Below, piece by piece: positions 1 to 64,000 of a DNA stretch of 64,000 bases; position 1 is the stretch's first letter; every line of letters begins with the position of its first letter. A program made the translations under genes and the position numbers. The notes under the pieces were generated by a model. That model saw nothing but the letters and a program-made list of their open reading frames with translations. It did not search any database and had not been told where the DNA came from. Origin of the DNA: a virus. Location: IMG/VR virus record IMGVR_UViG_3300045988_103765; one strand, written 5' to 3'.

Positions 1-1
1 A

Positions 2-673
2 CTTACAAGCAAGAAAACGGTAGCTGATGTGATAGGCGATAGCCAGTTATTGGCATGTGTACTAAATCCCAAAAGCGTAGGAAAATCGAGTTTTACGATT
101 GAGCAGTTCCTAACGACCGAAAACTATCCTTCGTTATCCACATTTCCTACCGTAATACAATGCTATTCGGTTCCAAACTACACGGGAAAGACCAATTCGG
201 CGGTAGTAAATTACACAGAAATCGGTAGCGGAATCACGTTCAAAGACCAATACATGTCAAACGAACTCAACGGAGCGTACCAGACGGAAGATTATTACAT
301 GACTACGCCTTTTGTCGTATCTTATAACGGAGATTATTCGGAGTATTGGAAGACTACATGTTCAAACAGTCGTAGTACGAAAGTTACCGTCAATGTGACA
401 GATTTCACCTTCCACGGATATGATGTTAACGGAAATCCAGAAACCGAGACATACAACGAAGATTTGAAGATGTACAATTCTAACAAACAGCAGGTCTATT
501 CCGTAGACATACCTGCAAATGGCTCGGTGACTTTGTATTTTAAAACAAGAATGATTGGAAACAATTATTCGTCATATAACACTCGCACAAACGTGTTCTA
601 TGCAGAAGCAAAAATCAACGGTTACAATCAAAATAGGATTATAAGGTTTGAACTTAATTACAGGTGCAATTAG
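2..673 (+). CDS. hypothetical protein, 5'-truncated by window edge (virion-surface-like composition)
   Basis: The frame of ORF 29..673 stays open back to nt 2, so the gene starts upstream of the window. N/T/Y-rich composition. No motif recognised. Confidence 0.5.
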   Translation, partial: LTSKKTVADVIGDSQLLACVLNPKSVGKSSFTIEQFLTTENYPSLSTFPTVIQCYSVPNYTGKTNSAVVNYTEIGSGITFKDQYMSNELNGAYQTEDYYMTTPFVVSYNGDYSEYWKTTCSNSRSTKVTVNVTDFTFHGYDVNGNPETETYNEDLKMYNSNKQQVYSVDIPANGSVTLYFKTRMIGNNYSSYNTRTNVFYAEAKINGYNQNRIIRFELNYRCN

Positions 674-769
674 TAAACATCAACAACTATATTTTTAGAA
701 CCTTCCCGGAAAGGCAGAAAGTAGCTCAATGGTAGGTTCATTCTATACAAGAGTTTATGATAGATAATA

Positions 770-1004
770 ATGGTGGATATGGAAAAGAAAGTAGATTTAT
801 TAATTAAAGGTAACTTGTTGGTTACCAACAATATAACTGGGGGGGGGGATTTTTAGTACCTCACTTGAACAGTTAGAAGAACATTTTAATGTTAGTGAAG
901 CAGCGATAATTGAAGGGGACTTGAATGTAGAATCTTTCGATTGTCGCTCTTTGTGTGTGGTTGTGCTTGGTGCAGTAGTTGCGAAAGGAGGTAACTATGA
1001 GTAA
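770..1004 (+). pseudogene. small ORF interrupted at a G10 tract (770..856, continuing in the +1 frame 849..1004)
   Basis: The ORF from ATG 770 runs into G10 and stops at TAG 854..856. With G9 or G12 it would read 52 more codons to TAA 1002..1004. That stop overlaps the ATG (997) of the next gene as ATGAGTAA. Confidence 0.4.
839..848. repeat. homopolymeric G10 tract
   Basis: Ten consecutive G counted directly in the sequence. Confidence 0.95.
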
Positions 1005-2151
1005 TAGTGGAGGTAAAATAACTGCGCCAGTCAATATAGCTACTGATATACCAGCCGTTCTTGGTATAAGTAGTACAGACTTAGGAACTCAATGTAAAAG
1101 TGATAGAGTAAATCAATGGTCTAAAAGAAAGCCTATGGAATATAATTCTCCATTAGAGCTAAGTGAAGCTACAATGGCAAATAATCATTATGGTGTCTGG
1201 GCGTCAGTAGGAACAGATGTGGTATTATCTAACAATACAATGAGAAGCTTTCCGTGGACGTATAAAAAACCTACAACATATTTTAGGGCAACAGACTTCA
1301 ACGGATATTATCATAAGGCTGTACCGCCAATAGAATTTACTTTTCCTAAAAAACTTACTATCACGGGAGGAGCAAGCGGTAATCTAATATCGGGAATTAA
1401 TGCAGGATTTGATGATTTAGGTCAAAGCGGATGGAATACAGATTGTTTAAGTATAAAAGATGCTATCTATAGTGATACATTAAATTATAGATTTACAGTT
1501 TGCGTCTTAGCTAAAAGCTCAACCGGACAAGTAAAGAAATGGTATGTTACAGACAAAAAAACTTTAAAACAAAGATTTGATAGTAGGGACTATGGAGAGG
1601 TAGATGTAGACTTAAACCTTAAACAAGCAGGCATTACACAAGGTATGTCTGCACAGCTATGCTATTTCCTATCAAACAACAATATACCAAATGGTGCTCC
1701 TTCTTTAACAATTACGGGAGATTGTACATCCTTAGAGTACACTCCGTATGCTTCTATTAGGTCTTATACAGTAGAATATACCTCACCAACAGCAGGACTG
1801 ACAGCTACCATAGATTTTGACTTAAATAGCTATACTGGAACAACATTCTATGTTACAAGGGTACATTATAAGATAACAAAGGATTCAAGCTATGTTCCTA
1901 CTACATTCTATCTTGACATACAAGCAGAATTAGCATCAGTCAAATGGATTTGGCTTGTAGAAAATATACAGCCAGTATTCAGTGGTAATGTTGCCGAAAG
2001 AACCTATTATACTTCGCAACTTCCTACTGACAACATGTTTGTTATGGATTATGCAGAACGGGATGAATTTTCTGTAGTCTTACGTTTTAATGACCCTGCT
2101 AATAGTTATACAGAAATATTAGCGACTGAAAATAAAGATGTGAATTGGTAG
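997..2151 (+). CDS. hypothetical protein (virion/receptor-binding candidate by position)
   Basis: ORF track 979..2151. ATG 997 is preceded by GGAGG; the track start at 979 is a TTG. No motif recognised. Confidence 0.6.
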   Translation: MSNSGGKITAPVNIATDIPAVLGISSTDLGTQCKSDRVNQWSKRKPMEYNSPLELSEATMANNHYGVWASVGTDVVLSNNTMRSFPWTYKKPTTYFRATDFNGYYHKAVPPIEFTFPKKLTITGGASGNLISGINAGFDDLGQSGWNTDCLSIKDAIYSDTLNYRFTVCVLAKSSTGQVKKWYVTDKKTLKQRFDSRDYGEVDVDLNLKQAGITQGMSAQLCYFLSNNNIPNGAPSLTITGDCTSLEYTPYASIRSYTVEYTSPTAGLTATIDFDLNSYTGTTFYVTRVHYKITKDSSYVPTTFYLDIQAELASVKWIWLVENIQPVFSGNVAERTYYTSQLPTDNMFVMDYAERDEFSVVLRFNDPANSYTEILATENKDVNW

Positions 2152-2282
2152 TAATATCAATAAGTTTTCATATATTTGCAGTGGATTGAGCGCATTTCAA
2201 TTTCAATGGTATATTCCCCATATTGAAAAAGATTTTAAGTTCCGAGATGCTTAGTCCTGAGATGCGTTCGTCCGCTTTAAAA

Positions 2283-2308
2283 AACAGAGTTGTTGCCGCA
2301 ACTCTGTT
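2283..2308. terminator. bidirectional stem-loop between convergent genes
   Basis: AACAGAGTTG / CAACTCTGTT form a 10-bp stem, flanked by an A-run on the left and T-rich sequence on the right. It lies between 997..2151 (+) and 2358..2747 (-). Confidence 0.6.
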
Positions 2309-2357
2309 TATCTTGACTTTATATTTAAAAAGCATCTGCTGCGAAGTAGGTGCTTTC

Positions 2358-2747
2358 TCATTCCAATATTATCAAGTTGTCATTAGCGTCTATCTGAATG
2401 CCAACGAACTTCATTTGAGGCAGGGAGATTATTCCAAGTATTTCAAGTCCCGTCTCCCTCTTGATACTTGAACGCACTCCAGATATATCGGCAATAAGAA
2501 ATTGAGAGATGTCTTTCCCTTCAAAATTCGCAAAAGTATTACAGTAGTAAACATCATTCATTTCTCCTCCGGCACCAACTATCGTACCGGGAAACCTACG
2601 TCCTTTGAGAAGTCCGTACTTCTTAACTTTGTCCTCTGCAATTAAAGCAACACTTGCTCCCGTATCTATCAAGAAATAGGCTGGCTTACTATTTACTGTA
2701 CATTCAATGATAAGCCTCTTGTCGGAAAGTGATTTAATCTGTTTCAT
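2358..2747 (-). CDS. retropepsin-like (clan AA) aspartic protease
   Basis: 129 aa, the size of a single lobe. Contains the catalytic-type motif FLIDTGAS and a downstream GAGG flap-like segment. Confidence 0.65.
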   Translation of the reverse strand: MKQIKSLSDKRLIIECTVNSKPAYFLIDTGASVALIAEDKVKKYGLLKGRRFPGTIVGAGGEMNDVYYCNTFANFEGKDISQFLIADISGVRSSIKRETGLEILGIISLPQMKFVGIQIDANDNLIILE

Positions 2748-2766
2748 AGGATGGTATTTTTAACGA

Positions 2767-3222
2767 TTAAAGATAAGTATTCTCGTCTACACGGTGCATC
2801 TTCAAAGTACCCATAATATAGTTCCGACCAGTAGGACGATTAACTATTATAGTTGTAGGTTCGTAAGAATCCAAACATACAAACTTGCTCTCTGCACCAG
2901 CATATTCAGATTTGATAGTCACTTGGTGGCTCGTCATATAACTAATGAAGTTCTTGTGAACCGCACGGACATCAACCGTACTATCGTGGAAATCATCTAT
3001 GATAAACGAAATCTCTACATCGGGATTTTCGTAGCACACTTTATCCGGTACGAAGACATCTTCCTTGTTGCTGTTAATCCAAGAAGCCGTATAGATATTC
3101 TTAGGCTCTCCTTGTGCAAGAAAGCCATCCATCTTCAATATACGAAGACCTTTCCATTTGACTGTAAAGTCAGTATAGTTTTCGATACCAGCTTTTACGA
3201 AATATATGTTTGCTCCTATCAT
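2767..3222 (-). CDS. hypothetical protein (possible tail-tip/distal tail component by position)
   Basis: ORF track. It abuts the upstream gene, whose stop codon (3222..3224) shares nt 3222 with this start. It lies in the operon downstream of the tape measure. Confidence 0.45.
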   Translation of the reverse strand: MIGANIYFVKAGIENYTDFTVKWKGLRILKMDGFLAQGEPKNIYTASWINSNKEDVFVPDKVCYENPDVEISFIIDDFHDSTVDVRAVHKNFISYMTSHQVTIKSEYAGAESKFVCLDSYEPTTIIVNRPTGRNYIMGTLKMHRVDENTYL

Positions 3223-3803
3223 TACAGTCTTAAATCTTTAGTGAACATTTTTACTTTACCATCATTCTCTAAAACCTTCACTTCACATTTGGGAGAATAC
3301 ATATAGACTACAACATTACTGTGTACGTCTACATAGTCAATAGTCAAAACACTTTCATCAAACAGATAAATACGTATGGTGTTAAATCCGTCCAATTCCA
3401 AGTGAACATTAGACTTATTGGATATATATATAGTTGGGCATTTAGTTTCTTGTACCGATATGCGGCTATCACATTGGACGAAGTGAGAAACGTCCTCTTT
3501 TAAGGTTATATAATCGTGATTATCTACCCACATAGAGTAAGTATAACCATCCACTCCATCAACATTATTAAAAGTGTGCTTCCCATTTATATAGTCAGCA
3601 AACTCCCTTTTCAAAAAGTCTACGGACATTCCCCAGCCTTCATACATTGAAGTTGCCATATATGGAATACTCTGTTGCTGCAAGGCAAGCTGCATTAGCT
3701 TCTCTCTATCCTCCTTGCAGGCTTTCCACTCCTTATTGTACTCGCTACACAAGTCCCGTAACAAAGAGTTTTTGTAAAAGTATAGTAAGTTATGCTCCAT
3801 CAT
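3222..3803 (-). CDS. hypothetical protein
   Basis: ORF track. It overlaps the upstream gene by 4 nt and shares nt 3222 with the downstream start. Confidence 0.55.
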   Translation of the reverse strand: MMEHNLLYFYKNSLLRDLCSEYNKEWKACKEDREKLMQLALQQQSIPYMATSMYEGWGMSVDFLKREFADYINGKHTFNNVDGVDGYTYSMWVDNHDYITLKEDVSHFVQCDSRISVQETKCPTIYISNKSNVHLELDGFNTIRIYLFDESVLTIDYVDVHSNVVVYMYSPKCEVKVLENDGKVKMFTKDLRL

Positions 3804-4489
3804 TCTTCTTTAAACAAGGAAACTATAAAATCACGTCCAGCACCCGTCCACCTTCTATCATAAATAATGCGTCCGTTATCTAATACAGTTTGCTTAACAG
3901 AAGTGTAACCTAAGTCGGCATACTTGGCATATAATAGCCATGTACCGTTTTGCTTAAACTGAACTTCCATCTTAGCTAACCGATTGTTAAGTTCTATTGC
4001 AGACCTCAAACCAACTTCCTTTGCAATCTCGCCAGCAGTATAAGTTTTAGAATCATGCACCAAGCGTTTAACATTGTCTTGTGCCTCCTTAGCTTCAAGT
4101 AACGCCTGCTGTTTTGCTTCATACTCCAAAGCCCAAGCTCTTGCGGCTTCTGCCGGATTATTGAAGTTAGGCAATGTGATACCAGAAATAGCTTTCTTTT
4201 CACATTCAAGAAAGTAGTTCCTATAATCATAACTTAAAGGAGTTCTTGCCATCATTGCAATATGTTTAGCAAAGTCTATTGTGATAGCATAATCCTTAGT
4301 TTCATTACCGTTCGTCATTGTGACGAACCCTACCCAATCCTCATTCTCTTTAAAGAAATCATCTTCAACTATGTTTTGAGTTGCCCATCTCGACCAATTA
4401 GATTTATCTAATCCAAGTCCAATATACAACTCTCTTGCCGAAACGACTTGCTTTCCTTCTCTCTCTGAAATTTTAATTAGCTCTTTCAT
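3800..4489 (-). CDS. phage antirepressor-like protein (AntA-type N-terminal domain + KilAC-type C-terminal domain)
   Basis: The N-terminus (VVSARELYIGLGLDKSNWSRWATQNIVEDDFFKENEDW) resembles the AntA motif. The C-terminus (AGEIAKEVGLRSAIELNNRLAKMEV..) resembles KilAC/ANT. Confidence 0.6.
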   Translation of the reverse strand: MKELIKISEREGKQVVSARELYIGLGLDKSNWSRWATQNIVEDDFFKENEDWVGFVTMTNGNETKDYAITIDFAKHIAMMARTPLSYDYRNYFLECEKKAISGITLPNFNNPAEAARAWALEYEAKQQALLEAKEAQDNVKRLVHDSKTYTAGEIAKEVGLRSAIELNNRLAKMEVQFKQNGTWLLYAKYADLGYTSVKQTVLDNGRIIYDRRWTGAGRDFIVSLFKEE

Positions 4490-4589
4490 ATTTACGACTG
4501 TTTATACGACTTGTTAATAATAATGAGAGAGAAGTAGAAGTCGCCACTACTTTCAATAGAGGAGCTACCTCTATCTATCTCCCTCACTA

Positions 4590-4597
4590 CAAATATA
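4590..4597 (-). promoter_or_regulatory. Bacteroidetes-type -7 box TATATTTG
   Basis: Matches TAnnTTTG on the minus strand, between the tape-measure stop (4602) and the Ant-like start (4489). Confidence 0.4.
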
Positions 4598-4601
4598 CTA
4601 A

Positions 4602-7600
4602 TTAATCGGGTAATATCCTAACATTTACACCATTTCCTGCGGCAGTAGAAATATTTACCGTCCAAACTTGAATGGCTTGAAGTATCTGATAGCTACTACG
4701 CATTTGAAGCAACATCTGCGACATTGTGCCTGCATTGACATTAGTCATATCCCATATACCCTGCATGATAGTAGTTTGCTGAAATACTTGCTGGCTTACC
4801 ATATTCATATAGGCTTCTAATGCACCAGCAGTTTCTTCGGTCACCGAAGAGATTCCTTTCTGTAATGAAGAAAGGGCTGCGTCTTTCACTCCACTACCGA
4901 ACTCTATACCAAGCTGACCCATCAAGTTTTTTAAGTCCTCGTTTATCAAAGGAATTAGCTCTTTACCCAAGTCAGCTATCTGTTTGGCTTCTTCGGTGGT
5001 AATACCTACACCGCCAGCAGAGTTTTCTTCGGTAAATCTCTGAACCATAGCAAACATACTCTTCAACCGTTGTCCGACAATCTCAGAAGCAAGCGACTTG
5101 ACAATCATATTTGTTATTAAATCATCAAAGCTTTCCTCTAAATTTGCCATTGTATCAGTTCCTTCCTTCCAAGCTGAAATCCAAGAATCGGCAAAGCTTT
5201 CTGCGGCAGACTTCACATCTGTACCGAGCAAAGTGTTTACTATATTAGTAGTAGCATCATCAATGGCATTCTGTAAGTCGGTAACTTGACCCTCTAATTC
5301 TATGATTTTGTCTTGGTCGCGGTTTTTCTTCTTCCGGCTCTTTTCAAGTTGAAGCTGACGTTGAACTTCTGCAAGCTGTGCCTTCTGATTTGCAATAGCT
5401 GCCTTCTGCGCTGAAATTTCAGCTTTACCCATCGACTTATCAACAGCACGTTCAAGATTCTTATAAGCGTTCTCTAATTGCTTAACTCTTCTCTCGCTCT
5501 TTTCAACCTCTCTTGTGATTTTCTTGTTTCCGGCATTGAATATGGCTGATACTCCTTGCCAGATACCTCCTAATGTGTTGATTGTTCCACCTAATATATC
5601 CCCTCCTGCTATTTGAGCTATTCCTTGTGCAGCTTGTGAAGCACCTTGTATAGCTTCGCCAATAGTAGATATCGTGTCGGAAACTCCCTCGGAAAATCCC
5701 ATCTGTTCAAAGATGTTTCCTATGGAACTAACGGACATACCCAACTGACTTACATATTCAACAGTACTTTCAAATGAACCGTCAAGTCCTTTAAAGTTAT
5801 CCTTCAAATTCTCAACTTGGTCTGCAAGTAAAGCAAAAGGATTACGAGAATTTACTTCCGTCTTTAAAGCCTTAATACGTGCCATTAACTCTTTGTATTC
5901 ATTAATTGGCATGTTGGCTCTATTAGCTACCGCAAACCTCTCTATCTCGTCAATCATATTATTCAAAGACACTGTACTGATTGCATTCAAGTCTTGGAAT
6001 GACTTCTCCCAAGCATTAGAAGTATTCTTCCATTCCTCAAAAGCTATCTTAGTCTTTTCTTGTTCCGCACCAGTATCAACAGCAATAGAGAGCTTTGGAG
6101 CTTTCTCGTTTATAAAGTTCTGTATCTCTTCAATCTCACTTTCTATCTCCGCTCTTACATCGGGGCTTTCAGTCACAGACAACTGCAATTCCAGCTTCGC
6201 CAAATCAGAAGTTGCATCAGCAACTCTATTGGAGATAGAAGCTTGGTCTTCCAAACGTTTTCTTTCGACCTCTGCTATCTTATCCTCCATTTCAGCGTAC
6301 TTGTCTGCAATAGACTGGAAGTTCTTGAAATCATCCAATGCAGCTTTCTTGATAGTATCGCTTAACCTTTTCTGAATATCTTCAATAGCTTTTGAAGCGT
6401 CACTCTCATTCTGAACCATAGTATTAAGAGAGCTTTGCCAACTCTTAACCCTTATGTCGTTAGGATTCTTTTCGATTAAGTCTTGTAATCTCTCTTGTTC
6501 TTTTTGGAAGGATGAAACTTTTTCCCTCAAACTATTCAATGTAGCGTTAACATCAGCTTCCAATTGTTCAAGTGAAACGGGGTCATACTCAAACAAGCCA
6601 GCAAACAGTGAACCGAACTGCCCAGCACCTTCAATATCCAATTCTAATTCATAGCCTTGGAACATTCCCTCAATCTTACGTTTTGCCAAAGCAACACTTG
6701 CAGAGTTTATAGAGATAGAATATTCAATCTCGCTCTGTGCCTTCTTCCCGGCAACCAACTGTTTAGCTTCCGGTGATTTGAGGGTTTCAGCTATCTTGTC
6801 GTAGAACTTCGGAGCACTTCCTTTGTCAAAAGTAATCAAGTCGTTAATATCAACACTGACACCTTTAAACGCATTGTCGAATAAGTCTTGGTAAGCTTCC
6901 TTCACTTTTTCGGTAGCATAGGTTATATTGCCAGTGTCTTTCACAAGCTGCAAGAACTTCTTCTGAATATCATCTACCAACTTAATCTGTTGTTTCAGCA
7001 AATCCATTTCCTCCTTTTTGGATTTATTCAAATCCTTTTGGGAAGTAAGATTTATCCTTAAAGAATTAGCAATCTCACGAACCATCTTAATTCGCTGTTG
7101 CGTCCATTCTTTTGATTCATCATCAACTAATAGTCCCTCATTGATTAAGTCTTCTTGCTTCTTTAATTCCTTGTACTCTTTCTTTAGACGGTCTGTATAA
7201 TCAAATATACCTTCGTCCTCTTTGAACTTAAAGATATTGCCTATCCTTTCATTTTTAGATGTAATATCATCTACAATAGCCTGCCATTTAGATAAGGCTT
7301 TTGTTTCATCGTCAGTAGGTTCTTTAAGCCCAGACAAGCTATCATTAGCTTTTTGAATGGAAGCGTTTATAGAAGCTAACTCTTTTTGCATTTTCTGCAA
7401 ATTCTCAAATGCAGCTTTCTCTTCCTTTTCAGAAGCCGGACGGGTATAAATCTCACCAGCCATTCCAGCTACAACTTCAACAAGCCCTTTATTATATAAT
7501 TGGGATTGTTTAGCTATATCTGTAATTAATTGGTCCCTTCTCTTTTCAAGTTCAGATAGTTGTTGCTCCGTACCTTTTATGTTAGACTGACTTAATGCTT

Positions 7601-9773
7601 CCGCAAATTCTCTTGCAGCTTTAGTATTAATACCTAATATCTTACCATATTCATTCATTTTTGAAATAATGGCAGGAGTAGTAGCATCTACCAACTTACT
7701 CATTACCTTATCTAATTGGTTATGAGCTTCTTTATTAGAATTTACAGCAGTTTCTAAATCTTTGTTGTTCTTTGCAGATTTTTCAGAAGAATCGGCATAG
7801 GCATCTATTGTTTCTTGGGTTGTACGTATTGTCTTTTGTAAATTGTCATATTGAGAAATAAGGTCTTCAACATTTGAAAGATTTTCAAAAGACTTCTTCA
7901 AATGTGTGCTTGCTTCGTCAAGTCCTTCTATTTGCTCCTCTACACTCTTAGCTTTAGGTAATAAGATAGCAAAAGTAGTTAATAAAGCTACAGCGCCAGC
8001 AGCTACAGCAGCGTATGGATTAGCAGCTACAAAAGCTAATGCCCTATTCAATACGCCTTGTGCTCTTGCAGCAGCAAGTGTAGCGGCAGCAGTTCCTTGT
8101 GTTGCCCTCGCTCTGGCTACTTCTGCAAGAGTTTGTTTAATTGTTAATCTTGTTCCGTTTAACGTTTCTATATTAGCTAAGGCTTGCATTGCCTTATAAG
8201 CTCCTATTGTCGATATGACTACAGTCAATGCAGAAGATACAGCGCGCCAATTTTCAAATAATTTCTGTACTACAGATATACTTCCCGTCAATATCCCTTG
8301 ATGCTCCTTACCTATTTCATTTAACATAAAATCGTAAGCATCAGTCAAATTTGATAATTTACCAGCTAACGTTTCAGCCTGCTTAGCTTGAAAGTCGTAG
8401 AACATGCCACCTTCATCTGTATAACGGTTTAAGACTTTCATTACATCAGTGAAGGAAACCATCTTATTAGACATTCTATCCATGACATCACCTACTGAAA
8501 CAATTCTTTGTTCCTGCTCAGTGTACATCTTGGCAAGTTCAGAAGTTATAGAAAGACCAGCATTGGCAAAGTCACGAGCATCCCTTGCTGTAAGTACAGT
8601 CTGTGCCCTAATCTGACCTAAGTTGTAAGTCAAACGTTCCATTGGTACACCAAGAGCGGCACTAATATCTGCAATACGTTTTGAAACATCTACAAGTTCT
8701 TCTGCTTCAAAGTTATAGGCAGCAAGCATTTTTGTTGTACTTGTCAAGTCTATTACGGTAAATGGAGATTTAAGAGCTAAAGTCTGTTGTTCCCGGAATA
8801 TCTGAGAACCTTTTTCAAAGTCATTAAGTACAGCACCGATTGAACGTTCAAGCAATTCATACTGACCTCTAACGTCCATAAGACTTTTTACAAATCCCGT
8901 GATAGCTCCTAAACCAGCATAGAAGAGAACTCTTTTACCTAAGTTCTTGAAGGATTCCATCAATCCGCTATTTACCTTTTGAAGCTGAACACCAGAGGAG
9001 ATAGCATCAGCATTTGCTTTTTTCAAACTTGCCATTTCCTTATTTACAGTAGCAAGTTTTGCAGCATAATTAGCATCATCTGTGGAGAGATTACGTTGTA
9101 CAATCTGCAAGGCTTTCAGCTTTTCAATTCTTTCTTGGATTGACTTATTGCCCATAGCCATAGCCTTTTCGTAGCTTTGACCTCCTTGTGATATTCTACT
9201 CTTCTCCTCCTCTCTTGCTATTCTTGCTGCTAAGTTGGCAGTCTGCTGACGGAGCAATATTTCTCTTTGAAGCAGCTTCTCCCTTTGAGCAACATGAACA
9301 TTAATCCTTGCCTCTTGCACATCAGTTTTTACAGTAGCCAATTGCTCCATATTATTCTTAATACGGGTTGTGTTCCCTTGTATCTTAGAGAATACTTCTC
9401 GCAAATTATTGGCAACTTGCAAGGCTTGGTTCATGGAATTAACGTCTACAGATACATTCGTAGTAGTAGCTTGCGTGGCAGCAGTATTACCTTGTGCAAT
9501 ATTAGTTGCCCCCAAACTTTTAAGCTTGGCTTCCAATTCTGAAATCTTCGTTTCCAAAGGACGGATTTGTTGGTTAAAGCCATCAACTAAGCCCTTGCCA
9601 ATATTCTTACCTAATTGGTCGGCAAAGCCCTCCACACTCGCCAACTTGCCTTCCAGCTTGTTGGTGAAATCTTCCAGACGCTTTTCCGTCTTCTTTAGAG
9701 TTTCATCTATGCTTGATAACAAGTCCTTATCAGACATTGAAGCACTAATAACTACATCTTTATTGTCTGCCAT
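4602..9773 (-). CDS. tail tape measure protein (1723 aa)
   Basis: Its size, long Ala/Glu/Lys/Gln coiled-coil stretches, a hydrophobic Gly/Ala-rich central segment, and its position downstream of the overlapping chaperone pair and tail tube gene. Confidence 0.9.
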   Translation of the reverse strand: MADNKDVVISASMSDKDLLSSIDETLKKTEKRLEDFTNKLEGKLASVEGFADQLGKNIGKGLVDGFNQQIRPLETKISELEAKLKSLGATNIAQGNTAATQATTTNVSVDVNSMNQALQVANNLREVFSKIQGNTTRIKNNMEQLATVKTDVQEARINVHVAQREKLLQREILLRQQTANLAARIAREEEKSRISQGGQSYEKAMAMGNKSIQERIEKLKALQIVQRNLSTDDANYAAKLATVNKEMASLKKANADAISSGVQLQKVNSGLMESFKNLGKRVLFYAGLGAITGFVKSLMDVRGQYELLERSIGAVLNDFEKGSQIFREQQTLALKSPFTVIDLTSTTKMLAAYNFEAEELVDVSKRIADISAALGVPMERLTYNLGQIRAQTVLTARDARDFANAGLSITSELAKMYTEQEQRIVSVGDVMDRMSNKMVSFTDVMKVLNRYTDEGGMFYDFQAKQAETLAGKLSNLTDAYDFMLNEIGKEHQGILTGSISVVQKLFENWRAVSSALTVVISTIGAYKAMQALANIETLNGTRLTIKQTLAEVARARATQGTAAATLAAARAQGVLNRALAFVAANPYAAVAAGAVALLTTFAILLPKAKSVEEQIEGLDEASTHLKKSFENLSNVEDLISQYDNLQKTIRTTQETIDAYADSSEKSAKNNKDLETAVNSNKEAHNQLDKVMSKLVDATTPAIISKMNEYGKILGINTKAAREFAEALSQSNIKGTEQQLSELEKRRDQLITDIAKQSQLYNKGLVEVVAGMAGEIYTRPASEKEEKAAFENLQKMQKELASINASIQKANDSLSGLKEPTDDETKALSKWQAIVDDITSKNERIGNIFKFKEDEGIFDYTDRLKKEYKELKKQEDLINEGLLVDDESKEWTQQRIKMVREIANSLRINLTSQKDLNKSKKEEMDLLKQQIKLVDDIQKKFLQLVKDTGNITYATEKVKEAYQDLFDNAFKGVSVDINDLITFDKGSAPKFYDKIAETLKSPEAKQLVAGKKAQSEIEYSISINSASVALAKRKIEGMFQGYELELDIEGAGQFGSLFAGLFEYDPVSLEQLEADVNATLNSLREKVSSFQKEQERLQDLIEKNPNDIRVKSWQSSLNTMVQNESDASKAIEDIQKRLSDTIKKAALDDFKNFQSIADKYAEMEDKIAEVERKRLEDQASISNRVADATSDLAKLELQLSVTESPDVRAEIESEIEEIQNFINEKAPKLSIAVDTGAEQEKTKIAFEEWKNTSNAWEKSFQDLNAISTVSLNNMIDEIERFAVANRANMPINEYKELMARIKALKTEVNSRNPFALLADQVENLKDNFKGLDGSFESTVEYVSQLGMSVSSIGNIFEQMGFSEGVSDTISTIGEAIQGASQAAQGIAQIAGGDILGGTINTLGGIWQGVSAIFNAGNKKITREVEKSERRVKQLENAYKNLERAVDKSMGKAEISAQKAAIANQKAQLAEVQRQLQLEKSRKKKNRDQDKIIELEGQVTDLQNAIDDATTNIVNTLLGTDVKSAAESFADSWISAWKEGTDTMANLEESFDDLITNMIVKSLASEIVGQRLKSMFAMVQRFTEENSAGGVGITTEEAKQIADLGKELIPLINEDLKNLMGQLGIEFGSGVKDAALSSLQKGISSVTEETAGALEAYMNMVSQQVFQQTTIMQGIWDMTNVNAGTMSQMLLQMRSSYQILQAIQVWTVNISTAAGNGVNVRILPD

Positions 9774-9785
9774 CGCTGCTACTTT

Positions 9786-10037
9786 TTATTTTATTCTTGG
9801 TATGGTATCTAACACACTACGTTTAGGTGCTTGCAACTCACTTCTATCACTTTTACGTCGTTTCCAAAACTTCTCCCATATCTCTTTATCTTTGCCACGC
9901 AAATACTTGATATGGGTGCTGTCTACTGTCAAGAAAAGAACTTGTGCCATAGACAATCTATAAAGATAATCGTCATACGTAAACTGCGGAAAGCTACGTA
10001 TGAAATCACCTAAATCTCCGATTTGGCTTGCCGCCAT
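9786..10037 (-). CDS. tail assembly chaperone, -1 frame extension (T-like part)
   Basis: Overlaps the 3' end of 10010..10558 by 28 nt in the -1 frame. That frame is open for 34 codons upstream of its ATG. This is the canonical position just before the tape measure gene. Confidence 0.5.
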   Translation of the reverse strand: MAASQIGDLGDFIRSFPQFTYDDYLYRLSMAQVLFLTVDSTHIKYLRGKDKEIWEKFWKRRKSDRSELQAPKRSVLDTIPRIK

Positions 10038-10558
10038 AATGTTAATTGTTCCGCTACCTTCTTCCTCATATTCGTCTGCGAAACCATAAGAGCCTTCCCC
10101 GATATGAGCACCGTAAAAACCGGTGATAAGTCGATGCTGTTAATTGCCTCAATAATGATTGCCGCCCATTGAGCAGGCTCAAATACGGAGTTGAGAATAC
10201 GAGCCTTCATAAAAGCTATCAGTTTGTCATTTCTGCTCATAACTTCTATCGCACTCGCATAATCGGTTATATCATCTGGTGAGAAGAGGTGATTAACAAG
10301 AATGATTGCTACAATCTCGGAACTTACGTCCAAGTCTGTACATAGAGCGTACATCATGCTCTTATCATCCTTAATATCCTCTTCCTTTTGTAATTTCAAC
10401 GCTAATTGGAAAATACGCTGGTATGAGTATGCCCTCAACCGATGCACCTTATACTGCTTATCTCCTAACTTGACAAGCGTAGGATTGTCAGTCATAATCT
10501 CTGATATTTCCCTCTTTAGCTCGTCCGGTATAATTAAATCCTTTTCTTCCATTATCAT
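10010..10558 (-). CDS. tail assembly chaperone (G-like)
   Basis: Position between the tail tube and tape measure genes. Acidic 182-aa protein. Confidence 0.55.
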   Translation of the reverse strand: MIMEEKDLIIPDELKREISEIMTDNPTLVKLGDKQYKVHRLRAYSYQRIFQLALKLQKEEDIKDDKSMMYALCTDLDVSSEIVAIILVNHLFSPDDITDYASAIEVMSRNDKLIAFMKARILNSVFEPAQWAAIIIEAINSIDLSPVFTVLISGKALMVSQTNMRKKVAEQLTLWRQAKSEI

Positions 10559-10569
10559 TTGTGCATTAA

Positions 10570-10605
10570 AGAAAAAAGGACAGCAGCAAACAAGCCACTG
10601 CCCTT
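10570..10605 (-). terminator. stem-loop plus U-tract downstream of the tail tube gene (attenuator-type)
   Basis: On the minus-strand RNA, AAGGGCAGUGGC / GCUGCUGUCCUU form a 12-bp stem (with G-U pairs) followed by UUUUUC. Confidence 0.5.
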
Positions 10606-10626
10606 TCTCTTGATTTATAATGGGTC

Positions 10627-11136
10627 TTAGCCTCCAACAGAAGGTTCAGCCATCTTCATCTCAACCGTCTTGCCATCATCATCAACCAAAGCGGTGATAG
10701 CGATATGCAGTTTCAACGGGGCAGTCTTCAAATCAGTACCATCCCAATTGGTAGCGACCTTACCTTTGTAAACAACAATGTAGTCAATACCATTGTAGAA
10801 CTCCAACTTGAACTGCTTGTAAACGTTGGTGAATGAAGAAGGCATTGTGTACAAGCCAGTAGAAGCGGTAAACTGACCGCCTTCCATAGCGGCAATCTCT
10901 TCCGGTTTGTACTTAACCAAGTCAAATTCAATCTTGTAAGAACCAAGTGTACCCACGCTATCAAGCGGAGTATCATAGAACTCACCGTTAATAGCACTTT
11001 CACTTGCGGTTTCTTGACTGATAGACAAACCTTCCAACACACCCATAAGAGGAGTATAAGAAGCTTCTGCACCAGCCCCGACTTCCGCATAGCCTAAAGA
11101 CTTACATTTGTAAGTCAACAAATCTTGTGTAGCCAT
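10627..11136 (-). CDS. major tail (tube) protein
   Basis: 169 aa. Sits immediately upstream of the chaperone pair, with an attenuator-type hairpin after it. The call is positional. Confidence 0.55.
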   Translation of the reverse strand: MATQDLLTYKCKSLGYAEVGAGAEASYTPLMGVLEGLSISQETASESAINGEFYDTPLDSVGTLGSYKIEFDLVKYKPEEIAAMEGGQFTASTGLYTMPSSFTNVYKQFKLEFYNGIDYIVVYKGKVATNWDGTDLKTAPLKLHIAITALVDDDGKTVEMKMAEPSVGG

Positions 11137-11201
11137 CTCGTCTAATTTTTAAATTATTATTTATATTGATTATAAATGAGGCGTTCATGTCCTTATGGGA
11201 C

Positions 11202-11300
11202 ACTTGACGTTTCATCGAGCCACTACTTCTTAGGGAGCTTGCACTCCGGTCGTCCATAGTTGGGTTCTCACCGTCCAATCCCCGATGCGCCAGCGGTTGG
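11202..11300 (-). ncRNA. orphan copy of the tnpB-2 omegaRNA scaffold / IS right end
   Basis: The reverse complement is 97/99 identical to 63877..63975. Similarity ends at the same nucleotide in both copies (..GATGAAACGTCAAGT). Confidence 0.7.
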
Positions 11301-11307
11301 ATAATTT

Positions 11308-11739
11308 TTACTTTATTAGTACCATAAATGATTTAATATACATGAAGAACAGATTGTCGCTCTCATTATATATATCATCAGTTGACAATATACCGTCAGT
11401 TGATATGTCGTATTTTCCTCCGGCTTTCTCAACTTCTGCATTCACAATATCGGATATGCTTGTTTCATACTTTTGAAGCAAGGTAGTGTCAAGCCGACCT
11501 CTTGTTTTGGGAGGGATATACATCTCAACTGTTACCCGAACACTTGCAAAAGCATTCAAGTTGAATTGGCTCTTATCCTTAATTTCTCCCAAACGGATAA
11601 CCATGAAGCCGCCAGCGTTTATCTCTTCTTCCAGCTTGGTAGGCATTTCCATCGGATAGATGTACTTTGTGACCTTATCTATAAAGAGAGAATAAACATA
11701 TTGGTATATCGGCATTCGCCTTGCATCAATTAAACTCAT
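11308..11739 (-). CDS. tail terminator / tail completion protein (positional)
   Basis: 143 aa. It is the last gene before the tail tube in the head-to-tail operon. Confidence 0.4.
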   Translation of the reverse strand: MSLIDARRMPIYQYVYSLFIDKVTKYIYPMEMPTKLEEEINAGGFMVIRLGEIKDKSQFNLNAFASVRVTVEMYIPPKTRGRLDTTLLQKYETSISDIVNAEVEKAGGKYDISTDGILSTDDIYNESDNLFFMYIKSFMVLIK

Positions 11740-11852
11740 GGGATTTGTTTACAAGGACATTCATATATCCTTGATGGTGTCCCCACTACACCTCTATTGA
11801 TTACTTGATATAATCTTTCACCAATTACTTTTTCTTGAAACGGAACGCTCAT
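11736..11852 (-). CDS. small coupled ORF (38 aa, MSVPFQEKVIGERLYQVINRGVVGTPSRIYECPCKQIP)
   Basis: Below the ORF-track size cutoff. It has ATGA start/stop overlaps with both neighbours and fills an otherwise empty 109-nt gap. Confidence 0.4.
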   Translation of the reverse strand: MSVPFQEKVIGERLYQVINRGVVGTPSRIYECPCKQIP

Positions 11853-12343
11853 ATCCCTATTGTTTTAACAGTTGCCTTCCCTGCAAAATCTTCCTTAATA
11901 TCGTCATATATGGTTGATAACACCTCAAATCTTCGTCTTGGATTTCCGGCATTCCCTCCTTCCAATATAGGAGCATAAGGCACTGTTGCTGCCAGCACCA
12001 AATCCCATCCTATATAAGTGGCAGGAGTATAGTTTGCCAAGAACTCGTCAGCAAGCTTTCTTCCATCTATCAGCTTGCCATGATACTTTGAGTTTTTAGT
12101 TGCCATCTGATACGGATACAAGTAGCCGCTCCCCTTCAAATTGCCTTGATAGAACACAGCCCAAATATAACTATCAGCCAAGTTGTAAGTCTGGTCGGTA
12201 AATCCGCTTTCAGAATATGCTTTCTTCAACAATTCGGGTGCATAGGCTATTAGTCGCTGGGTTTGCTCGCCAGCAAGTCTGTCAAACAGTTCTTGCCGAA
12301 CCCTTTTCAAACCACTCAAATCAACTTTTACTTTTATCGCCAT
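11849..12343 (-). CDS. HK97 gp10-like head-tail joining protein
   Basis: The N-terminus (MAIKVKVDLSGLKRVRQEL) has the typical family look. Position within the connector block. Confidence 0.45.
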   Translation of the reverse strand: MAIKVKVDLSGLKRVRQELFDRLAGEQTQRLIAYAPELLKKAYSESGFTDQTYNLADSYIWAVFYQGNLKGSGYLYPYQMATKNSKYHGKLIDGRKLADEFLANYTPATYIGWDLVLAATVPYAPILEGGNAGNPRRRFEVLSTIYDDIKEDFAGKATVKTIGI

Positions 12344-12678
12344 CCACCTTTTCTATTTGCATATATAGTTATAGCACCTAACATCGAAGGTATGCTGTTA
12401 TCAACTTGCATCTTAATTTGCTCTCCCATAACATCACATTCTATCCAGTCTTCATTACGTACTGGATTAATATACTTCCCGTCCTCTCCTTTTATCAAAG
12501 GAATAGAAACAACGTAGTCGCTTGTTTGAGCGGTCGAACCGGATTCAGCAACAGAAAGATTCACGTCCATTACTCCTTCGTAGACGGTATCTTCTTCATC
12601 GTCGCCCATAGAACTTTCGATGATTCTGTATATACGTCCCGAAAAAGGAAATTCTTCTATGTCACTGAATGAAATCAT
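12334..12678 (-). CDS. head closure / head-tail adaptor protein (positional)
   Basis: 114 aa. Overlaps both neighbours. Confidence 0.4.
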   Translation of the reverse strand: MISFSDIEEFPFSGRIYRIIESSMGDDEEDTVYEGVMDVNLSVAESGSTAQTSDYVVSIPLIKGEDGKYINPVRNEDWIECDVMGEQIKMQVDNSIPSMLGAITIYANRKGGWR

Positions 12679-13046
12679 ATCACATCTATAATTTTCAAGA
12701 GTTTAATCTTTGGACGAGCAGAGATAAGAACCTCGTAATTAGGGTCATTGTATCTCTTATATATGCCCAAAGCATAACTGATTTTATTACTCTGATAGAT
12801 GTCCGTCTCTGAACCTACTGTACGCTGGAAGTTATTATGAGAGGCAGATTGAGATGCTGTACTTGAAGGGCTTAACAACACTGCGGTAAATATTATATCG
12901 GCAGTCATTAAATCCTTTTGTTCTTGGGTCAACGTCATAGCATCCTCGTTTACATCTGTGATGCCGCGGTCAAGAGCAATTCTCATAAATGTATTCTCCT
13001 CAAACGAATACCGACAAGATGAAGAAAGCCATTCAAGTATAGTCAT
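12675..13046 (-). CDS. head-tail connector (gp6-like) protein (positional)
   Basis: ORF track 12675..13094. I prefer the internal ATG at 13046 because it avoids an overlap with the capsid gene. Confidence 0.4.
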   Translation of the reverse strand: MTILEWLSSSCRYSFEENTFMRIALDRGITDVNEDAMTLTQEQKDLMTADIIFTAVLLSPSSTASQSASHNNFQRTVGSETDIYQSNKISYALGIYKRYNDPNYEVLISARPKIKLLKIIDVI

Positions 13047-13062
13047 ATATAACCCTCCAAGT

Positions 13063-14310
13063 TTAAGAACCAACAGACGTAGTATCAACAACAATGTGTT
13101 CCATAAACTCGGTCAGCACTGGCATATAACGACCGATAGCATCAGTATGATATGCCTTGTAGATACCGTTAGGAACTACCTTGTTGATAATATAAATCAA
13201 GTCATTCTGTGCAGAAGCGATTGAATAGTCAATCGTCTTGTTTGCTTCACGCTGCAACAAGATAACATCGGCAACATCAGAATGAACAACCTTACCAGCA
13301 AAGCCAATAGGACGCAGAACTGCTACACCCGACTTCCAGCCTTGTACAGTCTTAATCGTTTTGATGTCTTGTACCACTTGTTCCTCTTTCACAATGCGGA
13401 TAGGAGAAATCTTAGATACAGAAGAACGAGAATACTGAATAAGCTGCTCCCAAGAAATGATGTTAGTATCAATGCCAGAAGCACCATTAGTAACAACAAT
13501 AACCTTATCGGGCGCATACAAGCGAATCCAACGGTTAACTTCTTCCTTGAAGTATTTGTTGTTCAGCAAGTGAGTGATAACCATGTCATACGGCAAATCC
13601 CATTCCATTGTACCAGTAAATCCAGTACGGTCACGGAAATCTTTCTCAATCTTTGCCATTTGTTCCGGAATGTTAGCTTCTGCGTTCGTCCATACTTGCT
13701 TACCAGCCTTAACAAAGTTTTCAGTAGGCACATACTTCGGGAACTCATGTACGACACCGGACATACCACGAGAATCAGCATTGCTGTACTGACCTCCCTT
13801 AGACAAAGCTTGTGCGGCAATGTTAGAAAGACGGTAGTTGTGTGTCTTAATCAAGTCAGCAACACCACGTACATAACCTTCCAACAAAGTAGCATTAGCT
13901 TCACCAAGTTCATTCAAGCGTGCTTTCAATTCCTCTTTTGAAAGAGAAGTTTCAAACAAACCTTTACCGAACTGAGGGATAGTACCAGTTCTCTGTTCCC
14001 AGCCTTCGTTATCCATCTGAGCAACTTCACTCAACGGTGTCATTGCATCAGCCATCGGAACGGGGCGGCGAGTAACATTATAGATAGTATAAGCAGGGTC
14101 AAGCTTCGGGCGGCTCATGTCAATAGGGTACTTGCCACCATCAACAGTGAAGTGTTCCTGCCAGAAGAACTGGTTTGCATCCATGACGATTTTCTCGTCA
14201 ACGAGCGTCTGAATAAATGCGCTCGTACCGTCAGAGTTTACCAATCCTCTTTGATAGAGTTGGTTTACTAACTCGTCGGGATTAAATTGATATTTATATG
14301 CGTTTGCCAT
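13063..14310 (-). CDS. major capsid protein
   Basis: 415 aa. It follows the scaffold and a decoration-like gene, the lambda C/Nu3-D-E order. Confidence 0.7.
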   Translation of the reverse strand: MANAYKYQFNPDELVNQLYQRGLVNSDGTSAFIQTLVDEKIVMDANQFFWQEHFTVDGGKYPIDMSRPKLDPAYTIYNVTRRPVPMADAMTPLSEVAQMDNEGWEQRTGTIPQFGKGLFETSLSKEELKARLNELGEANATLLEGYVRGVADLIKTHNYRLSNIAAQALSKGGQYSNADSRGMSGVVHEFPKYVPTENFVKAGKQVWTNAEANIPEQMAKIEKDFRDRTGFTGTMEWDLPYDMVITHLLNNKYFKEEVNRWIRLYAPDKVIVVTNGASGIDTNIISWEQLIQYSRSSVSKISPIRIVKEEQVVQDIKTIKTVQGWKSGVAVLRPIGFAGKVVHSDVADVILLQREANKTIDYSIASAQNDLIYIINKVVPNGIYKAYHTDAIGRYMPVLTEFMEHIVVDTTSVGS

Positions 14311-14327
14311 AATTCTACTCCTTTCCT

Positions 14328-15026
14328 TTAGATTTCAAATACACCATCGATGTAGTTGCGGTTCTTAGCCAATACGTACTTCGGAAGCGGTTGCATACGT
14401 TCAACAAATGCACGCTTGCCATAAACAGTGTTAATGTTGTGCTGAACATCAGTAACTCCCCAGCGACCATCAGTCGGAGCAAACTGCGTATCTACTTCGA
14501 TGAAGGTATTTGGGTTTTTAACTAACACAGTCGCGTCGGAAGCAGCAGAAGTCGCAACGTCACCTTTTTTGTCAGCAGCTTCAACCAAAATATCATCAGT
14601 AGTCAGAGCACCGATTGCAGTGTCAACAGTAAGAATAAACTGCTTGTTCTCTTCATCGAACTCAACAGATTTAACCTTACCAGACTGTCCCGCAGTTTCA
14701 ACTGTATCGGGAGCTTTCATAAGTACATTGCCTACTTCGGGAATGTGAGAATAGCCAGAACCATCTACATACAGAGTAGTGTCTGTGCCAGTAGTAGTAG
14801 CCTTTGCCACCTTAAACGTTTTCAGAAGGAAACCCGGTTTCCACAATCTGTATTCGTACAAGTCAGCCGCAAAAGCATAGCCAAAACCCTTATACGGGTT
14901 TGCAATGGTAGAGCCATAGAGAACATTGGAACGTTCCTCGTGATTGGCGTCCTTCCACCATACGAACTTGCCACCTCTAAATTGTTTAGCGGAAGCAAAA
15001 AAGGTTTCTAAATTAAATTGTGCCAT
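14328..15026 (-). CDS. head decoration / auxiliary capsid protein (positional)
   Basis: 232 aa, located between the scaffold and the major capsid gene. Confidence 0.35.
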   Translation of the reverse strand: MAQFNLETFFASAKQFRGGKFVWWKDANHEERSNVLYGSTIANPYKGFGYAFAADLYEYRLWKPGFLLKTFKVAKATTTGTDTTLYVDGSGYSHIPEVGNVLMKAPDTVETAGQSGKVKSVEFDEENKQFILTVDTAIGALTTDDILVEAADKKGDVATSAASDATVLVKNPNTFIEVDTQFAPTDGRWGVTDVQHNINTVYGKRAFVERMQPLPKYVLAKNRNYIDGVFEI

Positions 15027-15037
15027 TTTTTTAATAT

Positions 15038-15682
15038 TTAAAGTTTGACGGGTTTTATGGCAGCAAGGTAGTCTTCCATTGTTGTTTTCTTTCCGTCCGG
15101 AGATAATGGTGTAATATCACCAATAGAGCTTCTGAATATATCTTGATAATCTTTCAGCAGTCTTTCTGCCTCGGCATTAACATCAGCATCAATTGCGATA
15201 TTCTGCTTACCAAGATAGTTACGAAAAGATTCATGTAAATCTTCCCTCACCTTAGACTTGGCTGTATCGTATATCTGATTGCGAACAGACTTCGTTTTCT
15301 CTTGCAATTCAAACTTTTCCAGCCTATCAAGTTTCTCTTTGTACTCGGCAGGCAACTCAAATTTCGAAGGCTTTTGATTGCCTTCTCCACCATCATTACC
15401 TTTTTCAGCCTTTTTCTTCCATTCTTCAATCTGAGATTTATATTCAGCTTCCTTAGCTTCAAATCCCTTAGTCGCTTCTGAGAATGCGTTCTTTCTTGCA
15501 TGTCCGCTACTTTCAACTGAAATATTCAATGCGGCTACTAAGCCAGCATCTTCAATCGGAGCATCCTTGTAAGCTTCTGCAAATTTCTCAGAGAACTTAT
15601 CTCTAAATGTTTCACTCAAATCAAAATTACGTTCTTCGCAAATCTGATTAACTTTAGATAAAACTTCTTCTTTTTGTGCCAT
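15038..15682 (-). CDS. capsid scaffolding protein
   Basis: Highly charged (K/E-rich) helical 214-aa protein. It is the first gene of the leftward late operon, upstream of the capsid genes. Confidence 0.55.
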   Translation of the reverse strand: MAQKEEVLSKVNQICEERNFDLSETFRDKFSEKFAEAYKDAPIEDAGLVAALNISVESSGHARKNAFSEATKGFEAKEAEYKSQIEEWKKKAEKGNDGGEGNQKPSKFELPAEYKEKLDRLEKFELQEKTKSVRNQIYDTAKSKVREDLHESFRNYLGKQNIAIDADVNAEAERLLKDYQDIFRSSIGDITPLSPDGKKTTMEDYLAAIKPVKL

Positions 15683-15710
15683 TGTTCGTCAATGATTTTA
15701 TTATTTTGAA

Positions 15711-15718
15711 CAAAAATA
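15711..15718 (-). promoter_or_regulatory. -7 box TATTTTTG for the leftward late operon
   Basis: Matches TAnnTTTG, 28 nt upstream of ATG 15682. Confidence 0.45.
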
Positions 15719-15826
15719 AATAGCTTTTTCGTTACTCATACTGTGGTTATCGAAAAAGTAGCATATTTATTTTAAGGTATGTAGCTTGTTTTTCGATAAG
15801 TGGCATATATCGAAGCTTAGATTGCG

Positions 15827-15834
15827 TATTTTTG
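15827..15834 (+). promoter_or_regulatory. -7 box TATTTTTG for the rightward late operon
   Basis: The octamer is identical to the divergent one and lies 20 nt upstream of the terminase ATG. Confidence 0.45.
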
Positions 15835-15854
15835 TAGAAAAATAAAGAACCATT

Positions 15855-17612
15855 ATGAGCGAGAAAATACAGAAAGACAAAATTGTTAGTCCATTGCCGG
15901 GTTGCCAATATGAAGCCATCCGAAGCAATGCTGACTATGTTGTACTTACTGGTTCCGGTGGCGGTGGAAAAAGTTTTACATTAGGTTATGCTCCAATTTC
16001 ATATCTATATGAAAACCAAGGAGCAAAAGCTGTATGGTTCATGCGTAATGTTGGCGACTTTTTTGACGCTGGTAAAGTAGTGGATGGTCTTAAAGAAATA
16101 TATCCGCTTATTGATAGACGTTTCAGAATACAACCAAGAGAACCTATTGGAGAAGTCATTAAGGTTCAAGACGATATGGGTGTGAAGTTTTTCAATAGCT
16201 CTGAAATTAAATTCCAGCAGTTAAATAATGAAAGTCCTACTGTAATAGATAAGATATTCAAAGGATTACAATTCAAGAAGGCTATCTTTGAGGAATGCAA
16301 TAAATTTGAATGGAGGACTATTTCTACTTGTCAAACCCGTCTGCGTGCAAACACTAAGGGTAAAGCTCAAATATATCTTGCTCAAAATCCGGAACGTGAA
16401 TGCTTCATACGTAAGCTATGTGGCTGTGGCAAGAATGGTGGTGGATGGATTGGAGATGATGGAAAACCCATTAAAGAAATGAATGGAGTTGTTCGGTTCT
16501 TCCACATTGTAAAGGGTAACTTGGATGAAGTCTATTGGGGAAATACTAAGGAAGAGGTTTATTCTAAATGCAAAGACATTATAGATAACCTTTTGCAGAT
16601 TGACCCGGATATGTCTTATGAGGACTTTATTATGAGCATGGTATTCTTTACTTTTGATGTGAGGGATAACCAAGCTATGCTTAAAGCAAACAAAGGTTAT
16701 CGCGCTATGGCTGCAACATCTGTGCTTGCAGATTCAATGTATGAACCTAATTGGAATTTCTCTATACAAGACGAAAAAGAAGAAGAAGAAGAAGATAATC
16801 TTTCCGAAGTGACAGAGGATGATATTCTCAATATGTTTACTCATGTTTCTCCATGTAAATGCAAGAAGGAGCGTATTACCGTGGATATGGCAACTACTGG
16901 GGAGGATAACTTTGTAATGAAGCATTGGGTAGGTTTCCATTGTGACGATATACAATATTGTATGAAAAACTCCAATCTTGAAGCTGTAAAGATGATTAAG
17001 CAGTTTATGGTTAAGCATGGATTGACTGATAAAGAGCTAATCATTGATGTGCAAGGTAACGGTTTCTTAAAAGAGATTTTCAATCTTGTATCAGCAAATG
17101 GTGGAGGTGTCGCATTCTCCGGAGCGATTGCCGCAACTGCTAAGGGAAAGAAACTGTATGAAAGGTTTAAAGATGAAGCTGCACACCTTGCTACCCAAAT
17201 GATAAAGGCTGGATTGATAACCTATGACAGACAGCTTGCTAAAATGAGATATACACATCAGAAGCTAAAGCGCGAAGGTTCTACTACTGTCTTAAAACAA
17301 ATGCAGTTTGAGAGCAGAATATTCAAATTTAAACGCTTGCCTTCGGGACGAATACAGTTTGAAGGAAAGAAGGAACAACATGCTCTGATAAAAGGCTTTT
17401 CTCCCGACCTTACAGACAACATCATTATGCTTTGTGGGGGATTGTGTTATGACTGTTATAGGGAATTGGCTGGTGCTACTGGTGGAGAATTAAGAAGGAA
17501 ATTATCTCTTGAAGATATAATGAACCAAGTAAATGGTACTGCACAACCAACAAGGAAAAGAGGAAAGATTACTAATTCAGATAAGATATTGAAAATTTTA
17601 AGCAGCATATAA
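15855..17612 (+). CDS. terL: terminase large subunit
   Basis: Walker A motif VLTGSGGGGKSF. 585 aa. Lies upstream of the portal gene. Contains an in-frame (GAA)5 run encoding a poly-Glu patch. Confidence 0.85.
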   Translation: MSEKIQKDKIVSPLPGCQYEAIRSNADYVVLTGSGGGGKSFTLGYAPISYLYENQGAKAVWFMRNVGDFFDAGKVVDGLKEIYPLIDRRFRIQPREPIGEVIKVQDDMGVKFFNSSEIKFQQLNNESPTVIDKIFKGLQFKKAIFEECNKFEWRTISTCQTRLRANTKGKAQIYLAQNPERECFIRKLCGCGKNGGGWIGDDGKPIKEMNGVVRFFHIVKGNLDEVYWGNTKEEVYSKCKDIIDNLLQIDPDMSYEDFIMSMVFFTFDVRDNQAMLKANKGYRAMAATSVLADSMYEPNWNFSIQDEKEEEEEDNLSEVTEDDILNMFTHVSPCKCKKERITVDMATTGEDNFVMKHWVGFHCDDIQYCMKNSNLEAVKMIKQFMVKHGLTDKELIIDVQGNGFLKEIFNLVSANGGGVAFSGAIAATAKGKKLYERFKDEAAHLATQMIKAGLITYDRQLAKMRYTHQKLKREGSTTVLKQMQFESRIFKFKRLPSGRIQFEGKKEQHALIKGFSPDLTDNIIMLCGGLCYDCYRELAGATGGELRRKLSLEDIMNQVNGTAQPTRKRGKITNSDKILKILSSI

Positions 17613-17648
17613 AATGGGCAATTATATAGGACTTGACACTTAAATGAT

Positions 17649-17656
17649 TATCTTTG
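17649..17656 (+). promoter_or_regulatory. -7 box TATCTTTG abutting the tnpB-1 start
   Basis: Matches TAnnTTTG and ends 3 nt before ATG 17660. Confidence 0.4.
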
Positions 17657-17659
17657 TAC

Positions 17660-18838
17660 ATGCAGCGAGTAGAAAGACATATAGCAATAGGCAACAAGCG
17701 GTTGGATGAACTTTGCTTCCTATCCAAGAACTTGTACAACTACGTAAATTATCTTATTAGACAAGAGTTTACGCAGCATAAGAAGCTTTTGTCCGAATAT
17801 GAAGTTACTACCATGCTCGCTAAAGATAAACAAGCGGACTATATAGCCTTGCTTGCACAGACAAGCCAGCAGATTATAAAGATACTTTTCAAGAATTGGA
17901 AGGTATTCTTCAAACTCTGCAAGTTGAAGGACAAACTGAAATCCCGTCCCAAGCTTCCCAAATACAAGCACAAGACAAAGGGACGCAACATTGTGGTATT
18001 TACCAATCAGCAGTGTAAGTTGAAGGATGGATATATCCATTTCCCGAAACGTGCCGGGATAGAACCAATAAGAACCAAAGTGGATAACTTGTGCCAAGTG
18101 AGGATAATTCCACAGTGCAGTTGCCACATAATAGAAGTAGTTTATGAAAAAGAGAAAGAAGAAGCCACCGAATTAGACGATACGACTTATCTAAGTATTG
18201 ATTTAGGACTTGACAATCTCGCCACATCATTTGACCCACAACACAACCGTTGTTTTGTCATTAACGGCAGACCGCTAAAGTCCATGAACCAATTCTTTAA
18301 TAAGCGTAGGGCTTTCCTAATGAGTTTGATAGGTAGTCGGGGAATGAGTAGACGTATCGGACGATTAACTCTAAAGAGAAACTGTAAAGTACACGACTAT
18401 ATGCACAAAGCTTCAAGATTCATAGTAAATTATTGCAAGGATAACCACATTGGAAATATTGTGATAGGAAACAACAAGGATTGGAAGCAGAACTGTAATA
18501 TGGGAAAGGTGAACAATCAGAACTTTGTGAGTATTCCTTTTGAGAAGCTAATCTCCATGATACAATACAAGTGCGAGGAAGTAGGAATTAAGGTCATAGT
18601 CACGGAAGAGAGCTATACTTCCAAAACCGACCACTATTCAGACGAAGCCATGTGCCACCACGAGAACTATATAGGAAAGCGCATAAAGAGAGGTCTATTC
18701 CGTAGCGCATCGGGCAAACTGATAAACGCTGACCTAAACGGAGCGATAGGAATTTTAAGAAAAGTAGTCGGTGAACGCCTTTGGCAAATAGCCGATAGAG
18801 GTGGAGTGGCAACACCATCAAGAATACAATTTGTATAA
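17660..18838 (+). CDS. tnpB: TnpB-family RNA-guided endonuclease (zinc-finger-less subgroup)
   Basis: RuvC triad motifs SIDLGLDN, TEESYTSKT and INADLNGAIGILRK are present. The segment GKRIKRGLF replaces the usual CxxC..CxxC. Confidence 0.85.
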   Translation: MQRVERHIAIGNKRLDELCFLSKNLYNYVNYLIRQEFTQHKKLLSEYEVTTMLAKDKQADYIALLAQTSQQIIKILFKNWKVFFKLCKLKDKLKSRPKLPKYKHKTKGRNIVVFTNQQCKLKDGYIHFPKRAGIEPIRTKVDNLCQVRIIPQCSCHIIEVVYEKEKEEATELDDTTYLSIDLGLDNLATSFDPQHNRCFVINGRPLKSMNQFFNKRRAFLMSLIGSRGMSRRIGRLTLKRNCKVHDYMHKASRFIVNYCKDNHIGNIVIGNNKDWKQNCNMGKVNNQNFVSIPFEKLISMIQYKCEEVGIKVIVTEESYTSKTDHYSDEAMCHHENYIGKRIKRGLFRSASGKLINADLNGAIGILRKVVGERLWQIADRGGVATPSRIQFV

Positions 18839-18858
18839 CTTTAAATAAATGTCATAAA

Positions 18859-20388
18859 ATGATAACGAGAAAAAACATTGATTGGTATTTGTCAGAACCA
18901 ACGCGACTGTTGTTGAAGAAGCCTTTTACGAGAGGTGGAAAATTTCAGTCGTGCAAAACTTATATTGGTGATGTTACACTTAACCAAAAAACAACTGCCC
19001 AGTTGAGCGACTTGACATTGCGAGAGGTTTCACAAGACCTCTATCTGAGAGAGTACGACCCTTCTCTACACAATATAAAGTATAATAATTCAATTCCTAA
19101 GATTGCAGTCAGAGTTGGAGATACTGATATAGTCATAGATGAACTTGTGCTGACAGTTTCTTTGCAAAAGAATATTCATGCGGCACATGTTCTTCATCTT
19201 ACTGCTAATCCTATTTCTTTTAATCTCTGTAATATAGAGAAGAACGATACCATCAGCAAGAAGTTTCAGAATTTCAAGCTGGAATGGAATATGAGAAATA
19301 TGGAGCAAATCAAGTACGAACTAATATCCAAGCAAAAGAAAGTTGGCGATGCTGGCGTACTATTCAAATATGACCCTATAAAGAAAAAGGGAACAGTTAA
19401 AGTCTATTCCTATGATGATGGATATTCAGTCATACCTAACTATAATGAATATGGAGAAGAAATTTCACGCTCCTTGTTTTATAAGATAGATGATTTGACA
19501 GAAGTCATTGATACATTTGATGATAAGTACCTTTATCGTTCAATACGAAGCAAAGAAGGAGAACCTACCAATAATGGATGGGTTACTGAAAGGATTCTTC
19601 ATGGGTTTAGCCGTAATCCTCTTGTCTACCATAGAGGCAAAGTAGCTTGGGAATATTCTCAAAGTATAATTGAGATAATTGAATTGCTTACAAATATACA
19701 TGCTGTGACATTAAAGCGGTTTGGTACTTGGGGATTAGTCTTAAAAGGGGAAATGAATGAAGACAGTTTCAAGCGAGATAACGGCACATTAGTTATCAAT
19801 CTCCCGGCAGACGAAGGTTCAAGCTACAAGACAGAAGCAAAGACTTTGGAGTTTCCAGAGCCGGAAAGTATGATTGCTTATCTGGAATATTTGCTGGAAC
19901 AAGTTTCAATCGCTTCATCTGTCAGCTTTATCACTCCAAAGGATATCACTAATACTGGAAGCGGTGGCAACGGCATTGCATTGTCTATGCGTAATGATAT
20001 TGCACTGGCTACTCAAAGTGTTGCTGATTGGTCTGATTCTATCAATGAGATAACCTATCTCTTCCAAGAGATGTTAGGATTGGAAGAAGACCAGACGAAT
20101 GCTTATACAGATTTGAAAATTAAAGCCAAACTGAATATTTGGAGCATGGAAACCAACAATACTAAGATTACCAACTTAGCTATGGAATCTAAATGGATTT
20201 CCCGACAAACATTGATTGAAGAATCTCCGTCTTCTGCACCGGATGAACTTGACCGAGTAGAAAAAGAGAAAAAGCAAGAAGAAGAAGATGCTATCAAGCA
20301 AGCTGAAAAAGCTGAACGGATAAGCAAGAACAACAATACAGAGATTATCGAAACTTCTAATAAAACTACTTACAGTAGCAACGTTTAA
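18859..20388 (+). CDS. portal protein
   Basis: 509 aa with an acidic C-terminus. It would immediately follow terL if the IS were absent. Confidence 0.7.
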   Translation: MITRKNIDWYLSEPTRLLLKKPFTRGGKFQSCKTYIGDVTLNQKTTAQLSDLTLREVSQDLYLREYDPSLHNIKYNNSIPKIAVRVGDTDIVIDELVLTVSLQKNIHAAHVLHLTANPISFNLCNIEKNDTISKKFQNFKLEWNMRNMEQIKYELISKQKKVGDAGVLFKYDPIKKKGTVKVYSYDDGYSVIPNYNEYGEEISRSLFYKIDDLTEVIDTFDDKYLYRSIRSKEGEPTNNGWVTERILHGFSRNPLVYHRGKVAWEYSQSIIEIIELLTNIHAVTLKRFGTWGLVLKGEMNEDSFKRDNGTLVINLPADEGSSYKTEAKTLEFPEPESMIAYLEYLLEQVSIASSVSFITPKDITNTGSGGNGIALSMRNDIALATQSVADWSDSINEITYLFQEMLGLEEDQTNAYTDLKIKAKLNIWSMETNNTKITNLAMESKWISRQTLIEESPSSAPDELDRVEKEKKQEEEDAIKQAEKAERISKNNNTEIIETSNKTTYSSNV

Positions 20389-20400
20389 GATAACAATATC

Positions 20401-20793
20401 ATGGATTGGACGCAGATTTTAGTATCAATACTTGGAGGAGGAGGTTTCTTAGGTGGAATAGTTTCACTTGTAAATATGAAACCTTCTCGCAAGAAAGCGA
20501 TGGCAGAGGCTCGGACAGTTGAGATTACGAACCTTGAAAAGTCAATATCAATAATGGAGAAAAGCTACAGTAACATACAGACGTATGTGAACAAGGAAGT
20601 AACCCGTATTGAAAACGACCTTTCAGAACTGAAAAAAAAGTATGAAGAAAAAGTTATCTCTATACGGCAAGCATACATTTGCAAAGTACCAAGCGAAGAA
20701 TGTCCGGTGCTGTTAAAGCAAGCAAAGTTTGATATGGCACATGAATGTGAAGAATGTAGAGGCTGTGAAAAGAATGAAAAGAAGGAGGACTGA
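20401..20793 (+). CDS. holin-like membrane protein
   Basis: One N-terminal TM segment (ILVSILGGGGFLGGIVSLV), a coiled coil and a Cys-rich tail. Sits directly upstream of the endolysin. Confidence 0.35.
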   Translation: MDWTQILVSILGGGGFLGGIVSLVNMKPSRKKAMAEARTVEITNLEKSISIMEKSYSNIQTYVNKEVTRIENDLSELKKKYEEKVISIRQAYICKVPSEECPVLLKQAKFDMAHECEECRGCEKNEKKED

Positions 20794-20795
20794 TT

Positions 20796-21236
20796 ATGAA
20801 TATAAAGAACTATTTCAATATCAAAGAGCTTGTTTGCAAGCATGTATATAACAAGTTTGGAGAAATGGCTTGGACGTTTTTTGACCCACGGCTGCTTGAA
20901 ACAATGTGTGTCATACGAGAAAAGCTTGGCAAGCCTATAACTGTCAATACTTGGCATTCGGGAGGAAGTCTGACACAAAGAGGACTGCGCTGTAATGTGT
21001 GCCAATTAGTAGCTGAAAAGACCCGATTGGAGAAGGTATATGTATCTGCACATCTGCAAGGAACTGCACTGGACTTTGATGTGAAGGGAATGACCGCCTT
21101 GGAAGTTCGTAATTGGATTAAGGCAAATCAGATACTTCTTCCTTATCCGGTACGCTTGGAACAAGATGTCACTTGGGTACACTTAGATGTACGTACTGAT
21201 GGAAGTAATGGCAAAGTAACCTATTTCAAAGGATGA
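20796..21236 (+). CDS. endolysin, peptidase M15 (D-Ala-D-Ala carboxypeptidase/VanY-like) family
   Basis: Zn-ligand pattern SAHLQGTALDFD ... WVHLD. 146 aa. Confidence 0.7.
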   Translation: MNIKNYFNIKELVCKHVYNKFGEMAWTFFDPRLLETMCVIREKLGKPITVNTWHSGGSLTQRGLRCNVCQLVAEKTRLEKVYVSAHLQGTALDFDVKGMTALEVRNWIKANQILLPYPVRLEQDVTWVHLDVRTDGSNGKVTYFKG

Positions 21237-21616
21237 AAAAGGTTCTTCTCCTAATAATCCTTTTGCCTCTTTTGTTTTCATGCCGAACTGCAAAAGACTT
21301 GGAGAAAAATACAGAAATAAAAGAGATTATCAAAGAACGGCATGACACTTTAATGGTACACACAAGAGATAGTATCTATTTTTCTGTTATTCAAAAAGGC
21401 GATACTGTTTTTAATACTAAGTATATTGAAAAAATCAAGTACATAGACAGAACAGTCATACAGAATGATACTATATATCAAGAGAAAGAAGTCATTAAGG
21501 AGAAAGAAGTCATTAAGAAGCATGTTCCATCATGGTGCTGGTGGCTTTTACTAATTAATGCAGCAATCATAGGAATAATCGGAATTAAATACTACGTAAA
21601 ATGGCGAACGAAGTAA
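21233..21616 (+). CDS. unimolecular spanin (u-spanin)
   Basis: N-terminal lipoprotein signal with lipobox LFSC, plus a C-terminal TM segment (WCWWLLLINAAIIGIIGI). Overlaps the endolysin stop. Confidence 0.55.
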   Translation: MKKVLLLIILLPLLFSCRTAKDLEKNTEIKEIIKERHDTLMVHTRDSIYFSVIQKGDTVFNTKYIEKIKYIDRTVIQNDTIYQEKEVIKEKEVIKKHVPSWCWWLLLINAAIIGIIGIKYYVKWRTK

Positions 21617-24600
21617 ACCCTATACTGAATATATACAATGAAGATGGCACTCCCTTCCACGACATCAGTTTGAGAAAACACACTTTCTCAACTATTGTTA
21701 TGTCGTTAAATGACAAGATAGAAGGAGAGTTTTATTATAAAGACAATTCACTTTCGTTTACTCTGCAAGAATATGTAGAGTATAAAGGAATAAAGTACAT
21801 TCTTAAAAATCCTCCCGTAGTTGTTAGAAAAGGAATGACTTCGGAAAACAGCGAGGCAAAGGGAATGACTAAATATAGTTGTACTTTCTACCATGAAATG
21901 ATTGAATTGTACAACATTCCCTTTACTGACATTGCTATTAGTAGCAGTGAGGAAAGTTATCGCAGCGAAAAACGGACTTTCTCGTGGATTGGTACATTAA
22001 GCATGTTCGTTCAAAAAATCAACTCATGTCTTGTCGGAACTAAATGGACTTGCAAGTTACAGCCAACATTTGTAGATGATGGGACAATGAGTGATGTGTT
22101 ATCATTCAGCAATCAATTTATTTCAGACGTTTGCAAGACTGCATACGAAACATGGAAAGTCCCATTTGTAGTTGATGGATATACTATTTGGTTTGGCAAG
22201 CCATCTAAGGAAATACTCGACGATGAAAACAAGCCATACATATTCAAATTCGGACAAGGTGTAGGACTGAAAAACAACGATTGCACACCAAAGAATAATA
22301 AGGTCATTACTCGTATTGCTGGATATGGTAGCAACATTAATATTCCGTATGGCTATCCTATAATTACAGATGCAGACGGAAATCGCATTGAGCACCCATA
22401 TACTCGTGACACGTTAATGCCATCAGTATATGTAGAGGCAGTTAGAAATAAAGTCTTGTTTGGTTCTAAAAAACCTCTTATTGACTACTATGACGCAGAT
22501 AGCAGCTATCCTACTCCTATCAATCCTCTTGCACCAGTATTCCATATCCAAGAATTTTCCAGCATACAACCTACTATTGAAGGTATGACATACAAGGGAC
22601 AAGCTATTGACTTGTTCAAAGAAGTAATAGTACCAGAAGGTGGCTGGGATGATTATATTGACCCCGAAACGGGAGAGGTTAGACAGTCGTATTTTGATGT
22701 GACGCTTTATCCTCTTGGCTTTGACTTATATGCACAAGCAGCAGTTACAAGTGGAATGACCTTCTCCATGAAGTCCGGTGACACATTAGGAGCTAACTAC
22801 GAGGTAGCAGTAGATTGGGAAGATGTAAAAAAGAACTTCTATGTAACTGATGAAGCTGGAAACATTGTATTCAAACCAAATGGAGAACAGAGGGACTATG
22901 CTAAATATCCAGACAGTACAGACCAAGCTATTACTATTAAACTGACAAAGGACTTAGATACATTTGGTACGATAATGCCAAGCAAGTTCCAGCAAGTTAA
23001 AACTGGCGACAAGTTTGTCATATTGCACATTGAAATGCCACAAGCATATATAGACAAGGCACAAGAACGTTTGGACGTCGCCATGAAAAGATATATGCTT
23101 GAAAATAATATGCCTTTGTATGACTATCCTTTGAGCTTCGACGAACACTTCTTGGAAACAAACCAAGCAATTCTTGCGCAGATTAAGCCTAATACTATTG
23201 TCAGATTCTTGTATAAAGACAATGAGGACGCTATGGAATTATCCGTAAAGGAAATGTCAATCCAATATGGTACAAATCCCCTTCCTACTTATAATATTAC
23301 CTTAACGGACGAAGTGTCTATTGTACTGAATCAGATAGGACAGATAGCTGATGGACTTAGCAAGTTAGGAAGCCAAGTAGCACAGTTACAAGCTATTTAT
23401 GGACTTGACATTGTAGGCGAACTGAACAAAAAACTCAGCAGAGTTAAAGATGATACCGCACAAGGAATGATAACTTTCTTGCGTGGATTGAAAGTCGGTA
23501 GCTATGTGACCGGAAGTACGGGCGGTATATTCTATGCAGATACAGACGGAAAATCACATGCAGAGCTTGATTATCTGACAGTAAGAATGAAAGCCATGTT
23601 CTATGCTTTGGAGATTATCAAGACCGGAGTTATCGGAGGTCGCCAAATGATTACTCCCGGTGGTGCAATCGAATGTATCAAGATAGAAGATAGAAATGAT
23701 ATACTTGACGAAGAAGGTAACAAGACTGGCGAGAATGTTTGGGACTATTGGAGATGTTACTTCTATCAAGATGATGGTACAGAAGCGTTAGATAATCGTT
23801 TCCGCGCTGGGGATATGGCTTTAGCACAAGACTTCAATATTAAGGAGGGAGTTTATGAGAATGTGTCAAATCATTACTTCTGGCGTTTAGTCGTAAACGT
23901 AGGAACTAATTACATTGACATCTCAAAAACTGATGCTGATGCAGCCAGTGATGCACCACGAGTAGGAGATACCATTTGCCAATTAGGTAATAAGACCTTT
24001 GTTGATGCAAATGGTGTTACTCATGTAGAGGACAAGACAAGACAGAATGCAATTATCTTTAGTGCAGTTGACACTTTCTCACCAAGTATGACTTTATATG
24101 CTGGCATAAACAGCTATTCATACCTCAACAAAGAGTATGTGTCCTATGGTGTTGATAAGACCACAAATCTCGCTTATATGAACGTCTATGGCAACTCTTA
24201 TATCGGAGCAAGAGATAAGAGCAGCTATATGAAGTTTGATACGGTAACTGGTGTTGAGATAAAAGGTAAACTTGTAACTAAATCCGGCAAAGACGTTGAG
24301 GAAACATTCAACAGCTTTCAAGACCAGATAGATGGAGTAAAGGAAACTTGGTACGGAGAATATACACCAACTCTTACTAATCAGCCAGCAGTTGATTGGA
24401 ACACAGAAGCTTTGAAAAAACGGCATGAAGGTGATGTATTTACCAATATCCAAGAATATGTCGATGATGAAACTACTCCCGATGCAGGCAAATCATGGAG
24501 ATGGGTAAAGACGGGAGATACATGGGGATGGAAGCAGATTGCAGATAATGACACTTCAAAGGCTTATCTTGAAGCAGCTAAAGCTCAAAAGGCAGCAGAA

Positions 24601-27600
24601 GAAGCTAAGAAAGAAGCCAATGACGCAAAGCAGACTGTAACCAATATGAAAGACTTCACAGACGAAGCCTTTAAAGACGGTATTGTTGACAGACAAGAAG
24701 CTGCTGCGATTGAGAAATATTTGAACTCAATTAAATCAATACAGAAGAGCGTAGCTGAATCTTATTCTAAGGTTTATGGTAATCCTTTATTGTCCGGTAC
24801 TGCTAAGGTAGAACTAAAAACCGCTTATGATGGATTTAATGTGGCAACTACCGAGCTTATTACTGCTATTGATGATGCCATAGCTGACGGAGTAGCTACC
24901 TCAACGGAAGTCGCTTTGGTAGATGGTAGGTACGACACCTTCAATACCAAATATGGAGATTTTATAGCTTATTTGAATGCAGCCAACAACTTTATCCAAG
25001 ACAAAATAAACACTTCCGCAGAAGATGCGAAGAAAGCTGCGGAAGAGGCTCAAAAGGCGGCAGATGCAGCTAAAGCAGAAGCGGAAGCAGCAAAACAAAG
25101 ATTGGATAAGTGGGCAGAAGATGGAGTTATATCTCCTACTGAAAAACAATCAATCAAAGACGAGATAGTCCGCATAGACGCTGATAAGACTAATATTACA
25201 GCAGGATATACTTTGTATTCATTGGGTAGCCCTACGGGTTATCTGAATGCTCATAGCAATTATCGTGCAGTGTTGGTTACATTATCTGCTTCTACTCCCG
25301 AAAATATAACTATACCTTCTGACTTCGCTTCAAAGCAATCTGCGTACTACAATCAACGAACGGCAGCTTTGAATGCCATCAGTGACGCAGCTAAGGCGGC
25401 AGTAGATACCGTTAAAAAAGACTTGGCTGGTTATGAATATCTAAAGAAAGCGTGGAAAGAGAGTACCACAATCGAAGGTGGTGTTATTCAGAATGCGTTA
25501 AACATGCTGGGATATACTGACCCGGTAGCTGGATTTAAAGTAATGTCCGGTATGAATGGTGTCTATGATGCTACTAAGGTCGGTGGAGGTATTGCTTCTT
25601 GGTATGGAGGTTCTATGAAGGATAGAGCAGATTATACAGAAGCAAACATGCCATCAGATGTAGCAAAGGCTATCATTCGTATGGATGGCTCTGGCTACCT
25701 TGCAAGCGGTGCTGTATGGTGGGGGACTGATGGTGTTTTCCATGCTGACCCACAATCATTCATCATCAAAAAAAATCAGCTTGGCGACTATGTTTCTCTA
25801 TTCCAGATTGTATATCGTTCTGGAACTCCGAAGACTATTAGCTACATGATACCACAATATCCAATGCAGAAATTGACAGTTTCCGACTACATCGAAATAG
25901 GAACAACTGGGTATCGCATTGGAGTGGATAGTGCCAATAATGCTATTAAAGTCTACAAAGAAGATGGCTCGGCTGTTAACTTCTACGCAAGCGGTGCTGT
26001 ATCTGCAAAAGGTATCAGTTCCGGTAGTGGCGGTGGAGGAGGCGGTCTTATTGACACCGTTTATGGATATTCAAGTTTAGGTGGCACTTTTGCTGATTCA
26101 ACATTATCAGACACCTTTAACGCATACACTATCAACAAGTTGGCAAGTAGAATTACTGAACTTGAAAAGAATGGTGGTGGAGGTACTGGCATTGCTGGTA
26201 TCAAAGTTAACGACCAAACTTATGCGCCAGACACAAGCAAGTATATTACGCTCCCAAACTACCCTTCCACTACTATTACTGGAACGGGAAATGTCCTTAC
26301 CAACGCTACTTATGACAATAGTACGCGAGTACTGACATTAACTAAAGGCAATATTGCTACTACCGCCAACCATTTAGAGAGATATGCTCAAATAACCTCT
26401 ACTGCGATAGATACTGTATCTACATTTACAGCATCTAAGACATCTGTATGGGAGGCAAATGGTACTGCATATGGAACTACTGGTGCTAATGATACTGTAT
26501 TAAACATTGGTTCTGCGGCAAATAGGTTATTCCAATTAAGAGCAGCCTATAATTCTGATGATTTTTACTTTAGAGGTGTTGGTGCAAGTTCTTTCAGAAC
26601 TTGGTATAAAGTTCTGCACGAAGGTAACTACGCCTCTGCCTTAGATAGTAAATATCTGAAACTTTCTGGTGGAACATTGACGGGAGTACTAACTGTTGGA
26701 GATACTTCAACTATTGCAGAAGTAGTTACAATTAAAACAAGGAATGTAAATGGAAATCATATTCAATTTGTAAGTAATACAATACCTACAGCTGAAGTAG
26801 GATATCTTACGTCTTTTGGAGCTTACCTATACAATGATAAACTTGATAGCCATCCTACATTATGTTTAGGATTAGCTGATAATTTAAGAGATGCTATAAT
26901 ATACAGATATGCAGGAGTTAATTATAATGTATGGCATTCCGGAAGTCTTAAACCATACCAATTCACTAATTGGGCTGATACAAAAAGCGTAAATCATGTG
27001 CCTAATGACTATGATAGTTTATTTATTATGAGAGGCATTAAGAATTTAACTACTATTGGGCTTTCCGGTGGTGGAGTTTATGCAACTGTATGGGGTTGGA
27101 GAGGATGGCTGGATAGAACTGGAGGGCATGCTTGGGAAATAGCTTCAACTAATGAAGATTTATATACTCGTCACGGAGAAACTACTTCTTGGACTTCGTG
27201 GGCAAAGATACTTAATAGCTCCAATTATCAAAACTATCCAAATACAAAAGTAGGAATTAGCGACTTTTGGTTATACCCAGAACATAGTAATGAGATTAAC
27301 TTTGGAGGCACATATACAGGTAGTAATCATATCTACTTTGGATATCGTTCAAAAGATAATAGACCAAGAACTACTGAATATCATTTTGGGCAAAATGATG
27401 CAAGTTTACATGGGGAATATTTCCAGTCATATATACCTACTGGCACACAGCCGTTTCAGTGTGTATCTACTACTACGTGCACGAATTTGAATGCGGATAT
27501 GGTAGACGGATATCATTCTAATGATTTAACTAAAAGGGTGTTTATCGCTGGAATATCCGGAGGTGCAGGTTCTAAATGGATAAGAATTGGTGTTTTAAAA

Positions 27601-28956
27601 TATCCGGGTACAGGTGATTCTAACACTGTAATGATAACTATATCGAATTCTTATTCATATTCAATGAATAGGTCTGTAACTTTTATAATATCATTGACAC
27701 ATCATGAAAGTAAACCTATAATAACACAATTGAATGGTTATCCTGATCTATTTAAAGCAGTAAGAATTTTAGCTCCCAAAGACAGTAATGGAAGTTATAC
27801 ATATGGTGATAGATATGTAGACATATCCTATTCTACTTCAGCTGCAAGTGAAGCATCCAATACTATTTATTTAACTGCTATAAATCTTAATTATAAGGAT
27901 TCGTATCATTTTATTCCAAATAAAAACTTTGTAGATGGAACAACTATTCCTTCTAATTATGGTGAAATATGGAATTTTCCTTTTACTACTGGCTTAGGTA
28001 GTAATGCTAATATATATTCACAAAATGGTTTGATTGAGGGAGGGACTTTAAAACTAAGTTCTACAAGTACTTTTGCTGGTAAAGCTACATTCAACGGAGG
28101 GCTATCTGGAACATTGACGGGTTCTCTAAGTGGTAATGCTACAACCGCTACAACCTTACAGACTTCACGTACAATAAATGGTACATCGTTCAACGGTTCA
28201 GCTAATATTACAACTTCTTATTGGGGAACTACAAGAACGATTTGGGGACAGTCAGTAAACGGGTCGGCAAATGTCAGTGGAGCTATGACTGGGGTTACAA
28301 GCATTACTGCAACTGGTCTTATAAGAACTTCAAATCTGTTCTCTGCTGGCGATGGAGGAAGCGATAATGCGTATGGTTATTATAACTGTACTCGTCCCAA
28401 TACAGCTAATACCGGATATGTATGCTATGCAATGGTTAGAAGTGGTACTATAGCAATGGGACTTGGATATTATAATAATGAAATTGTTTTAGGTAATGCA
28501 GGTACTTCAAGACAATTTAATGAAAAATGGTTACAAATAAGTGGTTCCAGATTACTAATTAATGGCAATATAGAGGCAACTGGCGCAGTTACAGCCAAGT
28601 CTTCCTCTTCTGACATAAGATTGAAGAAAAATATCAAAGAATACAATGCTTTGGATATTATTCACAAGTTAAAGTCAGTGAAGTATTACTGGAATGATAC
28701 CGCAAAAGCAAACTCTCCAATCTTTAATGACAATGAGGAGCATTACGGACTTATTGCACAAGACTTGCTAATAAATGGATATAGCCAATGGGTAAGTAAC
28801 TGTTTTAAAGATTATTATGTAATACAATACGAACGTTTAATACCCGTATTATGGCGAGGTATTCAGCAAGTAGATAATGAGGTAGCTACCCTCAAAAAGA
28901 AGATAGCTACCTTAGAAAAAGAACTTAGTTCTGTAAAGAGGCAACTAAGCCTTTAA
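21601..28956 (+). CDS. tail fibre / host-specificity protein (2451 aa) with C-terminal S74-type intramolecular chaperone
   Basis: Contains fibre motifs (TLQTSRTINGTSFNGSANI), coiled coils (KAAEEAKKEA), a poly-Gly linker, and a C-terminal SSSSDIRLKKNI...HYGLIAQDL segment typical of the auto-cleaving chaperone. Confidence 0.85.
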   Translation: MANEVNPILNIYNEDGTPFHDISLRKHTFSTIVMSLNDKIEGEFYYKDNSLSFTLQEYVEYKGIKYILKNPPVVVRKGMTSENSEAKGMTKYSCTFYHEMIELYNIPFTDIAISSSEESYRSEKRTFSWIGTLSMFVQKINSCLVGTKWTCKLQPTFVDDGTMSDVLSFSNQFISDVCKTAYETWKVPFVVDGYTIWFGKPSKEILDDENKPYIFKFGQGVGLKNNDCTPKNNKVITRIAGYGSNINIPYGYPIITDADGNRIEHPYTRDTLMPSVYVEAVRNKVLFGSKKPLIDYYDADSSYPTPINPLAPVFHIQEFSSIQPTIEGMTYKGQAIDLFKEVIVPEGGWDDYIDPETGEVRQSYFDVTLYPLGFDLYAQAAVTSGMTFSMKSGDTLGANYEVAVDWEDVKKNFYVTDEAGNIVFKPNGEQRDYAKYPDSTDQAITIKLTKDLDTFGTIMPSKFQQVKTGDKFVILHIEMPQAYIDKAQERLDVAMKRYMLENNMPLYDYPLSFDEHFLETNQAILAQIKPNTIVRFLYKDNEDAMELSVKEMSIQYGTNPLPTYNITLTDEVSIVLNQIGQIADGLSKLGSQVAQLQAIYGLDIVGELNKKLSRVKDDTAQGMITFLRGLKVGSYVTGSTGGIFYADTDGKSHAELDYLTVRMKAMFYALEIIKTGVIGGRQMITPGGAIECIKIEDRNDILDEEGNKTGENVWDYWRCYFYQDDGTEALDNRFRAGDMALAQDFNIKEGVYENVSNHYFWRLVVNVGTNYIDISKTDADAASDAPRVGDTICQLGNKTFVDANGVTHVEDKTRQNAIIFSAVDTFSPSMTLYAGINSYSYLNKEYVSYGVDKTTNLAYMNVYGNSYIGARDKSSYMKFDTVTGVEIKGKLVTKSGKDVEETFNSFQDQIDGVKETWYGEYTPTLTNQPAVDWNTEALKKRHEGDVFTNIQEYVDDETTPDAGKSWRWVKTGDTWGWKQIADNDTSKAYLEAAKAQKAAEEAKKEANDAKQTVTNMKDFTDEAFKDGIVDRQEAAAIEKYLNSIKSIQKSVAESYSKVYGNPLLSGTAKVELKTAYDGFNVATTELITAIDDAIADGVATSTEVALVDGRYDTFNTKYGDFIAYLNAANNFIQDKINTSAEDAKKAAEEAQKAADAAKAEAEAAKQRLDKWAEDGVISPTEKQSIKDEIVRIDADKTNITAGYTLYSLGSPTGYLNAHSNYRAVLVTLSASTPENITIPSDFASKQSAYYNQRTAALNAISDAAKAAVDTVKKDLAGYEYLKKAWKESTTIEGGVIQNALNMLGYTDPVAGFKVMSGMNGVYDATKVGGGIASWYGGSMKDRADYTEANMPSDVAKAIIRMDGSGYLASGAVWWGTDGVFHADPQSFIIKKNQLGDYVSLFQIVYRSGTPKTISYMIPQYPMQKLTVSDYIEIGTTGYRIGVDSANNAIKVYKEDGSAVNFYASGAVSAKGISSGSGGGGGGLIDTVYGYSSLGGTFADSTLSDTFNAYTINKLASRITELEKNGGGGTGIAGIKVNDQTYAPDTSKYITLPNYPSTTITGTGNVLTNATYDNSTRVLTLTKGNIATTANHLERYAQITSTAIDTVSTFTASKTSVWEANGTAYGTTGANDTVLNIGSAANRLFQLRAAYNSDDFYFRGVGASSFRTWYKVLHEGNYASALDSKYLKLSGGTLTGVLTVGDTSTIAEVVTIKTRNVNGNHIQFVSNTIPTAEVGYLTSFGAYLYNDKLDSHPTLCLGLADNLRDAIIYRYAGVNYNVWHSGSLKPYQFTNWADTKSVNHVPNDYDSLFIMRGIKNLTTIGLSGGGVYATVWGWRGWLDRTGGHAWEIASTNEDLYTRHGETTSWTSWAKILNSSNYQNYPNTKVGISDFWLYPEHSNEINFGGTYTGSNHIYFGYRSKDNRPRTTEYHFGQNDASLHGEYFQSYIPTGTQPFQCVSTTTCTNLNADMVDGYHSNDLTKRVFIAGISGGAGSKWIRIGVLKYPGTGDSNTVMITISNSYSYSMNRSVTFIISLTHHESKPIITQLNGYPDLFKAVRILAPKDSNGSYTYGDRYVDISYSTSAASEASNTIYLTAINLNYKDSYHFIPNKNFVDGTTIPSNYGEIWNFPFTTGLGSNANIYSQNGLIEGGTLKLSSTSTFAGKATFNGGLSGTLTGSLSGNATTATTLQTSRTINGTSFNGSANITTSYWGTTRTIWGQSVNGSANVSGAMTGVTSITATGLIRTSNLFSAGDGGSDNAYGYYNCTRPNTANTGYVCYAMVRSGTIAMGLGYYNNEIVLGNAGTSRQFNEKWLQISGSRLLINGNIEATGAVTAKSSSSDIRLKKNIKEYNALDIIHKLKSVKYYWNDTAKANSPIFNDNEEHYGLIAQDLLINGYSQWVSNCFKDYYVIQYERLIPVLWRGIQQVDNEVATLKKKIATLEKELSSVKRQLSL
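28057..28075 (+). repeat. inverted repeat, left arm (AGTTCTACAAGTACTTTTG), inside the fibre gene
   Basis: A perfect 19-nt inverted match to 29944..29962. It is in codon phase and encodes SSTSTF. Confidence 0.9.
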
Positions 28957-29917
28957 GCCTATTAATCTCTGATTTAGCATGTTCCAATTCCTTTCTCATT
29001 CGTTCTTGCTCTGATTCAACAAGACGGATAGAAAGGATATTGGCTTGCACAGAACCAATGATTGTTGCGGTAAGGTCGGGAGATAAATAATTCAAGCTAC
29101 CATATCCATATTCATCCTTTTCGTGACAGAAATTTGTGATACCAGCTTTCACCGCATTTTGATATACAAGTCCGGTATGACGTTTATTGTCTATCCTATC
29201 TTGGTATAAATCCAATGCTTTTTTGTTATAATTATAGTCATAAACTCTGCCAAGTTTTAGTAGTCTTTCTCGGTAATCTATAAGCCCATCGTAATTCTCT
29301 TTTAATCTAAAGTCAGAAGTAGCTTTAGCGGTGATTGCAGCCGTAGCAGTAATACTTCCAGTAAAAGCCCATGTACTACCATCATATTCCATAACATACG
29401 ATTTATTTGTAGAGCTTGTCGGGTTAGCAGTACCTCTCCACCAATGCCACAAACCATTTGAATGACAGCCAAGTCCCATTGTATAATTACCTCCAACAAT
29501 TTCAATGCTATCATGGCTTGTATTTGCAAATCTTGCTCCTACATTATAAGCCTTAGCACCACTTCCAGTTATTCCCGTACTATTTATCCAACCATGTAGG
29601 GTGCAATCTCCAAATTCCATATTTGCCCAAGATGAACTGCTTCCTGCCCGCCAATACCATTTTTTAGGAACAGACCTACCGCCATAACTTGCACCTCTAT
29701 AATTAACATGAAACTCAGTGCCTCCAGCTATAATAATCTCATTTCCACCGCTTGAAAGTTCCAAATAAGAACCATTTTGGGTTATACCAGATGGATTCAT
29801 ATAAAGACCAGAATTAGCATAGACCCAAGCTTGAATATACGCATCTATAAATCTATTGCTACTTGAACCTATTCTGTAATTATTATTGCTTAACGGAAAG
29901 ATATTACCAGAATACAT
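28925..29917 (-). CDS. alternative tail-fibre C-terminal cassette with S74-type chaperone (apparently silent in this orientation)
   Basis: Contains the fibre motif NYRIGSSSNRFIDAYIQ and SDFRLKENY...HTGLVYQN. The frame is open without a start codon up to 30001 and includes the inverted repeat. No minus-strand -7 box lies upstream. Confidence 0.6.
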   Translation of the reverse strand: MYSGNIFPLSNNNYRIGSSSNRFIDAYIQAWVYANSGLYMNPSGITQNGSYLELSSGGNEIIIAGGTEFHVNYRGASYGGRSVPKKWYWRAGSSSSWANMEFGDCTLHGWINSTGITGSGAKAYNVGARFANTSHDSIEIVGGNYTMGLGCHSNGLWHWWRGTANPTSSTNKSYVMEYDGSTWAFTGSITATAAITAKATSDFRLKENYDGLIDYRERLLKLGRVYDYNYNKKALDLYQDRIDNKRHTGLVYQNAVKAGITNFCHEKDEYGYGSLNYLSPDLTATIIGSVQANILSIRLVESEQERMRKELEHAKSEINRLKGLVASLQN

Positions 29918-29943
29918 TCCACCATTAAAAGTTGCAGTTTCAC

Positions 29944-29962
29944 CAAAAGTACTTGTAGAACT
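29944..29962 (-). repeat. inverted repeat, right arm
   Basis: Reverse complement of 28057..28075. It lies 9-15 codons upstream of ATG 29917, in frame. Confidence 0.9.
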
Positions 29963-30015
29963 AAGGTTTGTATCAAATTGGTAGCCAGATATTTGGTGCT
30001 TTCAAAAAAACACCT

Positions 30016-30023
30016 TATTTTTG
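30016..30023 (+). promoter_or_regulatory. -7 box TATTTTTG
   Basis: The same octamer as the late promoters, 16 nt upstream of ATG 30040. Confidence 0.4.
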
Positions 30024-30039
30024 CACATAACAAATTGAT

Positions 30040-30780
30040 ATGAATATGAAGTTTAGAGATTACATTGACCTTGCAGAAAAGTATGAGGTAGAGAGTTTTA
30101 TCAAGTCTGACCCTATACAATTCCCACGAAGATTTAAGGATAGAAAAGACATCGAAGTAGCGGCAGTCATAGCAGCTTGGCTTGCTTATGGCAGGCGTTC
30201 AGTATTCATTCCCAAAATAGATTATATTCTTACAGAGATAATGGGGAATAAGCCTTTTCAATATATATATGGCGTGGAATGGAATAAATACAAGGATAAT
30301 TATACGAGCTTATACCGTATGACTTCTTGGCATTGCTTTGCTTCCCTTTGTGATAAACTTCATTCCATATACATGAAGTACCCTAATCTTGAAGATGCTC
30401 TTGGACGTGTTACTTATTCGCAGAAATGTACCTACTATTGCCAAGGATTATGCCATTTATTACATGGTGAAACAATGATACCCAGTCCAAACAGTAATTG
30501 TGCAAATAAAAGAGTGAACATGCTACTTAGATGGATGATAAGGAAAGATAGTGTAGTTGACATTGGATTATGGAAAACTCTATCACCTTCTCGGCTTCTT
30601 GTTCCTTGTGATACACATTCTTTGCAGTCGGCAGTTGAATTTGGAATTATCCCCAAAGTAGATGAATCAAGAAAGACTTGTATAAAAGTGACTGAATTTG
30701 CAAAAAAAGTATTTCCTTCTGACCCTGCAAGGTTGGATTTTAGTTTGTATGGCTATGGAGTGGAGAAATCAGAGAAATAA
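30040..30780 (+). CDS. TIGR02757 / DUF2400 family protein
   Basis: The N-terminal pattern DPIQFPRRF..D.E.AA.IAAWLAYGRR and the ~246-aa length are as I recall for this family. Confidence 0.6.
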   Translation: MNMKFRDYIDLAEKYEVESFIKSDPIQFPRRFKDRKDIEVAAVIAAWLAYGRRSVFIPKIDYILTEIMGNKPFQYIYGVEWNKYKDNYTSLYRMTSWHCFASLCDKLHSIYMKYPNLEDALGRVTYSQKCTYYCQGLCHLLHGETMIPSPNSNCANKRVNMLLRWMIRKDSVVDIGLWKTLSPSRLLVPCDTHSLQSAVEFGIIPKVDESRKTCIKVTEFAKKVFPSDPARLDFSLYGYGVEKSEK

Positions 30781-31186
30781 AGGTTATGTCAAGAACACTA
30801 CGAAAGGATTAGCTGGCTGGCTGAATGTAGAAGGTATTCACTTTGATGTAAATGCTACTTTTTGGAAAGATGATAAGGGAAAACCATTTATCTGTGTGCA
30901 AAGAGCCATAGAGAAGGTGTTTGATGAAAAGACTTGTACATTTAATGACATTAAACCTCGACCATTTATAGAATGCAATGCCTTTTATACTGGGAAACCT
31001 TTCCCAAACGTTTCATATAAGGGCTATTTTTACCTTGCATCCTTTCGGTTTGAGCTACTTGCAAGCTGGGAAACAAAAGAGATGAAATCCTTATGTATGA
31101 TTGTAAGCAGAACAACTGAACAACCTTTGATAAAGAGAATTAACCAGATAATGAAAGAGAAAAACCATGAATTGCCAGAAACTTAA
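30749..31186 (+). CDS. hypothetical protein
   Basis: ORF track 30698..31186. I prefer the internal ATG at 30749, which reduces the overlap. Confidence 0.45.
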   Translation: MAMEWRNQRNKGYVKNTTKGLAGWLNVEGIHFDVNATFWKDDKGKPFICVQRAIEKVFDEKTCTFNDIKPRPFIECNAFYTGKPFPNVSYKGYFYLASFRFELLASWETKEMKSLCMIVSRTTEQPLIKRINQIMKEKNHELPET

Positions 31187-31565
31187 AAACGATTTTATCA
31201 ATATGAAAGACAAGACACTCAAAGAAGTGTGTGACATTCTTAGGAAATATGATATGAATTGGGAAATTTCATTATCGTATTTTGTTGCCAGCCTATTCGG
31301 TGTAGATAGGGCTGATATGCTTTCTAAAGACAGAAGTAAAGATATAGTTTATGCAAGATGGTTCTATTGGTATGTATTAAGAGAAGTCTGTAAAAAAGAC
31401 TATGAAACAATAGCACAAGAAGTATCTATTGATGATGCTATATTTGTTACAAGTAGTATATACCAGGGAATATCAAACATGCAGGAACTTATATCATCCA
31501 ATAGCTTTTACCGAGATAAATGGATGATAGTTAAAAGTATGGTAAGCTTGAAGAAGCCTACTTAG
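31167..31565 (+). CDS. DnaA domain IV-like helix-turn-helix protein
   Basis: DMLSKDRSKDIVYARWFYWYVLREV..YETIAQEV resembles the DnaA C-terminal DNA-binding domain. The start could instead be ATG 31203. Confidence 0.5.
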   Translation: MNCQKLKNDFINMKDKTLKEVCDILRKYDMNWEISLSYFVASLFGVDRADMLSKDRSKDIVYARWFYWYVLREVCKKDYETIAQEVSIDDAIFVTSSIYQGISNMQELISSNSFYRDKWMIVKSMVSLKKPT

Positions 31566-31590
31566 TTCTCAAATGCAAAGTTGTGGTGGG

Positions 31591-31740
31591 TTATTTGCCC
31601 ACCATTTCTTTTTCCTTCGACAAGATATTCTCTATATTCTCCTCAGTAAATCCAAAGATAGCTGCGAAGCGTTTAAACTCGTCCATGCGTGACTTAGGTA
31701 TCATTCTATACATGGAATTAATCGGTTTCTCACTTTTCAT
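31591..31740 (-). CDS. small hypothetical protein
   Basis: ORF track 31591..31806. ATG 31740 gives only an 11-nt overlap with the upstream gene. Confidence 0.35.
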   Translation of the reverse strand: MKSEKPINSMYRMIPKSRMDEFKRFAAIFGFTEENIENILSKEKEMVGK

Positions 31741-32194
31741 GGCTTTCATTGCCTTCAAAATCTCTTTTCTTTTCATTTCTTTTATTTTTACAACAATCAC
31801 AGTCACATAAGAAAATCTTAGCTATGTCCCATGTCCTATCTACCAAATCTTGACCTAAATACTGTACTTCTTCCCCTTCTAATGGAATACCGTAGAATTG
31901 GCAGATATGAACGGCACAATGTCCCAATTCATGGTGATATGATTTAAGAAACTCTTTTTCAGAGTTGGTTATACTAATTACAATAACAGATGTCCTACTG
32001 ATGTAGTCACTGAATGTAAGCCCAGTATTTACGCTGCAAGAGGACAAGTTGTCATAAGCAATATCATAACTTTTACTGCCACATTTCAACTTATCCATTG
32101 CATCCAAGACTTCATCCAAATAATCACAACTGTAGTCCAAGAACAGCAATATATGCCAATCATATTTTTCGATATAAAGCTCTTGTCGTTTCAT
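31730..32194 (-). CDS. HExxH zinc metallopeptidase-like protein (ImmA/IrrE-like motif)
   Basis: Contains the motif YHHELGHCAVH. 154 aa. Confidence 0.45.
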   Translation of the reverse strand: MKRQELYIEKYDWHILLFLDYSCDYLDEVLDAMDKLKCGSKSYDIAYDNLSSCSVNTGLTFSDYISRTSVIVISITNSEKEFLKSYHHELGHCAVHICQFYGIPLEGEEVQYLGQDLVDRTWDIAKIFLCDCDCCKNKRNEKKRDFEGNESHEK

Positions 32195-32308
32195 CTTTTT
32201 TTAGTATTTTTGTACAGAGGATAGGACGGAGTAGCTACCGTTCGATAAGGTGAAGCTGATACACCTTCCTCTATTCTTTTTATCAGCACTTATTAATATC
32301 AGCTAATT

Positions 32309-33054
32309 ATGAAACGTACTACAACTTCTCAATTTATTGCAAAAGCTAAGAGCATTCATGGAGATAAATATGATTACTCTAAAGTAAAATACGAAAAAAG
32401 TTCTATTAAAGTCTGTATCACTTGTCCTAAACATGGAGAATTTTGGCAAACACCAAATAGTCATTTAAGTGGCAAAGGATGCTTAAAATGTTCTATGTAT
32501 TCTTTAGTATCTGGAGTTGGAATTAATGATATAGAGATAAATACCAAGGATAAATGCTACAAGGTTTGGCATAGCATGATGAACAGATGCTATAGTAAAA
32601 AATATCATTCTAAATTCCCCACTTATCAAAATTGCTCTGTCTGCAATGAGTGGACTTATCTATCTAACTTCAAGCGTTGGTTTGATGAAAACTATGTTGA
32701 TGGCTATGTCTTAGACAAAGACATCTTGGTAAAGGGGAACAAGGTATATTCTCCAGAAACTTGCTGCTTTGTGCCAGAAGAAATCAATCTATTATTGCTA
32801 AATAACAAAAAAAAAGAGGCAATCTACCTATAGGCGTGACTTTTAGAGATAATAGTTATTATGCCATTATGACTAAACATAATAAGACAAAACATATTGG
32901 GATATTTAAAACTCCTATTGAAGCTTTTAATGCCTATAAAATTGAAAAAGAAAAGTACGTCAAAGAACTCGCTGATAAATATTTCAAAGAGGGCAAAATA
33001 AATATAGAGGTTTATAATGCCCTAATGAAATATAAAGTTGAATATGCAGATTAA
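32309..33054 (+). pseudogene. homing-endonuclease-associated Zn-ribbon + AP2-domain protein, split by a frameshift at an A9 tract
   Basis: The N-terminus (FIAKAKSIHGDKYDYSKVKY..CPKHGEFWQ..HLSGKGCLKC) and the C-terminal ORF (GVTFRDNSYYA..KHIGIFKTPIEAFNAYK, AP2-like) join in frame if A9 (32807..32815) were A10. Confidence 0.6.
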
Positions 33055-33452
33055 AGCATATCTTCCCAATTAATTACAACTCCCTTAGCAGAGCATAGGG
33101 AATAGAAATAACGGAAAGCCATTTCCGGACTGCCATCTGCATCCCCTAAGTAATCCTGCACAAATTTGCAAAGCACTTGTTCATTTGCTAATGAAGAGCC
33201 AAGATAATCAGATTTTGCCATTGCAAAAATATAGCATGCGTTATAGCCATTATCGTTTTCTAAGGTCAAGTTATACTTCTTCATCAAAGCGTAAACCTCC
33301 TCCTTAGACAATGGAGTGACGGGCTGTCTACCTTTCATCATTGAAACGGCAAATTCATATAATTTCTTGCTGAAATTCATTCCATTAGTAGCAAGATAAG
33401 TCTTTAAACCTTCGGGGATATTGCTATATACATCAAAAGGAACATTCTTCAT
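33051..33452 (-). CDS. hypothetical protein
   Basis: ORF track. Its 3' end overlaps the stop of the convergent AP2-like ORF by 4 nt. Confidence 0.55.
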   Translation of the reverse strand: MKNVPFDVYSNIPEGLKTYLATNGMNFSKKLYEFAVSMMKGRQPVTPLSKEEVYALMKKYNLTLENDNGYNACYIFAMAKSDYLGSSLANEQVLCKFVQDYLGDADGSPEMAFRYFYSLCSAKGVVINWEDML

Positions 33453-33513
33453 AATTTGAATATTTATTAGTTAAACAAAAGGGGAGAATAATCTCCTCCC
33501 CTCTACTACATTA

Positions 33514-33747
33514 TCAACGACGGCGACGGCGACCTCTACGCTCGCTCATACGGTCTTCCCGGTCATAATCACGGTCGTAGTCTCTATCGTACTCGCGTCC
33601 GTAATCTTCACGACGTTCACCCATTTCTTCCATTTCGTCCAAAAGGGTTTCAAAGTCTTCCTTCAAGCACTTCATGCTCTCTTTGAAGTTATCGTAGGCA
33701 TCTTTGACACCACCACGACCTCTTTGAGAAATTTCTATCATTCCCAT
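33514..33747 (-). CDS. small highly charged protein (DYDR repeats, C-terminal RGRRRRR)
   Basis: ORF track. Contains YDRDYDRDYDRED and a poly-Arg tail. Confidence 0.5.
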   Translation of the reverse strand: MGMIEISQRGRGGVKDAYDNFKESMKCLKEDFETLLDEMEEMGERREDYGREYDRDYDRDYDREDRMSERRGRRRRR

Positions 33748-33752
33748 ACTAT

Positions 33753-34286
33753 TTACGTTTTAGATGTTGTTTTACTGTTTCTGTTAGAACTATTCAGTTC
33801 TTGAAGCAGGGACTTGATGTCATTCAAATCACCTTTTAAAGATTTAACTTCTGATTCTAAAGAACCGATTTTCTCTTCCTGCTGTTTCTCTTTGGCAAAC
33901 TGAGGATTGAGTTGTTTCAATATATCATCGCAGCTTTCTATTACAGATTGGTGGTAATCTCTACTTTCCACTATCTGACGGCTGGTCTGAATCATATTCT
34001 CAACCTCTGAAAGAATTGCTTCCTTCTTGTCCGATACAATAGCATTAGGATAGGTAAATACCTCCACATTTGTAGGAAGCTTCTGAAATTCCATAACCTC
34101 TTCACCAGCCTTTATCTTCGCATCTATAACTGTTTCCTGCTGTGCTCCAAAAGGTACAGAAGGATTATAGGTAGGATATTTAGGCATAGGATTAGATACG
34201 GATTCAACCGTTCCTATCTTCAATATTGGTTTCTCACCTTTGATAAGAATATAGCAAATATTCCCTTGCTTTAATGAACCAAACAT
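33753..34286 (-). CDS. hypothetical protein with C-terminal coiled coil
   Basis: ORF track. Lies 5 nt upstream of the next gene. Confidence 0.55.
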   Translation of the reverse strand: MFGSLKQGNICYILIKGEKPILKIGTVESVSNPMPKYPTYNPSVPFGAQQETVIDAKIKAGEEVMEFQKLPTNVEVFTYPNAIVSDKKEAILSEVENMIQTSRQIVESRDYHQSVIESCDDILKQLNPQFAKEKQQEEKIGSLESEVKSLKGDLNDIKSLLQELNSSNRNSKTTSKT

Positions 34287-34304
34287 AGTCTAAACTTTTA
34301 ATTG

Positions 34305-34847
34305 TTACTTACTCTTTGCCGATGAAGCAGATGCAGACTGATTAGCTGCTGTAGCTCCTGCCGGACTGTTGATTGCCGTTACTCCCATAAGTCTGAATAT
34401 TCCACAGCATTTGTCAATATAGACAAAATGTTCAGTAGTATATCCTGCTTGAATTTGTGGCGCTGGTGCGGCTGTACCTTGCGGAACAGTTACATCATGC
34501 CCAAGAACTTGCGTAGACTTATTGTCAATAACTGGAATTTTAGTCGTTCCCACATTGCTATTCTCTGAAACTACTGTACTGTTTCGGTTTGCCATCGGAA
34601 CAACTACATTAACGGGTAATGTAGCTCCTGCTGTACTAACCGGGTGACGAACTTTCCAAAGAACTACTGTGCGGTTTGGAAGGGCACGCCAGATACATGG
34701 GTTAATCCCATAATTTACCGTAGGAGTAGCTTCATCTGTAGTTTCTACATATCCCGAAGTTTCAATTACGGGAATACCTGCAACGTCTATTTTGGGCACA
34801 ATTACCCTTCTTGCTACGGAAACACCATTGTTAAAATAGGTAGTCAT
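34305..34847 (-). CDS. hypothetical protein (Val/Thr/Ala-rich, beta-type)
   Basis: ORF track. Confidence 0.55.
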   Translation of the reverse strand: MTTYFNNGVSVARRVIVPKIDVAGIPVIETSGYVETTDEATPTVNYGINPCIWRALPNRTVVLWKVRHPVSTAGATLPVNVVVPMANRNSTVVSENSNVGTTKIPVIDNKSTQVLGHDVTVPQGTAAPAPQIQAGYTTEHFVYIDKCCGIFRLMGVTAINSPAGATAANQSASASSAKSK

Positions 34848-34902
34848 ATTCCTTGTTTTTAAGAGTTAATATTATAGGGGACACAAAGCCCCCTATGGAT
34901 TA

Positions 34903-35814
34903 TTAGCCATTGCAACCACAACCGTCATTATAACCAAACGGATAACCATTGCCATAGAAGCCACCATTACAGCCCCACGGGTTGCAAGTTATGAAGGCAG
35001 GGGTTGGACAAGGACGCAACTTATCCACCAAGTTTTGTGTCTGTTGCTGTGTCAAAGCTGACATCTGATAACCTTGCTTCTCGTCACGTAACTGCTGGAT
35101 TTCACGCTGCATTTCACGCATTTCAAGCTGACAGAACTTATCATTAATGATAGCACTTTGAGCGTCAATCTTACTTGCAATGATGTTGAACTGAGTATTA
35201 GCATTAGACTTCAAATCATCTGTCTGGTTGATTGTAGCAAGTCTATTTTCATATCCTTGACGTTCGATGGCGGTCTTCACATCGCAGCAGCACTGTGCCA
35301 TCTGACTTGCGATTGAGGCGTTGCCAGCTTGAATAGCGTTGATAATCTGCTGTGAAGAAAGACCTACTTGACAGCCAACTTCTGCAACTTTAGCACTTAC
35401 ACCGTTGATAGCTTGCTGAATCTGACCTACTGAACAGTTCAAGTTAGTAGCCAGATTGTTGATAGCTTGACCGTTGCCTTGAATTGCGCTCATAAGTAAC
35501 TCACGACCATTATCGTTGTTGATGAGGTTAGCAAGCCCAGCACCAGACGGACAACCACCTTCATTGCCACCGCCAAAGCCGTTACCCCAGCCTCCGCGTC
35601 CCATCAAAGGGAATAAGAAAAAGAGGAAAATCACCCAAAGTAGCCACGAACCATCTCCACCGAACCCGTTATTGCCGTTCTTACCGTTCAATGCAACCAA
35701 CAAGTTCGGGTCAATACCTCTCTGTTGCAACAGAGGAGCAAGCATTGCCATCATTCCGTTACCGCCAGCCATACCGCTATCTGGCGAGTAAATTACAGTT
35801 TTACTTTCAGACAT
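34903..35814 (-). CDS. Gly/Asn-rich membrane protein with Cys/Gly-rich C-terminus
   Basis: Contains a TM segment (WLLWVIFLFFLFPLM), a Q/N/I-rich helical repeat region, and the C-terminus CNPWGCNGGFYGNGYPFGYNDGCGCNG. Confidence 0.55.
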   Translation of the reverse strand: MSESKTVIYSPDSGMAGGNGMMAMLAPLLQQRGIDPNLLVALNGKNGNNGFGGDGSWLLWVIFLFFLFPLMGRGGWGNGFGGGNEGGCPSGAGLANLINNDNGRELLMSAIQGNGQAINNLATNLNCSVGQIQQAINGVSAKVAEVGCQVGLSSQQIINAIQAGNASIASQMAQCCCDVKTAIERQGYENRLATINQTDDLKSNANTQFNIIASKIDAQSAIINDKFCQLEMREMQREIQQLRDEKQGYQMSALTQQQTQNLVDKLRPCPTPAFITCNPWGCNGGFYGNGYPFGYNDGCGCNG

Positions 35815-35912
35815 AATATTATGATTTTAATTGTTAATTGCCCCAATATTAGGGCTTGACAAATTAACGGTGAAGTTTGTTACTAAAAGAATAGTTTGTA
35901 TCAAGTTCGGAA

Positions 35913-36212
35913 CTAATCGCCATTTCGGAACACTGCAAACGCTCTTTCTTTAGATTCTTGATATTGGCAGTTGACATTGTAACGTTTAAGACGGGATTTG
36001 AACTTATTCCTAATCTTATTTGTACAAGGACGAGATAAGCCAGTAAGCTCGGCTATCTCATTGTCTGTGTACCATTCTCCCAAGATGCTGACAAGAATAT
36101 AACGAGCATTCACACATTCCTCCTTCTTTGAGGATATGATTTTCTCTTTGCTGACCTTGCAACAATCACTTACAATGCCGAGTGTTTCTTGATAAAGATT
36201 GATAATTTTCAT
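35913..36212 (-). CDS. DnaA domain IV-like helix-turn-helix protein
   Basis: ISSKKEECVNARYILVSILGEWYTDNEIAELTGLSRPCTNKI resembles the DnaA C-terminal domain. It is the second such gene in the window. Confidence 0.45.
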   Translation of the reverse strand: MKIINLYQETLGIVSDCCKVSKEKIISSKKEECVNARYILVSILGEWYTDNEIAELTGLSRPCTNKIRNKFKSRLKRYNVNCQYQESKERAFAVFRNGD

Positions 36213-36361
36213 AAGGACTTCTTCTTTTTAGGTTTTGAAACTGTTTCTATCAATTCGTTGGAAAGATTGTGTAGCTTATGTAAAGGAGTATAATCTTCCA
36301 TCTGGTCCAATATCATAAGACCCCTCAATTTCCTAACTGTTTCTTTCTTCGGTTTTCCCAT
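36209..36361 (-). CDS. small basic protein (50 aa, MGKPKKETVRKLRGL...)
   Basis: Below the ORF-track cutoff. Its stop overlaps the downstream ATG (ATGA). Confidence 0.35.
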   Translation of the reverse strand: MGKPKKETVRKLRGLMILDQMEDYTPLHKLHNLSNELIETVSKPKKKKSL

Positions 36362-36433
36362 ACAAGTATTGTTTTGGTTTGTGCAAAGTAAGTCCTATTC
36401 ACGCGGAGAACCGAATGAACTTTACGAAGTCCA

Positions 36434-36468
36434 AATAAAAAGCCGTAATGTATTGGAACACTACGGCT
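36434..36468 (-). terminator. rho-independent terminator after the RuvC-like gene
   Basis: On the minus-strand RNA, AGCCGUA / UACGGCU form a 7-bp stem followed by UUUUUAUUU. Confidence 0.6.
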
Positions 36469-36501
36469 TACACGAATAACTAATTTATGAAGTAAAAAAA
36501 A

Positions 36502-36990
36502 CTAAAAGTGGTTGCGTCGGGCATATTCTGCAATTAGAATGCCATCTCTATCTGGGTGTTTAATATTATCAAACTGTGGAAACAAGCGGTTTCCTATATC
36601 TAAAGAAGCCTTTTTAAGCTCTTCCCCACTACAGCCCTTTGGAAGAAGTTCTTTTTGCCATTCCTTAGAATCTACAAACATGTGGCGAATACCCATTACT
36701 TCAATCATAATAAGCTCTGCCTCATGGCAACGTAACGCTGATGCAGTAGATGCAAAGCGGCTTGGATTTACAAGAGGACGCTCCATCAGAAGCGTAATGT
36801 CATTCTTGTTGTATTTGGAAAAAAGTTCCATGAATTTGCTGTAATCCAACCGGGACACTTCTTTCTTTGCCTTTGTATAATCTTGCACCTTCTTGACGGG
36901 TGTCTTGCAAAAAAAAGATTCAATATCATCTCCGACAATACCGATGCTGCCGGAAACACCATTATCTAAACCAACGTAAATTCTGCCCAT
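36502..36990 (-). CDS. RuvC-like Holliday junction resolvase
   Basis: MGRIYVGLDNGVSGS (first Asp), LMERP (Glu) and HPDRDGILIAEYA (terminal Asp) are present. The track start at 37023 is a TTG lying inside the promoter box. Confidence 0.55.
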   Translation of the reverse strand: MGRIYVGLDNGVSGSIGIVGDDIESFFCKTPVKKVQDYTKAKKEVSRLDYSKFMELFSKYNKNDITLLMERPLVNPSRFASTASALRCHEAELIMIEVMGIRHMFVDSKEWQKELLPKGCSGEELKKASLDIGNRLFPQFDNIKHPDRDGILIAEYARRNHF

Positions 36991-37012
36991 ATCATTTCGC
37001 TTTAAATTTCCA

Positions 37013-37020
37013 CAAAGATA
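37013..37020 (-). promoter_or_regulatory. -7 box TATCTTTG
   Basis: Matches TAnnTTTG, 22 nt upstream of ATG 36990. Confidence 0.4.
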
Positions 37021-37043
37021 CAAACTTTTTTAAAACTTCAAAA

Positions 37044-37069
37044 GAAAAAGCCTCGGATTAACCGAAGCT
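37044..37069 (-). terminator. stem-loop plus U-tract after recT
   Basis: On the minus-strand RNA, AGCUUCGG / CCGAGGCU (one G-U pair) are followed by UUUUUC. Confidence 0.5.
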
Positions 37070-37135
37070 TCCCCAAATGATATGAAGTTGGTCGCAACAC
37101 GCACAGTCACGTATTACTCTGCAAATATAAGCATA

Positions 37136-37984
37136 TTACTTCTTGCTACCAACGTTTTCATCAACTATTTTAGCATCATCAAACATTGCTGCTACCTTTG
37201 ATGCTTTATCCTTATCAATCAAAGGCTCGTCACCAGCAACATCTACATAATCCGGAGTATCTGCACTGCGGAATATAGCTTGGTCATCCCGTATAGCATT
37301 CTGCATTTCAACTGACAATGGAGCTTTCCGAGATAAGTGCAACTTAATTATGGTCTTTCGGCACATTTCATGGAAATCAGTTACCCATTTTGAACTGTCA
37401 CGCACATTAGCATACTGACTTTTATATGTCTGCGAATAGCGCAGACCGTGAGCTTTCAGTTCCTCTACTGACATATATAATGTGCTCTCAAATCCGTTCA
37501 AAAGCTGGAAGTAAGATACATAACCGATAATGGGAAGTTCAGAACGCCTTTTATCGTCTTGTTCAAAATTAAAATCTATTTGACCCGTCAATCGGTTGCG
37601 GTTTATAAGCTCTCCTTCTCGTACATCTGTACAATTAATGCACTTGAACTGACCGCTTCGCAATGCCAACTGCACATAAGCCTTATACCCAATCTGAAAT
37701 TGCGCTTCCGTAATACCTAACTTATTGTTCTTGTAAGGTATCAGATAAGCACAACCGAAAGATGGGTCAAGCGGCAAATCGGATGCAGTAGCACGAATAG
37801 CACCATACATAAGCGTTGCTGGCTCACATTCCTGCAATTTTGCATTGTTAGCTACTAAAGATACCAAGTTGCTTACAAAAGCATCCTTTTTATCACTCAA
37901 TACCTTTTTCAAATACTCTTGGGTTGCATTGTGGGATATGTAGCTATTCAGCCTTTGCAATCCCGTTACTTTGTTCTCGCTCAT
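37136..37984 (-). CDS. recT: RecT-family single-strand annealing protein
   Basis: The N-terminal pattern (..KKVLSDKKDAFVSNLVSLVANNAKLQECEPATLMYGAIRATASDLPLDPSFGCAYLIPYK) is typical of RecT. It lies adjacent to an exonuclease gene. Confidence 0.8.
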   Translation of the reverse strand: MSENKVTGLQRLNSYISHNATQEYLKKVLSDKKDAFVSNLVSLVANNAKLQECEPATLMYGAIRATASDLPLDPSFGCAYLIPYKNNKLGITEAQFQIGYKAYVQLALRSGQFKCINCTDVREGELINRNRLTGQIDFNFEQDDKRRSELPIIGYVSYFQLLNGFESTLYMSVEELKAHGLRYSQTYKSQYANVRDSSKWVTDFHEMCRKTIIKLHLSRKAPLSVEMQNAIRDDQAIFRSADTPDYVDVAGDEPLIDKDKASKVAAMFDDAKIVDENVGSKK

Positions 37985-38366
37985 ATTCTTTTAAAATTAA
38001 TTGATATTGTTCTTCTGTAAATTCCTTCCAGTCTAAAATCATAACCCTATACCCAGTTTCCTTCTCTATAAGATTACGGTAATACTCCACATTGAAAAAA
38101 TCATCTTCTTTAGGTAGAAATAAAGAAGCTTGACCTCTACTATGATAATAGACAATGTACCAATAAGAAACGGCAGGAGCATCAATACATGAATATACTA
38201 CACTGCCAATATAACCTAAAAAGAGAATGCCTAAGACTATCCATACTAATGTACTACTAATGGAGTAAAGAAGATGTCCTATGCAAAGCACACCAATTAT
38301 AGACAATATGATAAAGAGGAGAGAAACTATCTCTTTCCCCACAGCCTTTATAATCTTACTTTTCAT
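37944..38366 (-). CDS. small membrane protein (2-3 TM)
   Basis: Hydrophobic N-terminal half. Overlaps both neighbours. Confidence 0.5.
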   Translation of the reverse strand: MKSKIIKAVGKEIVSLLFIILSIIGVLCIGHLLYSISSTLVWIVLGILFLGYIGSVVYSCIDAPAVSYWYIVYYHSRGQASLFLPKEDDFFNVEYYRNLIEKETGYRVMILDWKEFTEEQYQLILKEYEREQSNGIAKAE

Positions 38367-39339
38367 CCTTCACCTCCTTAGTCTTAATCAGTACATAACC
38401 TTTCTTCTTGACTTCCTTCTGGTATTTAGCAAGCAGTTCGGGATGCTCAGAAGCAAACTTTACCTTATCGAATTGCATAGATATGGCTTCATCTACTCTA
38501 CTAATAGTGAAATAGGGGGTCTTTACGCTCTTGATTTCATTCTTGCACAAGAAATCATAGAAACGGGATTTAAATTCCTCTATGCTGTCCTGCTTCTCCT
38601 TTATTGAAACAAGGATATTGTTTACTTGCTTCATCTGTTCTTGAACCTCGGCAGGCAAATAATCCCAATCTATTTCCTCACGTTTGTATTCAGTCATTTC
38701 GGACACGTACTGGGCGGCAATATCCATGCCAGAGGAAATATCAAATACTGGCTTCTTGAATATCACTTTCTTTCTGCTTATCTTATCGGGGTCAAAGGCA
38801 AACTGTAGCTGAAATTCGTCCTCAAACATAACAGAAGCATCATAGTGGCAAAGTTCAAGCTTGAAATCAGCACCTAACTGCTCTGCCAATTCCTTACCAA
38901 GCACATACTCAACATAAAGTTGTTCCTTATAATCTTTATAAGTCTGCTCGATGTCAGTAGTAGTAGCCTTACATTCGACCCATAAGAGCAATGGCTTATC
39001 CCTACTCTCGTCAAAAAGAGAGAAATCAATATGCACGAGCAAACCAAGTCCTTCACGCCCGTATTTCTGACTTCTAAAGCATTTATTGCTCTCCCAACGC
39101 TCATCTACTTGCACCAAGCTGTCATAAATCATATTTTCTATGAAATCACCGTACTGCATGGCAATATTAGTAATGTTTGGTCTTTCATACAGACCTTTGG
39201 CAATGGCAAGACGCTCTACTTGTGCTCTTTGAACACAACCGTTCTTGGCTATAGCGGCAAGAATACGGGCATCTGACCCACCGAGATTCCCAACTCTGGA
39301 CGATATAATTTCGTCCTTGTAACCATAATTGTTCTCCAT
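38356..39339 (-). CDS. YqaJ/lambda-Exo-like PD-(D/E)XK exonuclease
   Basis: Contains GGSDARIL near the N-terminus and HIDFS..VECKAT (D..E.K). It is the partner of RecT. Confidence 0.75.
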   Translation of the reverse strand: MENNYGYKDEIISSRVGNLGGSDARILAAIAKNGCVQRAQVERLAIAKGLYERPNITNIAMQYGDFIENMIYDSLVQVDERWESNKCFRSQKYGREGLGLLVHIDFSLFDESRDKPLLLWVECKATTTDIEQTYKDYKEQLYVEYVLGKELAEQLGADFKLELCHYDASVMFEDEFQLQFAFDPDKISRKKVIFKKPVFDISSGMDIAAQYVSEMTEYKREEIDWDYLPAEVQEQMKQVNNILVSIKEKQDSIEEFKSRFYDFLCKNEIKSVKTPYFTISRVDEAISMQFDKVKFASEHPELLAKYQKEVKKKGYVLIKTKEVKDEK

Positions 39340-39340
39340 A

Positions 39341-39577
39341 TCACTTCATTTTGTTAATAAATTGCATAATATCTTCCCTACTTACGTGACCTCTGCCTTT
39401 AGGCTGCAACAGCATATCCGCAAAGAGGTCTGCAACAACATTGTTGATGAAATCGTGAAGTGTACGCTTAGTCACGCACTCCTCCGATTCAGACATCTCA
39501 ATCTTAGACTTGATTTCTTTAAGAATTTCATTGTTCTCTTCCAGCAAAGCTAAAATTCTATCAATCTTCTCTTCCAT
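39341..39577 (-). CDS. hypothetical protein
   Basis: ORF track 39341..39643. I prefer the internal ATG (MEEKIDRIL). Confidence 0.45.
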   Translation of the reverse strand: MEEKIDRILALLEENNEILKEIKSKIEMSESEECVTKRTLHDFINNVVADLFADMLLQPKGRGHVSREDIMQFINKMK

Positions 39578-39875
39578 TCTCCCATCGGTTAAAATGCTCC
39601 AATGCCCTGCTAAGTGTCTGACAACAAAAAGCACTGACACCAAAATCGTTAGCTGTGGGATATAGAACTCTTGCCTCGTAATGAACTGTCTGACCGTTAA
39701 GAACTACATCAGTGTCGCTACATTCCCTACGTCTGAATACTTCATACCAGCGTACACTCGGATTCTCAATAATCTCAACCATATAAATATACGCATCGTT
39801 GCCTTTGCTAATCTGCTGGAAACGGAAAGGCTTCATACTGCCCTTACCGTTAAATTTTAATTCCAACTCCCTCAT
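39561..39875 (-). CDS. hypothetical protein
   Basis: ORF track. Confidence 0.5.
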   Translation of the reverse strand: MRELELKFNGKGSMKPFRFQQISKGNDAYIYMVEIIENPSVRWYEVFRRRECSDTDVVLNGQTVHYEARVLYPTANDFGVSAFCCQTLSRALEHFNRWENGRED

Positions 39876-39888
39876 AATAATCTATTTA

Positions 39889-40338
39889 TTAAAAGGGTAA
39901 TCCGTCTGGGTCATTTTGGGAAGGCTGATTAAAGGCTTGTGCTGCTACTTGTTGAGCTTGCTTAATCTGCTGCTGTACGGCTGGGGCTGGCTGCTGCCCA
40001 GTAGTAGAAGCTTCCTTCTTTCCACGTTTTATCAAAACATGAGCATTGTTGGCAATGATACTCCAATATTTCACCTTTGTATCTTGGTTTATAGTAGAAC
40101 GCATCATACCCGATACCCAAATACGACTACCTTTCTTAGCATATTGGCATATCTCCTCAGCATCCGCACCAAACAATGTAACATCGAAAAACTCTGGAAT
40201 CCATTCCACATTAGGAGCTTTGCCTTTAGGATAGCTTGCGCATACTGTAATAAATGCAAAACTTTGACCGTTCTTACTTGTCTTCAATTCCGGGTCTTTA
40301 GTAAGATTTCCCTCTACTTCAATTCTATTTACGTCCAT
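39889..40338 (-). CDS. ssb: single-stranded DNA-binding protein
   Basis: The OB-fold N-terminus (NRIEVEGNLTKDPELKTSKNG) and a Gln/Pro-rich linker ending in the acidic tip DPDGLPF. Confidence 0.85.
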   Translation of the reverse strand: MDVNRIEVEGNLTKDPELKTSKNGQSFAFITVCASYPKGKAPNVEWIPEFFDVTLFGADAEEICQYAKKGSRIWVSGMMRSTINQDTKVKYWSIIANNAHVLIKRGKKEASTTGQQPAPAVQQQIKQAQQVAAQAFNQPSQNDPDGLPF

Positions 40339-40339
40339 T

Positions 40340-40585
40340 TTAATTCAAATTTATGTCAGTTTCAAACTTCTTTTCCAAATCATCTTCGCTCATAGATATT
40401 TCATTAAGCATACTCAAACATCTCAGAATATCCTTCTTTATAGATATGGCACAGTCAAAGTCTTCTTCACATCCATCCTTAACTGCTTGTGAGTACATCT
40501 CAAACATAGACTTTATCTCTGAGGTCTGAAATTTTACCAAATCCTCCAAATCATGGTGTAGAACCAATTTAGTTACTTCTTTCAT
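40340..40585 (-). CDS. hypothetical protein
   Basis: ORF track. Tightly packed with its neighbours. Confidence 0.5.
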   Translation of the reverse strand: MKEVTKLVLHHDLEDLVKFQTSEIKSMFEMYSQAVKDGCEEDFDCAISIKKDILRCLSMLNEISMSEDDLEKKFETDINLN

Positions 40586-40627
40586 TTTTACATTTTTTAT
40601 ACTATAACTTTTAGTTATAATGGTTAG

Positions 40628-41260
40628 TTATTCTTGTCTTAACAATGCCTTAGCAATAATATCCGGGTCAATCAGCTTTTTTCCTAATTCCCGAATAGCC
40701 TTGTTGCACGCATCAGTATTCAAATCCACATCGGGAACTAAAGCCTTCATAAGCTCATTCATTAGCTGTGACATCTTATTCAAGTCTAAATGGGCAAATT
40801 TAAGCCTCTTGAACGAAGGGTCTTTGGCAATCATCTCCTGCCTGCGGTACTTCAACTGGCAACAACTATAATCACACATAGTCCTTGCCATTTCCAGCCA
40901 ACTGAAAAGCTCCGAATCCTCGACACAAGCCTTGTTATACTCACTTTTAATAGAATTAAACAGAGCATCGATTTCATCTTGAATAGCGTCCATGAAAATA
41001 TCATTGGAATCGGCAAACTTAGCGGAAGAATCAGCCATCATAGCATTTATTACCTTCTCATATCTACTTCTTTCAAGCTCAACCTTATTCGCCAACTGCT
41101 TTACACGAAAGCGGTAAAAGGGACTTTTCCTTAACCTAAACAGTGCAAATATCACTGTAGCACAAGCAAGGTCGTTAGTAGCCATAATATTATAGCTGAC
41201 AGTGGATATTAGTGCTTCCCGTTCGGAAACAACTACATGTGTATCTTCATATTCCTCCAT
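40628..41260 (-). CDS. hypothetical protein
   Basis: ORF track. Confidence 0.55.
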   Translation of the reverse strand: MEEYEDTHVVVSEREALISTVSYNIMATNDLACATVIFALFRLRKSPFYRFRVKQLANKVELERSRYEKVINAMMADSSAKFADSNDIFMDAIQDEIDALFNSIKSEYNKACVEDSELFSWLEMARTMCDYSCCQLKYRRQEMIAKDPSFKRLKFAHLDLNKMSQLMNELMKALVPDVDLNTDACNKAIRELGKKLIDPDIIAKALLRQE

Positions 41261-41261
41261 A

Positions 41262-41468
41262 TCACTTTTTTCTTATCTGTATGTAGCCACGTGCTTCGGC
41301 AACCTTCAAATCCGGAAGGTCACTTTCCTTAACATCAACGGGTGTCTCACCATTGATGCTGATATAGTCAGAGAATCCGAAGCGCTTGACAATACGGTCA
41401 TACATTCTTGGTGAACCATCGGAAGGCTTGTGCATAGCCTCCTTGGTCCAGTAAATTATCAACTTCAT
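41262..41468 (-). CDS. hypothetical protein
   Basis: ORF track. Confidence 0.5.
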   Translation of the reverse strand: MKLIIYWTKEAMHKPSDGSPRMYDRIVKRFGFSDYISINGETPVDVKESDLPDLKVAEARGYIQIRKK

Positions 41469-41848
41469 TTCTTTTTAACGTATTTCGCCATATATTTGGT
41501 CGGAAACAGCTTCATATCAAACAGCCATTTGATAATCAGAATGACCGTTTCGCCAAAGCTGTCTACCGGATTGTGAAAGGAGATTAAAGTCTTCTCCCCA
41601 TGCTTGGTCTTACGGGTATAGGACAAATTATACACGTATGTCCCCTTACTTATGGTAAATGAGTATGTATAACCATCATCATCCACAATAAAGCCGGGAA
41701 TCATGTCTATCAGACGCATCATACTCCAAAGAGGTATGTCACGTTCCTCGTCGTGCAAGGTCAAATCTGCCGTCCGAGGGTCAATACCCAATCCAAGAAG
41801 CAATTTGGACTGCATGACAGTAGTAGAGTTTGTATTGAACATGTTCAT
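41465..41848 (-). CDS. hypothetical protein (shares an L..LG.D...W..L..M.P motif with 54842..55285 and 57349..57730)
   Basis: ORF track. The paralogue motif was seen by eye. Confidence 0.5.
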   Translation of the reverse strand: MNMFNTNSTTVMQSKLLLGLGIDPRTADLTLHDEERDIPLWSMMRLIDMIPGFIVDDDGYTYSFTISKGTYVYNLSYTRKTKHGEKTLISFHNPVDSFGETVILIIKWLFDMKLFPTKYMAKYVKKK

Positions 41849-41852
41849 AATC

Positions 41853-42218
41853 TCATTCTTTAATTAGTTTCATCCATTTATCTGAATCACACTCGTAAAA
41901 AAGATTGCATCCACGATAGCTTTTCCGAATACCCAAGCAAACACGGATAATAATTGACTTGGTAATGCCCAGCCTGCGAGCCATCTCCGTAGCGGAAGGG
42001 TAGTGACCCACAATCCGACCGTCCTTAATGACTATTACAGCCTTCTGAAAATGAGGCATCTTGGTAGAACCGTCAGCTATCCTCTTTTTCATAATCTCCG
42101 ACAGCTTCTTCTTAGTTTCCTCGGAACAAGGTCGCCCTCCAAATCTCAATCTGTGACCCTTGTTGAACTGCCCCTTGCAATTCCGGTCACGGTAAATAGG
42201 TTCTAAATATAACTCCAT
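41853..42218 (-). CDS. NUMOD3/NUMOD1-type DNA-binding protein (homing-endonuclease DNA-binding modules, no nuclease domain seen)
   Basis: GGRPCSEETKKKLSEIM is NUMOD3-like. YPSATEMARRLGITKSIIIRVCLGIRKSYRG is NUMOD1-like. Confidence 0.55.
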   Translation of the reverse strand: MELYLEPIYRDRNCKGQFNKGHRLRFGGRPCSEETKKKLSEIMKKRIADGSTKMPHFQKAVIVIKDGRIVGHYPSATEMARRLGITKSIIIRVCLGIRKSYRGCNLFYECDSDKWMKLIKE

Positions 42219-42219
42219 A

Positions 42220-42450
42220 TCATTCTCTTAAATAGTCTTCAACATCAATACGACCCTTCTTGCACTCCGAACCGGAAACAATCAAGCTATCCAAAAAGGT
42301 TTCGCCATCGTCAAAGTGAAACGTCACAGATACGTCCCCGACCTCTATGTTGTCACTCGTATTGTCGTTACCGTATATAGCCTCTTGGCAAGCTTCAATG
42401 TAGCGAAGGCACTAGTGAAGGTCTATAGCTTGTTTAAAACTCAAATTCAT
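42220..42450 (-). pseudogene. 76-codon ORF with an in-frame TAG at codon 13
   Basis: ATG 42450 is followed by 12 codons, then TAG (42414..42412), then 63 sense codons with no ATG, then TGA 42222..42220, one nt before the next gene's ATG. It fills the only gap in this operon. Confidence 0.4.
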
Positions 42451-42709
42451 AACTATTTTTTTTCATTATTTCCAAAATCTTATCTCTAAACCCACTTCCA
42501 GCTTTTTCTAAAGTAGCACGGAACTTAACCATATCCTCCTCGGTAGGGGAAAGTAAATAGTCCTCCTTGAAATCGGATTTCTCAATGATTTGTATTCCAT
42601 CAGCCTCTATATCTATCAAGCAAACTCTATCATCCGTGAAAAAGCCTACATAGGACAAGTCTTTGGTTATAAACAGACCCCATCCATCAAACAGTTTTCT
42701 TTCCATCAT
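42434..42709 (-). CDS. hypothetical protein
   Basis: ORF track. Confidence 0.5.
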   Translation of the reverse strand: MMERKLFDGWGLFITKDLSYVGFFTDDRVCLIDIEADGIQIIEKSDFKEDYLLSPTEEDMVKFRATLEKAGSGFRDKILEIMKKNSYEFEF

Positions 42710-43194
42710 CCAAACATCATTTTAACCAACAATCCAGAATAAGCACTCGCAAACAACGCCATTTCCAGCCAGAACAGCCACTTCTTCTTGAACAGCATGA
42801 CAATGCCGGACACAAAGAAGAAAGTGGAAGGGATATACCACATGCCAGAGAACAGCAGCCACAAGGTAGTGCCCAATCCGGCTACTATAGTTCCACCGAA
42901 GTGAACCTTTCTCTGAAACTCCTCCTTGAACAAAGGGGCTGTACCGACAAACATCAGACCGCCACAAGCCAAGAAAGAGAGAAACTGAACACTGTCAGAG
43001 GACAATTCAAGCCATACGGGAACAAGAAGCATAGGACAGAGAACCATAGCAAGCTGAAACAGCCAAGAAGGACGGTGCTTCTCCTTCAAAATGTAGTAGG
43101 TATCTGAAAGCGATGCAGGCAGTCCGCATACCTTCAAAGCATAACCAATGTATGCAACAAGTGTTAATAAAGATAACAGATATAAATATGTCAT
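42706..43194 (-). CDS. integral membrane protein (4-5 TM)
   Basis: Hydrophobic throughout. Confidence 0.55.
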   Translation of the reverse strand: MTYLYLLSLLTLVAYIGYALKVCGLPASLSDTYYILKEKHRPSWLFQLAMVLCPMLLVPVWLELSSDSVQFLSFLACGGLMFVGTAPLFKEEFQRKVHFGGTIVAGLGTTLWLLFSGMWYIPSTFFFVSGIVMLFKKKWLFWLEMALFASAYSGLLVKMMFG

Positions 43195-43258
43195 TTGTTA
43201 ACGATTTTAATATTATCTCAATGCAAATATAGGAAAAATTTCTCTAAAATGTAAACTT

Positions 43259-43681
43259 TTATTGCTGTTTTACAACATTGTGCTGCAAACTTTCACCAAT
43301 ATTGTCGGGATTAAACTTGTGGAAAGGTACAATGAAGGGAAATTTATCCTTAGCAAAGCCATAAGTACCTATCTTCCAGTTAGCAAGAACCGAAACTGGC
43401 TCGTCACTACAGTAAAAAACATAGGAATTATCAGTTAACTCATAAGAGATGGGACACAACGTATTGTTCTCCTCGTCGTACTTGAATCCACGAGAAGCCC
43501 AATGCTCAAACGCAACATCCTCAAGAACACGATACATTCCCTTGTCGGAATAGCAATAAGCAATTTTACCATCACCGTCCAAGTAGCTGAACACAACCGT
43601 GAAAACACCCGAAACATCAGAAAAACTTATTCTTCTCGCGGAGAAAGTCTGAAATAGAACGAATAGTACAGCAATTAGCAC
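43259..43681 (-). CDS. hypothetical protein
   Basis: ORF track. The start is uncertain because of a 65-nt overlap with the upstream gene. Confidence 0.45.
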   Translation of the reverse strand: MLIAVLFVLFQTFSARRISFSDVSGVFTVVFSYLDGDGKIAYCYSDKGMYRVLEDVAFEHWASRGFKYDEENNTLCPISYELTDNSYVFYCSDEPVSVLANWKIGTYGFAKDKFPFIVPFHKFNPDNIGESLQHNVVKQQ

Positions 43682-44003
43682 CTATGACATAGGAATCTTC
43701 AACCCAATAAGAACGCCATTCGTCACCTTTGTTCACAACATAAAGCTCATGATGGGATTGCTCGTCAACAAACACCCGCCTCGCCTCACAAATCACATGG
43801 TCGCAATGGTTCACAAAGATGTGGGAAGAGCCTATCATCAAATCCGAATATTCACAAACAATATCCTTAGCATCTAAACAATGCAAGACAAGGCTATTAT
43901 CCGAATCAACGCCAGATATAACGTACTTATGCCCATTAACCGACAAGGGATAACCATTCAACCACTTGCCAGCAGCAACGTTGAAATGCTCACTACGCTT
44001 CAT
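43617..44003 (-). CDS. hypothetical protein, first gene of the leftward early operon
   Basis: ORF track. Confidence 0.5.
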   Translation of the reverse strand: MKRSEHFNVAAGKWLNGYPLSVNGHKYVISGVDSDNSLVLHCLDAKDIVCEYSDLMIGSSHIFVNHCDHVICEARRVFVDEQSHHELYVVNKGDEWRSYWVEDSYVIGANCCTIRSISDFLREKNKFF

Positions 44004-44052
44004 AAATAAAATCTCCTTTCATATCATTCAAGTTTTTAGTTAAACAACACCG

Positions 44053-44060
44053 CAAATGTA
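44053..44060 (-). promoter_or_regulatory. -7 box TACATTTG (leftward early promoter)
   Basis: Matches TAnnTTTG, 49 nt upstream of ATG 44003. Confidence 0.4.
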
Positions 44061-45229
44061 CTAACTAAATTCTGAAATCCAAATTATAGAAGCGAAAATT
44101 TTAATTTTATTTCGGTCGGACGATAAAATACTTAGGTCTGTGGGTAAAATACGCAAATAAACGTTGTATAAATACAAATAAGGCATACTACCAGCCAAAC
44201 CAATATCCAAGATTCTAAAAAACACGATTTCGGGGGAATTAAAATCATCAGTAGGCAAATATACTACACCCACGGACAATACTTCCCGAAGTCGGAATCA
44301 CGACAACGGCTGAATATCAGACACTTACAACATTTATCCCCAATACGGCAATTTACATAGCGGCTGATAATCAACTGTTTAACCACGGACTAAATTTATT
44401 TTTTTTTATTTTTTCGGAGTTAGGCTATGTGTACCCCACCGTTCCCGGCTACGGTTTACCCCCCCCCATACCCCTATGAAGGATTCTTTGCCCGTCTTGC
44501 TTGTTTGCAGGGGCACTGAGAAACGAACGAAGCACGGAGAAAGCATTGCATACCCGGAACAATTACGGAGGCTTAAACTGGCTGAATATTTAAACCAAAC
44601 ATCCGTTTACGACAAATATTGCATGCAGCTTTCGCCTTGTATGCGCGTGCGTGCGTGCTTGGGCGTGATTAATTAACTACTTAGGCTATATAATATACAA
44701 TACAAATCAGATATAATTATACAATATACAATACAGAGTATATATAATTATTATATATATAATATATATCGTGTGTGTGTATGTGCCTGCCTATGTGTGT
44801 GTGTAGTTGTCTTGCGAAGCAAGTACAACCGTGTGCGCGTAAGAAGTATATATTATTGCTCTCTCATATCTCAGCATTGATATAACGCTATATAGAGCGC
44901 ACGCCCGGATGTGCGCTTGTTGTGTGGGTGCGATTATTACGTAGCTTGCAGTGGCGGTTGTGCCTTGCACGGAAGTTCCGTTTGCATCGCCATAGCTACT
45001 TGCCTGGATGAAGGCAGGAAAGAAGGGGAGGTTACGAAGTTCGGGAACTGGAAAAGTAGGGCTTTCTGTTTTTAGTGGCTACTTGTTTTTTGGTGTTGTT
45101 ATCCTTCATTATCGGCTGTTTTATGTAAATATTTGCGTAATTACGTACTTTATATGTGAATAAGGGTTAAAATACGATAGTTGGATATATTTTTAACGTT
45201 TAATTAACATATATATCAAAATAAAGCCG
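44061..45229. other. non-coding core between the divergent early promoters (candidate origin/regulatory region)
   Basis: No credible ORF. Contains GGCTGAWWAT x3, T9 and C9 runs, three alternating Pu-Py tracts and an AT-repeat core. Confidence 0.6.
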
Positions 45230-45237
45230 TATCTTTG
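45230..45237 (+). promoter_or_regulatory. -7 box TATCTTTG (rightward early promoter)
   Basis: Matches TAnnTTTG. It is followed by a ~400-nt leader before the first ORF. Confidence 0.4.
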
Positions 45238-45645
45238 TAATGTCGAAAGGGAACAAGGAGTTCAACGAAGACAAAGCGATATTTGAAAGACTTACATACT
45301 GAATAAGCGTTGACGCATGAATAGTTACACTGGATAACATTACATGCGAGGGTAGACGCTGTGAGATATTGATATGGTATTAAGCAAGTGCAATAAACGT
45401 AATTGCAGCAAGTATTTAGGAAGTCGTTACCTATACACTACTTAACTATATCTAAGATAATGATATGAAGAAGGAACGGGAAATAGGATATAAGCCTATG
45501 GATATATGGCTATAATATATAGCTGTTATCTGATAGCCATCTGATTTTCCCGTACTTCATCTGTAATGCAGCCTAAGACGGTTACAAGCCCGTGGAAATG
45601 CAGAGTACAGAAAATTGAAAATCAATCACTTAAAAATATAGAATT

Positions 45646-45780
45646 ATGAAAACTTACGATTATCTGGAGAACGTGAAAGAAGACGTTAGAAACTACATTG
45701 AAGAAAATAAAATCGTAGTAACAAGCAGCAACCGCGAAGAAGTGGACGAAATAGAAATAGAAAACGAAACGGAGGAGTAA
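45646..45780 (+). CDS. small acidic protein (44 aa)
   Basis: Below the track cutoff. The ORF MKTYDYLENVKEDVRNYIEENKIVV...ENETEE ends 3 nt before the next start. Confidence 0.4.
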   Translation: MKTYDYLENVKEDVRNYIEENKIVVTSSNREEVDEIEIENETEE

Positions 45781-45783
45781 ACT

Positions 45784-45999
45784 ATGAGAACTTATACTAT
45801 AGATGGATGCAACGAAATGTTTTTAACGTTGCAAGAAGCAAAGAAACATATATGGTTGGCTTATACGCCAAAGGAATGTATTAAGGAACTAACAGACACT
45901 TGTATAGTTAGCTGGAAAGATGGCGAAGTACATTCTTTAACCGCTATCAGAGTAAATAAGAACGGAAAAGTTAGTTATGGTAGAACTGTTAAATATTGA
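45784..45999 (+). CDS. hypothetical protein
   Basis: ORF track. Confidence 0.5.
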   Translation: MRTYTIDGCNEMFLTLQEAKKHIWLAYTPKECIKELTDTCIVSWKDGEVHSLTAIRVNKNGKVSYGRTVKY

Positions 46000-46033
46000 A
46001 AATGTAAAATTGGTAATTTAAAATACAAATGAT

Positions 46034-46441
46034 ATGAAAAAGTTAGAAACATCTCAAATAATCGAAAACATTTTGGCAAACAGAGTAATAACAGAGCGTG
46101 AAGTATTACTTTTGAAAAAACGGGCAAATAATGGTGATAATGAAGCTGCAAACTTTTATCCCAGTTGTGATATCGAAATAGAAGTAACAGAGGAACAAAG
46201 CGCGAAGGGGTATAAGTGGCTTATGAACTTGTATAAGACACCCACGGGAAAGGAACGAAAAAACAATCCGTTCGGTTATCGGGAAATGAATATACTTGAT
46301 AATTACAAGGGTGAACGCTTTCAGTTTGTAGGCTTCTATAATAACGGTAATAGATGGCGCGATTATTATATTCCCATATATTCTTTATGTGGTATGGAAT
46401 ATTACGTAAATAGCGAAGGCAGTATTCATATAATCGGATAA
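46034..46441 (+). CDS. hypothetical protein
   Basis: ORF track. Confidence 0.55.
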   Translation: MKKLETSQIIENILANRVITEREVLLLKKRANNGDNEAANFYPSCDIEIEVTEEQSAKGYKWLMNLYKTPTGKERKNNPFGYREMNILDNYKGERFQFVGFYNNGNRWRDYYIPIYSLCGMEYYVNSEGSIHIIG

Positions 46442-46541
46442 TATGAAAAGAAAACGTATTAATAGGTATGCTCTACTTATTTGTAGGGCATATCAAAACA
46501 AAGTGTATTTTTTCAGTGTATAACTAAAATGGCAAAATAAT

Positions 46542-47429
46542 ATGAAAACGAATACATTAAAACATACAGTATCGAAAATATACATCGATAACGGTAATAC
46601 TTATAAAGTAATAGCAACCATTAAATTGCATGATGAATGTAAGAACGGTATGTGTTCATGGAGTATAACGGGCATACTCTATCAAAAGAAAGGAAACGGG
46701 CGTTTTTATAATATTGGGTATAGTTGCCTTCTTGAAGGAATATTAAAAGCTTCGCCAAAGTTAAAAATGTTTGTAGACCTTCATTTATGCGATTGGCATG
46801 GTGTGCCATTATATCCAGTTGGAAATGGGTATTACCTTTTGCAAAAAGATAAAAAGCAAGCAAAGAAATATTTGCGCGTAACTGATGAAGAACTGGAATT
46901 TTTGGCAAAGTGTGAAGACAAAGACTATTTTAAATACCAATTGTTTGCGCTTGGTATTGTGGAAAGATGGCAAGAAGAAAGCAGGAAAGCAATACAAGCA
47001 CTGGAAGAATTAACGGGTGATGTTTGGGTTAATCCATATAAGGAAAGCGAAGAACGCCACAGACTTGTTTTAAGTGACGAAGAACGCGAAGAAATAGAGG
47101 GGAAAATATTATCTGGATATTATACGGAAAGCGCGATACAAGAACGCCAAGAAGCTAAAAGAATTGCCGAAATAGAGAAAAGAAAAAACGAAGTGATTAA
47201 AACCTTTGAAAAAAGAATAAACAAAGCAACAAAAGAAAAAGATGTAAAATTAGCTATATTAGGGGCTGGATTATTATCAGATAATTATATCTACTATGTT
47301 GAAGGTAATAATGTAGTTTTCAATTATTATAGCTATCACGACAAAGTAACAGAAGAAGAATATAATAACATGCTTAAAAATATAGACTATTCTCTATTGC
47401 CGGAAGGAATTAAATTTGAATTCAAATAA
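46542..47429 (+). CDS. hypothetical protein with central charged coiled coil
   Basis: ORF track. Confidence 0.55.
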   Translation: MKTNTLKHTVSKIYIDNGNTYKVIATIKLHDECKNGMCSWSITGILYQKKGNGRFYNIGYSCLLEGILKASPKLKMFVDLHLCDWHGVPLYPVGNGYYLLQKDKKQAKKYLRVTDEELEFLAKCEDKDYFKYQLFALGIVERWQEESRKAIQALEELTGDVWVNPYKESEERHRLVLSDEEREEIEGKILSGYYTESAIQERQEAKRIAEIEKRKNEVIKTFEKRINKATKEKDVKLAILGAGLLSDNYIYYVEGNNVVFNYYSYHDKVTEEEYNNMLKNIDYSLLPEGIKFEFK

Positions 47430-47625
47430 TAATAATAGAACTATGAGTATAACAGATTTTTATAACGGACGCTTTGTTAGCGGTAAAATATTAAAGCGTG
47501 ATTATCGCATTATATGGCAACGAATTGTAATAGCTACAGCCGCTTTGTGTGGAATGTTCATTTTTATGATGGCTATTCAGTTAATGTGTTGGTTATCTAA
47601 TTTGTGTAACTACGTTTTTAGGTAA
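47416..47625 (+). CDS. small membrane protein
   Basis: Contains a TM segment (IVIATAALCGMFIFMMAIQLMCW). Confidence 0.45.
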   Translation: MNSNNNNRTMSITDFYNGRFVSGKILKRDYRIIWQRIVIATAALCGMFIFMMAIQLMCWLSNLCNYVFR

Positions 47626-47629
47626 TAGC

Positions 47630-47830
47630 ATGAAGTTAATAACGAAATTTAAGCCCGAACTAAAAGAGTTTATAAGCCTGCAAGGGTTGAATATCAATGA
47701 TATAATGAAGGCAGTGAGAAACGGAAATCTGTTTATTTATAAGGCAGAAACAAAGCGCGAAATATTGTATCATGGTATTACTAATTTAAAGCACCCGTAT
47801 ATATTATCAGAGCATAAGCTTCCATTATAA
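47630..47830 (+). CDS. hypothetical protein
   Basis: ORF track. Confidence 0.5.
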   Translation: MKLITKFKPELKEFISLQGLNINDIMKAVRNGNLFIYKAETKREILYHGITNLKHPYILSEHKLPL

Positions 47831-47852
47831 CAAAAAGTTATAACTGTTTTGG

Positions 47853-47886
47853 TAATATATATAATATATATAATATATATAATATA
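47853..47886. repeat. tandem (TAATATATA)x3 plus a partial unit
   Basis: Counted directly. Intergenic. Confidence 0.9.
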
Positions 47887-47901
47887 ACAATAAAGTAGTG
47901 T

Positions 47902-48204
47902 ATGAAAACTTATAAAAATTTTGAAGAAGACTTTGAGAAGGCAAAAGCAAACATGGAACTTCTGGAAAACATTGTGTCTGTAGGCATTCCAAAGAAACAA
48001 GCGGTTTACTTTAATAGCATATCAGTAGATAGTAAGTACAGCATGGGACAAAGAACGTATCTATACGTAGGTGATAAATTGGTGCATTGCAATGATGAAA
48101 GAAAGTTTTATGTAGGGCACAACAAATTTATTGAAACACACGGAAAAATAGTTGTCCGCTTCAACAAAGGAGAATTTAAAAAGTATATGGCTATGTGCGA
48201 ATAA
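47902..48204 (+). CDS. hypothetical protein
   Basis: ORF track. Confidence 0.55.
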   Translation: MKTYKNFEEDFEKAKANMELLENIVSVGIPKKQAVYFNSISVDSKYSMGQRTYLYVGDKLVHCNDERKFYVGHNKFIETHGKIVVRFNKGEFKKYMAMCE

Positions 48205-48363
48205 ATGTATAAAGCCCTTATTATAGAAGCTAACGCATCTAAATACATCAGTTTAGTCGATAATGCAAAAGAGCTTATAAAGCCTAATATCAACATTAAA
48301 ATCAGCCAGTTTAACAGAAACACGGGTTTAGGCTGCATTACCATATCAAAACAATTTGTATAA
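48205..48363 (+). CDS. small hypothetical protein (52 aa)
   Basis: Below the cutoff. Its ATG directly abuts the previous stop (TAAATG). Confidence 0.35.
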   Translation: MYKALIIEANASKYISLVDNAKELIKPNINIKISQFNRNTGLGCITISKQFV

Positions 48364-48383
48364 CTTCTAAATATTAAAAAACT

Positions 48384-48455
48384 ATGGCATTAATAATAAT
48401 TATCGGATTTATCGGCTGTTTGTTGTCTGGAGAACTCATTAAATTAGGCAGATAA
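48384..48455 (+). CDS. 23-aa single-TM micro-protein
   Basis: Sequence MALIIIIGFIGCLLSGELIKLGR. Its stop overlaps the next ATG (TAATG). Confidence 0.3.
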   Translation: MALIIIIGFIGCLLSGELIKLGR

Positions 48456-48601
48456 TGGGAAAGTTCATGCTTCTACTATTGGTGTGGGATATTGTGGCTT
48501 TATTTGCCATCATACTACGTCCTAACTTCAAATATAGTAGTGATGTTATCAGTTGGCTTATAGCCGGAATAGCTTTGTCTGTAATAATAATAATCAGTTA
48601 G
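48455..48601 (+). CDS. 48-aa two-TM micro-protein
   Basis: Sequence MGKFMLLLLVWDIVALFAII...IAGIALSVIIIIS. Confidence 0.35.
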   Translation: MGKFMLLLLVWDIVALFAIILRPNFKYSSDVISWLIAGIALSVIIIIS

Positions 48602-48608
48602 TAATAAG

Positions 48609-49208
48609 ATGGATAATAGCAATAATGAGATATGGAAAGATATTATTGGATTTGAGCAATATTATCAAGTAAGCAATTTAGGTCGTGTTAGAAGCAAAGA
48701 TAGAATTGTCATAACTCCTAAAACTTCTTATTTTAAAAAAGGAAGAATATTAATTCCTTCTTTAGATGGCAAAGGAAATTATTTATTTGTAGGTCTACAT
48801 GTTAACAATAAAGTTAAACTTATCTATATTCATAGATTGGTTGCTCAGAATTTTATACCAAATCCTCACAACTATAAGCAAGTTAACCATATCAATGAAA
48901 ATAAAAAAGATAATAGGGCAGATAATTTAGAATGGTGTACAGCTGAATATAATATGAACTATGGTACAGCCATGCAAAGGGCGAAAGAAACCTATGCTTC
49001 ACATTATGATAGGAGTGCTATTGCTAAAAATAATGCTATTAAAAAGAAAGTTATACAATATACACTTGATGGCAAGTATATTAAAGAATGGGATTCTTTA
49101 ACAGATATACAAAATGAATTAGGCTTTTGCAGAAGCAATATCTCAAAATGTTGTGAAGGGAAGTATAAACAAGCTAATAACTTTATATGGAAATTTAAAA
49201 AAGATTGA
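48609..49208 (+). CDS. HNH homing endonuclease (NUMOD4 + HNH_3 type)
   Basis: The N-terminus EIWKDIIGFEQYYQVSNLGRVRS is NUMOD4-like. HRLVAQNFIPNP..QVNHINENKKDNRADNLEW is the HNH part. Confidence 0.8.
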   Translation: MDNSNNEIWKDIIGFEQYYQVSNLGRVRSKDRIVITPKTSYFKKGRILIPSLDGKGNYLFVGLHVNNKVKLIYIHRLVAQNFIPNPHNYKQVNHINENKKDNRADNLEWCTAEYNMNYGTAMQRAKETYASHYDRSAIAKNNAIKKKVIQYTLDGKYIKEWDSLTDIQNELGFCRSNISKCCEGKYKQANNFIWKFKKD

Positions 49209-49210
49209 TT

Positions 49211-50029
49211 ATGAAAAAGTTTGTATCATGGAGAAGGGTTTCTACCATATATCAAAAGAAAACCGGGTTGGGTCTTGAATCACAAAAAAATATAATAAAT
49301 CATTTTGTTCAAATAGAAAACGGAACTTTAATAGCTGACTTTTGCGAAGTATATACGGGTAAGGACCTAAATGAATGCACTGAATTAAGGAAGGCAATAT
49401 CTTTTGCAAAAGAAAATAATGCAATATTAATAATAGCTAAAACTGACCGATTTAGAAATACGGTTGAAGCATTACAAATATATGACGAAATGGGAGAAGG
49501 AAATATTTATTTTTGTGATATTCCACATACAGACAAATTTACCCTTACCTTATTTTTCGCTTTGGCAGAAAGGGAAGCTTTATTAGTATCTATAAGAACA
49601 AAGGCAGCTTTAGCGGTGAATAAAGCAAAAGGCATACTATCTGGACGTGCTAATAGTAATTATCAAATTAAAGATGAAACAAAAGAAAAAGCTATTCTCA
49701 AAGGGGCTATTACAAAAAATAAAGCTACGATTGAAAGTGAAGAATTTTCTTGTTTCTGTAGAATACTACGAAAAGTGATACCTATACTGAATGAAAATTC
49801 TACGGATGAAGAACTATTCTTCTTAAACTGGACTAAATACCGTACAAGTTTTGTCCTTACTAAAGATTACAAAGCGGAAATAAAGGAACTCATGCAGGAA
49901 GCTAATAGGAACAACAGCAAACTGTTTATCGGAGTTGACTTCACGAATGCTAATTTTTATCAGTATATTAGTAGCCGCGTACAAGCTACGTTCAATTCAA
50001 TTTCTAAATACAAAGAATATAACTTATGA
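49211..50029 (+). CDS. small serine recombinase (resolvase/invertase catalytic domain, atypical C-terminus)
   Basis: Contains WRRVSTIYQ (catalytic Ser), KTDRFRN and an E-helix (ALAEREALLVSIRTKAALAVNKAKG). The C-terminal ~120 aa has no recognisable HTH. Confidence 0.7.
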   Translation: MKKFVSWRRVSTIYQKKTGLGLESQKNIINHFVQIENGTLIADFCEVYTGKDLNECTELRKAISFAKENNAILIIAKTDRFRNTVEALQIYDEMGEGNIYFCDIPHTDKFTLTLFFALAEREALLVSIRTKAALAVNKAKGILSGRANSNYQIKDETKEKAILKGAITKNKATIESEEFSCFCRILRKVIPILNENSTDEELFFLNWTKYRTSFVLTKDYKAEIKELMQEANRNNSKLFIGVDFTNANFYQYISSRVQATFNSISKYKEYNL

Positions 50030-50580
50030 AGATACTTCAAATAGCCCTAATAACTAAAAAGGGCAACGTCTTTAATGTAAAGATGCAGATTGACGAAGTT
50101 GTGTATGAGAGTAAAGAAGAAGTAAGGGAAAAACTACTTTCTGTATTTGCAAATAGGAAGGATGCTATAGTAGACGTTGTAATCCATTCCATGCAAGACG
50201 AATTAGGGCTTTCCGACTACTCCAATGAACAACTTAAGGCTGAACTGAAAAGAAGAGTAAATATCGCGCGTATGAAAGCGATTAGAGAGAAGCCCAAGTA
50301 TTATTATTGGGAAGGAATTGTAGTTGATATTCTGAGGCGATATAATAGGTTTGCCAAGTGGAAGTTTAAAATAGATTCCGAAGAGTTGGCGGCAAGTGAA
50401 AATTTTTCGTATTTGAATAAATGGCACGCCTTTGAGATGATAAGTGGTGCTTTCAATATGACAACTGCACTAAAGGTTGGGGATAGGGTCAAATTAAGAT
50501 ATCGTGTAGTAAAAAGCCATTTCCGCTCCTATAGAGATTCTAAAATCGTATCAGTAATAGAACGGGCTGACTTGTCATAA
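50026..50580 (+). CDS. hypothetical protein
   Basis: ORF track. Overlaps the previous gene by 4 nt. Confidence 0.55.
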   Translation: MKILQIALITKKGNVFNVKMQIDEVVYESKEEVREKLLSVFANRKDAIVDVVIHSMQDELGLSDYSNEQLKAELKRRVNIARMKAIREKPKYYYWEGIVVDILRRYNRFAKWKFKIDSEELAASENFSYLNKWHAFEMISGAFNMTTALKVGDRVKLRYRVVKSHFRSYRDSKIVSVIERADLS

Positions 50581-50617
50581 TAGCAGGCAGTGACTTGTAA
50601 ACTAAAACTATAAAGAG

Positions 50618-50920
50618 ATGAAAGCAATATTAATAGCAACCAAAGAAACAATTGACGTAATAAAGGCTGGGGAATATACCAACATTTACGTAACAGAGGA
50701 CGGGAAACAGTCGTTCTTAGGTGATGAACTTATTCTTCTTGATGAAGTGAAGAGAGAAGCAAAGGGGCGTGATTGGGAAGAGGTTCGGATAAATGCTGCA
50801 ATAGCAACAATGCAAACACTTTTAAATAATCCACAATATGAGAACAAATCAATAATAGCCATAGCTGACATGAGCGTAAGTATGGGTGATGTATTGATTA
50901 AAAAGCTGAAAGGAGAATAA
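50618..50920 (+). CDS. hypothetical protein
   Basis: ORF track. Confidence 0.5.
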   Translation: MKAILIATKETIDVIKAGEYTNIYVTEDGKQSFLGDELILLDEVKREAKGRDWEEVRINAAIATMQTLLNNPQYENKSIIAIADMSVSMGDVLIKKLKGE

Positions 50921-50977
50921 TATGGGATGTGATTGTTGCCCGGATTGTGTAGAACAAAAATAACAAATAGAATAGTT

Positions 50978-51172
50978 ATGAAAACAGTAAAGTTGTCAAA
51001 TTTGAATGTTGGTGATATTTTCATGTTTAAAGACGTGATGTATGAAATTATCAACAAAACACAATGGATATCTACATGTAAATATGTTAACGATAAATAT
51101 CAATATGGAGGCTGGCTATCACATAAGTATCTATATTGTAATTTTAGTAACTATACAAAAGTTGAAATATGA
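50978..51172 (+). CDS. hypothetical protein
   Basis: ORF track 50933..51172. The first ATG is at 50978. Confidence 0.45.
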   Translation: MKTVKLSNLNVGDIFMFKDVMYEIINKTQWISTCKYVNDKYQYGGWLSHKYLYCNFSNYTKVEI

Positions 51173-51303
51173 AACATATATTGGATTGGTATAATGAAAA
51201 TACTCCTCAAAATGAGGATGAATACGAAAAAGGATGCTTGACAAGTGCTGCAATAATAGCAATAATCTTCATAGCATTAACAGTAGCAATAATAAATATT
51301 TGA
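51169..51303 (+). CDS. 44-aa C-terminally anchored membrane micro-protein
   Basis: Below the cutoff. ATGA overlap with the previous gene. The C-terminus is AAIIAIIFIALTVAIINI. Confidence 0.35.
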   Translation: MKHILDWYNENTPQNEDEYEKGCLTSAAIIAIIFIALTVAIINI

Positions 51304-51310
51304 TTTGAAA

Positions 51311-51613
51311 ATGGAAAAACAACCGATTAGCATACAAGACGTGATACAAGAACTTCGCGACTTGTTCAGAGTGACTAATGGAGCGTTTTCAAGTGAGATG
51401 GACGGAATATTCTTTATTGACAAAAGGCAATATTCTGCGTCTGAGGTACATATGAAGCTTGAAATGTACTTCAATGACAAGTACATAATCAACGGACTCT
51501 GTAAGATATATCCAAATTGTGTGACTTATACACGATTTGAGATTAAGAGCATTGACAAGCTGATGCCTAACTACAAGCTGATGGGATGTTATACACCAAA
51601 AAAGGAGGACTAA
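51311..51613 (+). CDS. hypothetical protein
   Basis: ORF track 51305..51613. ATG at 51311. Confidence 0.5.
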   Translation: MEKQPISIQDVIQELRDLFRVTNGAFSSEMDGIFFIDKRQYSASEVHMKLEMYFNDKYIINGLCKIYPNCVTYTRFEIKSIDKLMPNYKLMGCYTPKKED

Positions 51614-51616
51614 ATC

Positions 51617-51877
51617 ATGGCGAAAAGTATATTTACTCCAATGGAGAAGTTCAACGAAATTTTGGCGGTCTATAAACTTAAATCGAGTAATATCGGAGAG
51701 TATGAGGGAAAGCACATCAGAGTATTCCACAATGAGAAGAAACTGTTTGATTACTACCCGTGCCGGATGAAGCTATTTGACTACCACAGTTGGCATCAGC
51801 TAAGTTATCCTATGCACGGGAATAAGGATTGGGAAAAGGAACTAAGAACAATAATTGAAAAACTGATAAGACAATGA
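51617..51877 (+). CDS. hypothetical protein
   Basis: ORF track. Confidence 0.5.
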   Translation: MAKSIFTPMEKFNEILAVYKLKSSNIGEYEGKHIRVFHNEKKLFDYYPCRMKLFDYHSWHQLSYPMHGNKDWEKELRTIIEKLIRQ

Positions 51878-52299
51878 AGAAGTTAGTAATGACATTGATT
51901 TGCCTGCTTTCACTGATGGCAAGTATGCAGGCGCAAACAGACTGGAAGAGCCAGCTAAACTATTTGTACGGCACATGGACTGTGCAATATATACAAGACC
52001 GCAACGAGAATGTAAGCACACCGCCAAACTTGGTGACAATGAAGTTCAACCGGGATATGACTTGTACCATAATCCAAGACGGACATAAGATACAAGGCAC
52101 ATTCAAAGCGGAACAATTCATGCAAGGTGAGTTTGAGTTGTTTACTGGACTTTTTGTACAAGTATATACCAACAAAAGCAAGAAGACAATTCTGTACTTC
52201 CAAGTGTATGACATTAATAACAGCAAGGGAGTTATCAGCGTGCCGGAGGTTAAAGAGTATTGGCAGATAAAAAAGAACCTATTTGAGCTGGATGATTAA
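51874..52299 (+). CDS. secreted lipocalin-like protein
   Basis: Has a signal peptide (MKKLVMTLICLLSLMASMQAQ) followed by a beta-rich ~120-aa domain (YGTWTVQYIQD...). Confidence 0.5.
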   Translation: MKKLVMTLICLLSLMASMQAQTDWKSQLNYLYGTWTVQYIQDRNENVSTPPNLVTMKFNRDMTCTIIQDGHKIQGTFKAEQFMQGEFELFTGLFVQVYTNKSKKTILYFQVYDINNSKGVISVPEVKEYWQIKKNLFELDD

Positions 52300-52481
52300 T
52301 AATTGTTAATAGTTTGACTTGTTTTTTGGAACTTTCAAAAATAACAGCGTTCTTTGCATTGCAATCGAGAGGTAGAATGTTCGGTGATAAACGATATTAG
52401 GATTCAATAGCAATTCAACATATAGCTTACATTGGCACATTCTACCTGCAATCGTGCAGCCTGCCAGTGTATAGCAAATCT

Positions 52482-52516
52482 AAAAGCACTGGGAGTTTTC
52501 TCGGTGCTTTTTGCTT
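52482..52516 (+). terminator. rho-independent terminator
   Basis: AAAAGCAC / GTGCTTTT form an 8-bp stem (with an inner GAG/CTC extension) followed by a T-run. Confidence 0.6.
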
Positions 52517-52855
52517 TATTATGCTAAACGGCAGAAGGTTTCTTATCTCCACACCTCGCATACGATGCTTTAACATTGAAAATGGGATATTGTACTAACA
52601 AACTATGTAACTGCTGGATAATGATAGCAATGCCTTGCCAGACAACTATCGACTTCATGCCTTTTAATAACGAAGTAGATTACATAGAACGAAAATATAA
52701 ATCCTACATAAGTAGGTGGAGGGTACGGGAGTGTTGTTAGTGCATGTAGGCGTTAAAGTAAGCCGAAAATATTCTTTTTATTATTTATCTTTTAAATCTT
52801 TAGATAAATGGTATGAAGGATATAAAAGGCAAACTATATTAGTAATTGAAATATT

Positions 52856-53353
52856 ATGAAAAAGAAGCCTAAAAACAAGAAATGGAACAAAGGAACGACT
52901 AAGAAGAAACTTATTGTTCAAACTCCATTAGGACTTTATAATGCAAAAAGTTATATCAAAGACTATGCAATCATTGCTAAGTTTTCCAGTATGTCGGATA
53001 GTACGAAGGATTGGATTGAAGTCCATAGATATGATTTACAAAACAAAGCAAATAAGTATGAACACTTTGTGGGAAATTATCTGATTAAAAAAGGTATTAA
53101 TTTTATCCACCAAGCACCTTTTGTTATCAATCGAAAGATTTACTTCTTGGATTTCTTTATTCCTACATTAAGAATTGCTTTAGAGATTGATGGTATATAT
53201 CATTCATCATCAAAACAGAATGAAAAAGATTCGTTTAGGGATAAGGACTTTAAAACGATTGGAATTAAAACTATTAGAATAAGTAATGATGAAGCTAAAG
53301 ACGAAAAAATATTAGATATTCGGATGAAAGCGGAAGGCATTATTAAACTTTAA
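52856..53353 (+). CDS. DUF559 (Vsr-like) endonuclease-domain protein
   Basis: YFLDFFIPTLRIALEIDGIYH...D..RD..FKTIGIKTIRISNDE is the typical DUF559 core. Confidence 0.65.
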   Translation: MKKKPKNKKWNKGTTKKKLIVQTPLGLYNAKSYIKDYAIIAKFSSMSDSTKDWIEVHRYDLQNKANKYEHFVGNYLIKKGINFIHQAPFVINRKIYFLDFFIPTLRIALEIDGIYHSSSKQNEKDSFRDKDFKTIGIKTIRISNDEAKDEKILDIRMKAEGIIKL

Positions 53354-53365
53354 AATATAAGTACC

Positions 53366-54208
53366 ATGAAGATTATTTTCTTAGACATTGATGGAGTTGT
53401 TTCTACCCATCGTTGCCAATGGCAACTTGACCCAGAAAAAATGGAATTGATAAAGAGGATATGTGATGCTACGGATGCTAAGATAGTGATTACTTCTTCT
53501 TGGAGGGGACATAACTTGAAACAGACCATAGAGAATTTGGTTGACTTGGAGAGAGAAGCAGGACACCAGCCTTTTTTATATCCCGAACTTATTGTCGGAT
53601 GTACTGACAGAATGTATTGCTTCAAACATGGAAATAGAGATACTCATTTTACACTTCCTCGCGGTTGCGAAATACAACGTTACTGTTTTGAGCACGAAGA
53701 AATTGAAAGTTATGTTATTCTTGATGATGATTCGGACATGCTTCTTAAACATAAGGACAAGTTTATTCAGACCAATGCCTTGTTGGGTATCTCCGAAGAA
53801 GATACAAAGAAAGCCATCGCTATATTGAAAGGTAAGAAACGTGCTTCGACAACAAGTAAATTATTTGATGTCCGTGCCGACTTGTCCTATGTCAGTGAGG
53901 AACTGAAAGATGCTTGGAACATCTGGCTTGACTACAAGGACGAAATAAAGAAGCAGTACAAGACGGAACGAGGCGCAAAGATGATGTATTCCAAGTTGGA
54001 AAAGTATTCCGATGGCAATCCGATTCTTGCCAATGCCATTGTCAACGAAGCCATCTGCCATAGCTGGGACGGATTCTATTCTTTATCTGACAAACAGAAA
54101 GACTTTTTCTTATCGGATAAAAGCCCTTATAGGAGCGAAAATTCCAATTCTTCCTACATAGCCAAGAGATTGCAGGAGTTGGACGAGAAAATCGAAAAAT
54201 ACAAGTGA
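53366..54208 (+). CDS. HAD-like hydrolase domain protein with extra C-terminal domain
   Basis: Contains MKIIFLDIDGVV (DxDG motif I), ITSSWR and VILDDDSD. Confidence 0.55.
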   Translation: MKIIFLDIDGVVSTHRCQWQLDPEKMELIKRICDATDAKIVITSSWRGHNLKQTIENLVDLEREAGHQPFLYPELIVGCTDRMYCFKHGNRDTHFTLPRGCEIQRYCFEHEEIESYVILDDDSDMLLKHKDKFIQTNALLGISEEDTKKAIAILKGKKRASTTSKLFDVRADLSYVSEELKDAWNIWLDYKDEIKKQYKTERGAKMMYSKLEKYSDGNPILANAIVNEAICHSWDGFYSLSDKQKDFFLSDKSPYRSENSNSSYIAKRLQELDEKIEKYK

Positions 54209-54219
54209 TATAACATTAA

Positions 54220-54450
54220 ATGAAGAATATTATGAAGCGTAGGGAGTTAAATATTGGAGATATTATTCAAGTCGGGTATAATCAAGTCAAAGTTGTACGT
54301 GATGAAAAAGTTTCATGTGATGCTTGCTATTTTAGACCGATTTGTGCTAAAGATTATGAAGCATTAGGATGGAAACAAGAAAACTTTGGATTTTGTTCTG
54401 AAAATGAGAGATTAGACAATGTAAATGTTCATTTTGAATTAGTAGAATGA
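54220..54450 (+). CDS. hypothetical protein
   Basis: ORF track. Confidence 0.5.
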   Translation: MKNIMKRRELNIGDIIQVGYNQVKVVRDEKVSCDACYFRPICAKDYEALGWKQENFGFCSENERLDNVNVHFELVE

Positions 54451-54451
54451 T

Positions 54452-54652
54452 ATGGAAGTAAAGAGTGGAAGAATGTTTGAGAAAGAGATACTTCCTTTTA
54501 TGGAAGAAATGATTATGCAAAAGCTCCGTACATATAACGTATATAGCATAAATGAGTACGAAGACATACGGAAGGCGGTGAGATATTCAATAAGGTTTTG
54601 CAAGAAAAATAAAATTGTTAGATATGGAAGTAAAGAACGGAATAATAATTGA
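54452..54652 (+). CDS. hypothetical protein
   Basis: ORF track. Shares a 16-nt start region (GATATGGAAGTAAAGA) with the next gene. Confidence 0.45.
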   Translation: MEVKSGRMFEKEILPFMEEMIMQKLRTYNVYSINEYEDIRKAVRYSIRFCKKNKIVRYGSKERNNN

Positions 54653-54845
54653 CGGAGTGCTACATGAGGCAATAAATCTTAGAACAATTATTTGCTATTG
54701 CGATAAATGCTCTTTGTTTTACACTTGCCGCAAATGCTTAAAGGAGGACTGTTTGTGTAATATTTTTGGATTAAGTACAAATAATAGAATACGTTTCATC
54801 AGCCGTGGCAAAGTGACTAACATAGAAATAGAGGAAACAAAATGA
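54624..54845 (+). CDS. hypothetical Cys-rich protein
   Basis: ORF track 54615..54845. ATG at 54624. Confidence 0.45.
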   Translation: MEVKNGIIIDGVLHEAINLRTIICYCDKCSLFYTCRKCLKEDCLCNIFGLSTNNRIRFISRGKVTNIEIEETK

Positions 54846-55285
54846 AAAATCAAGTTCTAAATATCAAGCAAATGCAGCACCTAAAAGAATTAGGTGTTGA
54901 TATAAGCAAAGGAAGCATGGTTTGGTTGCCATATAGAGAAATGAAAGGTTCTCCCGAAATACCAATAGAATTATGTGATAAGTATTATCATCTGGAATTT
55001 GCTTATTCGCTAAGACCTATACTACCAGAGGAAGAAATGTTATATACTTTTACATTGCAGGATATTATCGAAATGCTTCCACGCAGCATCCAACCTAATC
55101 TGAATGAAGGAACATATTATCTTAACCTATATTATTATGACGAGTTGTGGGTAGTAGATTACCTGAATAATGAAGGTGACGGAAGTTGGTTTACTACAAC
55201 ATCAGATGATAGCTTTATCAAAGCTGCCTACCAAATGCTATGTTGGTGTGTAGAAAATGGATATTTGAAAGGAGGTGAGAAATGA
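54842..55285 (+). CDS. hypothetical protein, paralogue family A (C-terminus ..AAYQMLCW.VENG)
   Basis: ORF track. Paralogous to 57349..57730. Confidence 0.55.
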   Translation: MKNQVLNIKQMQHLKELGVDISKGSMVWLPYREMKGSPEIPIELCDKYYHLEFAYSLRPILPEEEMLYTFTLQDIIEMLPRSIQPNLNEGTYYLNLYYYDELWVVDYLNNEGDGSWFTTTSDDSFIKAAYQMLCWCVENGYLKGGEK

Positions 55286-55503
55286 CAATACGAGATTTAG
55301 CGCATTTATTGCTTACTGCACGAGATTTAGACCAAGATGTAAAGATATCCAGCGGAGGCTATAAATCTCATATTACAAGGGTGGAATTTGTAGAAAACGG
55401 TGAGTTCGTAATTGGTTCAAACGGGTACAATAGGGATAAAATTACGGTAATAACCGAAATTGAAGTAAAATCCCCATACGATGAAGAACCAAAAATATTT
55501 TAA
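55282..55503 (+). CDS. hypothetical protein
   Basis: ORF track. Confidence 0.5.
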   Translation: MTIRDLAHLLLTARDLDQDVKISSGGYKSHITRVEFVENGEFVIGSNGYNRDKITVITEIEVKSPYDEEPKIF

Positions 55504-55508
55504 AGATT

Positions 55509-55691
55509 ATGACTGAAAAGATATTTAAAAAAGAAGACAAGATTTATAGACTTACTTGCGAATTAATTATAGAATATAATAAGGTAAGTTATAGATTAAA
55601 TCTTACATGGAGAATGAAAGGAAAGCATAGATGGTGGGTATTGCCCGGATATTATGAATGCAGCCTATCAGATGTTGTGTTGGGTGATTGA
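55509..55691 (+). CDS. chimeric small ORF running into direct-repeat copy A
   Basis: Its last 15 codons read repeat copy A in a different frame from the homologous gene end at 57656..57730. Confidence 0.35.
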   Translation: MTEKIFKKEDKIYRLTCELIIEYNKVSYRLNLTWRMKGKHRWWVLPGYYECSLSDVVLGD

Positions 55692-55986
55692 AAACGGACA
55701 TTTAGAAACAGACAAGTAATGATATGGAACGAATAGTAGAATTAAGAGGATTAGAAGGAGTATATTGTAGTGATGTAGTTCATGCTTATATGTCTTGCAA
55801 TGCAGAAGACGTTCAAAAAGCTTTGGAGATTGGGATTCCATGTACTGGAGCAAATGACTACGGAGCGTATAACATCTATTTTGACGATTACGGAAGAATA
55901 TGTTTTGAATATATGCAACGTTGTGTAACAAGAGAATACAGATACGTTGAATCAATAGAAGAGGCTATAGACTGGATGAATAGGTT
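55645..55986 (+). repeat. 342-bp perfect direct repeat, copy A
   Basis: Identical to 57656..57997 (offset 2011). Near-identity continues for ~24 more nt. Confidence 0.95.
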
Positions 55987-56005
55987 AATGAATAATGGAG
56001 GTTGA
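55724..56005 (+). CDS. hypothetical protein (93 aa), duplicate 1
   Basis: ORF track. Identical to 57735..58016 except for the last 6 residues. Confidence 0.55.
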   Translation: MERIVELRGLEGVYCSDVVHAYMSCNAEDVQKALEIGIPCTGANDYGAYNIYFDDYGRICFEYMQRCVTREYRYVESIEEAIDWMNRLMNNGG

Positions 56006-56007
56006 TT

Positions 56008-56334
56008 ATGGGCAAATATAGATACAGAGAAGTAAAAAACTATATCCATAACGAATTAAAGTTGACTAAAGAGGATATAAAGGAAATTATGATTCCAATC
56101 GTGAAAGAAGAAGTCAAACGTATCTTTCATAACACCTACGGAAACGACGTTGATATAGAGAGGTGGGTTCGTTGTATGGTTTCCAACGAGATACAAAGAC
56201 ATGGTGATTACTCTATGATAAGGAATTTATGCAGGGAGATAATTAAGGAGGAAATTGCTGATAGGTTGTCAATTGATATAAGTCTTAAAAGAAAAGGAGA
56301 TGGAAATAAAAGGGAAAGTACATTGCTTCTTTGA
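56008..56334 (+). CDS. hypothetical protein
   Basis: ORF track 56002..56334. ATG at 56008. Confidence 0.5.
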   Translation: MGKYRYREVKNYIHNELKLTKEDIKEIMIPIVKEEVKRIFHNTYGNDVDIERWVRCMVSNEIQRHGDYSMIRNLCREIIKEEIADRLSIDISLKRKGDGNKRESTLLL

Positions 56335-57031
56335 ACAAAGCGCAACATTCCGTGACGAGTTTAGAAAACTTGGATATGAATCTTTCGATTATGATATACA
56401 AAATTCATTCGGAAAGACTGACTATCAGATAGACTTGTTTGTAGAGATTGAAAAAGCATATGATGAAGAGGAAAGCATATTTAATAATATCACGAAAGAT
56501 GATTTAATTATAGCTTTCTTCCCCTGCATTTACTTTGAATGCATGCAGGCTAATTACTATCAAATGGCATCCAATAATCTTTATCATAAAGATAAAAAAG
56601 AGCAATATAGTATAGTATTAGAAAGGGTAAATAATAGAAATAAATTCTATATGCTATTATATAAATTGTTTGCTGTTTGTGATTTGAAAGGTTTAAGATT
56701 GATAGTCGAAAATCCTGCTACACAGCCGCATTATCTTTTATTTCCAGCTAATTTCATACCTTATACTTTTATTGACAAAGATAGAACAAAAAGAGGTGAC
56801 TATTTTAAAAAACCAACAGCTTATTGGTTTGTAAACTGTAAACCAACAAATGGAAGAAGTTATCAGAAGCCAATACAAACTAAAACAATAATGAAAAGTA
56901 AAAAGGGAAAGGAAGCAGGAATTTGTTCCGAAGAACGGTCAATGATTTCACCGGACTACGCAAGGAATTTCATTTGCGACTTCATACTTGGGAAAGTACA
57001 AAAACATACACAACTTGATTTATTTAAATAA
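56300..57031 (+). CDS. divergent C5-cytosine methyltransferase-like protein
   Basis: AFFPCIYFE is PC motif IV-like, LIVENP is ENV motif VI-like and SPDYARNFI is motif X-like. Motif I lacks GxG (FFEQSATF). 243 aa. Confidence 0.35.
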   Translation: MEIKGKVHCFFEQSATFRDEFRKLGYESFDYDIQNSFGKTDYQIDLFVEIEKAYDEEESIFNNITKDDLIIAFFPCIYFECMQANYYQMASNNLYHKDKKEQYSIVLERVNNRNKFYMLLYKLFAVCDLKGLRLIVENPATQPHYLLFPANFIPYTFIDKDRTKRGDYFKKPTAYWFVNCKPTNGRSYQKPIQTKTIMKSKKGKEAGICSEERSMISPDYARNFICDFILGKVQKHTQLDLFK

Positions 57032-57043
57032 GAGAGAATAACT

Positions 57044-57346
57044 ATGAATGAAGAACTTTTAAGATTAGCATATCAATCCCTCAAACGTCAATTTGACAAC
57101 ATTAGCAAAGATAGTTGGATATGGACTGATTTCTTTGAAGATGAAAAAGTGGGATTTGATTACTTCAAAGAACAAATTGAACAAGATGAAGATTTTGCCT
57201 GCCTGCAAGACGAGACATATTACTTGGACAAGGATTTAGACGAACTGGCATATGATATAGCTTATGAAATTGCTTTAAAGTTGAAAGAAAATGATTTTTT
57301 TCATCAATGTGAACAATGTATGTTAGAAACTTATAAAATTGAATAA
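57044..57346 (+). CDS. acidic hypothetical protein
   Basis: ORF track. D/E-rich. Confidence 0.5.
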   Translation: MNEELLRLAYQSLKRQFDNISKDSWIWTDFFEDEKVGFDYFKEQIEQDEDFACLQDETYYLDKDLDELAYDIAYEIALKLKENDFFHQCEQCMLETYKIE

Positions 57347-57348
57347 TT

Positions 57349-57730
57349 ATGGACGAGAAATTTAAAAAGAAGTACGGTATCTACGATGGTATAGATACAA
57401 GCGCATTCAAGTATGTGTTGGCATGATGAATGCTACCCAAATATATCAGAAGATATGAAGTATAATTATGGACGATGCTATGTAAAACTTGGGAATTTAA
57501 TTGGCTGCTTTCCTGCTTATACCTTGCAGGACATCATACAGAGGTTACCGCCCTCTATCAATATATGTATGCTGCATATATATCCTGCTGCTGACTTGTG
57601 GTATTTCGTGTACATGGATTCTTACACCCGTACTATTCTAAGCACGAAGTATAGTCCGGATATTATGAATGCAGCCTATCAGATGTTGTGTTGGGTGATT
57701 GAAAACGGACATTTAGAAACAGACAAGTAA
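57349..57730 (+). pseudogene. paralogue family A gene split by a frameshift (57349..57426 + 57413..57730)
   Basis: The 25-aa ORF MDEKFKKKYGIYDGIDTSAFKYVLA aligns with the N-terminus of 54842..55285 (LGVDISKGSMVW) and then switches to the +1 frame ORF. Confidence 0.4.
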
Positions 57731-57997
57731 TGATATGGAACGAATAGTAGAATTAAGAGGATTAGAAGGAGTATATTGTAGTGATGTAGTTCATGCTTAT
57801 ATGTCTTGCAATGCAGAAGACGTTCAAAAAGCTTTGGAGATTGGGATTCCATGTACTGGAGCAAATGACTACGGAGCGTATAACATCTATTTTGACGATT
57901 ACGGAAGAATATGTTTTGAATATATGCAACGTTGTGTAACAAGAGAATACAGATACGTTGAATCAATAGAAGAGGCTATAGACTGGATGAATAGGTT
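57656..57997 (+). repeat. 342-bp perfect direct repeat, copy B
   Basis: Identical to 55645..55986. Confidence 0.95.
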
Positions 57998-58016
57998 TAT
58001 GAATAATAGGAGGTAA
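57735..58016 (+). CDS. hypothetical protein (93 aa), duplicate 2
   Basis: ORF track. Confidence 0.55.
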   Translation: MERIVELRGLEGVYCSDVVHAYMSCNAEDVQKALEIGIPCTGANDYGAYNIYFDDYGRICFEYMQRCVTREYRYVESIEEAIDWMNRFMNNRR

Positions 58017-58018
58017 TT

Positions 58019-58210
58019 ATGAAATATACAATTTCTAAAATTCATATTTATAGGTGCTTACCACCATATAGGAAATGGTACAGCATAACGACTGATAGCG
58101 GAATAACTAAAGACAATATTGTAATTGTTGGTAAAAAGCGATTATTGAAAGTTGCCTTTGCATTGATACTTATGGCTTTATTTAATAAAAGAACCACTAT
58201 AACCAGATGA
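58019..58210 (+). CDS. hypothetical protein
   Basis: ORF track. Confidence 0.45.
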   Translation: MKYTISKIHIYRCLPPYRKWYSITTDSGITKDNIVIVGKKRLLKVAFALILMALFNKRTTITR

Positions 58211-58317
58211 TTATGGAACAAAAGAACATAACTATTGAATGGCTAGGAATGTTTGCCCATGCTTACAAGCTGCATTGTGAAGAATGTGAAGAATGTGAAA
58301 AGAAGAAAGGAAAATAA
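58207..58317 (+). CDS. 36-aa Cys-rich micro-protein (..HCEECEECEKKKGK)
   Basis: Below the cutoff. ATGA overlap with the previous gene, and its stop lies 1 nt before the next ATG. Confidence 0.35.
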   Translation: MIMEQKNITIEWLGMFAHAYKLHCEECEECEKKKGK

Positions 58318-58318
58318 T

Positions 58319-58663
58319 ATGGGAGTATTAAGAAACGTACAGCCAACAGCACGAAAAGAACATAAATGTGAATATTGTGGTGGAATTATACATGTTGGCG
58401 AAAAGTATGATAGACAAACAATTGTTTTTGATGGTTGTATCTATGACTGGATATGTCATATAGAATGTACTCAATTAGTCTATAAGCTTGATATGTTTGA
58501 CGGTTGCTATGACGGATTGGATAGCGACGCTTTTATTGACACCTTAAAACAATATGTTTATGACTTCCATTACGATGAAGAGATAGAAGATATTGCTAAG
58601 GATTGGCAATTACCATATCCAGAACTTGTGAAGAAAGTATTAGAAGAACTGAAAGGAGAATAG
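58319..58663 (+). CDS. Cys/His-rich (zinc-binding-like) protein
   Basis: ORF track 58253..58663. I prefer ATG 58319. Contains CEYCGG...CHIEC. Confidence 0.5.
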   Translation: MGVLRNVQPTARKEHKCEYCGGIIHVGEKYDRQTIVFDGCIYDWICHIECTQLVYKLDMFDGCYDGLDSDAFIDTLKQYVYDFHYDEEIEDIAKDWQLPYPELVKKVLEELKGE

Positions 58664-58665
58664 TT

Positions 58666-58914
58666 ATGGAAATAAAAAAATGCAATAGAAATCCATATTT
58701 TCTTGCGGATTTTGTCTATGAAGGCTCATTTTCTGATAGAAATCCATTTTATCTTAGGATACCAGAAAAAGATGTTATTGAATTTTGCAATACACTTCTA
58801 AAAGCATATCAAGATGATATGGATGGGAAAATAGAAGTTATACCGCCTTATGTATATGTAACTGACAATGGTAATGTTTTTTATGATGGAGAAGTAATAA
58901 TAAAGGAGGAATAA
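58666..58914 (+). CDS. hypothetical protein
   Basis: ORF track 58603..58914. ATG at 58666. Confidence 0.5.
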   Translation: MEIKKCNRNPYFLADFVYEGSFSDRNPFYLRIPEKDVIEFCNTLLKAYQDDMDGKIEVIPPYVYVTDNGNVFYDGEVIIKEE

Positions 58915-58916
58915 CT

Positions 58917-59300
58917 ATGGGATTTACAACACCGTGCTTTATACGTAAGAATACTCCAACACTTCAAGAAAGGCTAAAAAATCTTGGTTATCTCTCTCTT
59001 GATAATGACAATGATAAGAGAGACGGTCTTGTTGCTGATAGGAATGGTTTTATGTATTCTATTTTTGAGAAAAACGTTCTTGGTAGTACATATAACTGTG
59101 GTATCAATGAAGAGCTTTTTCTTGCCATTGCTGCATTGAGATATGATACAGACGATAGCCAATGGTTCACGGATGGGGAAGATTGGTTCTTATGCCAATA
59201 TCTGAAAGTAGGAATGCACTACCAAGACAAACCGGAAATACTATTTGATAAGTGGCATAAAGCCTCCGTGGACGAACTGATTGAACACTTTAAACAATAA
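58917..59300 (+). CDS. hypothetical protein
   Basis: ORF track. Confidence 0.55.
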   Translation: MGFTTPCFIRKNTPTLQERLKNLGYLSLDNDNDKRDGLVADRNGFMYSIFEKNVLGSTYNCGINEELFLAIAALRYDTDDSQWFTDGEDWFLCQYLKVGMHYQDKPEILFDKWHKASVDELIEHFKQ

Positions 59301-59304
59301 CAGC

Positions 59305-59493
59305 ATGAGAAAATATAGAATTGAAAACTATGGCATTTATAAGAACATCTTTGATGTACAAATGAATACTTGGTGGTGCGGATGGATTACGATAAAAACA
59401 TTCGTAGCAAGCGATATTGCTCCTGATAGTATTGATTATGCAAAAGCCTGCGCACAAGAACTATTAGATAAATTAAGGGAGGAATTACTATGA
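59305..59493 (+). CDS. hypothetical protein
   Basis: ORF track 59281..59493. ATG at 59305. Confidence 0.5.
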   Translation: MRKYRIENYGIYKNIFDVQMNTWWCGWITIKTFVASDIAPDSIDYAKACAQELLDKLREELL

Positions 59494-59834
59494 CAGAAAA
59501 AAAAGCTATAAAAATCCTCTATGAGCACAACATATGGCGAAAAGGAGGAGAAGGCGAAATGATTACGCCTGCATTATTAAGTGAAGCCATTGATACCATT
59601 GTGGACCTATTCAATGAGCGTAATGCGATGAAGTATTACTATGTAATTTTTGCTCATCAAAAGAAAGAAAATGAAAAATATAATATTGCTACAGTGAATA
59701 TGAAATCTAATCAAGATTTTAACCCATATAAAGCTGCTGATGTCATTAAGGAACAATTAAAAGCAAATGATGTAATCATTCGTTCTTGGCAAGAAATATC
59801 AGAAACAGCTTATAACAGTTATGAAAATGAATGA
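59490..59834 (+). CDS. hypothetical protein
   Basis: ORF track. Confidence 0.55.
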   Translation: MTEKKAIKILYEHNIWRKGGEGEMITPALLSEAIDTIVDLFNERNAMKYYYVIFAHQKKENEKYNIATVNMKSNQDFNPYKAADVIKEQLKANDVIIRSWQEISETAYNSYENE

Positions 59835-61923
59835 GATAACTATTAGACAATGGTATGATACCTTCAAATCGGGTGAAGAGTTGGTTGAAGTTCGTATAGT
59901 AGACAATGCTTATAAAAGAACCTATTCCGGCTACTTTACTGATGTTGATACCCTGCTCAACGAAATTAGGAAGTACGATAACTGTAACATCTACTTCACA
60001 TTGAACGCTATCAATCCAGCATGTTATGACAGAGAGCAGCATGATAGGATTGTCACTAAACCTAAGTCAACTACTTCTGACAATGATATTGTTGGAAGAG
60101 ATTGGATATTGATAGACATAGATACTAAGAAGCCATCAGACACAAACTCAACTGATGAAGAGAAGGAGATGGCGAAAGAAGTAGTCAACAATGTATTTAA
60201 GTTCCTACGGGATGAAGGCTTTGAAAAACCAGTAGTATGCGATAGTGGTAATGGTTTCCATCTACTGTACAAAATAGCCATGAAGAATAGCAATGAGAAT
60301 ACTACAATCTGCAAAGAGTTCCTGCAAGTTCTTGATATGCTATTCTCTAATCCGAATGTGAAGATTGATTGTAGTACGTTCAATTCAAGCCGCATTTGTA
60401 AACTTTACGGAACATTTAGTAGAAAGGGAAGTAATACCAAGAAACGTCCTCAAAGGGAAAGTAAGATACTAAGAATACCAGATGAAGTTAAAATAACTCC
60501 AAACGAATACTTTGCCAAAGTTGCTGCTATGCTCCCGAAGCCGGAACAACCAAGTAAGAGTAACTACTACAGCAATGAGAAGTTTGACTTAGAAGCATTT
60601 CTGAATAAACACCACATCTCAGTAAGAAACATTGTAAGGACATCATCGTTTACAAAGTACATACTTGACGAATGCCCATTCAATAGTTCACACCGTGCTC
60701 CGGATTCAGCAATCTTTGAAATGTCTAATGGAGGACTTGGCTTTAAGTGCCTGCATTCAAGTTGTTCTCAATATACGTGGAAGGACTTTCGGTTGAAGTT
60801 TGAGCCGGATGCTTACGACCACAAGGAATACCAAAGGCACGAGCATAAGATGCAATACTACTCTTCCCAAAAGAAAGAACCTTTTGTGCCAAAGAAGGAG
60901 GATTCCGCTAAGGGAAAGAAATGGCTGGCTATGACTGATGTACAGTATGTGGATATGAGTAAGTTGGTAGCTATTCCTACGGGATATAAAGAACTTGACA
61001 AAAAAATCATCGGACTATTGATGGGAGATGTAACTGTATTGTCTGGTCTCAGTGGGTCGGGCAAGACCTCTTGGATAGATTGTGTTGTTCTGAATGCTGT
61101 ACAACGTGGTTACAAGGTCGGGATTTGGTCGGGAGAATTGCAGGATTTTCGATTTCAAAGCTGGATAGACCAAATATCTGCTGGTAAAAATTATGTATGC
61201 AAAAAAGAGGGCTACGAAAACTATTACTATGCTCCAAAGAATATAGCTAACCAAATCAACAAATGGTTGGAAGGTAAGCTGTTTCTCTATAATAACAACT
61301 ATGGAAGCAAATGGCAACAACTGTTTGCAGATATTAAAACACTTGTGGAGAATGAAGGGACACAACTTATTGTACTTGATAACTTGATGGCATTGCAGAT
61401 TGATAGCTATGATGGAGATAAGTACACACAGCAGACAAGGTTTATAAATGATTTGAAGGAATACGCCAAAGCAAAGAACATACATGTTATCCTTGTCTGT
61501 CATCCAAGAAAAGAAGGCGGTTTCTTACGGAAAGAAAGTATATCCGGCACAGCAGACCTAACAAACCTTGCGGATTCAGTTATCATTATACATCGAATAG
61601 GAAAAGACTTTGAGCAGAGGGCAGGGGAGTTTTTCGGCAAGGACAAAGTTCTGCCATATCTAAAGTATAACTCTGTAATTGAAGTCTGTAAGAACCGAAG
61701 CATGGGAGTGATAGATTTATTAGTAGGTATGTACTTTGAAGTCGAATCCCGTAGACTAAAAAACGAAATATCGGAGAATATCGTCTATGGCTGGCAGGAG
61801 CAACCAGCACAGTTGACATTTGAGCCGACACCCGAATCTGATGTTTCTGACTTACAAGACATATATGATAATATGAGCAATCAATTACCGTTTGGTAACG
61901 AATTGCAAGAATTACCTTTTTAA
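59821..61923 (+). CDS. bifunctional primase-polymerase (AEP) / RecA-DnaB-like helicase
   Basis: The AEP motifs ILIDIDTK (DxD) and CDSGNGFHLLYK, a Zn motif (CPFNSSH..CLHSSC), Walker A (LSGLSGSGKTSW) and Walker B (LIVLDNLM). Confidence 0.8.
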   Translation: MKMNEITIRQWYDTFKSGEELVEVRIVDNAYKRTYSGYFTDVDTLLNEIRKYDNCNIYFTLNAINPACYDREQHDRIVTKPKSTTSDNDIVGRDWILIDIDTKKPSDTNSTDEEKEMAKEVVNNVFKFLRDEGFEKPVVCDSGNGFHLLYKIAMKNSNENTTICKEFLQVLDMLFSNPNVKIDCSTFNSSRICKLYGTFSRKGSNTKKRPQRESKILRIPDEVKITPNEYFAKVAAMLPKPEQPSKSNYYSNEKFDLEAFLNKHHISVRNIVRTSSFTKYILDECPFNSSHRAPDSAIFEMSNGGLGFKCLHSSCSQYTWKDFRLKFEPDAYDHKEYQRHEHKMQYYSSQKKEPFVPKKEDSAKGKKWLAMTDVQYVDMSKLVAIPTGYKELDKKIIGLLMGDVTVLSGLSGSGKTSWIDCVVLNAVQRGYKVGIWSGELQDFRFQSWIDQISAGKNYVCKKEGYENYYYAPKNIANQINKWLEGKLFLYNNNYGSKWQQLFADIKTLVENEGTQLIVLDNLMALQIDSYDGDKYTQQTRFINDLKEYAKAKNIHVILVCHPRKEGGFLRKESISGTADLTNLADSVIIIHRIGKDFEQRAGEFFGKDKVLPYLKYNSVIEVCKNRSMGVIDLLVGMYFEVESRRLKNEISENIVYGWQEQPAQLTFEPTPESDVSDLQDIYDNMSNQLPFGNELQELPF

Positions 61924-61924
61924 A

Positions 61925-62140
61925 ATGGAAAATAAAATCGAATTTACGAAAATAGAGCAGTATTTACCGAAAGAAGGCGAAGAAGTTCTATTCCTATGCG
62001 AAAATAATATGATTTTTCATGGGGAATATCTATTAGGTAATTGGTTCACGTATTTACCGGAATATGGTAGCAAAATGATAAGCACTATCTGCCGATTCAG
62101 AGTAGTCGGGTGGGTAGGAATAAATAACTTTAGTTTTTAA
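61925..62140 (+). CDS. hypothetical protein
   Basis: ORF track 61892..62140. ATG at 61925. Confidence 0.5.
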   Translation: MENKIEFTKIEQYLPKEGEEVLFLCENNMIFHGEYLLGNWFTYLPEYGSKMISTICRFRVVGWVGINNFSF

Positions 62141-62159
62141 TCAATTAAAAGAATTAATC

Positions 62160-62588
62160 ATGTTAGTACAATTAATGGAAGCAAAAGTTTCTTACGTAAA
62201 AATCAACGAAAGAGGCAAGCAAAAGAGAGTAACAGAAAAGTATCTTGTAAACGCTATGAGTTGCACAGAATGCGAAAAGCTGATGAACGAAGAACTGTCT
62301 ATCTACCAAGCAGACGAGTTTTCAGTTCTTGCAGTTGGACGAACAAACTTCCAAGAATTTTTGGGAGATAAGGACAAAGAGGACAAGAAACTGTTTATGG
62401 TAAAGCTCAACTACATCATTCTGAATGACGAGGGCGACGAGAAGAAAACACCTTGCATGTTGATTGTTGAAGCTGATACAACAGAAGAGGCAACAAACAC
62501 TGTCAAAGAAGCTATGTCCGCTTCAATGGCTGATTGGAGAATCGAACGAGTTGTTGAATCTAACTATATAGATATTGTGAACTTGTAG
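62160..62588 (+). CDS. DUF4494 family protein
   Basis: EAKVSYVKINERGKQKRVTEKYLVNAMSCTECE matches my recollection of the Bacteroidetes DUF4494 N-terminus. Confidence 0.5.
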   Translation: MLVQLMEAKVSYVKINERGKQKRVTEKYLVNAMSCTECEKLMNEELSIYQADEFSVLAVGRTNFQEFLGDKDKEDKKLFMVKLNYIILNDEGDEKKTPCMLIVEADTTEEATNTVKEAMSASMADWRIERVVESNYIDIVNL

Positions 62589-62749
62589 TTTGTAATCTCG
62601 TTTATTTTAAGTCGAAAGGGAGGGAGTAACAATTGTGCTTTCTCTCTTTCTTTTAAGGGAGTTAAGCGGGAAATCCCGTTCCTTTAGGGGTGGGATGAAA
62701 GCGTTTACGAAATTTTTAGCAAAATATTTGTGTAGTTCTAAAATAGTTG

Positions 62750-62757
62750 TATATTTG
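62750..62757 (+). promoter_or_regulatory. -7 box TATATTTG abutting the tnpB-2 start
   Basis: Matches TAnnTTTG and ends 4 nt before ATG 62762. Confidence 0.4.
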
Positions 62758-62761
62758 TAGT

Positions 62762-63988
62762 ATGAAATATAGAGCATACAAATATAGGCTATATCCAAAC
62801 GAGGAGCAGAAGGTGCTTATAGCAAAGCATCTCGGTTCTTGTCGTTTCATCTATAACTATGCTCTTGATAAGAAAGTGAGAGCCTATCAAACCGATAAAA
62901 CAAATCTTTCTCGTTTTGACATTCAAGCAGATTTGCCTAATATGAAGAAATCAGAAGAGTATTGTTGGCTCAAAGAGGTTAATTCACTTTCACTTCAAGC
63001 ATCGCTTGCTAATCTTGATTCAGCCTACACTAAGTTTTTTAGAGAACATAAAGGTTTTCCAAGATTTAAGTCTAAAAAAGATAGCAAGCAAAGTTTCTCT
63101 ATACCGCAAAATACTAAGGTAGATTTTGAAAATGGTCGTGTGTTCATTCCTAAATTCAAGAATGGCATTAAGGCAAAACTTCATCGCTCCTTTGAAGGTA
63201 TAGTTAAATCTTCTACTATTTCAAGAACTGCAACAGATAAGTATTTCATTTCAATCCTTGTGGAAGTGAATGAACCCGATGTGCCTATGAAACCAATTTG
63301 CGAGAACAAAGCAGTTGGTATAGACCTCGGTATAAAAACATTTGCTGTCCTTTCTGATGGAACTGAAATACCTAATCCTAAATACTTAAAGCAATCACTT
63401 GATAAGGTCAAAAAACTTCAACGCTCTCTATCTCACAAGACCAAAGGTTCTAAGAATAGAGATAAAGCGAGAAGAAAATTGGCATTAGTACACGAGCAAG
63501 TAACCAATAGAAGAAATGACTTTTTACATAAGGTTACATCCTATCTTGTGAGAAACTATGACGCTATTTGTCTTGAGGACTTGAATGTAAAGGGAATGGT
63601 TAAGAACCACCACCTTGCTCAAGCACTTGAGGATATTGCCATAGGTGCATTCAACACACTATTGGAATACAAAGCAAAAGAACGAGGAGTAAATATCCTT
63701 CGCATTGGTCGCTTTGAGCCAAGTTCCAAGATGTGCGAATGCGGATATATAAATAGAGAACTTAAACTTTCCGACCGTAAGTGGACTTGTCCCAAGTGTG
63801 GAATTACAAATGACAGAGATTTACTTGCAGCCCGAAATATCAAACGCTTCGGACTACAAGCACAGAATTTATTAACCCAACCGATGGCGCATCGGGGATT
63901 GGACGGTGAGAACCCAACTATGGACGACCGGAGTACAAGCTCCCTAAGAAGTAGTGGCTCGATGAAACGTCAAGTTGTTCAAGTGTAA
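62762..63988 (+). CDS. tnpB: TnpB RNA-guided endonuclease (canonical, with zinc finger)
   Basis: N-terminus MKYRAYKYRLYPN. RuvC D (VGIDLGIK) and E (ICLEDLNVKGM), zinc finger CECG..CPKCG, and D (NDRDLLAARNI). The track start at 62747 is a TTG inside the promoter box. Confidence 0.9.
   Translation: MKYRAYKYRLYPNEEQKVLIAKHLGSCRFIYNYALDKKVRAYQTDKTNLSRFDIQADLPNMKKSEEYCWLKEVNSLSLQASLANLDSAYTKFFREHKGFPRFKSKKDSKQSFSIPQNTKVDFENGRVFIPKFKNGIKAKLHRSFEGIVKSSTISRTATDKYFISILVEVNEPDVPMKPICENKAVGIDLGIKTFAVLSDGTEIPNPKYLKQSLDKVKKLQRSLSHKTKGSKNRDKARRKLALVHEQVTNRRNDFLHKVTSYLVRNYDAICLEDLNVKGMVKNHHLAQALEDIAIGAFNTLLEYKAKERGVNILRIGRFEPSSKMCECGYINRELKLSDRKWTCPKCGITNDRDLLAARNIKRFGLQAQNLLTQPMAHRGLDGENPTMDDRSTSSLRSSGSMKRQVVQV
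63877..63975 (+). ncRNA. predicted omegaRNA (reRNA) scaffold, 3' part, overlapping the tnpB-2 3' end
   Basis: This is the position expected for IS200/IS605 omegaRNA. Contains hairpins (CCGATG-GCG-CATCGG; GGAG-TACAAG-CTCC). It is duplicated at 11202..11300. Confidence 0.55.
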
Positions 63989-64000
63989 GCTTGGATATAA

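Follow-up and report, generated by a model that had tools for sequence, protein, structure and literature searches.

A probable 144-bp, protein-less derivative of a TnpB-carrying transposon in a phage tail operon

The window, as the whole 64,000-nucleotide stretch of viral DNA analysed here is called (IMG/VR record IMGVR_UViG_3300045988_103765), has a conspicuous gap in its tail operon. This gap most probably represents a 144-bp internally deleted, protein-less, non-autonomous derivative of a TnpB-carrying transposon. To judge from its flanks, the insertion is complete with a target-site duplication and is not a bare right end. By the sequence of their ends, the phage elements to which it belongs are non-autonomous IS1595-type transposons, and their cargo is either tnpB with a guide module or the guide module alone.

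The tail-operon gap and its flanking genes

The gap at 11137-11307 contains no ORF of at least 60 aa in the ORF list. The genes that bound it, and the repeat that lies within it, are as follows.

11308..11739, minus strand: upstream structural gene, 143 aa, with the insertion within its last five codons
10627..11136, minus strand: downstream gene, 169 aa, in the tail-tube position by gene order
11202..11300, minus strand: 99-nt repeat, core of an omegaRNA-scaffold-like module, 97/99 identical to 63877-63975 (plus strand), 2 mismatches

The downstream gene is followed by two small ORFs and then by a 1723-aa tape measure gene. The names tail terminator and tail tube, which the first-pass annotation had given to the two flanking genes, reflect gene order only; PHROG lists unknown function and PDB gave no match. 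No assignment for either gene came from Pfam, PHROGs, a PDB sequence search or a single-sequence AlphaFold model (pLDDT 32). Junctions elsewhere in the operon had been described as at most ~70 nt, which is slightly off, since a 109-nt stretch free of listed ORFs is found at 11740-11848. Its counterpart in Bacteroides phage C3_41T2LP (OR296439.1) is a small annotated CDS. This phage is the closest isolate, ~97% identical to the window, and possesses the same insertion in the same gap.

The pair 11202-11300 (minus) and 63877-63975 (plus) is the sole long inverted repeat within the 64-kb window, and the claimed 97/99 minus-strand match to the 3' end of the tnpB-2 element was borne out by sequence comparison. 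The two substitutions also fall as described, one in a loop and one breaking a stem. The first is in a tetraloop (GGAGU-[G/A]CAA-GCUCC), and the second, within the CCGAU/AUCGG stem, leaves C.U where an A-U pair stood, the mismatch being carried by the orphan copy of the window. The first-pass annotation was right to see in the orphan the 3' module of a tnpB element, where TnpB omegaRNAs are encoded, copied without a protein gene and co-oriented with the late operon.

Structure of the tail-gap element

The limits of the element were obtained by comparing filled and empty alleles among related phages.

11324..11331, minus strand: left copy of the target-site duplication, 8 bp, TCATTTAT, inside the CDS of the upstream gene (filled versus empty alleles)
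11180..11323, minus strand: element, 144 nt (filled versus empty allele comparison)
11180..11201, minus strand: short terminal hairpin variant and right end, GTCCCATAAGGACATGAACGCC, which recurs at other loci
11172..11179, minus strand: right copy of the target-site duplication, TCATTTAT (filled versus empty alleles)
11164..11179, minus strand: candidate guide TCATTTATAATCAATA, 16 nt directly past the true right end and unchanged in the empty allele

The sequence in the window reads ..ATTAAA, TCATTTAT, the element itself (GGTACTAATAAAGTAAAAATTATCCAACCG ... GGACATGAACGCC), TCATTTAT again and AATCAATATAAAT.. The element consists, in order, of GGTACT, which is a remnant of the left inverted repeat, AATAAAGTAAAAATT, the scaffold module, a short terminal hairpin and the right end ..ACGCC. 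In relatives it is 145 bp long with a perfect duplication, and the window copy is 1 nt shorter. The insertion point lies between ..AAA and TCATTTAT, upstream of the putative tail tube gene, and 16 nt of the element fall within ORF 11308..11739. In translation, the last five codons and the stop of the upstream gene come from the element, giving ..MYIKSF-MVLIK-stop versus ..MYIKSF-IINIK-stop in empty alleles.

At the left end of the tail-gap copy GGTACT is followed by AATAAAGTAAA. The motif AATAAAGTAAAAATT matches the left ends of tnpB elements and appears to be the left-end remnant of a tnpB-bearing parent. The tail-gap copy shows the left-end signature of the tnpB-bearing type, GG[C/T]ACTTATATACAAAGTAA..TTAAATAAAGTAAA.., from which the left end of the mini elements differs. 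The copy most plausibly began, therefore, as a full element and was shortened by internal deletion. It has kept 6 nt of the left repeat, a scaffold module of ~105 nt, the short hairpin and the right end; the two inverted repeats are not both intact, the left one being reduced to GGTACT. The right end is a degenerate short variant (GGCGTTCATGTCC.. versus GGCGCTTATATCC..), and the short hairpin variant is also found at loci L010, L011, L016, L052 and L055.

Going by these signatures, deletion would have removed the promoter, tnpB and most of the left repeat from a parent copy. With the left repeat mostly gone, the tail-gap copy is probably no longer transposable. It would persist as a passenger of the late operon and spread between phages through homologous recombination. 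An internally deleted IS relic had been one of the two readings offered by the first-pass annotation. The left-end signature points to it, but a full-length copy at the tail-gap site was found neither in IMG/VR nor in metagenomes, and searches for the tail-gap target sequence next to an intact left end gave 0 matches in IMG/VR and 0 in metagenomes.

The anatomy proposed at first was that of a solo IS200/IS605 right end, ending at ..GTCAAGT, with no left end and followed by the guide GTCCCATAAGGACATG. The two window copies do part exactly there, after ..GAAACGTCAAGT (..GTCAAGT), but this break point is inside the element and is not a transposon end. Homology continues for ~30 nt (TGTTCAAGTGTAAGCTTGGATATAAGCGCC), an extension shared by 5/6 copies in the initial comparison and by most of the 144 counted in all. 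In C3_41T2LP the tail-gap copy runs on after ..GAAACGTCAAGT as TGTTCAAGTGTAAGCTTGGATATAAGCGCC, as the sequence after the tnpB-2 gene of the window does. This phage has four copies, of which three are outside the tail gap, and none of these three adjoins a tnpB. All of them share the extension, so the right end of the family was placed ~30 nt past ..GAAACGTCAAGT, at ..A[A/G]CGCC. As the proposed right end was wrong, so was the guide, and GTCCCATAAGGACATG belongs to the element's own terminal hairpin, a variant that recurs at several unrelated loci. A left-end remnant (GGTACT and AATAAAGTAAA) is present as well, and the 8-bp duplication flanks the element. With family homology reaching ..CGCC and both duplications and inverted repeats found, a solo right end was ruled out, and the anatomy built on it is very improbable.

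Chance similarity or an assembly artefact has a negligible chance of explaining the repeat, in view of the 97/99 match, of a 22-mer from it that had 0 matches in 100 shuffles and of the identical insertion in the independently sequenced isolate OR296439.1 and 31 IMG/VR contigs; by these comparisons, both the repeat and its link with the 3' end of tnpB-2 are real and non-random.

Filled and empty alleles in related phages

A total of 44 loci were fetched, each of which encodes a relative of the downstream (10627..11136) protein. The short-hairpin allele, like that of the window, is present in 23, the long-hairpin allele in 8 and the empty allele in 12, and one distant locus has an unrelated junction. 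Empty alleles contain one copy of TCATTTAT (..ATTAAA TCATTTAT AATCAATA..; in full, ..ATGTATATTAAA TCATTTAT AATCAATATAAAAT..), and filled alleles contain two, flanking the element. A search of relatives for the empty site and for what flanks it had been suggested as a check. The site was found empty in 12/44 contigs, and it does have a motif-guide arrangement, with AAA followed by a perfect 16-nt match to the candidate guide.

Filled and empty states are interspersed among relatives that share identical flanking genes. This region recombines heavily irrespective of the insertion, and the patchy distribution is therefore not specific evidence.

The long-hairpin allele (e.g., L108, L110, and L113, compared with the short-hairpin L095 and L097) has a 10-nt deletion made up of the right duplication plus AA, so its guide position reads TCAATATAAATAATAA. 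A perfect match to this sequence is found in the short-hairpin allele, right after ..TTTATAA. By sequence, one tail-gap allele could in principle target the other.

The element family

One exact-pattern scan of IMG/VR yielded 91 loci, to which C3_41T2LP and the window were added. In total, 144 copies were found in 47 closely related phage sequences, and they fall into five classes.

21 copies: tnpB-linked (type-b, TnpB of 406 aa), at the 3' end of the gene
76 copies: mini elements without ORF, ~212-223 bp (about 215 bp)
32 copies: at the tail-gap site
8 copies: other truncated class
7 copies: cut by contig ends

There is at most one tnpB-linked copy per contig, and several near-complete genomes have solo copies with the type-b tnpB absent. 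The type-b parent is 1.33 kb long and has the inverted-repeat ends GGCACTTATATACAAAG on the left and ...CTTGGATATAAGCGCC on the right, and the same ends are found in the ~215-bp minis. Comparison of GGCACTTATATACAAAG with GGCGCTTATATCCAAGC, which is the right end reverse-complemented, shows the repeats to be imperfect, 13/16 of the first positions matching. Perfect 8-bp duplications were identified at 11 independent sites, including that of a full-length 1331-bp tnpB element (filled versus empty), and filled versus empty comparisons at many loci agree with 8-bp duplications. Three differently deleted derivatives have all kept the module from ATTAACCC onward.

A second 5'-truncated class, in which ..CTTTAAATA is joined to GTATTAACCC, was considered and set aside, as a full mini copy at that site, shortened by a microhomology deletion, accounts for it. 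Several type-b tnpB copies, L023, L057, and L090 among them, have a common upstream small ORF and differing 3' flanks, and others have 10-19-nt deletions beside the left end. These features suggest that the larger tnpB elements may also move as bigger cassettes or by recombination, not by clean transposition. The window itself contains an empty site at 30035-30042, TTGATATG, which overlaps the ATG of a DUF2400 gene. In C3_41T2LP this site is filled by a 219-bp mini element at 29213-29431.

An IS1595-type backbone

The elements had been assigned to IS200/IS605, a group with a subterminal hairpin near either end that is moved by a Y1 HUH TnpA and inserts directly 3' of a 4-5-nt motif. Members of that group have neither inverted repeats nor target-site duplications (PMC13565253), whereas the phage elements end in inverted repeats and show perfect 8-bp duplications at 11 sites, that of TCATTTAT included. 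Such features are typical of IS1595, whose members make 8-bp duplications and have ends starting with GG (PMC8101967). For the C3_29k insertion, TTGAT had been considered as a target motif in the style of IS200/IS605; this was dropped, as at least 8 sites have different 8-bp duplications.

The 17-nt left end was scanned against 185,579 species genomes, which gave 31 matches. In six bacterial genomes the left-end motif abuts a gene of ~305 aa, and the shared end is 17-25 nt long. Two of these six genes were scanned and both encode IS1595-family DDE transposases (DDE_Tnp_IS1595, E = 2e-42 and 3e-38), in which the IS1595 zinc ribbon was also found. The elements that contain them (L162 and L166) possess complete repeat pairs and the 8-bp duplications TATTGATA and ATTATTTG.

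Matching ends of autonomous IS1595-family elements were thus found in Bacteroidota genomes, and also in one related phage. The contig of the latter (L073, IMGVR_UViG_3300029858_000019) has an autonomous IS1595-family element on its reverse strand at ~22-2861. It encodes a 306-aa transposase, 95% identical to one of the bacterial IS1595 transposases, along with a passenger ORF of 234 aa. Over its first 25 nt the left end of this element agrees with that of the mini elements without a mismatch, and its flanks showed no matching 8-bp duplication. The family therefore shares its inverted repeats with an autonomous DDE_Tnp_IS1595 element.

In the window, no IS1595 transposase was detected by tblastn, one being present in L073 and a fragment in L079, and no tnpA was found among the window ORFs examined. 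It is from the shared ends, the duplications and the adjoining DDE transposases that the phage elements are taken to be non-autonomous IS1595-type transposons. They would be moved in trans by an IS1595-type transposase rather than by the TnpA of IS200/IS605.

The two TnpB proteins of the window

Two tnpB genes, which are unrelated to each other, are present in the window.

62657..64000, plus strand: tnpB-2 element, cut by the window end, with an IS605-like left end GGGAGTTAAGCGGG.. after CTTTTAA
62762..63988, plus strand: tnpB-2 ORF, with Pfam OrfB_IS605, a Cas12f1-like TNB domain and an HTH domain
63698..64000, plus strand: 3' module of tnpB-2, of type-b origin by recombination, with scaffold and long terminal hairpin
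17654..18838: tnpB-1
17617-18853: tnpB-1 element, with IS1595-like ends and the 8-bp duplication ATAAAATG at 17609-17616 and 18854-18861

TnpB-2 is a full-length homologue of ISDra2 TnpB (E = 3e-78). Its RuvC D/E/D triad is intact, in the motifs GIDLG, LEDLN, and NDRDLLAARNI. The last 302 nt of tnpB-2 have 94% DNA identity to type-b, and the 312 aa upstream are only ~45% identical. Loci L170-172 represent the same locus with the same left end and the first 312 aa 100% identical to TnpB-2, and they have a different 3' end. Their right end is IS605-like, ..GGGTAGCTCACC followed by ACAATTCTGACC, and the insertion is after TTTAA. The crossover appears to lie at ~63698-63735, a 38-nt stretch identical in both lineages. 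From this comparison TnpB-2 is a recombinant chimera, and it may be incompatible with the scaffold of the tail-gap copy. The first-pass annotation had taken TnpB-2 for the partner of the orphan. As only its last 302 nt derive from the element family, TnpB-2 is not a clean cognate partner. In C3_41T2LP, the site of the tnpB-2 element is empty.

The tnpB-1 gene is 97% identical to a gene of C3_41T2LP at 49924-51102. Its element lies precisely after the stop codon of the terminase gene and before the start codon of the portal gene, a site that is empty in C3_41T2LP. Among TnpB-1-type elements (L226-L271), the flank past the right end starts with AT in 32/34 loci. Four sites with perfect duplications are preceded by TT or AT, not AAA, and the duplications start with AT.

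Further genes of the mobile-element type are found in the early region, at 48609-50029, where an HNH/NUMOD homing-endonuclease-like ORF (48609..49208) is directly 5' of a serine recombinase (49205..50029). Two other repeats were also observed. A 300-nt direct repeat with 99% identity (55638-55937 and 57649-57948, 2 kb apart) lies in each copy over a 93-aa plus-strand ORF. A 51-nt inverted repeat that is 76% complementary (28050-28100 and 29919-29969) joins the 3' part of the gene for a 2451-aa tail protein and the start of an opposite gene for a 330-aa protein with a Peptidase_S74 chaperone domain.

Possible functions of the tail-gap copy

The omegaRNA of TnpB systems overlaps tnpB at its 3' end and extends to the right end of the element, and the next ~16 nt serve as guide (PMC10055086). 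When this layout, known from ISDra2 and other TnpB systems, is applied to the tail-gap copy, the candidate guide is 11179..11164. The phage module has the position of an omegaRNA. In the 21 tnpB-linked copies it spans the last ~40 codons of the gene and continues to the right end, and the stop codon is in the loop of the terminal hairpin. Rfam gave nothing relevant, for the whole window at gathering thresholds or for the 3' module at E up to 10. The folding energies of three copies are no better than those of shuffles (z = -0.2 to -0.8). Across an alignment of 89 unique copies, RNAalifold identified a single covarying pair (AU versus CG), the copies being too similar to each other for more. 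The putative identity of the module as an omegaRNA thus draws on its position and on the homology of TnpB to ISDra2 TnpB.

A scan of the gap for promoters and terminators gave no signal, and no Bacteroidetes TAnnTTTG box was found in it. Together with the co-orientation with the operon, this leads one to expect read-through transcription. With the full scaffold and the right end still in place, such transcripts might yet give rise, by processing, to an omegaRNA whose guide would be TCATTTATAATCAATA, which matches the uninserted allele beside AAA. In the empty allele, TTAAA directly precedes TCATTTATAATCAATA. The only perfect match to TCATTTATAATCAATA in the window is TCATTTATAATCAATA itself, and so there is no self-target beyond the site.

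It is possible, if doubtful, that the tail-gap copy is an active trans-acting omegaRNA. A type-b-compatible TnpB would process the late transcript into an omegaRNA with the guide TCATTTATAATCAATA and then cut the empty allele (AAA plus target) in co-infecting relatives. Repair templated by the filled genome would copy the element in (non-restorative homing), or the competitor would simply suffer damage. Such a function would be a layer over the 144-bp anatomy and not an alternative to it. It is consistent with the perfect 16-nt match next to AAA, and with the sites of the scaffold-bearing elements. At the 11 clean insertion sites, A is found at -1 and -2 in 11/11 and at -3 in 10/11, so that AAA or TAA adjoins the guide flank in every case. 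AAA makes up ~8% of leader trinucleotides in the window, and the enrichment over the 11 sites has P ~1e-8. This motif could be a preference of the transposase. The TnpB-1 elements, however, have similar repeats and a different motif (TT before the insertion, AT after it), which hints that the motif goes with the nuclease and not with the transposase. AAA or TAA would accordingly be the nuclease's own motif.

Other observations also fit a guide that acts in trans. Scaffold polymorphisms of the tail-gap copy are common to other copies, so that it alone does not show decay; the module from ATTAACCC was kept in all three kinds of deleted derivatives; the catalytic triad of TnpB-2 is intact; and PATEs (PMC10055086) and non-restorative homing into co-infecting phages (PMC13565253) are published concepts. 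The mixture of filled and empty states among relatives with identical flanks would be expected too, but the heavy recombination of the region makes it non-specific. Against a trans-acting guide, the sole scaffold-matched TnpB in the window is the chimera, to which another lineage, with a different omegaRNA, contributed the first 312 aa. Type-b tnpB is absent from complete or near-complete relatives such as C3_41T2LP, where four copies are retained, and the window copy has the C.U mismatch in its first stem. A silent remnant is more likely in this genome than active use as a guide.

The element could instead have been exapted to act in cis, as an RNA that forms a structured spacer or processing site and so adjusts the expression of the abundant tail tube protein relative to that of the upstream gene. 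It is directly 5' of the putative tube gene and present in ~31-32/44 relatives, and members of the family are co-oriented with start codons and 2-35 nt upstream of them. A role of this kind is nevertheless improbable. The 12 relatives with the empty allele do well without the element, neither a promoter nor a terminator motif was found in the gap and the folding stability is ordinary. The module is also 5' of many unrelated genes, which fits an insertion preference rather than regulation.

Relation to known systems

An orphan omegaRNA is not new in itself, because guide-only derivatives of TnpB transposons are known in bacteria. PATEs are protein-less IS200/IS605 derivatives that encode omegaRNAs and need TnpB in trans (Meers et al. 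2023, PMC10055086). The tail-gap element, read as an internally deleted transposon, resembles them in being short, non-autonomous and ORF-free and in keeping transposon ends and the omegaRNA region, and it would likewise need TnpB in trans. PATEs have hairpin ends and move by peel-and-paste, whereas the phage family has inverted repeats and 8-bp duplications. Its host here is a phage genome, and most of the left end is gone from the tail-gap copy.

TnpB-2 and the type-b TnpB are full-length homologues (~408 aa, RuvC D/E/D) of ISDra2 TnpB (PDB 8EXA and 8H1J). As in ISDra2, the RNA-like module, recognized here by its sequence, overlaps the 3' end of the gene and reaches the right end. Unlike ISDra2, which has a Y1-TnpA, the motif TTGAT and no duplication, the phage elements have an AAA flank and another transposon backbone. 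They share with IS1595 the repeats starting with GG, the 8-bp duplication and terminal 17-25 nt identical to ends adjacent to DDE_Tnp_IS1595 genes. Unlike IS1595 insertion sequences, they are without a transposase and carry tnpB and a guide module, or a guide module alone.

Fanzor in DDE transposons, which have inverted repeats and duplications, is comparable in that an RNA-guided nuclease and its omegaRNA are contained in a cut-and-paste element, with the guide RNA overlapping the terminal repeat. Fanzor is eukaryotic, whereas the present case concerns a prokaryotic virus, a bacterial-type TnpB and non-autonomous elements. The proposed cut of an insertion-free co-infecting relative, followed by recombinational copying, would resemble the intronless homing and marker exclusion of free-standing phage homing endonucleases. 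Unlike theirs, the proposed recognition would be RNA-guided and could span many guide-only loci.

No paper linking TnpB with IS1595-type elements was found in a search of the literature. A 2026 review describes pairings of TnpB with DDE transposases as rare in prokaryotes and does not list IS1595; the idea of homing into co-infecting phages has already been raised there in principle (PMC13565253). What is unusual here is, first, the presence of a bacterial-type TnpB and guide module in elements with inverted repeats and 8-bp duplications that share the ends of IS1595 DDE elements. The second is the setting, which offers 144 copies in 47 closely related phage genomes and many pairs of filled and empty alleles. 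For annotation, the upstream gene demonstrates that a transposon end can supply the final codons of a structural gene.

A broader picture, more speculative still and rather unlikely as a whole, is that in this clade of Bacteroides phages TnpB and its omegaRNA were captured by IS1595-type DDE transposons. The guide-only minis, up to six per genome and just upstream of genes, would act as distributed trans guides, with AAA as the target-adjacent motif and the tail-operon copy as one of the guides. One TnpB gene could then drive homing or exclusion at multiple loci. These phages offer a natural system in which to ask whether TnpB helps cut-and-paste DDE transposons and whether RNA-guided nucleases mediate homing or competition between co-infecting phages.

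Follow-up and report, generated by a model that had tools for sequence, protein, structure and literature searches.

In the Mu G segment (Gin), the P1 C segment (Cin) and the e14 Pin system, inverted repeats lie inside a fibre gene, and a constant N-terminal part is joined to one of two C-terminal parts. The locus described here, in a 64,000-nt stretch of viral DNA (hereafter the window), has the same layout. As in Mu G and P1 C, the unexpressed part lies promoter-less on the other strand and a serine recombinase is present, here as a candidate only. In contrast to Mu and P1, the gene of the enzyme in the window is not adjacent to the segment but 19 kb off, and its 274-aa product has a non-Hin C-terminal domain; the sites are unlike hix and gix, and the host is Bacteroides. 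Moreover, the segment holds no separate chaperone gene (U/U'), and each tip carries an intramolecular chaperone of the S74 type instead. The Min system of plasmid p15B and the R64 shufflon (Rci) are like the relatives of the window in having four sites, nested segments and combinatorial C-termini (module x tip) on a constant N-terminus. However, the relatives stop at two tiers and two types of site, the window has one tier plus an orphan outer site, and Rci is a tyrosine recombinase, a type not annotated in this phage. Mpi of Bacteroides fragilis resembles the candidate enzyme in being a serine recombinase with sites far from its own gene and in the same host genus, but Mpi flips promoters, whereas the switch in the window flips a coding segment. 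Judged by analogy, the present system appears to be of the Mu G/Gin kind, and the nested form found in relatives is similar to multiple-inversion systems.

Hedzet, Rupnik and Accetto (Sci Rep 2022; PMC9727126) reported that the tail-fibre gene of the C3 'Meggiephages' had acquired an inversion of ~2 kb in the course of plaque purification. The inversion was found in six C3 isolate genomes, the isolates differ by <0.1%, and spot assays gave the same hosts with and without it (PMC9727126). These phages belong to the same family as the window, and the same ~2-kb putative tail-fibre segment is inverted in them; however, that paper describes neither repeats and reading frames nor a cassette logic, a second tier, a mechanism or an enzyme. 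The window differs from the C3 isolates in being another genome of the family, with a different allele of the recombinase and an extra HNH gene. Our literature search returned no paper naming the cultured phage C3_41T2LP and no dissection of an invertible fibre from any Bacteroides phage; PMC9727126 was the one relevant source.

An earlier note on this DNA had proposed a Mu G/Gin-like invertible tip switch, which is supported by C3_41T2LP, by relatives in both orientations and by the published C3 inversion. The region 28057-29962 is likely a programmed, reversible DNA inversion that switches the C-terminal tip of the giant tail protein (Table 1), and we infer from the relatives that the window genome itself flips. 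In the proposed mechanism, two in-frame 19-nt S1 sites bracket a 1.87-kb segment holding the convergent tips A and B. In the orientation of the window, the tail gene is read through S1 into tip A, tip B being silent behind a start-less leader of 13 codons. Recombination within the S1 core would flip the segment, fuse tip B after residue 2152 to give a 2497-aa product, and move tip A behind the leader. In two-tier relatives, an S2 flip would swap module and tip together, and an S1 flip the tip alone. The reaction is presumably site-specific, at an AGWWCT-N3-AGWWCT motif of S1 and S2.

Table 1. Features of the invertible tail locus and recombination genes in the window.
Feature	Position	Strand	Details
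Giant tail/fibre gene, 2451 aa	21601..28956	+	Constant part codons 1-1666, module T1 ~490 codons, expressed tip A
Orphan outer site S2, AAGTTCT-TTC-AGAACTT-GGTA	26586..26606	+	In frame, encodes SSFRTWY; boundary of constant part and module
Inner site S1, left copy (AGTTCTACAAGTACTTTTG)	28057..28075	+	Tail gene codons 2153-2158, SSTSTF
Tip A, 299 aa, end ..RQLSL, now expressed	28057..28956	+	Peptidase_S74 at ~28609-28767
Invertible segment, 1868 nt between cores	28076..29943		Two convergent tips, 32-nt overlap
Tip B cassette, 345 codons, end ..LVASLQN, now silent	28925..29962	-	Weak Peptidase_S74 match at ~29144-29317
Inner site S1, right copy	29944..29962	-	Codon phase as left copy
Fixed leader	29963..30004	-	Stop TGA 30004-30002, then 13 sense codons (KHQISGYQFDTNL), no start codon; outer flank of switch
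RecT single-strand annealing protein	37136..37984	-	PF03837 E=2.2e-38; bears only on homologous recombination as an alternative
Candidate invertase, 274-aa serine recombinase	49205..50029	+	N-terminal catalytic domain; all-helical C-terminal domain of a type not recognised

The repeat geometry held as claimed. AGTTCTACAAGTACTTTTG on the plus strand has an exact reverse complement at the right copy, recomputation gave the same 22-nt extension with one mismatch, and both copies are in a common codon phase, with SSTSTF followed by homologous residues (AGKATFNGG at one copy, GETATFNGG at the other). In a longer form, the inverted repeat spans 51 nt at 76% (28050-28100 / 29919-29969). With up to three mismatches allowed, the 18-nt S1 core has only two matches in 64 kb versus 0.12 expected, far enough above expectation to rule out a chance origin. 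An assembly artefact is ruled out as well, since a plaque-purified complete genome has the other orientation and the isolates of PMC9727126 were compared by dot plot.

The tail gene has PHROG matches to tail and tail-fibre families, and the N-terminal 600 aa of its product are 99-100% identical across 45 IMG/VR contigs. The two tip ORFs converge with the claimed overlap of 32 nt (28925-28956). They share ~27% identity over the last 200 residues (201 aa aligned) and are unrelated before that, and a PDB sequence search with both tips gave no useful match. Each tip has an SD[IF]RLK S74-type chaperone region at its end; the chaperone assignment stands for tip A (Peptidase_S74, E=2.9e-12), but for tip B the match is weak (E=0.0014, 19.3 bits, under the 22-bit cut-off).

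On the minus strand, an ORF of 330 aa runs from ATG 29917 (28925-29917), and the frame is indeed open back to the TGA, with ATG, GTG and TTG absent before 29917. None of these three start codons occurs in the leader of the window or of any relative, and an identical leader stands ahead of S1 or S2 in all relatives examined. The start-less leader and the in-frame upstream homology are kept in every relative, in agreement with a silent cassette rather than an independent gene. One claim is not strictly right, namely that a minus-strand TAnnTTTG (-7-like) box is absent: TACTTTTG, in the repeat core, matches TAnnTTTG on the coding strand of the cassette (29951-29944), 27 nt upstream of ATG 29917, and a TTTG lies 22 nt upstream of it in a promoter-like arrangement (TTTG-N22-TACTTTTG). 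Judged by sequence, the two elements could be a weak promoter for the 330-aa ORF. Despite the start-less leaders, most genomes have kept their silent frames (300 to 900 codons long) intact. Some silent cassettes are truncated (7 of ~30), and in some genomes the cassette is wholly lost; therefore, the switch is dispensable.

The search for the opposite orientation in relatives was positive. The cultured Bacteroides phage C3_41T2LP, the only GenBank relative of the window (93-98% identity over the switch region), has the same segment inverted. Its tail protein (2498 aa) ends in the silent tip B of the window, which is the in-frame fusion that had been predicted, and it carries the tip A of the window without a start codon behind the identical 13-codon leader. 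In a set of ~75 viral and metagenome contigs from the gut, each orientation is common, and the two are interleaved among near-identical segments; besides C3_41T2LP, at least ten contigs have the segment reversed with respect to the window and ~20 have it oriented as in the window. Nearest neighbours by sequence are often in opposite orientation. In C3_41T2LP (L001), L008, L022, L030, L040, L104 and L144, the segment, at 95-98% identity, has changed strand with respect to both of its flanks. The inverted L008 is 98.5% identical to L037, and the inverted L040 is 99.2% identical to L107, both partners having the orientation of the window. Segment orientation is uncoupled from sequence distance. 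Tip B is the expressed C-terminus in L001, L204, L200, L181, L182, L188, L201 and L208.

A census was taken of the 45 contigs retrieved via the tail N-terminus, a set hence unbiased as to sites. Its one-tier genomes comprise seven with tip A expressed and tip B silent (the window included) and three with tip B expressed and tip A silent (including C3_41T2LP, L001). In the two-tier genomes, tip A stands over tip B in four and tip B over tip A in five, and four have a silent hybrid tip. The second tier is built on S2, which has a single match in the window (0 expected); in many relatives, a second S2 copy in inverted orientation follows the leader. The site order S2+ S1+ S1- S2- was found in 13 contigs, and in two-tier relatives the leader is followed by S2 (AGTTCTTTCAGAACTTGGTA), a silent module of ~550 codons, S1 and a tip. 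All four T1/T2 x A/B states occur (L192 and L133; L182 and L201; L184 and L214; L208), and no recombinant joining S1 to S2 was seen among the relatives. By the usual mark of a multiple-inversion system, that is, more than two crossover sites with nested or overlapping segments, the two-tier relatives show this feature and the window, with two S1 and one orphan S2, does not. Compared with these genomes, the window is a reduced, one-tier form of a family-wide nested two-tier system that is not visible from the window alone.

The sites themselves are strongly conserved. A search by peptide motif gave 62 S1 copies, of which 61 agree at all 18 nt, and the 20-nt S2 core, found likewise by peptide motif, is identical except for an AGTACT variant in 3 of 52 copies. 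All third codon positions are invariant within the cores, and just outside the majority base reaches only 47-66%. The motif AGWWCT-N3-AGWWCT is common to S1 and S2 and occurs in 64 kb only at the two S1 copies and the S2 copy, where none is expected; its 3-bp spacer between hexamers is an awkward fit to the 2-bp stagger of serine recombinases. Four unrelated upstream contexts are combined with at least eight downstream variants, each junction lying inside the core. Three T1-context variants have leader-type bases just left of the core, a pattern closer to that of a conversion tract than to that of a crossover at a fixed point. The same genes contain further inverted repeats, 27-31 nt long, at which the relatives show no rearrangement.

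The small serine recombinase that the earlier note had singled out as lone and non-adjacent was recovered as a Resolvase-domain ORF 19 kb from the segment (PF00239, E=3.4e-11; phrog_125 'DNA invertase', E=8.9e-16). Residues R11, S13, D81, R82 and E124 are conserved, RVST is also kept, and Foldseek matched the catalytic domain to serine recombinase catalytic domains. For the all-helical residues 157-273, no Pfam, PDB-sequence or Foldseek match and no recognisable HTH were found. The enzyme is 26-29% identical to Gin and Hin, in the catalytic domain only. Its length (274 aa, not ~190 aa), the lack of a Hin-type HTH, sites that are not hix/gix (no hix half-site match was found at the repeats) and the distance of the gene place it outside the Hin/Gin/Cin/Pin group, and the Mpi family is rejected at 18.6 bits versus an NCBIfam equivalog cut-off of 272. 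The gene is syntenic in C3_41T2LP, where it is the sole site-specific recombinase annotated. Two alleles exist, nearly identical in the C-terminal half and only ~40% identical in the catalytic domains. Homologues in other phages lie among early genes and not beside fibre genes; the one in L172 sits among small early genes. A tail-gene query for a sister group with the same catalytic but another C-terminal domain, which would show whether site and protein vary together, returned the Meggiephage family only. A search of 185,579 species-representative genomes revealed no prophage copy, and in these genomes the S1 core gave only single scattered chance matches and no Bacteroides pair; therefore, a role of the enzyme as a prophage integrase is without support.

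We think it somewhat probable that this phage-encoded serine recombinase catalyses the inversion in trans. Alternatively, a host (Bacteroides) invertase, either an Mpi-like serine or a Tsr-type tyrosine recombinase, might carry out the site-specific inversion and the phage enzyme have another job, which we regard as unlikely. Bacteroides genomes are rich in invertases acting at a distance, and the phage enzyme is far from the sites, atypical and by score of neither the Mpi nor the Hin family; the location of its homologues among early genes points the same way. The 'Mpi family' is also listed among inversion-associated genes (PMC9881135). However, the phage recombinase is present on most of the IMG/VR contigs that bear the inverted repeats, including every contig of at least 73 kb; repeat-bearing contigs without it are partial and up to 67 kb long, except one of 108 kb. 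In addition, the conservation of its C-terminal domain parallels that of the invariant sites, no other use for it is evident in a phage that does not integrate, and the S1 and S2 cores are, to our knowledge, unlike the Mpi site.

Homologous recombination at short conserved coding junctions, via phage RecT/YqaJ or host RecA, would make the switch a by-product of modular fibre genes. The window phage encodes RecT, a RecT/YqaJ pair (YqaJ being an exonuclease) is annotated in C3_41T2LP, and Rad52-like phage recombinases are documented to recombine in a relaxed manner (PMC3945230). The leader-type bases left of the core in some T1 contexts and the existence of direct-repeat S1 products and hybrid tips would fit this explanation, but it is improbable, because the partner sites are identical over just 19-22 nt, although a few plaque passages were enough for the flip to arise. 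The identity also ends sharply at the same positions in the four unrelated contexts with no conversion spread, the hexamer-N3-hexamer motif common to S1 and S2 has no coding reason, the longer inverted repeats in the same genes have not rearranged, and synonymous positions are frozen in the cores only. That the 330-aa ORF is an independent gene, the repeat only a peptide motif conserved in fibres and the differences between genomes a result of exchange between phages rather than of intramolecular inversion is hardly credible: GenBank annotates the counterpart of the ORF as a separate CDS from an internal ATG and the promoter-like arrangement lies upstream of ATG 29917, but the start-less leader and upstream homology are universal in the relatives, tip A or a whole module in the silent position has no nearby ATG, synonymous sites are frozen in the core, and the inversion arose among isolates differing by <0.1%.

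The programmed inversion proposed here accounts for the unexplained inversion in the 2022 isolation paper (PMC9727126). The locus offers exact sites (S1 and S2), a reading-frame logic, a single candidate enzyme and dozens of natural variants in every state, with a cultured relative at hand (C3_41T2LP on B. uniformis MB20-41). It is also a warning for annotation, in that a silent fibre cassette is what appears downstream of the tail gene as a 'hypothetical protein', and S1 and S2 offer phage engineers natural tip-swap junctions. The two tips probably recognise different receptors, and their targets may be phase-variable surface structures within one host population, not different strains. More tentatively, and with rather less confidence, widespread human-gut Bacteroides phages might use a two-tier module x tip shuffling, driven in trans over ~20 kb by serine recombinases that form a new subfamily and whose C-terminal helical domain reads AGWWCT-N3-AGWWCT in coding sequence, and might thereby track the capsule phase states of the host rather than change host strain. 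Tracking of phase-variable capsule states, if true, would explain the spot assays without a shift in host range. Bacteroides hosts evade phages by flipping the promoters of capsule and surface-protein genes; an inversion switch in a phage of that ecosystem would mirror this promoter flipping.

The window's inner repeat (S1), which brackets the segment 28076-29943, consists of the 19-nt sequence AGTTCTACAAGTACTTTTG (28057-28075) and a perfect inverted copy of it (29944-29962). If one mismatch is allowed the two copies match over 22 nt, and at 76% identity over 51 nt (28050-28100 and 29919-29969); with up to three mismatches, the 18-nt core is found nowhere else in 64 kb, compared with 0.12 expected. 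The minus frame is open from TGA 30004-30002, its first ATG, GTG or TTG being at 29917, and the tail and minus-strand reading frames are convergent with an overlap of 32 nt. The earlier note had thus described the perfect repeat (22 nt with one mismatch) correctly, as matching at both positions confirmed, and ORF reading agrees with its same-phase SSTSTF copies and start-less frame. Its statement that there is no minus-strand TAnnTTTG box was wrong, since TACTTTTG within the core is such a match on the strand of the cassette, 27 nt upstream of ATG 29917. This box and a TTTG 22 nt upstream, in the leader (the fixed start-less minus-strand stretch 29963-30004 flanking the switch), make up a promoter-like element of Bacteroides type; the window shows no enrichment of motifs of the TAnnTTTG type (86 matches versus 77 expected). 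A DUF2400 gene directly adjoins the leader here and in relatives.

Features of the window and their positions
Feature	Position	Remarks
Tail ORF	21601-28956	2451 aa
Repeat region of tail protein	24562-25097	Ala/Glu/Lys-rich; coiled-coil-like appearance
S2 (outer site)	26586-26606	AAGTTCT-TTC-AGAACTT-GGTA (AGTTCTTTCAGAACTTGGTA); encodes SSFRTWY; single copy
S1, left copy	28057-28075	codons 2153-2158 (SSTSTF) of the 2451-aa ORF
S1, right copy	29944-29962	minus strand, same codon phase
Promoter-like element	29944-29990	minus strand
Box of DUF2400 gene	30016-30023	TATTTTTG; points away from cassette
DUF2400 gene	30040-30780	PF09674, E=2.6e-57
RecT gene	37136-37984	confirmed by Pfam
ORF beside RecT	38356-39339	no Pfam match
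HNH/NUMOD homing-endonuclease gene	48609-49208	absent from C3_41T2LP
Divergent block	48617-49597 (about 48609-49597)	HNH gene and first ~130 recombinase codons
Recombinase gene	49205-50029	274 aa; Resolvase catalytic domain (PF00239; phrog_125 'DNA invertase'); RVST serine and DR motif

The opposite orientation, which the earlier note had proposed to look for in relatives, was found in Bacteroides phage C3_41T2LP (OR296439, host B. uniformis MB20-41), the sole close GenBank phage, and in other related contigs; this supports the earlier reading of an invertible fibre-tip switch with the logic of Mu G and P1 C. The 2498-aa tail protein of C3_41T2LP has the window's silent tip B as its end (...KLSSTSTFGETATFNGGMYSGNIFPLSNNNYRIG...LQN), and the minus strand of this phage carries the window's expressed tip A (...RQLSL), placed behind the same leader (TGA-KHQISGYQFDTNL-SSTSTF) and likewise without a start codon. 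The segment is 98.2% identical to that of the window on the opposite strand, with both flanks colinear at 97-98%. In addition, of nine isolated C3 'Meggiephages' of 74.2-74.7 kb that differ by less than 0.1%, six carry a published inversion of about 2 kb in the tail-fibre gene (Hedzet, Rupnik, Accetto, Sci Rep 2022, PMC9727126); in a sister phage, therefore, the flip really occurs, and quickly. For that inversion the authors describe neither repeats nor reading frames nor an enzyme, and their table lists ORF64 as 'integrase ... dna-invertase (Phyre2)' (PMC9727126).

Tip A (299 aa) gives a good Peptidase_S74 match. The earlier claim of S74-type ends on both tips holds for tip A; for tip B (345 aa) the match is weak, with the SD[IF]RLK region common to the two. 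The tips are 27% identical over the last 200 residues and unrelated before. Both serve as working fibre ends, since each is expressed as the C-terminus in many genomes. Tip A varies in length from 194 to 459 aa (L001, which is C3_41T2LP, 8567-9950; tips in L173, L184, L209, L213 and L216), apparently with the number of copies of an 82-aa tandem repeat (..SGSLSGNATTATTLQTSRTINGTSFNGSANITTSYWGTTRTFYINDPSG..); this was observed directly in C3_41T2LP alone, where three copies stand against the window's one.

With the S1 core as query, 41 stretches were recovered from IMG/VR and about 35 genuine ones from human-gut metagenomes, while the remaining core matches and all 22 in species-representative genomes were single chance matches. 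For a census, 45 contigs were fetched via the first 600 residues of the tail protein (99-100% identical among them), the repeats not being used in the choice. One-tier loci express A over a silent B in seven contigs, the window among them, and B over a silent A in three, including C3_41T2LP. Among two-tier loci, A is expressed and B silent in four, B expressed and A silent in five, and the silent tip is a hybrid (AB208) in four. The switch can also be lost, since the silent cassette is truncated in seven relatives (L173, L176, L177, L203, L206, L207, L209) and was not found in four (L180, L193, L202, L217; L193 is unsure, its locus ending soon after the tip). Several inverted segments have their nearest neighbour in the window's orientation (98.5-99.2% identity), and orientation is independent of sequence relatedness; the flip must therefore have occurred repeatedly. 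Rearranged forms were also seen: a long fused tip, BA696, that holds two S1 sites in direct orientation (L199, 15860 and 17051), three S1 sites on one contig (L106 10060/11965 with L127 125), and a 208-aa hybrid tip that begins as A-type and ends as B-type (L174, L175, L205, L211).

No partner for S2 was found in a search of the window. In 13 of the 45 census contigs, the leader is followed by S2 rather than S1, then by a module of about 550 codons, S1 and a tip, and this silent stretch is open throughout without a start codon. The S2 of the tail gene, around codon 1666, is in inverted orientation to it, as in the pairs 7505-7548/12460-12503 of L133 and 5048-5091/9724-9767 of L038; in some relatives an indel of about 148 codons precedes S2 (codon 1666 versus 1814). 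The architecture of the family is therefore constant part, S2, module (T1, T2 or T3), S1 and tip (A or B), mirrored by a silent set behind one fixed leader. All four T1/T2 by A/B states are present in relatives, namely T1-A over T2-B (L192, L133), T1-B over T2-A (L182, L201), T2-A over T1-B (L184, L214) and T2-B over T1-A (L208). Through this pairing of S2, many relatives have a nested two-tier inversion system, of which the window is the reduced form, the silent module gone and the leader adjoining S1.

Upstream of the core stand four unrelated contexts (T1, T2, T3, leader), combined with at least eight downstream variants, and all junctions fall within the core. Of 62 S1 copies located through the peptide motif, 61 share the same 18 nt; for the 20-nt core of S2, the sole variation is AGTACT for AGTTCT (3/52). 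Third codon positions within both cores are all invariant, compared with a majority base of just 47-66% in the equally conserved downstream peptides ATFNGG and YK[IV]LHEGN. The S1 and S2 cores thus behave as DNA sites, beyond peptide motifs. They share AGTTCT-N3-AG(T/A)ACTT, whose three matches in the window are these sites, with none expected, and S2 is a perfect 7-3-7 palindrome; the shared motif may be a protein-binding dyad. The differing 3-bp spacers (ACA in S1, TTC in S2) could prevent cross-reaction between the tiers.

As the enzyme, we lean towards the phage recombinase at 49205-50029. Its homologue is the only site-specific recombinase annotated in C3_41T2LP, and the window ORFs examined showed no other. 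It is present on most IR-bearing IMG/VR contigs, including all of at least 73 kb with one 108-kb exception; the other contigs with no match are partial (at most 67 kb). Its kin form a large family of ~245-290 aa proteins on phage-sized contigs. Two points weaken the assignment: membership tests placed it outside both the Hin/Gin and the Mpi families, and the sole matches of its AlphaFold model (pLDDT 89.7) are to catalytic domains of serine recombinases, with none for the helical residues 157-273. Two alleles differ by ~60% in the catalytic half and hardly at all in the C-terminal half, and the sequence on either side of the divergent block is 89-95% identical. Because this block coincides with the inserted HNH gene, homing-associated co-conversion is suggested. 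In a further phage group (L073-L080), the same catalytic half (72-85% identity) is joined to another C-terminus.

That a host invertase performs the inversion is unlikely. Homologous recombination via RecT or RecA is a very doubtful agent, even though RecT is present and products with direct-repeat S1 exist: the repeats share just 19-22 nt of identity, yet the flip arose in few passages, identity has sharp edges at the sites, S1 and S2 have a common motif, and other 27-31 nt inverted repeats in these genes show no rearrangement. RecT and its neighbour ORF, for which C3_41T2LP has a counterpart with a YqaJ-like exonuclease annotation, would together make a recombination module encoded by the phage. 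Three variants among T1-context S1 copies (e.g. L018, L019, L039/L041) also favour homologous recombination, reading ..GGGACTTTAAACCTT before AGTTCT, as in the leader, and not ..AAAACTA; these bases are a conversion-like tract not expected of a fixed crossover point.

The bare fact of inversion has been published (PMC9727126); its anatomy, second tier, gut-metagenome spread and candidate enzyme were not found in the literature searched. The switch is of the same kind as Mu G and P1 C, and its nested version in relatives is shufflon-like. Compared with Mu G and P1 C, the setting is new: the phage is one of Bacteroides, its giant tail protein bears self-chaperoned tips, the sites are unusual, and the candidate serine recombinase is distant and atypical. 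The single published host test was negative at strain level, with the same hosts in spot assays with and without the inversion (PMC9727126). Such assays could miss an effect, because a fast-flipping lysate would be a mixture and Bacteroides populations are in mixed capsule states. The natural reading is that the tip switch would change the receptor.
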